From contig NZ_CP088239.1 of NCBI RefSeq assembly GCF_021054785.1, positions 1,380,001 through 1,412,000 on the forward strand: a DNA stretch of 32,000 bases. The letters run 5' to 3'. The notes under the pieces were generated by a model. It worked only from the letters and a program-made list of their open reading frames with translations, was not told where the DNA came from and did not search any database. The position numbers and the translations under genes were made by a program. This DNA comes from Tannockella kyphosi. GTDB lineage: Bacteria; Bacillota_I; Bacilli_A; Erysipelotrichales; Coprobacillaceae. Position 1 is the stretch's first letter; each line of letters starts with the position of its first letter. Of this stretch, positions 1 to 32,000 are shown one piece after another.

Positions 1-854
1 TTTCTTACTGCTCTTTCAATTGATGGGAATAATAAACGGTGATATCCATCTTCTACTGCTTTTTTTAGTTTATCTAAAACAGCTGTTTCTCTTTTTTTAG
101 TAACACCTCTTAATATATAATCAATAAAATAATTAGTATCTACTTCAATAGAAACTCCAATTACCTTTTCATTTTCTGCACGATTTACTGCTAAAATACG
201 ATGAGTTGCGATATGACTAATCTTTTCAGAATACGCATAATACATTTCATATACTTTCTTTTCATCTGTATGTTTCTTTTTTTCTTTTGTTACTAAAACA
301 CCTGTTTTAAAAATCATATCTTGTACAAATTTACGATATTTTATATCATCACTAACTATTTCAGCAATGATATCCATTGCTCCAAGATAGGCTTCTTCGA
401 TTGATAATACTTGTTCATTAATAAATGTTTTAGCATAAGCATCTATAGAGTCTTTTGGTAATGATAACATTTTAAGAGCTAAGGGTTCTAATCCTTTGGC
501 TTTTGCATCTGTTGCTTTGGTTTTTCTTTTTTCTTTAAAAGGACGATAGATATCTTCTACTTCTGTTAATTTAGTAGATTCTTGAATGTTTTTCTTTAGT
601 TCTACTGTTAACATTCCTTTTTCTTCTAATAAACGAATAACGTCTTCTTTTCTTTTTGTTAAATTAACTAGATATTGATATTCTTTATCAATATCTCTAA
701 TTTGTGTTTCATCTAGACCTCCTGTTGCTTCCTTACGATAGCGGGCAATAAAAGGAACAGTATTTCCTTCTTCTAATAAAGATAATACTGTTTCTACTTG
801 TTTGTTTGTTATTTGTAACGCACTACTAACTGCATTTATATTTATATCACTCAT
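1..854 (-). CDS. tex: Tex-like transcription accessory protein, N-terminal part (gene runs off the window start)
   Basis: Absent from the ORF track because it is truncated by the edge. Manual translation from ATG 854-852 gives MSDININAVSSALQITNKQVETVLSLLEEGNTVPFIARYRKEATGGLDETQIRDIDKEYQYL..., the typical Tex N-terminus. AAGGAGA RBS lies just upstream (855-870). Confidence 0.8.
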   Translation of the reverse strand, partial: MSDININAVSSALQITNKQVETVLSLLEEGNTVPFIARYRKEATGGLDETQIRDIDKEYQYLVNLTKRKEDVIRLLEEKGMLTVELKKNIQESTKLTEVEDIYRPFKEKRKTKATDAKAKGLEPLALKMLSLPKDSIDAYAKTFINEQVLSIEEAYLGAMDIIAEIVSDDIKYRKFVQDMIFKTGVLVTKEKKKHTDEKKVYEMYYAYSEKISHIATHRILAVNRAENEKVIGVSIEVDTNYFIDYILRGVTKKRETAVLDKLKKAVEDGYHRLLFPSIERAVR

Positions 855-993
855 AATATCTCCTTCTATAAAATCTGTTTATAATTATATCATCATTTCA
901 TAAAATTTGTTAAACATTCCTAAAAAAAGTGCTATAATCACTACATATGATACTTTGAAAGGGGAAAGAATCAAATAGATTCTAAGTGAAAAT

Positions 994-2358
994 ATGATAG
1001 ATTTTAAAAAAGAGATTGATGCTAGAAAAGATGATTTATTAAGAGACATTGCAACATTAATTGAAATTCCTTCTATGCAAGATGATGATACTGTTGGTGA
1101 AAACCAACCTTATGGGAAACCTTGTCGCGATGCACTTGACGCTATGTTAGCAATGGGGAAACGTGATGGTTTTGTATGTGATGAAGTAGATGGCCATGCT
1201 GGTCATATTGATATTGGTGAAGGGGAAGAATGTTTTGGTATTTTAGGACATTTAGATGTTGTTCCTGTGAATCCTGAAGGATGGAATAGTGATCCTTTTA
1301 AAATGACTATGATAGATGGGAAAATTTATGGGCGTGGTGTTGCTGATGATAAAGGACCTCTTCTTGCAGGATATTATGCTGCAAAAATTATTCATGATTT
1401 AGGTTTACCAACAAAAATGAAAACTCGTATTATTTTTGGATGTAATGAAGAATTAGGAAGTAATTGCCTAAGACATTATTTCCAACATCGACCTTATCCT
1501 GTTGCAGGATTTACACCAGATGCTGCTTTCCCAGTTATTTATGGTGAAAAAGCAGGAGCTCATGCGGCAATAAGTGGTACTGTTGCTTCAAAAGGATTAA
1601 TTAGTATTTGTGCTGGTGAAAGATTTAATGTTGTTCCTGAGGTTTGTCATGCTACTCTTGAAGGTGCAGTTGAACTATATAGTGCCTCATTTGAAGCATT
1701 TAAAGCAGAACATCATGTAGGAGGTTCGTTAGAACAAGTTGGTGAAAATACATTAGTAACTATTATTGGGAAATCTGCTCATGCTAGTAAGCCTGAATTA
1801 GGTATTAATTCTATTGTAGTATTATGCCAATATATAACAACAGTATGCGATAACCAATTAGCAGCATTACTTGCTAATGAATTAAGTAACTACTATGGTA
1901 AAGCATTAAACATTGATCATGTTGGACAAATGGGTCCATTAACATTAAGTACTGGTGTTATTCGTTATGAAGATGAAAAAGCATTAATTCAAGTAGATAT
2001 GCGTTGTCCTCATGATATGGATTTCGATCATCTAAAACAAGCATATAAAGACTTAGGTGAAAAATATGGTTTAGAAATAGATTTAGAAGTAGGAGAAGCA
2101 TTATTTGTAGATCGTGAATCTGAGTTAATTAAAAAGCTTCATGGTGCCTATGTAACAATTAGTGGTGATACGAATCCACCTCAAGCTATCGGTGGAGGAA
2201 CTTATGCAAAAACAATGCCTAACTGTGTTGGTTTTGGTCCTGAGTTTGTTGGTGAAGAAAACTTCATTCATGAAAATAATGAAAGTATTTGTGTAGAAAG
2301 CTTACTTAGAGCAATGGAAATATATGCAGTAGCATTATATGATTTAATTAAAGCCTAA
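994..2358 (+). CDS. pepV: M20-family dipeptidase (PepV-like, Xaa-His dipeptidase)
   Basis: 454-aa ORF with M20 metal-ligand context (GHLDVVP, GRGVADDKGP, NEE). Length and N-terminus are typical of PepV. An extended -10 (TGCTATAAT, about 931-938) lies upstream. Confidence 0.85.
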   Translation: MIDFKKEIDARKDDLLRDIATLIEIPSMQDDDTVGENQPYGKPCRDALDAMLAMGKRDGFVCDEVDGHAGHIDIGEGEECFGILGHLDVVPVNPEGWNSDPFKMTMIDGKIYGRGVADDKGPLLAGYYAAKIIHDLGLPTKMKTRIIFGCNEELGSNCLRHYFQHRPYPVAGFTPDAAFPVIYGEKAGAHAAISGTVASKGLISICAGERFNVVPEVCHATLEGAVELYSASFEAFKAEHHVGGSLEQVGENTLVTIIGKSAHASKPELGINSIVVLCQYITTVCDNQLAALLANELSNYYGKALNIDHVGQMGPLTLSTGVIRYEDEKALIQVDMRCPHDMDFDHLKQAYKDLGEKYGLEIDLEVGEALFVDRESELIKKLHGAYVTISGDTNPPQAIGGGTYAKTMPNCVGFGPEFVGEENFIHENNESICVESLLRAMEIYAVALYDLIKA

Positions 2359-2386
2359 AAGAGATCCTTGATCTCTTTTTTCTTTT
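2358..2386 (+). terminator. Intrinsic terminator after pepV
   Basis: Hairpin AAAGAGATC-CTT-GATCTCTTT followed by a T-tract. Confidence 0.7.
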
Positions 2387-2419
2387 CATTTATCCCCACT
2401 TTTGGTAGAATGGTTCTAT

Positions 2420-2506
2420 GCAGACATGGTGAAACTGGTATACACGTTATCTTGAGGGGGTAATGGGCGATTGCTCGTGAGGGTTCAAGTCCCTTTGTCT
2501 GCACCA
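2420..2506 (+). tRNA. tRNA-Leu (anticodon GAG), CCA encoded
   Basis: Acceptor stem GCAGACA/TGTCTGC. Anticodon stem TTATC/GGTAA with loop TTGAGGG. Long variable arm (type II). T-arm GGGTTCAAGTCCC. 3' ACCA. Extended -10 TGGTAGAAT at 2403-2411. Confidence 0.9.
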
Positions 2507-2512
2507 AATGCC

Positions 2513-2541
2513 AAAAAAGCCTTATTTTATAAGGCTTTTTA
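2513..2541 (+). terminator. Intrinsic terminator after tRNA-Leu(GAG)
   Basis: AAGCCTTAT-TTT-ATAAGGCTT hairpin followed by TTTTT. Confidence 0.75.
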
Positions 2542-2684
2542 TTATCCGTACACGATTTGTACACGAATCAAAAACAGGTATCATAAACATCTTCTAGATC
2601 ATATACATCATCATCCCATAAATATATACTTATGTTTTTTATATTCTCTTTAAAAAATAAACTTTTTCACCAAATGTTATGCAA

Positions 2685-2718
2685 TAAAAAAAGGTACAGT
2701 ATCTTACGATATTGTACC
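2685..2718 (-). terminator. Intrinsic terminator after rpsD
   Basis: GGTACA..TGTACC hairpin (2693-2718) followed on the minus strand by a T-tract (A-run 2685-2692 on plus). Confidence 0.7.
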
Positions 2719-2733
2719 AATATTTTATGGTTA

Positions 2734-3339
2734 TTAACCCATTCTGTTGTAATATTCTACGATTAATGATTCATTGATTTCTTGGTTTAATTCTGATCTT
2801 TCAGGTAAACGAGTTAATTTACCAATTAATTTATCAGCATCTACTTCAACAAAAGCAACTGTATGACTTTTCGCTTCTAAACTAGCTTTAATAACTGCTA
2901 AGTTTTTAGATTTTTCTCTTACTTCGATAACATCTCCAATTTTAACTTGGTATGAAGGGATATCTGTTTTAACACCATTTACTAAGAAATGACCGTGGTT
3001 TACTAATTGTCTTGCTCCTCTTCTTGTAGTAGCAAATCCAAAACGATAAACAACGTTATCTAATCTTTGTTCTAATAAGAATAAGAAGTTATGACCATTG
3101 ATACCAGCCATTTTTCCTGCTCTTTTGAATGTATTGTGGAATTGTTTTTCATTCACACCATACATATGTCTTACTTTTTGCTTTTCAGCTAATTGTAAAC
3201 CATATTCAGTTTGTTTTTTTCTTTTTTGACCATGTTGCCCTGGTGCATAAGCTCTTCTGTTTAATTCTTTTCCATTCTCTAATGTAGAAAATCCTAAACG
3301 ACGAGAGATTCTCCATTGAGGTCCTGTGTAACGTGACAT
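2734..3339 (-). CDS. rpsD: 30S ribosomal protein S4
   Basis: [16 protein letters not shown]... is the canonical S4 N-terminus. I place the start at ATG 3339 (GGAGG RBS at 3347-3351), not at the ORF-track start 3381. Confidence 0.95.
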
Positions 3340-3505
3340 TTTATGTCCTCCTATTGTTTTATTTGCATAAAACAATAACATTCATAGTCTATGTATGAGT
3401 TGTGTTTATACTAAGTATTTCACCTTGCAGTAAGTTACTTTACATCCAGCCGTTATAAACGCATTATTCATCACACTATGCATCTGCTATCATTCGTGCC
3501 ATCTT
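3340..3505 (-). promoter_or_regulatory. Long rpsD 5' leader with a perfect 11-bp hairpin abutting the RBS (candidate S4 autoregulatory leader)
   Basis: Candidate promoter TTGACT-17-TATTCT at about 3506-3534 (minus), giving a leader of about 165 nt. Hairpin TATTGTTTTAT-TTGC-ATAAAACAATA lies at 3352-3377, directly 5' of GGAGG. S4 autoregulation through the leader is established in Bacillus. Homology was not tested here. Confidence 0.4.
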
Positions 3506-3521
3506 AGAATACTTTATTTAT

Positions 3522-3550
3522 AGAAAAAAGTCAAGTATATTCTTGACTTT
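3522..3550 (-). terminator. Intrinsic terminator ending the cydD-cydC-ygbA-like-DUF454 operon
   Basis: AAGTCAAG-N6-CTTGACTT hairpin followed on the minus strand by TTTTTT. Confidence 0.7.
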
Positions 3551-3566
3551 TCTCTTTAGAAAATGA

Positions 3567-3944
3567 TTATTTTTCTTGATAATCTTCTACCTTGTAAAAG
3601 AAATACCATACATGGAATAACCAAACAAAAAATAAAATAATTCTACCAACCACTACTCCACTCATCATAACAAAACCAAAAGCCATTAATCCTGAAATTA
3701 GACAAACTACACGGATTTTACTTTTTTTAGGCATCCCTTGTCCATTAATATAACTTTCTAAATTGTTTTTATATAATTTTGTAGATTTAAACCAATTATC
3801 CAATCTTTCGCTACTTTTTGAAAAACAAATAGCAGCTACCAATAAAAATGGAAAAGCTGGAACTAATGGTACAACAGCTCCAAAAAATCCTAACCCTAAT
3901 CCAATAAAACCTACAATTATATATATTATTTTTTTTATATTCAT
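3567..3944 (-). CDS. DUF454/YbaN-family small inner-membrane protein
   Basis: MNIKKIIYIIVGFIGLGLGFFGAVVPLVPAFPFLLVAAICFSKSSERL... matches the YbaN-type pattern. The start at 3944 overlaps the upstream stop codon as ATGA. Confidence 0.75.
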   Translation of the reverse strand: MNIKKIIYIIVGFIGLGLGFFGAVVPLVPAFPFLLVAAICFSKSSERLDNWFKSTKLYKNNLESYINGQGMPKKSKIRVVCLISGLMAFGFVMMSGVVVGRIILFFVWLFHVWYFFYKVEDYQEK

Positions 3945-4252
3945 TTTTTTCTCTCTTTCATCGTATTGCAAACATGTGACACTGCCAAGGTAGGTTTATA
4001 GAAAAGCATCCTTGGACCTGAAAATCGCATCACTTCTTTTATTTTTATTCTCATATCTGTTTTATAACAATGTATTGTACATGTTGAACAGAATGTTTTT
4101 GTTTCCTTTTTAGGACATTTTTCAATTCTTAGTTTTGCATATTCATATAATTCATTGCATGAATTACATAATTCTTTCGATTTATGTTTCTTTTTACAAT
4201 ATAGTTGAATCATAAAATATATTGTTTCTACTTCATTAAAAGATTGTTTCAT
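3941..4252 (-). CDS. Cys-rich YgbA-like ('nitrous oxide-stimulated promoter' family) protein
   Basis: The pattern LYCKKKH...LCNSCNELYEYAKLRIEKCP...KTFCSTCTIHCYK...MRFSGPRM is as I recall for the YgbA_NO family. The start shares one nucleotide with the cydC-like stop (TAATG). Confidence 0.7.
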   Translation of the reverse strand: MKQSFNEVETIYFMIQLYCKKKHKSKELCNSCNELYEYAKLRIEKCPKKETKTFCSTCTIHCYKTDMRIKIKEVMRFSGPRMLFYKPTLAVSHVCNTMKERKK

Positions 4253-5895
4253 TAACTAGCCCTCGTTTGTTCTAAAGAAACTACATTTTCAACTATTTCT
4301 AATGTAGATAAACGATGACTTACTAAGATTGTTGTACGACCTTTATCAAGATATAATGATTTTAAAATAATAGCTTCATTAAAGGCATCTAAATTACTTG
4401 TTGGTTCATCTAACAATAAGCAGGGAGCATTTTGTAAAAATGCTCTGGCTATCGCTAATCTTTGACATTGTCCACCTGATAAAGTTTCCCCTAGTTCACC
4501 TACTTGAGTTTGATATCCATTTGGTAAAGAAATAATAAAATCATGGATAGAAGCTTTTTTACAAGCTTCTATTATTTCTTGTTGGGTTGCATCTAGTCTA
4601 GCAATAAGAAGATTGTTTTCAATTGTATCATGGAATAAATGTGTAGTTTGAGTTACATATCCAATATTACTTCTTAAATGAGTTGTTTCTATTTCTTTTA
4701 TGTTTTCATTATTAATAACTACTTTTCCTTTATTAACATCATAAAAACGCATCATTAGTTTTAGAATCGTTGATTTACCCATTCCTGATTTACCAATAAT
4801 TCCATTTATTTTATGATCTTTTATATTTATTGTAAGGTTACTTATTATTTCTTGATCATAACCAAAAGAAATGTCATCCATTTTTATATTTTCTACTATT
4901 GGTTTACTACCTTTTTCTACTTCTTCTACAATAGGTTGTTCTTCAAGAATATCCAATACACGATTAGCACTTGCAATCGTTTGAGATAATCCACTTCCTA
5001 AATTCGCTAATGCTACAAAAGCTCCAAAAGAAGAATAAAGCATGATAGTAGTAATAAAAACTGTTTCTATTGCAATTGTACCAGCATTATATAAATAGAT
5101 CCCTGTTATAAAAACAAGACAAGAAAAGAACGTAATAATAATATTAGTGATCGTTTGAGTAACTCCTAAAGAATATTTTAATTTTTGATTCACTTTATTC
5201 ATTTCTTTATTTAAATATTTCATTTCATCTAACTTATGTTGTACATAGTTATATTGTTTTACTTCTTTAATACCTCGAATACTATCTAAAACATGACTAT
5301 TTAAAGATGAAAATTGTTTTCTTTGATTTTGTCCAACAACTGCAATATGACCAGACATAAAGTATGGCAAGATTACTCCTACACATAAATAAGCTACTAA
5401 TGCTATTAAGACATAACTAATATGAAAATAAGAAAATCCTAAAAGCATCAGGATAGCCATAATCAAAGCAATAAATACTGGTGATATCGTATGAGCAAAG
5501 AATATTTCTAATAATTCTATATCACTTGTAATTAATGCTACTAAATCACCTTTGTTACTACCATCTAGTTTTGCTGGTGCTAAGCTTCTTAATTTACCAA
5601 AAACTTTATCACGAATAAGTGCTAGCATTTTAAATGCAATATAGTGATTACAAGCATGTTCCATATAGTGTAAGATTCCTCGGGCAATTGCAAAAACAAA
5701 CAATAATTGACACAATAGAAGAATACTATTTCCATTTATTAATTCCATTAATGCAAATGATGCGACAATTGTTACCCCACTAGCACATAAAAAGCCTAGT
5801 ACACCTGTAATAATAGCGAGAATCATAAACCCTATTAAAGGACTAATTAATGCACTTAATTGTAGCATTACTTTCCATGTTGGTCTTTTAGACAT
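4252..5895 (-). CDS. cydC: ABC exporter permease/ATPase fusion, CydC-like (thiol reductant exporter subunit)
   Basis: 547 aa with six-TM region plus NBD (Walker A GKSGMGKST, signature LSGGQ, Walker B LLLDEPT). The ITSDIELLEIFFAHTISP motif resembles the CydC coupling region. Confidence 0.7.
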   Translation of the reverse strand: MSKRPTWKVMLQLSALISPLIGFMILAIITGVLGFLCASGVTIVASFALMELINGNSILLLCQLLFVFAIARGILHYMEHACNHYIAFKMLALIRDKVFGKLRSLAPAKLDGSNKGDLVALITSDIELLEIFFAHTISPVFIALIMAILMLLGFSYFHISYVLIALVAYLCVGVILPYFMSGHIAVVGQNQRKQFSSLNSHVLDSIRGIKEVKQYNYVQHKLDEMKYLNKEMNKVNQKLKYSLGVTQTITNIIITFFSCLVFITGIYLYNAGTIAIETVFITTIMLYSSFGAFVALANLGSGLSQTIASANRVLDILEEQPIVEEVEKGSKPIVENIKMDDISFGYDQEIISNLTINIKDHKINGIIGKSGMGKSTILKLMMRFYDVNKGKVVINNENIKEIETTHLRSNIGYVTQTTHLFHDTIENNLLIARLDATQQEIIEACKKASIHDFIISLPNGYQTQVGELGETLSGGQCQRLAIARAFLQNAPCLLLDEPTSNLDAFNEAIILKSLYLDKGRTTILVSHRLSTLEIVENVVSLEQTRAS

Positions 5896-7621
5896 GTAAC
5901 ATTTCCTCCTTTATCGATTCTTCCCCTTTTTGATGCATCCACAATTTTTGATAATAATCACTTGTTTCTAGTAAACTATCATGTGTTCCACTATCTACTA
6001 TTTTTCCTTCTTCCATTAAATAAATAGCATCACTATCTACTACATTTGATAAACGATGCGTAATAAAAATAATAGTTTTCGTATTTTTCATACGATAAAT
6101 TAAAGAAAGAATAGCATCTTCACTTTCTATATCAATATTACTAGTAGCTTCATCAAAGATATAAATATCACTATCATGTAACAAAGCTCTAGCTATCGCT
6201 AATCTTTGACATTGACCTCCAGATAAATTTGCTCCTTTTTCTAAAAGTTCCATTTCTAATCCATTTTGTTCTAAAACAAATTGATCTAAATGAACTTTCT
6301 TTAAAACATCCCACATTTGTTCTTTCGTAGCTAAAGGATTTGCCATTAAAAGATTCTCTTTGATTGTCCCTTTGAAAATATAACTAAAAGCACTTACTAA
6401 CGTAATATTTTTATGAACATGACTTTCTTTTATAACACGTAATTCTTTTCCATCAATAGAAACAGAACCTTGATAATGTTTATTCATTCTTGTTAGAATA
6501 CCTGCAATTGTAGATTTCCCACAACCACTTTGACCAACAAGAGAAACAAAAGAATTCTTTTTAATATTCATTGTTATTTTATTTAATACGATTTGATCTT
6601 CAACATATTGATATTGTAATTGTTTGATTTCAACATCTCCATTAGTAAAATCTAATACTCCATCTTGTGTTAAAGGACTATCTAATAATAAGAATATCTT
6701 TTTACTAGCTGCCATTCCATTCATTGCAATATGGAAGAAACTTCCTAACAAACGCATTGGCAAAAAGAATTCCGCAGATAATAAAATAATAATAAATACT
6801 CCTGCATAATCTATATTTCCTTGTGAACATTCATACAAAGAAAAAACAATACCTAAAGTTGCTCCACCATAAGCCATGATATCCATAACAGAAATAGAAT
6901 TTAATTGCATTGTTAAAACACGCATTGTAATTTTACGGAACACTTCTGCTTGTTGATTCATTTTTTGGTGCATATATTCATCTGATTGATATATTTTTAA
7001 AGTAGTTAATCCTTGTAAATTTTCTAAAAAATGATCTCCTAATAAAGTATATTCATCCCAATACTTATTTAATAACTTCTTTGCTATCTTTTGAACTATG
7101 ACAATAGAGATAGGAATAAGTGGGACACATAGAAATAGCACAAATGCTACTTTTATATGAATAGTAGCAATGGCTAGAAATAAAAAGATAGGTGCTAACA
7201 TAGCATAGAAGAATTGTGGTAAATAATTAGAAAAATAGGTTTCTAATTGTTCTACTCCTTCACTGGATAATTGAACTAATTCTGCTGAAGAAAGAATTTC
7301 CATATAATCCATTCCTAGTTTCTCTGTTTTTTCATAGATCTTTCTTCGAATTGTACTTTTTACAGATATTGATGCTTCAAAGTTTTCTTTGTGATAACCA
7401 AGAATACAGAGACTTCGAATTGTTATTAAAAATAAAATAGCAATACAAAGAATGATTATATTTTGGTTCGTTATTGTTTGATTTAATAATTGTTTTAAGG
7501 TATTACCTAGTAAAAAGATAAGTAAAATATTATCTATTAGCGCTATTATTTGTAAAGAAACACTTTTTTTAATATGATTCTTTGCTTCTGGAACTAGTCC
7601 TATTAATCTTTTATTTATCAT
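5888..7621 (-). CDS. cydD: ABC exporter permease/ATPase fusion, CydD-like
   Basis: 577 aa with Walker A GQSGCGKST, LSGGQ and Walker B IYIFDEATS. Contains a YFSNYLPQ motif as in CydD. Overlaps the cydC-like gene by 8 nt. Confidence 0.7.
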   Translation of the reverse strand: MINKRLIGLVPEAKNHIKKSVSLQIIALIDNILLIFLLGNTLKQLLNQTITNQNIIILCIAILFLITIRSLCILGYHKENFEASISVKSTIRRKIYEKTEKLGMDYMEILSSAELVQLSSEGVEQLETYFSNYLPQFFYAMLAPIFLFLAIATIHIKVAFVLFLCVPLIPISIVIVQKIAKKLLNKYWDEYTLLGDHFLENLQGLTTLKIYQSDEYMHQKMNQQAEVFRKITMRVLTMQLNSISVMDIMAYGGATLGIVFSLYECSQGNIDYAGVFIIILLSAEFFLPMRLLGSFFHIAMNGMAASKKIFLLLDSPLTQDGVLDFTNGDVEIKQLQYQYVEDQIVLNKITMNIKKNSFVSLVGQSGCGKSTIAGILTRMNKHYQGSVSIDGKELRVIKESHVHKNITLVSAFSYIFKGTIKENLLMANPLATKEQMWDVLKKVHLDQFVLEQNGLEMELLEKGANLSGGQCQRLAIARALLHDSDIYIFDEATSNIDIESEDAILSLIYRMKNTKTIIFITHRLSNVVDSDAIYLMEEGKIVDSGTHDSLLETSDYYQKLWMHQKGEESIKEEMLHV

Positions 7622-7647
7622 ATAACTCCTTTTTATTAGAAATATTT

Positions 7648-7692
7648 GTTAGTATATGCTAACTATCATACAGTAATTATACGTATTGTCAA
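7648..7692 (-). promoter_or_regulatory. Promoter (TTGACA-17-ATGATA) with abutting palindromic operator GTTAGTATATGCTAAC (site A)
   Basis: -35 at 7687-7692 and -10 at 7664-7669 (minus strand). The palindrome at 7648-7663 starts at the next base after the -10. The same GTTAG-N6-CTAAC architecture occurs at 17766 and 18646. Confidence 0.6.
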
Positions 7693-7704
7693 CCTCTTTT
7701 CATG

Positions 7705-7730
7705 ATAAAAAAAGAGCCTAAAAGGGACTC
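7705..7730 (-). terminator. Possible terminator after the Na/Pi-family gene
   Basis: Imperfect hairpin GAGTCCC..GGCTC followed by TTTTTTT on the minus strand. Confidence 0.45.
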
Positions 7731-7739
7731 ATTTTAATG

Positions 7740-8666
7740 TTAGTTAGCCAACATTTGTTCACTTAAATAAACTAATATTTTATCAAAAGGAAGTAATAAG
7801 AATACTGTTATTATATTATAAATAGTATTAAAATTTGCTAATTGAACAGATAAGTTATTTGGATTTGATATTTCTATAAATAATAAGATATCAAAAATCC
7901 AAAGACAAGGTATAAAACAAAGCATTCCTAGGATATTTATTAAAAAAGGTAATAATATTACTTGTCTTGTTTTTTTATTAGCTCCCACAATAGCTAACAC
8001 ACCCGTAAAACAAGTACCTATGTTTTGTCCAAATACTACCCATATTAACCAGCTTAGTGGTAAAGTATTTGTTAGTACAAAAGATTGTAATACAGCCAAA
8101 GAAGCACTAGAGCTTTGTAGAATAGCTGTTGTAATAATACCGAATATTAGTCCAACTAAAGGGTTTTCTAAAGAAGAAAATAATTCTATAAAAAGTATAT
8201 TATTTTGCATACCTACTAGACTATAAGACATAATATCCATCGCTATAAATAAAATAGCAATACTTTGACATAATACACCAATATAAAAATAACTTGTCTC
8301 TTTTATAAAAAACAAAAAGAATCCAATTAACATAAGTGCTGGAATACATAAAGATAAGTCTAATATAAGTAAATGATTCGTAATAGTAGTTCCTATATTT
8401 GCTCCTAACAATATCCATAATGCTTGTAAAACATTAATATATCTAGTTTTTACTAATCCTAGTAAACAAATTAAAACAATGGATGAACTTTGCAGAAACA
8501 TTGTTAACACTATCCCATATACAATAGCAATATACTTTATGCTAGTCAGCTTTTTTAATCCACCTAATAAGTAAGGACTGATTATTTTTTCTAACGCTTT
8601 GGTTAATAATTTAAATGCTATTAATAAAAGAAAAACACCTGTCATAAATAATATTATTCGTAACAT
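7740..8666 (-). CDS. Na/Pi-cotransporter-family membrane protein (short form, no PhoU-like tail)
   Basis: 308-aa polytopic protein with the duplicated QSSS...GANIGT signature (LQSSSIVL...GANIGTT and LQSSSASL...GQNIGTC). Confidence 0.75.
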   Translation of the reverse strand: MLRIILFMTGVFLLLIAFKLLTKALEKIISPYLLGGLKKLTSIKYIAIVYGIVLTMFLQSSSIVLICLLGLVKTRYINVLQALWILLGANIGTTITNHLLILDLSLCIPALMLIGFFLFFIKETSYFYIGVLCQSIAILFIAMDIMSYSLVGMQNNILFIELFSSLENPLVGLIFGIITTAILQSSSASLAVLQSFVLTNTLPLSWLIWVVFGQNIGTCFTGVLAIVGANKKTRQVILLPFLINILGMLCFIPCLWIFDILLFIEISNPNNLSVQLANFNTIYNIITVFLLLPFDKILVYLSEQMLAN

Positions 8667-8713
8667 CTATGTACCCACCTTAGTGTATCTTATGAATATC
8701 TTTTTTCATTAGA

Positions 8714-8740
8714 ACAAAAAAACAACTTTTACAAGTTGTT
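8714..8740 (-). terminator. Intrinsic terminator overlapping the GH1 stop codon
   Basis: AACAACTT-GTAA-AAGTTGTT followed by TTTTT on the minus strand. Confidence 0.65.
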
Positions 8741-10090
8741 TTCTAAATCTTTTCCATTTGTTTCAATAACTTTTTTATACCAATAAAAAGATTTCTTTTT
8801 ATATCGTTTCCCATCTTTTAAATCTTTATCACTACGATTTACATAAATTGTTCCATAACGTTTCGCCATTTCCCCTTGGGAAGATAAAATATCAATTGGT
8901 CCCCACATTAAATATCCACGACAATCCACACCTTCAGCTACTGCTAACTTAATTTGTTCAATATGATATTTCATATAATTTATTCGATCATCATCTTGTA
9001 CTGTTCCATCCACTAATTCATCACGCATCCCAAATCCATTTTCTACTACCGCCACTGGTAAACGATATTTAGCATAAATATCTCTTAGTCCAATACGTAA
9101 TGTGACAGGATCAATTTGCCAACCCCATTCACTAGCTTTTAAATAAGGATTCAATGTTGTTTTTGCATTTCCATTCATTTCTACACTCATTTTGCCATCA
9201 CTAGCAATTGTTGAAAAATAATAAGATAAAGTCAACCAATCACAAGTATTCTTTTTGAATAACTCTAAATCTCCTTCTTGCATTATAGGTAAATTATTTT
9301 CTTTTTGCATTTTAGCATACATATAAGCTGAATATTCACCATATGTAAACATTTCTAAATACATATCATTATTTGTCATTTGATTCATTGCTTCAAGAGC
9401 ATCTAAAGGATTACATGTTGCAGCTAAATGAGGAATATAAATAACCATTCCTAATGCAAGTCCATTTTCTAATGTATGTACTTTTTCTACTACTTTTGCA
9501 TGTGCTACAAAAGTATGATGAACTAATTGATTAATAAACATTTGTTCCTCAACATCTTCAGGACATACTGCTCCATAAGCAGTCTTGCGACTTCCTTTAA
9601 TACCTATTGCATTTTGTTCATTAAATGATATCCATTGTTTGACACGATCCCCATATCTATCAATCATTTTATAGGCATAACTAACAAACATATCTACTAC
9701 TTCTCGACTATAAAAACCATTATATTGTTCCATTAAAGACAAAGGCATTTCAAAATGATATAAAGAACACATTGGTTCCATCCCATGTTTTATCATAGAA
9801 TCAATAAAATCATCATAAAATTGCATACCTTCTTCACTAAAATGAATCCCATCTGGACACACTCTTGACCAATCAATAGAAAAACGATAACTAGTAAATC
9901 CCATTTCTTCAAATAATCCAAAATCTTCATCATAACGATGAAAACTATCTATTCCATCCTTAAAATCAGAATGTTCAGGTTTTGGAAATAAATCACATAC
10001 TGCTGGTTTCTTTCCACAAGCTTCATAAGCACCTTCACTTTGATGTGCAGTTACTGCTCCACCCCAAAAGAAATCTTTTCTTAATACCAT
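8729..10090 (-). CDS. Glycoside hydrolase family 1, 6-phospho-beta-glucosidase-like
   Basis: FFWGGAVTAHQSEGA N-terminus, acid/base NEQN and nucleophile ENG motifs, 453 aa. Confidence 0.9.
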   Translation of the reverse strand: MVLRKDFFWGGAVTAHQSEGAYEACGKKPAVCDLFPKPEHSDFKDGIDSFHRYDEDFGLFEEMGFTSYRFSIDWSRVCPDGIHFSEEGMQFYDDFIDSMIKHGMEPMCSLYHFEMPLSLMEQYNGFYSREVVDMFVSYAYKMIDRYGDRVKQWISFNEQNAIGIKGSRKTAYGAVCPEDVEEQMFINQLVHHTFVAHAKVVEKVHTLENGLALGMVIYIPHLAATCNPLDALEAMNQMTNNDMYLEMFTYGEYSAYMYAKMQKENNLPIMQEGDLELFKKNTCDWLTLSYYFSTIASDGKMSVEMNGNAKTTLNPYLKASEWGWQIDPVTLRIGLRDIYAKYRLPVAVVENGFGMRDELVDGTVQDDDRINYMKYHIEQIKLAVAEGVDCRGYLMWGPIDILSSQGEMAKRYGTIYVNRSDKDLKDGKRYKKKSFYWYKKVIETNGKDLENNL

Positions 10091-10151
10091 TTTATAATCC
10101 CCCTTTATGTTTTTAGTATACTAAGTAAGCTTAATTACTTATTCTTTTTTC

Positions 10152-10182
10152 CTAAAAAGAAAAAGAAGAACAAAATTCTTCT
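10152..10182 (-). terminator. Intrinsic terminator overlapping the leuS stop codon
   Basis: AGAAGAA-TTTTG-TTCTTCT followed by TTTTCTTTTT on the minus strand. Confidence 0.7.
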
Positions 10183-12580
10183 ATCCTTTTACTACAATAT
10201 TTACTATTTTATTTGGTACTACAATAACTTTTACAATTTCTTTTCCATCAACATGTGCTTTAACATTATCTTGTTGGAAAGCAAGATCTTGAATTACTTC
10301 TTTATCTTCACCCATTGCAACAGTAATCGTTGCACGAAGTTTTCCATTTACTTGTACTGCCATATCTACACTATCACTTACTAACATAGCTTCATCATAA
10401 GTAGGCCATGTTTGATAAGTAACGGAATCATCATTTCCTAATAATTGCCACATTTCTTCTCCAATATGAGGAGCAATACAAGCAACCATTTTTACAAGAT
10501 TTTTTGCATAAGGACGATATACTGTTTCTGCTTTATAACATTCATTTACAAAAATCATCATTTGAGAAATAGCTGTATTGAATCCTAATACTGCAAAATC
10601 ATCTGTTACTTTTTTAACTGTTTGGTGATACACTTTATCTAATTTATGATCATTTTCATCACTTAGTTTGTTTGATTCAACCACTAAACGATAAACTCTA
10701 TCTAACCATTTTCTAGCTCCATCTAGTCCATTTGTAGACCAAGGCAAAGCTGCTTCTAAAGGTCCCATAAACATTTCATAAAGACGTAATGCATCTGCTC
10801 CATGACTTTCTACAATATCATCAGGATTTACTACATTTCCTCTAGATTTAGACATTTTTTCATTATTTCCACCTAAAATCATTCCTTGATGGAATAATCT
10901 TTGCCAAGGTTCTTTTGAAGTGACAACACCACAATCATATAAAACCTTATGCCAGAAACGAGAATATAACAAGTGTAATACAGCATGTTCTGCTCCACCA
11001 ACATATAAATCTACTGGTAACCATTTATTAATTAATTCAGGATCACAAATATGATCTTTATTTGTAGGATCAATATAACGAATATAATACCAACAAGATC
11101 CTGCCCATTGAGGCATTGTGTTTGTTTCTCTTCTACCTGCTTGACCGTCTACTTCAACACTCATCCATTCTTCACAATTCGCTAATGGAGATTCTCCAGA
11201 ATCATGTGGTTGGAAGTTTTTAGTAGCTGGTAATTCTAATGGTAATTGATCCACCTGTACTGTACGCATTGATCCATCAGGCATATGTATAATAGGAATT
11301 GGTTCTCCCCAATAACGTTGTCTACTAAATAACCAATCTCTTAATTTATAAGTTATCTTTCTTTCACCACAACTATGTTCACTTAGCCATTCAATCATAC
11401 ATGCAATCGCTACTTCTTTATTCATACCATCTAAGAAAGAAGAATTAATATGTAAACCATCTTGAGTATAAGCAGTTTCACTAATATCTCCACCTTCTAA
11501 CACTTGAATAATATCTAAATTGAATTTTTTAGCAAATTCATAATCACGATCATCATGAGCAGGTACTGCCATAATTGCTCCTGTACCATAACTAACTAAT
11601 ACATAATCAGCAATCCAAATAGGAATTAACTTCCCGTTTACAGGATTTACTGCATAACTACCAGTAAATACACCTGTTTTATCTTTTGATAATTCTGTAC
11701 GTTCTAAATCTGATTTAGAAGCAATTGATTCTTTATAAGCAGCAACTTCTACTTTTTTATCTGCTGTAGTAATTTCTTCTACATAAGGATGTTCTGGTGC
11801 TAAAACACAATAAGTAGCTCCAAATAAAGTATCACAACGAGTTGTAAATACAGTAAAGACCTTATTAGTACCTTCTATTTTAAAATCAACATTAGCTCCT
11901 ATTGATTTACCAATCCAATTACGTTGCATTTGTTTTGTTGCTTCAGGCCAATCTAAATCATCTAAATCATCAATTAATCTTTCTGCATATTCTGTAATTT
12001 TTAATACCCATTGACGCATTGGTTTACGTACAACAGGATGATCTCCACGTTCTGAACGACCATTAATTACTTCTTCATTAGCAAGAACTGCTTTTAATTC
12101 TGGACACCAGTTTACTGGAATCTCATCTACATAAGCTAATCCTTGATCATATAGTTTTGTAAAAATCCATTGTGTCCATTTATAATAATCAGGATCACTT
12201 GTTGCAATTTCACGGTCCCAATCATAAGAAAAACCTAATGATTTAATTTGTTCTCTAAATACATCAATATTCTTTTCTGTAAACTCTGCAGGATGATTCC
12301 CAGTTTGAATGGCATATTGCTCTGCTGGTAATCCAAATGAATCAAATCCCATTGGATGTAATACATTAAAACCTTGCATACGTTTCATTCTTGAAATAAT
12401 GTCAGTTGCAGTATACCCTTCTGGATGTCCTACATGTAATCCATTTCCTGATGGATATGGAAACATATCCACACAATAATACTTTGGTTTGCTATCATCA
12501 TAGCAATCTGTTTGAAACGTTTTATTTTCATCCCAATATTTTTGCCACTTAGGCTCTACTTGTTTATGATCAAACGGCAT
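10181..12580 (-). CDS. leuS: Leucyl-tRNA synthetase
   Basis: 799 aa with HVGHPEGY (HIGH) and KMSKS motifs and a typical LeuRS N-terminus, [16 protein letters not shown]. Confidence 0.97.
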
Positions 12581-12595
12581 TCTTTTTTCCTCCTT

Positions 12596-12869
12596 AAAAT
12601 TAAAAAAGTCGTCCTAATCTAAGGACGACTAATGTCGCGATACCACCTTAGTTCAAAGTCGCTAAAAAGACTTTGCACCTCAAAACTTTTAACGCAAGCT
12701 ACACGTCATAAACTACTACATTCATTTATGCATCTCCTAGGCGAGTTCACAAGTTCGTTATATCAGTTTCCACCAACCACTGACTCTCTACATTAACTTA
12801 TCTTCCTACTACTCCTAATCACTGATTTTTAATTCTTAAAAATTATAACATATAATTTCTTGAATGCAA
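12596..12869 (-). promoter_or_regulatory. T-box leader (Leu) with its promoter and a classical terminator/antiterminator
   Basis: Promoter TTGCAT-16-TGTTATAAT (12842-12869). AG-bulge AGAGAG and distal-loop GGTGGAAA. Candidate specifier GAA-CTT-G. T-box core GGTGGTATCGCG (12636-12647). Terminator AGTCGTCC-N8-GGACGACT followed by T6 (12601-12630). Confidence 0.85.
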
Positions 12870-12872
12870 AGG

Positions 12873-13079
12873 CTAATTTAAGGAACTTTTAGCTTCAAAT
12901 TCCTTCACTTTTTCCTCTCTTTGTTTTAATCCTCCACCACAATGAATTTGATCCAATGAACAATGATTATGACAACTTGAACATCTAAAAGCATGTAAAT
13001 ATACTTTTAACTCTTCCCCTTCTATTCCTTCATCAGGCATTCTTTTTCTTTTTATTTTTTCTTTTATTTTCCCAAACAT
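12873..13079 (-). CDS. Small Cys-rich hypothetical protein (68 aa)
   Basis: MFGKIKEKIKRKRMPDEGIEGEELKVYLHAFRCSSCHNHCSLDQIHCGGG... with a CxxCxxxCx6C cluster. AAGGGA RBS lies 7 nt upstream of ATG 13079. The ORF-track start at 13115 is a TTG without an RBS. Confidence 0.5.
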   Translation of the reverse strand: MFGKIKEKIKRKRMPDEGIEGEELKVYLHAFRCSSCHNHCSLDQIHCGGGLKQREEKVKEFEAKSSLN

Positions 13080-13170
13080 AATTTTTTCCCTTTTTTTAAC
13101 TCTAATACGAAACAAGTTAGTTTACAAGATATATGCTCTAAAAGGTCACGTTTAGTGACCTTTTAATAAA

Positions 13171-13473
13171 TTATAATTCTTCTTTAATAATTACTTCCTC
13201 TTCACCACATAAACAATCACTAAATAAGTTTAGTTTAGAACGTAATACTGCTTCTAATTGAGTAATTGTTTTAACCATTGATTCTACAGAAGTATTAATA
13301 GCTACTAATGTTTCTAAATCAACATCTTCCATAGCAACTACTGCTTGAATCTTTTCCCCTTCCGCATTCAATATATGTGATAGGGCAGTTTGTTCTAATG
13401 CTACAGACTCAATAATATCAGTAATCGCCTCATCTCGTGTTAATCCACTACTTACAATAACCGGCATTCCCAT
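13171..13473 (-). CDS. Hypothetical helical protein (100 aa) with '...ALSHILNAEGEKIQ...' module and a C-terminal DCLCGEEE tail
   Basis: GAGGTG RBS lies 9 nt before ATG 13473, whereas the ORF-track start 13485 is a GTG inside that RBS. A weak hairpin lies at 13141-13163 downstream. No family assignment made. Confidence 0.7.
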   Translation of the reverse strand: MGMPVIVSSGLTRDEAITDIIESVALEQTALSHILNAEGEKIQAVVAMEDVDLETLVAINTSVESMVKTITQLEAVLRSKLNLFSDCLCGEEEVIIKEEL

Positions 13474-13573
13474 CTGTTTCTTCACCTCTTTTCTACTATA
13501 CTTTATGCATTTATTTTTAATGTGCCTCTACAAAATGCCTATTTTTGAATAGTATAAAGAGAAAGGAGGAAAC

Positions 13574-14404
13574 ATGGAATTAGTTAATATCATTCATTTT
13601 ACTAAATTACCATCTAACTATCACAAAATTCATTTTTGTTTAGTAGATCATATTTGGTATTTTTCTTATCAAAATAAGTTATATATTTATAATTTTTGTT
13701 TTTGTTTAGTAAATATAATAGAACTTACTCATTCTATAAAAGGATTAACATACTGTTCTTATTGCAATAAATTTTTAATTTATAATGATGGGTATTTATA
13801 TTATTACAACAAGCAAATGATGTTAGAACAAAAAATAAGTTTATCATCTTATATCCATCAATACGGATGTATTCATTCCATTGAATGTGAAGAATGTAAT
13901 AAAATAGTATGTTGTTTCAAAAAACACATTCTTATCATTCATTTAACTCAAGTAGATTATTACCTAGAATTTCCTCAAGAATTAGGTGTTTCCATTTGTA
14001 GCACATCTTGCATTCAAAAAGAACGTTATATTTTATCCTATCATCGAATATATACAAAAAATACAAGTTATCCTAGTTATCACAATTATCAAATTATCAA
14101 TAGTTATGGAAGCAATGAATATTTATATGTTCTAGCATATCATGATTGTCATTATATTCTTTTACAATATCTCCCTTGTAAAAACTACCAAAATCATACA
14201 ATTGCTTGTATTGAAAGTAATATTGCTAGAATATTGGACCAAGAAGCCAATAAAATACAGTATGCTTTAATGAATAAATGTTGTATAAAAGATATTATTT
14301 GTATTAATCATTGTGTAAAGGAAACCATTGATAGTGTTACTAAATTAGAATTAGTACTTATCAAGCGACTAATGACTAGTACAAATAACACACAAGTAGA
14401 TTAA
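13574..14404 (+). CDS. Cys/Tyr/His/Ile-rich hypothetical protein (276 aa); its C-terminus shares the helical module of the 100-aa neighbour
   Basis: Strong RBS AAAGGAGGAAAC-ATG and a clean terminator downstream. 19 Cys by count. N-terminal repeats of the type xLYIYN / YLYYYN suggest a beta-rich fold. An open 831-nt frame in AT-rich DNA is unlikely by chance. Confidence 0.75.
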   Translation: MELVNIIHFTKLPSNYHKIHFCLVDHIWYFSYQNKLYIYNFCFCLVNIIELTHSIKGLTYCSYCNKFLIYNDGYLYYYNKQMMLEQKISLSSYIHQYGCIHSIECEECNKIVCCFKKHILIIHLTQVDYYLEFPQELGVSICSTSCIQKERYILSYHRIYTKNTSYPSYHNYQIINSYGSNEYLYVLAYHDCHYILLQYLPCKNYQNHTIACIESNIARILDQEANKIQYALMNKCCIKDIICINHCVKETIDSVTKLELVLIKRLMTSTNNTQVD

Positions 14405-14445
14405 ATGTATAGGATAACTTCGAATAACAAGTTATTATTGTAAAC

Positions 14446-14476
14446 AAAAAACGAGCACTGCTCGTCTTTTGTTTTT
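14446..14476 (+). terminator. Intrinsic terminator after the 276-aa gene
   Basis: ACGAGC-ACT-GCTCGT followed by CTTTTGTTTTT. Confidence 0.8.
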
Positions 14477-14750
14477 ATTTGGAAAGAATATAATAAAATA
14501 AGCAAGGGATGAAACTTTATTATACTAACCTTCCCTCTAATTTTCCGTATTTTCAATAATCTAGTTATTCACCAATACGAGGGTGATAAAATAATCTCTT
14601 TATTTAGTTATCGTTTGGCTAAATGATAACCATGAAATAATACTATTATTTCCAAGATTATTATTGTTCTTTCGAACTAATTTCACCTTAGCACTATAAA
14701 ATGCTTTTTTCAACCTTTTCGTCACCAATCCTAAAAATTTTCCCATAATA

Positions 14751-14778
14751 AAAAGCTTTTCCATAAGGAAGAGCTTTT
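14751..14778 (-). terminator. Intrinsic terminator ending the P-type ATPase operon
   Basis: 12-bp stem with one mismatch (AAAAGCTCTTCC-TTAT-GGAAAAGCTTTT on the minus strand) running into TTTTTATTAT. Confidence 0.7.
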
Positions 14779-14779
14779 A

Positions 14780-14860
14780 TTATTTATGTTTATAACCTGT
14801 CCACATACACATAATCATTGAAAATACTGCTGCATATGACCAAAATTTATGTTTCTTCAT
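14780..14860 (-). CDS. 26-aa single-TM micropeptide (MKKHKFWSYAAVFSMIMCMWTGYKHK), below the ORF-track cutoff
   Basis: AGGGAG RBS lies 8 nt upstream of the ATG. The ORF starts 14 nt after the ATPase stop and ends 1 nt before the operon terminator. It has a hydrophobic core with Lys-rich ends. Confidence 0.5.
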   Translation of the reverse strand: MKKHKFWSYAAVFSMIMCMWTGYKHK

Positions 14861-14874
14861 TTTTATTTCTCCCT

Positions 14875-16959
14875 TTATTGTTGTATTGGTTTTGTTGCAT
14901 AAGCTGCTATTGCTAAAGTAGAAGAGTTATGTAACCAAGCAGATGTTGTTGCAGGAATAACCCCTAGTAAACCAAGGATAATTAGGACGGTATTAAAAGA
15001 TACAATCATACCATATTGTTGATGAATTTTATCTATTAATCCTGTCGCCAATTTTCTAGCTTCTACAATCTTCATTAAATCATCATGTAAAACGGAAATA
15101 TCAGCTACTTCTCTAGCAATATCAGAAGATCCATTTAGTGTTAGTGATACGTTTGCAGCACTAAGTGCTGGCGCATCATTAATACCATCTCCTACCATTA
15201 ATACTGTTTTTCCACTTGTCTTTAAAGATTCCACAATATTTGCTTTTCCATCTGGTAAAACAGAAGAATAATATTTTTGAATTCCTAATAAATCACAAGT
15301 GTATTTTGCATTTCCTTCACTGTCTCCAGTAATCATAATCACTTCTTGAATACCTACTTCATATAACAAAGAAATCATTTCTTTTGCTTCTTTTCTAGGT
15401 GGATCATTCACACAAACAACCCCTACCAAGATTCCATCTATCGCTAAATAGACAGCACTATCGTTGGCAATCATTTCCGTTAACCATCCCTCTTTTTCAA
15501 TCGGATATGTTACTTTTTCATCATCAAAAACAAAGTGTTTACTACCAATAATAGCTCTTTTATCGTTATAGGTACTTGCAATACCATGGGCTACAATATA
15601 CTCTACTTTCCCATGACTTTCTGGATGTAATAACCCTTTCTCTTTTGCATCAGTGACAATCGCTAATGCAACACTATGTGGAAAATGTTCTTCTAAGCAA
15701 GCTGCTACTTTTAAAATCTCATCTTCATTATATTCATCACTAATAGGAATAATCTTTGATACTTTCGGAAGTGCATTAGTAAGAGTTCCTGTTTTATCAA
15801 AAACAACCGTATCCACTTCTGATAAAATTTCTAAATATTTCCCACCTTTTATTAAAATACTGTTATTGACACTTTCTTTTAGTGCTGAAATGATTGTTAT
15901 CGGTGTTGTTAATTTAATAGCACAAGAAAAATCGACCATCAATACAGTTAGTGCTCTTGTAAAGTTACCAGTCAACGCTAACGTTACTGCAAACATACCA
16001 AAGCTTACTGGTACAATATCATCTGCTAATCTTTCAGCATTGCCTTGAATATTTGCTTTTTCTTTTTCACCTGTATCAATTAGATTTAGAATTTTTGCAA
16101 TTCTAGAATCATTTCTCAAACTTTCTACCATTACATTAATTTCGCCATCTTCTATCACAGTTCCTGCAAACACACTACCATTTGTACTCTTATGTACCGC
16201 TAATGGTTCACCAGTCATTGTTGATTCATTAATAAAAGCATCTCCAGATACAATTGTTCCATCAATTGGTATTAAACTTCCCTGACGTATTTTAATAACA
16301 TCTCCAACTTGTACTTCTTCCATTGGGATTTCTATTTCTACATTATCTTTTACCAACCATACTCGATCAACACTAATCGATAAGCTTTGAGCTAGGGCAT
16401 TTTTAGCACGCATATTCGCATATTCTAATAACATATCCGATAACTGTAATAAAAACATGGTTGAACTTGCTGTTTTATAATTCTTACAACAAAGTGATGT
16501 TCCTATTGCAGTAGCATCTAACACTTCTACATTTAATTTTTGTTCTTTTAGGGAATGTAATCCCATTTTAAAATAGGGAATCGCACGATAACAAGCAAGA
16601 TATCCTCGACAACCAGTAGGAAGAAAAGCTGCTTTTGCAAACTGTTTCACACAGTGTGCCATTACTTTTGTTTTTATTTTTTCCTCTAATTGTTTTGTTT
16701 TTTGCTCTTCATTCCCTTCGCTTTCACTTAAATCATATACTGATAAGTTTGCAAGTAACTCTAATACAGTATTTCTTAAGTCTTGATCACGATATTCAAT
16801 AAGCACTGATCCATTCGCATCATTTACATATGCATTTTCTATTCCATTATAAGAAAGGAGCATGTCGGCCAAAGCAAAACATTGCCCCTTAGAGAAGACA
16901 TATTTCCCAAAACGTAGTCTTAAACGACCAGGCTTATCGCATACTATTTTATATTTCAT
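14875..16959 (-). CDS. P-type (P1B-like) ATPase with a non-canonical membrane metal motif (FSCA) and a Cys-free HMA-like N-domain
   Basis: MTGEPL (TGE), VVFDKTGTLT, MITGD and GDGINDAPAL are present. The TM segment MVDFSCAIKLTTP aligns by eye to xxCPCALGLATP of CopA. N-terminus is MKYKIVCDKPGRLRLRF... Confidence 0.9.
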   Translation of the reverse strand: MKYKIVCDKPGRLRLRFGKYVFSKGQCFALADMLLSYNGIENAYVNDANGSVLIEYRDQDLRNTVLELLANLSVYDLSESEGNEEQKTKQLEEKIKTKVMAHCVKQFAKAAFLPTGCRGYLACYRAIPYFKMGLHSLKEQKLNVEVLDATAIGTSLCCKNYKTASSTMFLLQLSDMLLEYANMRAKNALAQSLSISVDRVWLVKDNVEIEIPMEEVQVGDVIKIRQGSLIPIDGTIVSGDAFINESTMTGEPLAVHKSTNGSVFAGTVIEDGEINVMVESLRNDSRIAKILNLIDTGEKEKANIQGNAERLADDIVPVSFGMFAVTLALTGNFTRALTVLMVDFSCAIKLTTPITIISALKESVNNSILIKGGKYLEILSEVDTVVFDKTGTLTNALPKVSKIIPISDEYNEDEILKVAACLEEHFPHSVALAIVTDAKEKGLLHPESHGKVEYIVAHGIASTYNDKRAIIGSKHFVFDDEKVTYPIEKEGWLTEMIANDSAVYLAIDGILVGVVCVNDPPRKEAKEMISLLYEVGIQEVIMITGDSEGNAKYTCDLLGIQKYYSSVLPDGKANIVESLKTSGKTVLMVGDGINDAPALSAANVSLTLNGSSDIAREVADISVLHDDLMKIVEARKLATGLIDKIHQQYGMIVSFNTVLIILGLLGVIPATTSAWLHNSSTLAIAAYATKPIQQ

Positions 16960-16983
16960 ATGCTTTTCCTCATTATCTATTTG

Positions 16984-17226
16984 TTATTCACCACAATCAC
17001 AATCTTTTTTTGCTAATGCTTTTGCTTCATTACAAATTTCTTCTGCTTCTTCACGTAAGTTTGTTACTTCTTCCATCACTGTATCTTTTAAAATAATTCC
17101 TTGAGCAATCCCTTGTACTGTTAATTCACGAGCTTTTTTTGTTTTAGCTACTTGTAGACCAGCAATACCTGCCACTACTCCACCTAAAAATAAAGCTACT
17201 TTTTCTTCTTTAAAAAAACCAAACAT
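16984..17226 (-). CDS. 80-aa membrane-anchored helical protein ending in DCDCGE (first gene of the ATPase operon)
   Basis: AAGGAGG RBS before ATG 17226. Sequence MFGFFKEEKVALFLGGVVAGIAGLQVAK... has a TM helix, then an amphipathic helix, then the C-terminal KKDCDCGE. Candidate promoter TTGTAC-17-TAAAAT lies upstream. Confidence 0.7.
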   Translation of the reverse strand: MFGFFKEEKVALFLGGVVAGIAGLQVAKTKKARELTVQGIAQGIILKDTVMEEVTNLREEAEEICNEAKALAKKDCDCGE

Positions 17227-17331
17227 ATCTAAATACCTCCTTTTTTTCTTTAATGATACCATTTTAACAACCTAAAAACAAGCGTACAAAAAAAGCTTTT
17301 TATAAGTGTTTTCTTACAAAAAGCTAATTTA

Positions 17332-17742
17332 CTAAGCTAATTTTTTACCTAATTCAAAACATTCAACTTGTGATAGTTCATCAGGTTCATCATTACAAAT
17401 AAATGTGTCTACTAAAGTTGCTGAACAATCTTGTTTCCAATCATCCATCCATTCTCCAGAACCCCATCCATAAGATCCAAATAAAACTACTTTCTTTGTT
17501 CCAAGTGATCCTTTCACAGAATCCCACATTGGTTGAAAATCACACTCTTCTAGATTTTCAGCTCCCATTGATGGACAACCAAACGCATAAGCATCATAAT
17601 TAGCACATGCTTCTTCCTTGAAATCTACCGCTTGAATTGAATCAACTTCAAAGCCAGCTTCAACAGCACCTTTCGCTACAAATTCCGCCATTTTTTCTGT
17701 ATTACCAGTCCCACTCCAATAAACTACTGCTACTTTACTCAT
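17332..17742 (-). CDS. Short-chain flavodoxin
   Basis: MSKVAVVYWSGTGNTEKMA... is the FMN phosphate-binding loop. The start is placed at ATG 17742 because the ORF-track ATG 17748 abuts the GGAGG. Confidence 0.9.
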   Translation of the reverse strand: MSKVAVVYWSGTGNTEKMAEFVAKGAVEAGFEVDSIQAVDFKEEACANYDAYAFGCPSMGAENLEECDFQPMWDSVKGSLGTKKVVLFGSYGWGSGEWMDDWKQDCSATLVDTFICNDEPDELSQVECFELGKKLA

Positions 17743-17765
17743 AAACATCCTCCTTTTTAGTTATG

Positions 17766-17797
17766 GTTAGCCAACACTAACTAAATCCATTTTACCA
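17766..17797 (-). promoter_or_regulatory. Extended -10 promoter (TGGTAAAAT) followed by palindromic operator GTTAGCCAACACTAAC (site B)
   Basis: -10 at 17789-17794 and palindrome at 17766-17781, lying between the -10 and the flavodoxin RBS. Confidence 0.55.
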
Positions 17798-17821
17798 TGA
17801 TATCGCACATCTTACTAGTGA

Positions 17822-18628
17822 TTAGATAAATAATAATAAACTTATTGCCATAATCGCCATACCACTTATTAATCCCCACATTGCAATATGATGTTCTCCA
17901 TACTCTCTAGCTGCCGGTAATAACTCATCTAAACTAATATAAACCATAATCCCAGCAACCGCTGCAAAAATAAATCCAAATGCTTCATCACCAATAAATT
18001 GAATAAATAGAAAATATCCTAAAATAGCACCTACTGGTTCTGATAAACCTGATAAAAAAGAATAAATAAAAGCCTTTGAACGACTACCGGTCGCATAGAA
18101 AATTGGTACTGCCACTGCAATCCCTTCTGGAATATTATGAATAGCAATTGCAAATGTAATTGCTATTCCCATTGTTGGATCTTGATAAGCAGCAATAAAA
18201 GTAGCTAATCCTTCAGGAAAATTATGGATTCCAATTGCTAATGCAGTAAAAACACCCATTCTCATAAGACGTTGTTTATGATCTTCACTATTTCCATCCA
18301 TTTCTTCTACTGTATGAATTTCATGAGGATTCCCCATTTCTGGTATCAGTTTATCAATTATTGCAATAATGAATATCCCTCCAAAAAATCCTAAAACCGT
18401 AAAAGTATTCCCTAACTTCTCACCATAAACCAATACTAAAGAATCTACTGATTTACTAATTATTTCCACAAATGATACATATAACATAACTCCAGCTGAT
18501 AAACCTAAGCTAAAAGATAAGACTTTCTTATTTGTCTGTTTTGTAAATAAAATCATTGCACTTCCTAAACCTGTTGCAATTCCTGCGATCATTGTTAAGG
18601 ATAATGCAAACAATACGTTTCCTTCCAT
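17822..18628 (-). CDS. zupT: ZIP-family metal (Zn/Fe) transporter ZupT
   Basis: 268-aa polytopic protein with HNFPEG and HNIPEG motifs typical of ZupT. Confidence 0.9.
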   Translation of the reverse strand: MEGNVLFALSLTMIAGIATGLGSAMILFTKQTNKKVLSFSLGLSAGVMLYVSFVEIISKSVDSLVLVYGEKLGNTFTVLGFFGGIFIIAIIDKLIPEMGNPHEIHTVEEMDGNSEDHKQRLMRMGVFTALAIGIHNFPEGLATFIAAYQDPTMGIAITFAIAIHNIPEGIAVAVPIFYATGSRSKAFIYSFLSGLSEPVGAILGYFLFIQFIGDEAFGFIFAAVAGIMVYISLDELLPAAREYGEHHIAMWGLISGMAIMAISLLLFI

Positions 18629-18645
18629 ATTATCCCTCTTCTCTA

Positions 18646-18697
18646 GTTAGCATGTGCTAACTAATGTTAGTTTATCACTCCCTTTGTCTTTTTACAA
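18646..18697 (-). promoter_or_regulatory. Promoter (TTGTAA-17-TAAACT) with palindromic operator GTTAGCATGTGCTAAC plus an extra GTTAG half-site (site C)
   Basis: -35 at 18692-18697 and -10 at 18669-18674. Palindrome at 18646-18661. A third half-site at 18666-18670 overlaps the -10. Confidence 0.6.
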
Positions 18698-18798
18698 GTA
18701 AAATACATTATTTTTTATATTTCTAAATCAAAATAAACTATGGGAAAGATATTTTTTCTTATTTATTATCTCTTATTCGTGTACAAGCTATAAACAAA

Positions 18799-18828
18799 AT
18801 AAAAAAACCTTTATAAAATAAAGGTTTT
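18799..18828 (-). terminator. Intrinsic terminator after tRNA-Leu(CAA)
   Basis: AACCTTTAT-TTT-ATAAAGGTT followed by T7 on the minus strand. Confidence 0.75.
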
Positions 18829-18837
18829 CTAGTCAAA

Positions 18838-18922
18838 TGGTGCCCAAGGTCGGAGTCGAACCGACATGACATAAGTCGCAGCATTTTGAGTGCTGTGCGT
18901 ATACCAATTTCGCCACTTGGGC
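18838..18922 (-). tRNA. tRNA-Leu (anticodon CAA), CCA encoded
   Basis: Reverse complement reads GCCCAAGTGGCGAAATTGGTATACGCACAGCACTCAAAATGCTGCGACTTATGTCATGTCGGTTCGACTCCGACCTTGGGCACCA. Anticodon stem CAGCA/TGCTG with loop CTCAAAA, and a long variable arm. Confidence 0.9.
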
Positions 18923-18940
18923 TTATTTACTGCATGTATT

Positions 18941-18969
18941 ATTCTACTACTTCATAAGTGAAATTGCAA
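18941..18969 (-). promoter_or_regulatory. Sigma-A-type promoter of tRNA-Leu(CAA)
   Basis: TTGCAA-17 nt-TAGAAT, about 12 nt upstream of the mature 5' end. Confidence 0.6.
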
Positions 18970-19036
18970 GAAAATAATTGAGATGTTTCTTTCTATTTGA
19001 TAAAATAGAATTATATATAAGGAAGGAGTGTTGTTT

Positions 19037-20365
19037 ATGGAAAATGCTTTTCAAATAAGAATGCATTCATTGTTACAAGAGGAATATCCTGCTTTTATAG
19101 AAGCTTTACAAAAAGATTCTGTGAAAGGATTTTATACAAATCCTTTAAAGAGTGATTGTATTGCTTATTTAGATTCTAAATATATTCATCATCATCCTTA
19201 TATTCATCATGGTTATACGTTTGATTATCAAGATTATCCTTTAGGAAAACATCCTTATTTTGCTTGTGGAACATATTATATTCAAGAACCTAGTGCAATG
19301 GTTGTTGGTGATTTATTGGATGTTAAAGAAGATGATTATATTCTTGATATGTGTGGGGCTCCTGGAGGGAAAACATGTCAGGTGGCTAGTAAATTGTCTT
19401 TGGAAGGATTAATGATTACAAATGATATTACTAGTAATCGTGCTACTATTCTTTCTAGTAATGTAGAACGTTTTGGTTTAGAGAATACGATTGTAACAAA
19501 TTGTGATCCTGTTCATTTTAGTTCTATTTTTCCTGGTTATTTTGATAAAATTATTTTAGATGCACCTTGTTCTGGAGAGGGTATGTTTCGTAAACTAGAT
19601 CAAGCAATTACTACTTGGTCTGTTCAAAAGGTAATAGATTGTGCTATTATTCAAAGAAATTTAATCGATCATGCCTATTCTATGTTAAAAGAAGATGGCA
19701 TCTTAATCTATTCTACTTGTACCTATTCTCTAGAAGAAAATGAGCAACAAGTACAATACTGTATCGATGAATTAGGGATGGAACCTATTCGTATCCCTCT
19801 ACAAAATGGAATGCAACCTGGCATAAATCAACCTACTAGCATCCGTTTGTATCCTCATTGTAATCATGGTGAAGGTCATTTTGTTGCAATGTTACAAAAA
19901 AAACAATCAACAAAAGATTGCAAAGTAAAAAGAATGCAAACAAATTGTAACAAGGAACAAATTCAGTTAGTTACAAAATTTTATCATGATTATTTAAACA
20001 TTCCTGTTCCATCTCACTTATATAATTCAAACAATCATATTTATGCTTTTCAAAATCACTTTCCTGATTTAAAAGGTGTTCGAGTATTACGTAATGGCTT
20101 ATATTTAGGAGAATGTAAAAAAGGAAGATTTGAACCAAGTTTATCTTTAGCTCATACTTTACATAAAAAAGAAGTGAAACAGTATTATCAATTTAGTGCT
20201 AATTCTAAAGAAGTTCAAGATTATTTATTAGGTCTTACATTAGAAGGTAGTAATAACAAAGGATATGGAATAATATTTGTAGATGATTTTGCTCTATCTT
20301 TTTATAAAGAAAGCAATAATCAAATTAAAAACTTATACCCTAAAGGGTTACGAATAAAAAAATAG
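19037..20365 (+). CDS. NOL1/NOP2/Sun-family rRNA m5C methyltransferase (RsmF/RsmB-like)
   Basis: DMCGAPGGKT SAM motif, DAPCSGEGMFRK and YSTCT catalytic Cys motifs. ATG 19037 follows a GGAAGGAG RBS. Candidate promoter TTGAGA-17-TAAAAT at 18978-19006. Confidence 0.85.
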   Translation: MENAFQIRMHSLLQEEYPAFIEALQKDSVKGFYTNPLKSDCIAYLDSKYIHHHPYIHHGYTFDYQDYPLGKHPYFACGTYYIQEPSAMVVGDLLDVKEDDYILDMCGAPGGKTCQVASKLSLEGLMITNDITSNRATILSSNVERFGLENTIVTNCDPVHFSSIFPGYFDKIILDAPCSGEGMFRKLDQAITTWSVQKVIDCAIIQRNLIDHAYSMLKEDGILIYSTCTYSLEENEQQVQYCIDELGMEPIRIPLQNGMQPGINQPTSIRLYPHCNHGEGHFVAMLQKKQSTKDCKVKRMQTNCNKEQIQLVTKFYHDYLNIPVPSHLYNSNNHIYAFQNHFPDLKGVRVLRNGLYLGECKKGRFEPSLSLAHTLHKKEVKQYYQFSANSKEVQDYLLGLTLEGSNNKGYGIIFVDDFALSFYKESNNQIKNLYPKGLRIKK

Positions 20366-20388
20366 AGTTCTTAGGAACTCTATTTTTC
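20362..20388. terminator. Bidirectional terminator shared by convergent rsmF-like and plsC genes
   Basis: ATAGAGTTC-TTAG-GAACTCTAT flanked by A-run and T-run. Both stop codons lie inside the hairpin. Confidence 0.65.
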
Positions 20389-21093
20389 ATGTGTTTGAAT
20401 GCATTCTTTAATTCTTTGTTGGACCATTACTGCTATTTCATTTGTATTCATATCTTTGTATTCATCATAATAAATAGCCGGCAAGTAATGTATTTGCACA
20501 GTTACTGGTTGAATAGAGGGTACATCAAATACTTTATAACTATCAATAATAGCTACTGGTACAATTGGTGCCCTACTAGATGTCGCTATTTTAAAGGTTC
20601 CACCTTTAAAATCTAACATTTCATTTTTATTTTTACAACGTGTTCCTTCTGGAAAAACAAAGAAGTTTTGTCCTTCTTTAATCGCATTAGCTGCTTGTTT
20701 AATAATACGCACAGACCCACGTACATCATCACGATCCATCGGAATGCAATCTAGAATAGTAATAATATCTTTCATTAAGAAAACTTTTGTTAGTTCTATT
20801 TTTACAATTGCTCTTGCAGGTGTTGGATGTGTTTGTACTATTGCTACAGGATCTTCTAAACCTTGATGATTTGGTGTCATTAAGTAACCTGATTGTTCAG
20901 GTAAGTTCTCTAAACCATAGGTTTGAACTTTTACTCTTGCTTTTTTATTAATAATGCTTACTTTTTCTTTCATAAACATATATCTTTGTTCATGACTATA
21001 TTTTTGTGTATCTTTGTATCTAGGTACTAAAACACCTAACCAATAAGGTACTAAATATAAGATTCTTATAACAATTAAGATAATTCTTTTCAT
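20380..21093 (-). CDS. plsC: 1-acyl-sn-glycerol-3-phosphate acyltransferase (PlsC/YpkP-like)
   Basis: NHQGLEDP (NHxxxxD) and FPEGTR acyltransferase motifs, with an N-terminal membrane anchor. Confidence 0.85.
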   Translation of the reverse strand: MKRIILIVIRILYLVPYWLGVLVPRYKDTQKYSHEQRYMFMKEKVSIINKKARVKVQTYGLENLPEQSGYLMTPNHQGLEDPVAIVQTHPTPARAIVKIELTKVFLMKDIITILDCIPMDRDDVRGSVRIIKQAANAIKEGQNFFVFPEGTRCKNKNEMLDFKGGTFKIATSSRAPIVPVAIIDSYKVFDVPSIQPVTVQIHYLPAIYYDEYKDMNTNEIAVMVQQRIKECIQTHEK

Positions 21094-21204
21094 CTTTATA
21101 CCTGGTATATTATAAATGACTCATTTAACAGTCGTTATAGATATACCATTTTCCTTTCTATCAACCTTATTTATACGTGGTTGATTACGTTTAGGTAAGA
21201 GTAT

Positions 21205-21225
21205 AAAATATGAATATGTGTTTGT
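21205..21225 (+). repeat. Left sub-terminal inverted repeat AAAATATGAATATGTGTTTGT
   Basis: Matches the reverse complement of 22643-22663 at 20 of 21 positions. Confidence 0.8.
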
Positions 21226-21396
21226 GGATTTAAAATTTCACCTGTGGCTTTGACTACTTTAGAGAGGGTTCTACCACACCTTATTCCAAAATAACAATTA
21301 GTTAGATGAGTCTCGAATTCGTATATTGAACCAGGTTTTATGGTTTAAGTGTCGTGGTTACACAATCGCATAAAAAAGAAAGAAGGTACAACTACT
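21226..21396 (+). ncRNA. Candidate bridge (guide) RNA region in the 5' non-coding arm of the IS110 element
   Basis: About 170-290 nt of non-coding sequence lies upstream of the recombinase, as in IS110-group elements where a bridge RNA has been described. Local stem-loops are visible (e.g. AACCA-GGTTTTA-TGGTT). No covariance test was possible. Confidence 0.3.
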
Positions 21397-22581
21397 ATGA
21401 AAATCATTGGCATCGACATTGGCAAACTAAGTCATGTTTTTTCTGTTATGAACAAAGAAGATGGAGAAATCTTAGTTAACGCATCAAAGATTTCAAACAA
21501 CAAAGAAGGGTTTGATTATCTTATAAAGACATTAAATAAATATCCAAAAGATCAAATCCTTATTGGTATGGAAGATACCGGTCATTATCACTTTGCATTG
21601 CTCAAGTATTTACTCGTTAAGAAGTACACTGTTGCACTAATTAATCCAACAACTACTGATTTATCACGCAGACTCCATGGTGGTATTACAAAAACAGATG
21701 CACTTGATACGATAACAATTTGTGATATCTTATCTTCATCAAATCGTAATAAAGCCTATCGTATTTCAAAAGAAAACTCATTTGAGTTTTATGAACAAAA
21801 GCAATTAACAAGGCATCATCATAATTTAAAAGAAGAATTAAACGTCTACACAAATCGTCTTCAAAAGTGTATTGATATTGTTTTCCCTGAATATAACAGC
21901 CTTTTTAAGTCAAAATACGGAAATGTATATATGCGTTTATTAAAAACATTTCAAAGCGCTAGTAAAATATCAAAAGCTGATATACGCCTAATTCGTAAAT
22001 GCTTTGATATTAAGGGAAGAGGATTAAGGATTTCATTAACTCCTGAAGAAGTGAAAGAAGTAGCCAAACATTCCATTGGTATGTCATCGATTGCAGAAGA
22101 AATTCAAATCAAACATTTAATTGATCAAATTGAATTACTTAAGGCACAACTTGATGAAATAGACAAAAAAATAGAAGAGTTTTCCATTGAAAACAACTCT
22201 CCTATACTATCCATACCAGGAATTTCTCACTTCTCTGGTACGTCTATTTTAACAGAATTAGGAAATATAAACAACTACTCTAAATCTTCTAAAATAATTA
22301 AATTTGCAGGAGTTGCTCCATATCATTATGAATCAAGCCAGTACACAGCCAAACACAGCGCAATAACAAAGAAAGGTTCTAAGTACTTAAGAAAAACCTT
22401 ATATCAAATTATCTTGCCTGTAATCAATCATAACCCCGTGTTTAAAGCCTACTATCAAGAAAAGCTAGCACAAGGGAAAGGACATCGTTGTGCCCAAGGT
22501 CACTGCATCCGAAAATTACTTCGAGTTATATATCATTTATTAAAAACAAATCAAACATTTGATCCATCATTATTACGATAA
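21397..22581 (+). CDS. IS110-family transposase/recombinase (DEDD N-domain plus Transposase_20-type C-domain)
   Basis: MKIIGIDIGKLSHVFSV..., GMEDTGHYH and TDALDT motifs, and a C-terminal GxxxxTA...GDI-like region. The start is placed at ATG 21397 rather than the ORF-track GTG at 21349. Confidence 0.9.
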   Translation: MKIIGIDIGKLSHVFSVMNKEDGEILVNASKISNNKEGFDYLIKTLNKYPKDQILIGMEDTGHYHFALLKYLLVKKYTVALINPTTTDLSRRLHGGITKTDALDTITICDILSSSNRNKAYRISKENSFEFYEQKQLTRHHHNLKEELNVYTNRLQKCIDIVFPEYNSLFKSKYGNVYMRLLKTFQSASKISKADIRLIRKCFDIKGRGLRISLTPEEVKEVAKHSIGMSSIAEEIQIKHLIDQIELLKAQLDEIDKKIEEFSIENNSPILSIPGISHFSGTSILTELGNINNYSKSSKIIKFAGVAPYHYESSQYTAKHSAITKKGSKYLRKTLYQIILPVINHNPVFKAYYQEKLAQGKGHRCAQGHCIRKLLRVIYHLLKTNQTFDPSLLR

Positions 22582-22642
22582 GTATATGTGAAATGTTTCA
22601 CACAACTTTCTTTATAAGAAGGTGTTTTCATTGTGCCAAAAA

Positions 22643-22663
22643 ACAAGCACATATTCATATTTT
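22643..22663 (-). repeat. Right sub-terminal inverted repeat
   Basis: ACAAGCACATATTCATATTTT is the reverse complement of the left repeat with one mismatch. Confidence 0.8.
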
Positions 22664-22741
22664 CAAAGATCTCTTTACTCTTTAACTAACATTTATCAAA
22701 TAACTATAATTTTCAAACTTTTTCATAAAGCTACTTGACTT

Positions 22742-23221
22742 TTATATAGTTAGCTCTCTAGTATATTCCTGTAACATAAATGTTTCAAATGGTGTTTCTT
22801 TTGAAAGTTGATAATCAAATGCTTCAAAACTAGGAAAATAAGTTTCTCCTGTATGAGTTCCCGGTACTCTTGATATTAATAACTTACTAGCATAAGGTAA
22901 TGCTTGTTTATAAATAGAAGCTCCTCCAGAAATAAATAATTCTTCTTCACTATTTTTATATTCTTCTAATAATCCAATTAAATCTCGACATACACTTACT
23001 CTTTCATCAACAAATTCATCAAAACTAACAACAATCGTTTTACGATTTGGTAGTGGTCTACCAATTGCTTGATAAGTAGTTAATCCCATTACAATCGTTT
23101 TATTAATTGTTGTTTCTTTAAAATGTTTTAAATCTTCTGGTAAAGACCAAGGCATTCCATTACTAGAATCCTCTTTTCCTATCAACAGATTATCATCTGT
23201 TGCTACTATTATTGTAATCAT
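22742..23221 (-). CDS. folA: Dihydrofolate reductase
   Basis: [16 protein letters not shown]...MPWSLPEDLKHFKETT is the DHFR signature. The start shares 1 nt with the thyA stop. Confidence 0.9.
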   Translation of the reverse strand: MITIIVATDDNLLIGKEDSSNGMPWSLPEDLKHFKETTINKTIVMGLTTYQAIGRPLPNRKTIVVSFDEFVDERVSVCRDLIGLLEEYKNSEEELFISGGASIYKQALPYASKLLISRVPGTHTGETYFPSFEAFDYQLSKETPFETFMLQEYTRELTI

Positions 23222-24099
23222 TAAACACTTACCTTTCCGACTAATTTACCATGACATTGATAGTCTTCTATTTTAATATCTTCTATTTTAAAATCAAAAA
23301 TAGATTTCACTTCTTTATTTAATACTAATTTACATGTTGGTAATACTTCTCTAGAAATTTGTTCTTTCACTACATCAAAATGATCTAAATAAATATGTGC
23401 ATCCCCTATTGTATGTACAAATTCTTTGGCTTGATAACCACAAACTTGTGCTAACATTTCCGTCATCAAAGCATAAGAAGCAATATTAAAAGGTACCCCT
23501 AAAAAGATATCTGCACTTCTTTGATATAGTTGACATGATAAGTATTTTTTATCAGCACTTACATAAAATTGTAAGAAAGCATGACATGGTGGTAAAGCCA
23601 TTTTATCAATTTGGGCAGGATTCCAAGCACAAACAATATGTCTTCTTGAAAAAGGATTGTTTATTAAACTATCTACAAGTTGTTGAATTTGATCAACTCC
23701 TTCTTCATTAAAATCACGCCACTGTTTTCCATATACAGGACCCAATTCTCCATATTTTCCTGCAAAAATATCATCTGTTTTTATCTTTTCAATAAATTCA
23801 TCCATTGTTTCTCCTTGAAACTCTGGAGTTTTTGTATATGCAACATATGGCCATTCATTCCAAATACGAACATTACGATCCACTAAATATTTAATATTTG
23901 TATCGCCTTTTAAAAACCATAGCAATTCTTCTGCAATAGGTCTTAAAAACATTTTCTTTGTTGTTAGAAGGGGAAACCCTTCTAACAAATTATATCTTGT
24001 TTGGTATCCAAAAACACCTCTTGTACCAGTACCTGTACGATCATCTCGATCATCACCATTTTCTAAAACATACTGACACATTTCTAAATACTGTTTCAT
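23221..24099 (-). CDS. thyA: Thymidylate synthase (ThyA type)
   Basis: DRTGTGT, the catalytic-Cys context ALPPCH, and [20 protein letters not shown]. Confidence 0.95.
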
Positions 24100-24109
24100 A
24101 AGCTCTCCT

Positions 24110-24808
24110 TTATTTTATGGTTTGTTTCTCATTTTCTTTTTTACAACGCCCACGATAATCTTCCATCATCTTTTTGAATATTTCTCCATTAGATGGTGGT
24201 GTATACGTAATAGCATTGGCACCAGCTTGGATTGCTTCTTTAATCGTTTCATCACTAGGTCCACCAGTTGCAATAATAGGGAAATCAGGATCTATTTTAC
24301 GTAATTCCTTGATAATTTTCACTGTATCTTTGCCACCTGAAACATTAACAATACTTGCTCCAGAATGAAGCATTCTTTCTTCTAAGTCTTCATCTAAAGA
24401 AATAATTGATAATACAATAGGAATATCAATATGTTGTGCTAATGATTTAATGAATTCTGTTTTAGTAGGAGCATTTAAAACGACTGCTATTGCCCCGTGT
24501 AATTCTGCATCTAATGCAATTTCACGAACTCTTGAACCAGCTGTAGTACCACCACCTACTCCAACAAATACTGGACGTTGTGAGACATCGATAATTGCAT
24601 TTGTTATTTGAAGAGTTGGGGTAAAAGGATATACTGCAATAATTGCATCTCCATCACTATTAGCAATGACAGCAACATCGGTTGAAAATAACAAAGATTT
24701 CACTCTTGTTCCATTAATGATAATTCCACTTGCATCACGAATACACTTAGGAACACTTACATTATGTCCACGAAGTTTGGAATTAATTACTGGGACTTCT
24801 TTTTTCAT
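24110..24808 (-). CDS. Uncharacterised TIM-barrel-like, phosphate-binding-type protein
   Basis: 232 aa. The alternating beta/alpha pattern with VGVGGG..., IVNVSGG and [23 protein letters not shown] resembles ribulose-phosphate-binding barrels. No specific family recognised. Confidence 0.6.
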
Positions 24809-24824
24809 AAATACCTCCTAGAAA

Positions 24825-26555
24825 TTATATTTTGTTTTCTACTTGTTCTTGAAGCATTGTTACAAATTCATCAAAAGCTACTGTTGTTTGTTTTTGAGAA
24901 CCATGCATACGATAAGTTACTGTTCCTTGATCTCTTTCACTATCACCTAATACTAAAGAATAAGGGATTTTTGATAATTGGGCTTCACGTAAACGATAAC
25001 CTAATTTTTCTTCACGATTATCTAATTCTACTCTAAATCCTTTTGCTGTTAATTTTTCAAGTACTTCATTAGCGTAAGCATCATGATATTCGTTTTTAAC
25101 AGGTAATACAGCACATTGTACTGGAGCTAACCACATTGGGAATAAACCTGCAAAATGTTCAATTAAAATTCCAATAAATCTTTCAATAGAACCAAAGATT
25201 ACACGATGAACCATTACTGGTCTTACTTTTTTACCTTCACTATCTACATAAGTAATATCAAATCTTTCTGGTAAATTCATATCTAATTGAATTGTACCAC
25301 ATTGCCATACTCTTCCAATAGAATCTTTTACATGAAAATCTAATTTAGGCCCATAAAAAGCACCATCTCCAGGATTTAATTTATATTCTTTTCCTGCTGC
25401 AACACAAGCTTTAGCTAGCGCATCTTCACTTTTTTCCCAGATTTCTAAATCACCAATATATTTTTCTTCTGGTCTAGTACTTAATTCAATATTATATTCT
25501 AATTTTAATGAACTATATACTCGATCAATAAATCCTATTAAACGTACTACTTCACTTTCAATTTGTTCAGGTGTCATAAAGATATGAGCATCATCTTGAG
25601 TAAATGTACGAACTCTAAATAAACCATTTAAAGCACCACTAGCTTCATGACGATGTACTTGTCCTAATTCACCCATACGTAGTGGTAAATCTTTATAAGA
25701 ATATAAACCATTTTTATATACTAATAAACTTCCTGGACAGTTCATTGGTTTAATCGCAAAATCACGATCATCTACCATACTTGTGTACATATTTTCTTGG
25801 TAGTTAGCCCAATGACCACTTACTTCCCATAATTCTTTAGACATCATAATTGGTGTTTTAATAAATTGATATCCTTCTTTAGTATGTTCTTCATACCAAT
25901 AGTTTTCTAATATATTTCTTAAAATCATTCCTTTTGGTAAAAAGAATGGCATCCCTGATGCATATTCAGACATCATAAATAAATCTAATTCTTTTCCTAA
26001 TTTTTTATGATCTCTTTTTTTAGCTTCTTCCATTAAATCTAAATGTTCTTGTAGTGCTTCAGGTGATTCAAAACATACACCATAAATACGTTGTAATACT
26101 TTATTATCTTTATCACCTTTCCAATAAGCACCTGAATGTTTTAATAATTTAAAGTTACGACATGCTTTTACTGTATCAACATGTGGTCCTCTACATAAAT
26201 CAGTAAAGTCACCTTGACTATAACATGTAATTGTTCCATCTTCTAATGATGAAATTAAATCTAATTTATATTCATCATCTTTAAACATTTCTAATGCTTC
26301 TTCTTTTGTGATTTCTTGTTTTGAAATACGTTTTCCATCTTTACATATTTTTTTCATTTCTTTTTCGATTCTTGGGATATCTTCATCTTTGATCGCTTCT
26401 TCCCCTAAATCCACATCGTAATAAAACCCTTCACTTACAACTGGCCCTACCCAAAACTTAGCCTGTGGGTATAAATGTTTAATAGCTTGTGCCATGACAT
26501 GAGCACAAGAGTGATTCAATGTATTTAATTCTAATTCTGCTTTAAAGTCTCTCAT
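24825..26555 (-). CDS. thrS: Threonyl-tRNA synthetase, short form lacking the N-terminal TGS domain
   Basis: 576 aa. It starts directly in the editing (second additional) domain, with HSCAHVMAQA at residues 15-24. Class II core and anticodon-binding domain are present. Confidence 0.95.
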   Translation of the reverse strand: MRDFKAELELNTLNHSCAHVMAQAIKHLYPQAKFWVGPVVSEGFYYDVDLGEEAIKDEDIPRIEKEMKKICKDGKRISKQEITKEEALEMFKDDEYKLDLISSLEDGTITCYSQGDFTDLCRGPHVDTVKACRNFKLLKHSGAYWKGDKDNKVLQRIYGVCFESPEALQEHLDLMEEAKKRDHKKLGKELDLFMMSEYASGMPFFLPKGMILRNILENYWYEEHTKEGYQFIKTPIMMSKELWEVSGHWANYQENMYTSMVDDRDFAIKPMNCPGSLLVYKNGLYSYKDLPLRMGELGQVHRHEASGALNGLFRVRTFTQDDAHIFMTPEQIESEVVRLIGFIDRVYSSLKLEYNIELSTRPEEKYIGDLEIWEKSEDALAKACVAAGKEYKLNPGDGAFYGPKLDFHVKDSIGRVWQCGTIQLDMNLPERFDITYVDSEGKKVRPVMVHRVIFGSIERFIGILIEHFAGLFPMWLAPVQCAVLPVKNEYHDAYANEVLEKLTAKGFRVELDNREEKLGYRLREAQLSKIPYSLVLGDSERDQGTVTYRMHGSQKQTTVAFDEFVTMLQEQVENKI

Positions 26556-27054
26556 TTTCTTTTCCTATCCAGTAACGTAATGTTACTCCTTCTGTTTCTA
26601 ATTTTCCTTTGTTTGCTTCAATTACTCTTCTTGATCCAATATTATCCTTATCACAAGTGACAAGAATCGGATAAATATCTTTTTGTTTACAATAATCTAT
26701 TGCCTTATTTAACATCCAGGTGCCATAACCCTTCTTACGATGCATTGGATGAACACTATAACCTATATGTCCACCTTTAGCCAATAAAAACTCATTTAAA
26801 CAATGACGTATATTAACAAAACCAACCACCTCATCATTTTCTAAACATACAAGGGTAGTTCCAGGTACTAACGAGGAATCTTCAGATATACCTAAGTGTA
26901 TCTTTTTTTCTACTTGTATATATTTAGTTAAGTCATCTTGAAAGTTCATCAACATTCCGGTGCCACAAAACACTTCACCAGATTGATTAATCGCATTCAT
27001 AAATTCTTGTATTTTATCAATATGACAATAATCTACTAATTCTAATGAAAGCAT
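26542..27054 (-). CDS. GNAT-family N-acetyltransferase
   Basis: MLSLELVDYCH... with the core VGFVNIRH...GGHIGYSVHPMHRKKGYGTWML. AAAGGAGG RBS before ATG 27054. The ORF-track start 27117 lies inside the T-box. The 3' end overlaps thrS by 14 nt. Confidence 0.8.
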   Translation of the reverse strand: MLSLELVDYCHIDKIQEFMNAINQSGEVFCGTGMLMNFQDDLTKYIQVEKKIHLGISEDSSLVPGTTLVCLENDEVVGFVNIRHCLNEFLLAKGGHIGYSVHPMHRKKGYGTWMLNKAIDYCKQKDIYPILVTCDKDNIGSRRVIEANKGKLETEGVTLRYWIGKENERL

Positions 27055-27319
27055 ACATTCCTCCTTTACTATAAATAAAAAAACTATCATCCAAAGGACG
27101 AAAGTTCGTGGTACCACCTTAATTTGTTATAAAAATAACCTCATTGCTATAACGCGCTACCGACTATCTTTTCCATAGTTACTAATAGGGAGTACTTATA
27201 TAAGATTATCAAAGCTTTCACCAACCGCTTTTTCTCTACATCTAATCCTTGTATAAACATATCCTATATCACTGTTTTTATATATACTTTAATTTTAATG
27301 ATTTTCACTCTTTTGTCAA
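27055..27319 (-). promoter_or_regulatory. T-box leader (Thr) with promoter, apparently of the SD-sequestering type
   Basis: Promoter TTGACA-16-TAAAAT (27292-27319). AG-bulge TAGAGA and distal-loop GGTTGGTGAAA. Candidate ACT specifier. Antiterminator AAGG[TGGTACC]ACGA-ACTT-TCGT-CCTT with core GGTGGTACCACG (27107-27118). No terminator helix found. TCGTCCTTT (27093-27101) is 8/9 complementary to the SD AAAGGAGGA (27059-27067). Confidence 0.8.
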
Positions 27320-27419
27320 CCATATTTCTATTTCAATAAAAGATTAATAGTCATAAAAGACAAATCACCTATACCACTTCTCTTTATAAGCATAATCTAT
27401 CATGTAAGGAGGTGAAAAT

Positions 27420-28277
27420 GTGAATAGAAAAGATAAATATCAATTACAATTTGGTGATGAATTAAGCTTAGTAGAGACTGAGGAATTAGTCCAAGACTTA
27501 GACTTGGATACTGTTGATATCGGTTATACTGGTGGTGTTACAGGATGTGTGGTTGATGAAACAAATACGGTTGTAGCAGGAGCTACAGTAAAAATATTTG
27601 ATAACAACTTTAAACCTATTAAGCATACAATGACTGATGAAAATGGTCAGTATAATTTATCTAGTCTAGAACCTGGAACTTATACATGTCACGCTATTAA
27701 AGATGGTTATAGTTTATCTCAAAAGATTACTGTTTCTATTAATGATACTTTTGTAACCTTAAATGATATTATAATTACTAAAAACTTAGTAATTAGTAAT
27801 GGTATTTTATATGGTATTGTGTATAACAAATACAATGTGCCTTTAGGAGATGTTGAAGTTGTATTATCTAAAATAGTGGATGGAGAGGAAGAAGTCGTAT
27901 CACGAACACTTAGTGCTCGTGATGGAGAATATGTTATTTACGACTTAGATGCCGGTATTTACCAATTATATGCGTCAAGTGAAGATTATTATTTAGATGA
28001 TAAGATTGATGTTGTTATTACTTTAAATGCGAATACGAAAGAATATCTATATCTTACAAAAAGCAATAATGCAAAAGAAGGAACAATTAATGGTATTATT
28101 AGAGATAAAAAAACATTAACTCCATTATCAAATGCTTGTGTTTGTTTATATACGATCGATGAAGAAAGTGAAGAAAGCTTAGTTTCTATGACTTTTACAA
28201 ATCGAGATGGAAAATACTTCTTTGGATATGTTCCAGAAGGAAGATATATTGTTAAATCTAAGGTGAGTCAAGAATGA
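27420..28277 (+). CDS. Protein with three carboxypeptidase-regulatory-like (CarboxypepD_reg / Ig-like beta-sandwich) repeats and no signal peptide
   Basis: GTG start 27420 follows an AAGGAGGTGA RBS; the ATG at 27418 is followed immediately by TGA. Three repeats of the type G.V.D....P..GA.V.......T.TD..G.Y.L..L..G.Y. Confidence 0.7.
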   Translation: MNRKDKYQLQFGDELSLVETEELVQDLDLDTVDIGYTGGVTGCVVDETNTVVAGATVKIFDNNFKPIKHTMTDENGQYNLSSLEPGTYTCHAIKDGYSLSQKITVSINDTFVTLNDIIITKNLVISNGILYGIVYNKYNVPLGDVEVVLSKIVDGEEEVVSRTLSARDGEYVIYDLDAGIYQLYASSEDYYLDDKIDVVITLNANTKEYLYLTKSNNAKEGTINGIIRDKKTLTPLSNACVCLYTIDEESEESLVSMTFTNRDGKYFFGYVPEGRYIVKSKVSQE

Positions 28278-28471
28278 TTGATAAATATGAACTAACTTCC
28301 AGTTCTGCCTTCCACATTGCATTGCTAGAAGAGAAAAGTATTTTACTGTTTTTAAAAGAACTTTTTCAAAAGACATCTTATTTATATGTCATTATTTTCT
28401 ATTTGTTGCTGATTAGTTTGTGTAAAAAGCAAGGGAACTATTGTTTCCTTGCTTCATTCATTAATGATTGA
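28274..28471 (+). CDS. Doubtful 65-aa ORF overlapping the upstream stop codon (ATGA)
   Basis: The ATGA overlap suggests translational coupling, and one hydrophobic stretch (YLYVIIFYLLLISL) is present. However, its 3' end runs through a strong hairpin and overlaps the convergent zinc-ribbon gene. Confidence 0.2.
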   Translation: MIDKYELTSSSAFHIALLEEKSILLFLKELFQKTSYLYVIIFYLLLISLCKKQGNYCFLASFIND

Positions 28472-28641
28472 CGTACTAGTTTGGAACGAATCTCTTCAAA
28501 TACAGTGATTGTGTTACATTTTTTACAAAATAAACCATGCACTCCATGTGTTTCAATTCGTACTAACCATTCATCTTTTGCATTACATATACCACATTCT
28601 ATTGATTTTTGTGGCTCACTTACTATGATTCTTGCATTCAT
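28438..28641 (-). CDS. Small CxxC...CxxC zinc-ribbon protein (about 67 aa)
   Basis: ECGICNAKDEWLVRIETHGVHGLFCKKCNTI resembles the YgiT/MqsA-N-type zinc ribbon (from memory). AGGTGA RBS lies 5 nt before ATG 28641. Alternative starts at 28647 and 28650. Confidence 0.6.
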   Translation of the reverse strand: MNARIIVSEPQKSIECGICNAKDEWLVRIETHGVHGLFCKKCNTITVFEEIRSKLVRQSLMNEARKQ

Positions 28642-28671
28642 TTTCATCACCTATTCTAGCATAACAAGTTA

Positions 28672-28703
28672 GAAATAAAAAATACGACAGATTATGTCGT
28701 ATT
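28672..28703 (-). terminator. Intrinsic terminator overlapping the rluB stop
   Basis: AATACGACA-N5-TGTCGTATT followed by TTTTTTATTT on the minus strand. Confidence 0.7.
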
Positions 28704-29427
28704 ATTTTACTAATTTTTTTAAGTCTTTTACTTCTTGAGGTTTTAAGATACGGTATGTTCCAGGAGTCATTCCTTTTAGGTTAATTCCACCAACACTTAG
28801 ACGATGTAATCTTTTAACAGGATGTCCAACTGTTTCAAACATTCTTTTTACTTGTCTGTTTTTTCCTTCTTGTAAACGAATCATTAACATGGTTGTACCA
28901 TGTTCCATATCTTTGTCTACTACTTTTATTTTACAAGGCAATGTTTTCACACCTTCTAAATAAATACCTTTTTCTAATTTATGTAATGATTCTCCATTAA
29001 TAATTCCTTTAATAGATACTTCATAAATTTTTTCTAAATGACTACGAGGATGCATAATCATATTTGCAAAATCACCATCATTACTCATTAATAATACACC
29101 AGTAGTATCATAATCCAAACGTCCTACAGGATAAATACGTTCCTTAACATCTGTAAAATAATCTACTACCTTTGTTCTATCAAACTCATCATCTAATGTA
29201 CATACACAAGATTTAGGTTTATAGAATACATAATACACTTTATTTTCTCCTACAATAGCTTTCCCATCTACTGTAATAATATCTCCACTTTTTACTTTTG
29301 TACCAAGTTCTTTCACTACTTCTCCATTTACTTCTACACGACCAGCAACAATTAAACCTTCTGCTTTTCTTCTAGAAGTATATCCACTAGCAGCTATTAC
29401 TTTTTGTAATCTTTCCATTTTCTTCAC
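28702..29427 (-). CDS. rluB: RluB/RsuA-family rRNA pseudouridine synthase
   Basis: N-terminal S4 domain (ERLQKVIAASGYTSRRKAEGLIVAGRVEVNG) and the catalytic GRLDYDTTGVLL motif. Confidence 0.85.
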   Translation of the reverse strand: MKKMERLQKVIAASGYTSRRKAEGLIVAGRVEVNGEVVKELGTKVKSGDIITVDGKAIVGENKVYYVFYKPKSCVCTLDDEFDRTKVVDYFTDVKERIYPVGRLDYDTTGVLLMSNDGDFANMIMHPRSHLEKIYEVSIKGIINGESLHKLEKGIYLEGVKTLPCKIKVVDKDMEHGTTMLMIRLQEGKNRQVKRMFETVGHPVKRLHRLSVGGINLKGMTPGTYRILKPQEVKDLKKLVK

Positions 29428-29473
29428 CTACTTCTATTCCATTATACTTATTTTTAACCATTAAGCAAATAAA

Positions 29474-29503
29474 AAGGGGAGAAATCAACATTTCTTCCCT
29501 TTT
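29474..29503 (-). terminator. Intrinsic terminator after the Fic gene
   Basis: GGGAAGAAAT-GTTG-ATTTCTCCC followed by CTTTTTATTT on the minus strand. Confidence 0.65.
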
Positions 29504-29543
29504 CTAGTTAATATCCGTTTTGTTCTACACCATAGATTGCTTG

Positions 29544-30272
29544 TTAAAAAGAGAAGCCATTAAAATCCCCTTGTTTTTCAAGTTGCATTGCATAGAAATC
29601 ACTTGCTCGTTGTTTTTCTAATAGATGCAGTTCTTGAAAAAATATAGCTAAGTTTGTTATATCATTATTTTCTATAAGTTGCAGATAATCCTCCCTTTTT
29701 TCTATAGGAATGATAATAGGATATTTATTGTTTACTAATAATAAGTAGTTAATAAGTAATCTACCTGCTCTACCATTTCCATCAACAAAAGGATGTATGT
29801 TTTCAAATTGACTATGCATATTCGCAAGATCATATAATGAAAATCCATTAATAATTAATTGATTATAGTTATCAATGAAATCTTCTATAACACTATCTAA
29901 TTCCATTGGTAGAGGGAATGTTTTTTCTAAACCATTGATACAAACCGGACTCATCCTATAACCGTTTAAGCATATAATATTTTCATTAAGACATTGGCAT
30001 ATTTCAATAATAAACTCTGCATCTATTAAATGATTATCTGAAGTTATTTTTTTAAGTAGCTTGTTGATAGCATACTTATGATTTATTGCTTCATGTATTT
30101 CTTTTGCTCGTGCATTGTGGATAGTACAATGATTGTTATCGAATAATAAAGCATACGTTTCAGCAAAACTCAAAGTATTTCCTTCTATCGCATTACTATG
30201 ATAAGTGCTTCGTGAAATAAAATCTTCAAAATAATCCTTAGATATTCCTAACAAGTGATTCACATCTAACAT
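29544..30272 (-). CDS. Fic-domain protein, class II architecture (N-terminal inhibitory helix)
   Basis: Complete Fic motif HPFVDGNGRAGR. The inhibitory motif (S/T)xxxE(G/N) is present as SNAIEG about 130 residues upstream. Confidence 0.9.
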   Translation of the reverse strand: MLDVNHLLGISKDYFEDFISRSTYHSNAIEGNTLSFAETYALLFDNNHCTIHNARAKEIHEAINHKYAINKLLKKITSDNHLIDAEFIIEICQCLNENIICLNGYRMSPVCINGLEKTFPLPMELDSVIEDFIDNYNQLIINGFSLYDLANMHSQFENIHPFVDGNGRAGRLLINYLLLVNNKYPIIIPIEKREDYLQLIENNDITNLAIFFQELHLLEKQRASDFYAMQLEKQGDFNGFSF

Positions 30273-30352
30273 AATATCTTCCTTTTTATAGTCCTTTCTT
30301 TTTTAAAGTATACTTACATTATACATTGTATTACGCTTAAATAAACCCTATT

Positions 30353-30380
30353 TAAAAAAGATAGGATCACCTATCTTTTA
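30353..30380 (-). terminator. Intrinsic terminator overlapping the ABC exporter stop
   Basis: AGATAGG-TGAT-CCTATCT followed by TTTTTT on the minus strand. Confidence 0.65.
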
Positions 30381-32000
30381 AAATACTCATTGTTTCTTCT
30401 TGAAATTGTTTGATATATAAACTAGCATAAGCACCTTGTTTTTCTAATAGTTCTTGATGATTTCCAGACTCTATGATTTTTCCATTATCCACAACCAAAA
30501 TCTTATCAGCTTGACGTATCGTTGATAAACGATGCGCTACGATAAAAGATGTTCTAGTTCCTAGTAAGTTAGAAATAGCTTGTTGAATTAATTGTTCCGT
30601 TTTTGTATCAATAGAAGCAGTAGCTTCATCTAATACAAATATTTTAGGATTAGAAACAATTGCTCTTGCAAAGGAAATAAGTTGCTTTTGACCTAAAGAT
30701 AAGCCATCTCCCCCTTCTCCTACAATCGAATCATACCCTAATTCTAATTCCATAATAAAATCATGAGCATTCACTAATTTTGCTGCTTCTTGGATATCTT
30801 TGTCACTAGCTTCTAAGTTTCCATAACGAATATTGTCTTTAATCGTTCCTGAAAACAAGTGTGGTGTTTGTAGTACATATCCTATATTACTATGTAGCCA
30901 TAATAAACCTCTTTGACGATAGTCAATACCATCAATCCATATTTCTCCACTTGTCGGTTCAAAGAAACGACAAATAAGATTAACTAATGTTGATTTACCT
31001 GCTCCTGTTTGTCCTACAATTGCAATAGTTTGACCTGCTTTTACTTCTAAATTAAAGTTTTCTAAAACATTCACATTTCCATCTGCATATCTAAATGAAA
31101 CATTTTTAAAATCAATATCTCCATTTATAGGTTCATAATGATGAACTTTAGGATTAAATACTGTTCCATATTTTTCAATCACTTCTTTAGAATCTTGAAT
31201 TTGTTGTTCTATTTCTAACAACTCATTGCATCTTTCTACATTTACTTGCGTTGCAATTAATGTAGAAATAGATTTGGCAAGTTGTTGAACAGGATCCGCA
31301 ATATTCATTGCATAGTTAATAAAGATAGTAAATTCTCCTATAGCAATAACATCAAAAATAACTGCATAACCACCATTTACTAAAACTAAACAAATAGCAA
31401 TAGATGTAAAGAATGATACACATGGAATAAAGACAGCATTTAACATAATAGTACGAACACTACTTTGTTTCATATTATTTGTTACTGTTTTAAATGAAGC
31501 AATATTATCTTGTTCTATCGCTAATGTTTTCGATGTTTTTGCCCCACTAATACCTTCATTTAAAGCTCTTGTTATTTGTGCATTATTTTCTCTTACAACA
31601 CGATTTGCTTTTAATAATCTCATTTGAAAGAAGTAGGTAGTAAATAAAATAATGGGAACAATACATAAAATAAGTAGTGCTAATTGAAAATTAATAATAC
31701 ACATCAATATAATGGAACCAACAATAAAAGCTAAGCTCCATACAATATCAATTAAACACCAAGCAAATACAGTACCAATCTTTCCTGTATCACTCATTAG
31801 TCTTGCAACAATTGTTCCTACTGGTGTTTTATTAAAATAATCAAAACTTAATGATTGTAAATGCTCATACATTGCTTTTCTTAAATCTCTACCAATATAC
31901 ATTTCTACCTTTAAAGCTACTCTCGCCATTAATAAAGTTAGTACTCCTTGTATAAAGATTATAAAAATACATATAATCGCAAACATTCCAATTCCTTCTA
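30367..32000 (-). CDS. MsbA-like ABC exporter (permease-ATPase fusion), N-terminus beyond the window end
   Basis: Walker A GQTGAGKST, signature LSLGQ, Walker B IFVLDEATA. The frame stays open upstream of the listed Met to position 32000. Confidence 0.85.
   Translation of the reverse strand, partial: EGIGMFAIICIFIIFIQGVLTLLMARVALKVEMYIGRDLRKAMYEHLQSLSFDYFNKTPVGTIVARLMSDTGKIGTVFAWCLIDIVWSLAFIVGSIILMCIINFQLALLILCIVPIILFTTYFFQMRLLKANRVVRENNAQITRALNEGISGAKTSKTLAIEQDNIASFKTVTNNMKQSSVRTIMLNAVFIPCVSFFTSIAICLVLVNGGYAVIFDVIAIGEFTIFINYAMNIADPVQQLAKSISTLIATQVNVERCNELLEIEQQIQDSKEVIEKYGTVFNPKVHHYEPINGDIDFKNVSFRYADGNVNVLENFNLEVKAGQTIAIVGQTGAGKSTLVNLICRFFEPTSGEIWIDGIDYRQRGLLWLHSNIGYVLQTPHLFSGTIKDNIRYGNLEASDKDIQEAAKLVNAHDFIMELELGYDSIVGEGGDGLSLGQKQLISFARAIVSNPKIFVLDEATASIDTKTEQLIQQAISNLLGTRTSFIVAHRLSTIRQADKILVVDNGKIIESGNHQELLEKQGAYASLYIKQFQEETMSILKDR

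Follow-up and report, generated by a model that had tools for sequence, protein, structure and literature searches.

The closest described system is A-ENA, the "sporesilk" endospore appendage of Bacillus thuringiensis israelensis (Bti) (Sleutel, Sogues and Remaut, Nat Commun 2026, PMC13111695). The first description of these fibres dates from 2026 and concerns an insect pathogen, whose spores they bind to toxin crystals (PMC13111695). The Bti proteins A-ENA and A-ENA1 correspond to Q8KNV8 and Q8KNV7, and the fibre structure is available as PDB 9ihh (PMC13111695). The fibres are ~8-nm, double-helical and cross-alpha, and they contain five intermolecular isopeptide-bond (IPB) triads, each composed of a donor, an acceptor, and a catalytic glutamate (PMC13111695). 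The ~100-aa subunit is an alpha-helical hairpin behind an N-terminal lock of ~13 residues, with Gly2 as the first (PMC13111695). A SigK site is predicted in the promoter of Bti a-ena, the gene is expressed only in sporulating cells, and the protein self-assembles without helpers, the E. coli cytoplasm included (PMC13111695). [quoted passage not shown] The S- and L-ENA of the B. cereus group comprise Ena1A/B/C and Ena3A (DUF3992), together with L-BclA tip fibrillae and an Ena1C anchor.

Here we analyzed a locus within a 32-kb window, by which we mean the whole stretch of DNA under study (Table 1). The initial annotation had described a cluster of three unknown small genes. All three open reading frames (ORFs) were recovered where it had placed them, but two of the three are members of a family that already has a name and a solved structure (PF26595, PDB 9ihh), and the 68-aa ORF is probably no part of the unit. 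The spacer between the two divergent genes, given before as 88 bp, had to be corrected to 100 bp, because the family-invariant MGMP N terminus requires the ATG at 13473; the shorter value holds only for an upstream GTG at 13485, which falls inside the ribosome-binding site. The a-ena-like gene is chromosomal, with leuS on one side and a P-type ATPase gene on the other, and no recognizable sporulation genes were found within the 32-kb window.

TABLE 1 Features of the divergent A-ENA locus and its surroundings, in window coordinates
Feature	Position	Strand	Remark
68-aa ORF, CxxCxxxCx6C	12873-13079	-	ORF call; adjoins A-ENA pair
a-ena-like gene, 100-aa A-ENA major-subunit homologue	13171-13473	-	
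Partner gene, 276-aa protein with Cys-rich, beta-rich N-terminal domain and C-terminal A-ENA hairpin	13574-14404	+	
Partner N-terminal passenger domain, residues 1 to ~207	13574-14194	+	All-beta in AF2 model
Partner C-terminal A-ENA domain, residues ~210-268	14201-14377	+	Smith-Waterman, HMM, AF2 model
Divergent control region between a-ena-like and partner genes, 100 bp	13474-13573		
SigK/SigE-type mother-cell promoter-like element, CAC-N14-CATAAAGTA	13499-13524	-	-10-like nonamer at 13499-13507
Weaker candidate partner promoter, AC-N16-AATAGTATA	13530-13556	+	1 mismatch from CATAnnnTA; read from sequence
Strong ribosome-binding site of partner gene, AAAGGAGG	13562-13569	+	
Terminator-like hairpin directly 3' of a-ena-like stop codon, 11-bp stem AAAAGGUCAC...GUGACCUUUU	13139-13165	-	
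Intrinsic terminator-like site 3' of partner gene	14451-14465	+	Consensus scan
leuS sigma-70 promoter	12870-12842		Begins right past 68-aa ORF stop codon
leuS T-box	12618-12831		Downstream of 68-aa ORF

The two divergent proteins had been noticed to share a module. This similarity is real and significant, and it extends over ~58 aa. Smith-Waterman alignment (BLOSUM62) of residues 23-81 of the small protein with residues 209-266 of the large one scored 72, a value reached by 0 of 2000+2000 shuffles (mean, 28-29; sd, 4.5; maximum, 58), and a hidden Markov model (HMM) built from 24 small-subunit homologues matched residues 210-268 of the 276-aa protein (E 5e-6). Moreover, a precomputed PF26595 (A_ENA) match is on record for both proteins. 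BLASTP gave no alignment between them, probably because its composition correction acts on the skewed 276-aa protein, and we discarded this result as a sign of no similarity in view of the shuffle-tested alignment and the HMM. Pfam and NCBIfam scans of all three proteins returned only noise, the Pfam library used being one without the PF26595 model; there was no Pfam match to DUF3992 (S/L-ENA) in any of the three, and a literature search on the identifier PF26595 itself had no match. Judged by homology, the module is the A-ENA domain (PF26595), the alpha-helical hairpin subunit of the endospore appendage, and the family is so far confined to Bacillota lineages containing spore formers.

We then considered the 100-aa protein, whose residues 1-82 match the ex vivo A-ENA fibre (PDB 9ihh; E 3.8e-15). 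It has 1153 homologues and, among the matches listed, 120 of 120 carry PF26595. The protein starts with the N-terminal lock MGMPVIV and ends with an LFSDCLC tail. Across the family, the N terminus reads M-G/S-M-P-x-I, with M1, M3, P4, and I6 invariant and either G or S at residue 2, while an LFxxCLC tail is found in 53/76 relatives. An AF2 model (mean pLDDT 73) folds the protein into a two-helix hairpin, with helices at residues ~13-46 and ~53-85 and with residues 1-12 extended and free. Foldseek did not retrieve 9ihh with this model; simple hairpins score poorly. All residues that make up the triads of IPB1, IPB2, and IPB3, whether donor, acceptor, or catalyst, are conserved (triads taken from PMC13111695, Table 1). 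Among 76 related small subunits, the triads of IPB1 and IPB2 do not vary, and the IPB3 donor lysine is missing from only one (present in 75/76). The IPB4 donor is replaced (K77 to L), this position being a leucine in 73 of the 76 relatives, and both the donor and the acceptor of IPB5 are replaced. Only three of the five Bti bond types thus appear possible in this protein. By sequence, it belongs to the same structural family as the fibre subunit A-ENA of B. thuringiensis and is closely related to it.

In many genomes of Clostridia and Erysipelotrichia, a gene for a small subunit is accompanied by one for a larger, Cys-rich protein that has an A-ENA domain at its end. We compared 80 related loci from these two groups, some of them incomplete. 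Cys-rich partners (5-12% cysteine) were found in 34, and in 18 cases the partner gene was divergent from the small-subunit gene. Relatives that have this A-ENA module include Longibaculum muris DSM 29487 (L059), Flavonifractor, and Angelakisella. As claimed in the initial annotation, the 276-aa protein of the window is rich in cysteine (19 residues, 6.9%), tyrosine (30, 10.9%), isoleucine (35, 12.7%), and histidine (15); it is coded in an AT-rich stretch, and 15 of its 19 cysteines sit in the N-terminal domain. The xLYIYN-type motifs, which had been called beta-hairpin-like, coincide with beta strands that the AlphaFold model predicts. This model was obtained from a 3-sequence alignment (mean pLDDT 53) and shows 17 short strands in the N-terminal domain, with block means of pLDDT of 67-80 at residues 21-90 and low values elsewhere, followed by two C-terminal hairpin helices (210-233 and 238-271) without an N-terminal lock.

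Sequence searches with the partner reached few proteins. A word-indexed database search with the 276-aa protein found only the protein itself, and the same search with a profile of the 30-member class found 2 proteins only; structure prediction therefore had to do without a deep alignment. Since jackhmmer with the N-terminal domain likewise retrieved only itself from all ORFs of the related loci, profile-profile comparison was needed. With hhalign, the full-length protein aligned to 29 Cys-rich partners with 99.4% probability (E 7e-22), and the N-terminal domain alone matched the class with 87% probability (E 4e-6; reversed control, E 0.28). None of the 30 class members contains a Pfam domain. 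The class profile matches A-ENA 9ihh (E 4.4e-14) and, over ~100 residues, the YjiK propeller 3qqz (E 2.4e-5). The partner sequence itself has no match to propeller families or to the PDB, and the top Foldseek matches listed for its model are almost all WD40 or other beta-propellers, at TM scores of only 0.22-0.28. The model and the profile match suggest that the N-terminal domain is probably beta-propeller-like. The whole protein is an A-ENA fusion of a type absent from the main text of PMC13111695.

In the A-ENA domain of the partner, all three IPB2 residues (K, N, E) remain, as do Gln as acceptor of IPB1 and Glu as acceptor of IPB3. Three functional residues are lost: the donor of IPB3 (K to R), the catalyst of IPB1 (E to N), and the catalyst shared by IPB3 and IPB4 (E to I). 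The loss of the IPB3 donor and of two catalytic glutamates suggests that covalent capture may be weak. Within the class, the acceptors N64, E29, and Q44 are retained in 29-30/30 proteins and the N-terminal lock is missing from 30/30. The window partner is the weakest A-ENA match of its class (E 5e-6 versus 1e-13 to 1e-23). Its orthologue P0125, from a sister species, is 277 aa long, 33-35% identical, and encoded in the same divergent layout. Between the two species, the N-terminal domain of the partner is 32% identical, compared to 69% for the small subunit and 80-90% for the flanking DNA. This difference is compatible with a domain that is exposed at the surface and evolves fast.

The a-ena-like gene had also been credited with an element resembling a mother-cell -10 of the CATAnnnTA type, at an imperfect -35 spacing. 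The nonamer CATAAAGTA is indeed present and begins 34 nt upstream of the ATG. As a lone site it is not evidence and was rejected as such: the window contains 46 CATAnnnTA sites versus 41 expected, and chance alone would give ~1 site per 700 nt. The element is meaningful only because of the comparative analysis, in which CATAnnnTA was found upstream of 52/85 small-subunit genes versus 51/786 control ORFs, and AC-N13-18-CATAnnnTA upstream of 37/85 small-subunit genes versus 14/798 control genes (Fisher p 3e-30). Only two sites in the window match CAC-N13-15-CATAnnnTA, and one of them lies upstream of the a-ena-like gene, with a CAC-N14 spacing that falls short of the 16-17 canonical for SigK. 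The exact CATAnnnTA motif also precedes 21/30 Cys-rich partner genes, the partner gene of the window not being among them. A consensus scan of the 100-bp spacer gave no sigma-70-type promoter on either strand. At the other end of the a-ena-like gene, the terminator-like hairpin has a dG of -15.2 kcal/mol (z -3.7), and 0/200 shuffles fold as well. Overall, the motif comparison supports a predicted mother-cell, SigK-like promoter for the a-ena-like gene.

Regarding the 68-aa ORF, the Cys cluster reported previously is found in the translation as C33-x2-C36-x3-C40-x6-C47. We found no homologue in the 80 related loci (jackhmmer, tblastn), PDB, Pfam, or NCBIfam, and in the protein collection, clustered at 90% identity, the protein stands alone as a singleton. 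No known 4Fe-4S or zinc-ribbon Cys-cluster family matched above threshold in Pfam, NCBIfam, or PDB, the best family match being sub-threshold (DUF3079, E 0.029). The sister-species locus (L085) is without this ORF, and the leuS T-box lies within ~50 nt past the A-ENA gene there. Because of this absence, and because the terminator-like hairpin lies in between, we rejected the ORF as a member of the A-ENA module; it is probably a lineage-specific neighbour.

Taken together, we think it likely, from homology and motif comparison, that the divergent genes of this low-GC Bacillota genome specify a fibre system of the A-ENA ("alpha endospore appendage") type, expressed during sporulation. The spore-surface role guessed in the initial annotation is thus supported, because of the A-ENA family assignment and the promoter comparison: the family forms endospore appendages, and CATAnnnTA is conserved upstream of its members. 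The Cys-rich, self-assembling coat layer imagined there is replaced by a putative isopeptide-crosslinked cross-alpha fibre with a putative Cys-rich accessory subunit. The 100-aa subunit would be made in the mother cell from the SigK/SigE-type promoter, and its helical hairpins would stack as cross-alpha protofilaments. Autocatalytic isopeptide bonds between the molecules would lock the stack; they would be of types 1-3 and are predicted to join the N-terminal Gly2 to Gln43, Lys41 to Asn60, and Lys80 to Gln28. Types 4 and 5, known from Bti, would be absent, and further links, in the form of disulfides, may come from the conserved CxC tail at the C terminus. The 276-aa protein may be a minor, terminal subunit, a position that we purely infer. 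Its lock-less hairpin would dock on a fibre end and be captured covalently, mainly as an acceptor. Its N-terminal domain, Cys-rich and propeller-like, would either tie the fibre to the spore surface, itself crosslinked through cysteines, or be displayed as a tip for binding.

The same family assignment could accommodate a different task for the 276-aa protein, namely that of an intracellular cap or nucleator that sets fibre number and length in the mother cell. Nucleation control is plausible for a subunit such as Bti A-ENA, which polymerizes spontaneously even in the E. coli cytoplasm; a partner without the lock, two catalytic glutamates, and the IPB3 donor could bind without propagating the stack, and divergent, co-regulated transcription would fix the stoichiometry. 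However, an intracellular protein is unlikely to outpace its subunit to the extent seen between the sister species, and the cysteine content of the class would be unexpected in a regulator, being typical of extracellular or spore-surface crosslinked proteins. In addition, ~46 of the 80 loci (some of them incomplete) have no Cys-rich partner nearby, so that the partner is not generally required. We therefore regard such a regulator as unlikely. Slightly less probable still, in our estimation, is that the A-ENA-like proteins form a layer of the spore coat or exosporium, or else a vegetative extracellular matrix, with which the Cys-rich protein co-polymerizes. Cys-rich self-assembling proteins are typical of the coat and of exosporium basal layers, CotY/ExsY and CsxA being examples. 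The conservation of the N-terminal lock, the hairpin length, and the axial IPB1-3 triads argues instead for the same stacked filament. Vegetative expression is further argued against by the enrichment of the SigK-like promoter motif, and neither protein has an evident signal peptide when its sequence is read, as for mother-cell products and unlike matrix proteins that vegetative cells secrete. On the other side, the authors of PMC13111695 call their own extensions beyond the B. cereus group speculative.

A last reading takes the 276-aa ORF as a decaying, non-functional duplicate of an A-ENA fusion, leaving only the 100-aa gene functional and the three ORFs without a joint function. The low A-ENA score within the class, the lost key residues, the extreme Tyr and Ile composition in AT-rich DNA, and the database search that found only the protein itself would all be compatible with decay. 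We nevertheless consider it very improbable, since the frame has remained intact over 276 codons in DNA of 27% GC and has a strong ribosome-binding site before it and a terminator-like site behind it. Indeed, the sister species has a full-length orthologue in the same layout, the protein aligns over its full length to a recurrent class, and within-species polymorphism in the gene amounts to just 3 synonymous changes and 1 conservative one (V>I).

Returning to the sporulation-expressed fibre, we tentatively propose a more specific version, to which we give clearly less credence than to the fibre system as such. It would be a two-component A-ENA fibre of gut and environmental Clostridia and Erysipelotrichia, with three axial isopeptide bonds and a CxC disulfide tail. 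The Cys-rich propeller subunit, with its C-terminal A-ENA hairpin, would be captured covalently at one end, as an anchor or as a fast-evolving tip binding host or other surfaces, and a 285-aa CarboxypepD_reg/SdrD_B-like protein (27420-28277) would be a third, co-regulated component. This locus and its 80 relatives would place the self-crosslinking fibre in toxin-free, gut-associated anaerobes, usually paired there with accessory subunits of kinds that are new relative to PMC13111695. Should the Cys-rich propeller fusion prove to be an anchor or adhesive tip, it would offer a handle on the attachment, clumping, and host-to-host transmission of commensal spores. It would also be a natural, genetically encoded means of displaying a functional domain on a protein nanofibre of extreme stability.

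Among the known systems, the YjiK/SdiA-regulated beta-propeller (3qqz) resembles the N-terminal domain of the partner in that the class profile matches it and the window model retrieves propellers. The window domain is nevertheless shorter (~200 aa) and Cys-rich, has no sequence match alone, and shares no functional link with YjiK. Compared to S-/L-ENA, we propose a similar organization, a spore-surface fibre with a small self-assembling major subunit, minor terminal anchor or tip subunits, and cysteines for covalent stabilization; however, those subunits are beta jellyrolls with disulfide crosslinks only, whereas here the subunit is an alpha hairpin. As in the A-BclA type, the larger protein joins one A-ENA domain to a passenger and is encoded beside a single-domain subunit gene, and the IPB residues that are largely kept in the fusion proteins suggest insertion at a fibre terminus. 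Unlike the A-BclA type, the order is reversed, with the passenger at the N terminus and a lock-less A-ENA domain (residues 210-268) at the C terminus, and the passenger is Cys-rich and beta-propeller-like, without a Collagen or C1q match in a Pfam scan or G-x-y repeats in the sequence. Compared to Bti A-ENA itself, to which it is ~49% identical, the window small subunit lacks the donor of IPB4 (K77 to L) and the residue pair of IPB5, the bond between protofilaments. Its gene is chromosomal rather than on a toxin plasmid, no amidase gene or second small paralogue adjoins the A-ENA pair, no Cry/Cyt genes lie around it, and the small subunit is instead paired with a Cys-rich fusion protein. [quoted passage not shown]

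The initial annotation had grouped three small genes of unknown family, two of them sharing a module. All three ORFs are present in the AT-rich window (27 to 34% GC), and the module common to the 100-aa and 276-aa proteins is real: their Smith-Waterman score was 72, which none of 4000 shuffles reached (best shuffle, 58), and an HMM of 24 homologues of the small protein matched residues 210 to 268 of the larger one (E = 5e-6). BLASTP gave no alignment between the two, which we attribute to composition correction on very skewed sequence. The family, however, is a known one. Homologues of the 100-aa protein number 1153 at E <= 1e-3, Pfam PF26595 (A_ENA) was found on all 120 matches listed, and contig look-up gave this annotation for both window proteins; a Pfam scan of the window proteins, with a copy without a PF26595 model, returned no family match. 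The 100-aa protein also matched the solved A-ENA subunit, PDB 9ihh, from residue 1 (E = 3.8e-15, ~49% identity), and its model, predicted from a 24-sequence alignment, has two helices (13-46 and 53-85) and a free N terminus. The module thus belongs to the spore-fibre family A-ENA ("alpha endospore appendage") described by Sleutel, Sogues and Remaut (Nat Commun 2026, PMC13111695), and the earlier guess of a spore-surface role was therefore right in substance. No sporulation genes lie in the 32-kb window.

Features of the A-ENA region and other genes of the window
Feature	Position	Strand	Remark
LeuRS gene (leuS)	10181-12580	-	flanks A-ENA region
leuS T-box leader	12618-12831		
leuS sigma-70 promoter	12870-12842		
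68-aa ORF	12873-13079	-	C-x2-C-x3-C-x6-C, as first described
Small-subunit gene	13171-13473	-	100 aa
Partner gene	13574-14404	+	276 aa
P-type ATPase gene	14875-16959	-	flanks A-ENA region on other side
IS110-family transposase gene	21349-22581	+	between acyltransferase and DHFR/thymidylate synthase genes
232-aa ORF	24110-24808	-	between thymidylate synthase and ThrRS genes; no Pfam match
Promoter-like site	27375-27399		3' end 20 nt before start codon of 285-aa gene
285-aa protein gene	27420-28277	+	no evident signal peptide

The small gene starts at ATG 13473, the family N terminus M-G/S-M-P being invariant and the upstream GTG lying inside the ribosome-binding site, so the divergent spacer measures 100 bp rather than the 88 bp first given. 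We treated the 68-aa ORF as a lineage-specific neighbour outside the A-ENA module, and the three genes no longer stand as one unit, because this ORF has no detected relatives in related loci, PDB or family libraries, is a singleton in the protein collection, is separated from the A-ENA gene by a terminator-like hairpin with an 11-bp stem (dG -15.2, z -3.7), and is absent from the sister species, in which the leuS T-box begins ~50 nt past the A-ENA stop. The segment missing there, which in the window contains the 68-aa ORF, spans ~290 bp (window 12873-13170 compared with positions 1-212 of the sister locus, L085), and a group II intron remnant takes the place of the window's P-type ATPase and DUF6110 genes. 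With flanks 80 to 90% identical, the A-ENA locus is therefore a hotspot of local rearrangement and divergence.

The 276-aa gene is real: a strong ribosome-binding site precedes it and a terminator follows, it has a full-length orthologue, and within the species it varies by 3 synonymous changes and a single V>I. The 19 Cys first reported were borne out, as was the abundance of Tyr (30), Ile (35) and His (15). A word-indexed search found no relative of this protein. When its N-terminal 207 residues were compared with 1.8 billion representatives in a full HMMER scan, a single relative emerged, P0125, a 277-aa protein (32% N-domain identity, E = 6.6e-15) encoded at the syntenic locus of the sister species in the same divergent arrangement beside a 99-aa A-ENA gene. 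By scanning one genome per GTDB species, we obtained 80 loci that carry small-subunit genes, spread over Oscillospiraceae, Lachnospiraceae, Flavonifractor, Lawsonibacter, Angelakisella, Anaerotignum, Erysipelotrichaceae, Longibaculum and other taxa. When all their ORFs were searched with an A-ENA HMM, larger proteins with a C-terminal A-ENA domain were usually found to accompany the small gene, either Cys poor (300-1100 aa) or Cys rich (257-430 aa, 4.7-11.7% Cys). The Cys-rich partners occur in 34/80 loci, 18 of them forming divergent pairs with the small gene. The Cys-poor class usually lies on the same strand, just downstream of the small gene (L007 6503-7783, L009 6381-7703, L024 6543-7946, L059 6342-8417, L055 7519-10830 and others among the compared loci), and has no member in the window.

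In profile-profile comparison, the window protein and P0125 matched 29 Cys-rich partners with 99.4% probability (E = 6.7e-22, 271 columns), and the N-terminal domains by themselves with 87% (E = 3.9e-6; reversed query, E = 0.28). The 30 class members carry no Pfam domain in the copy without PF26595, and the C-terminal part of the class profile matched 9ihh (E = 4.4e-14). We consider the N-terminal domain propeller-like with moderate confidence only, because the N-terminal part of the class profile matched the beta-propeller YjiK (3qqz, E = 2.4e-5), with weak WD40 matches ranking next, and because the low-confidence AlphaFold model (mean pLDDT 53; block means 67-80 at residues 21-90) shows ~17 short strands before a helical hairpin (210-233 and 238-271), with Foldseek matches almost all to WD40 or other propellers, at TM scores of only 0.22-0.28.

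A CATAnnnTA element before the small gene had been noted to resemble a mother-cell sigma -10. As a single site it was rejected as promoter evidence, the window holding 46 such sites against 41 expected, but across the family the motif is enriched. It occurs within 150 nt upstream of 52/85 small-subunit genes versus 51/786 control ORFs, clustering at about -52 and about -30, and upstream of 21/30 Cys-rich partner genes; with a -35-like AC 13-18 nt further upstream, the counts are 37/85 and 14/798 (Fisher p = 3e-30). The window's CAC-N14-CATAAAGTA layout is common to the Erysipelotrichaceae/"Bacilli" loci among those listed, and no sigma-70-type promoter matched in the 100-bp spacer. Together, these data support mother-cell (SigK/SigE-type) transcription of the locus, and comparison of the loci provides evidence of sporulation-type promoters in Clostridia and Erysipelotrichia alike. 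Since the two parts of the element lie closer together in the window than is canonical for SigK, the SigK/SigE-type assignment is best regarded as putative. In B. thuringiensis israelensis (Bti), mother-cell-type transcription has been shown experimentally: a-ena expression is confined to sporulating cells, and its promoter has a predicted SigK site (PMC13111695). In the window such timing is predicted from homology and motifs.

The promoter-like site before the 285-aa gene is the window's only other CAC-N13-15-CATAnnnTA. This protein has CarboxypepD_reg/SdrD_B/SpaA-like beta-sandwich repeats, and full-length homologues are encoded just after the A-ENA gene in L058, L067, L069, L072 (41-44% identity) and L041 (31%); it is a candidate for a third, co-regulated component of the spore surface. 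SdrD_B is also one passenger domain of A-ENA fusions (PMC13111695). The MAGs containing L058, L067, L069, L072 and L082 bear the label "uncultured Muribaculaceae" (Bacteroidota, which do not form spores), and these five loci are likely mis-binned Bacillota contigs. The commonest nearest neighbours of A-ENA modules are glycosyltransferase group 1 genes (17/126 neighbours), directly downstream in L007, L009, L011, L015, L017-L019, L024, L029, L040, L045 and others, which hints that the fibre or the Cys-poor partner is glycosylated; the window module has no such neighbour.

Bti A-ENA fibres are 8 nm wide, double-helical, and surround spores and toxin crystals. Their building block is an alpha-helical hairpin of 101 aa that carries an N-terminal lock of 13 residues; it self-assembles without helpers, and five types of autocatalytic isopeptide bond between molecules (IPB1 to IPB5) lock the fibre covalently (PMC13111695). 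From homology and motifs, we infer that the locus studied here would likewise yield a bonded fibre. The bond residues (PMC13111695, Table 1) were mapped onto the window protein and 76 related small subunits.

Isopeptide-bond residues in Bti and in the window's small subunit
Bond	Bti	Window	Related small subunits
IPB1	Gly2 N-terminus, Gln44, catalyst Glu41	G2, Q43, E40	conserved in subfamily
IPB2	Lys42, Asn64, catalyst Glu39	K41, N60, E38	conserved, essentially invariant
IPB3	Lys84, Glu29, catalyst Glu28	K80, Q28, E27	conserved in subfamily
IPB4	donor Lys77	Leu	Leu in 73/76
IPB5	inter-protofilament pair	replaced	variable in subfamily

With IPB1-3 kept and the IPB4 donor and IPB5 pair replaced, the subfamily can therefore be predicted to form axial bonds at most. 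The Cys-rich partners (n = 30; Bti numbering) retain IPB2 Lys42, Asn64 and Glu39, the IPB1 acceptor Gln44 (29/30), the IPB3 acceptor Glu29 (30/30) and Lys84 (29/30), while the catalytic Glu28 is Ile, Val or Met; the window partner has further lost Lys84 (to Arg) and Glu41 (to Asn). The N-terminal lock is missing in 30/30, because the passenger domain occupies its place. N-terminal A-ENA fusions (collagen/C1q "ruffles") have been argued to insert in or at a fibre terminus (PMC13111695). On this analogy the partner would sit at a fibre end, the more so as a domain of ~200 residues in the lock's position is expected to clash within the stack. Partner identity between the sister species is 33-35%, whereas the small subunit reaches 69% and the flanking DNA 80-90%; such very fast divergence, like the high cysteine content, suits an anchor or adhesin exposed at the surface.

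The small subunit and 53/76 relatives end in an LFxxCLC tail, unlike Bti A-ENA, which has zero cysteines. The Bti paralogue A-ENA1 carries a C-terminal CSC (...KLCSCRKSSDY; L088 4321-4632, B. thuringiensis pAM65-52-4-128K), like the CxC tail of the Clostridia/Erysipelotrichia subfamily, which may have a disulfide role; the main text of PMC13111695 uses neither "cysteine" nor "disulfide" and does not discuss the A-ENA1 tail. Its fusion survey covers "C-terminal fusions" in the B. cereus group, and the reversed architecture, with an N-terminal passenger, is absent from its main text. The Cys-rich propeller-like fusion is a conserved new variant undescribed there: its A-ENA domain is C-terminal, whereas that of the collagen/C1q ruffles is N-terminal.
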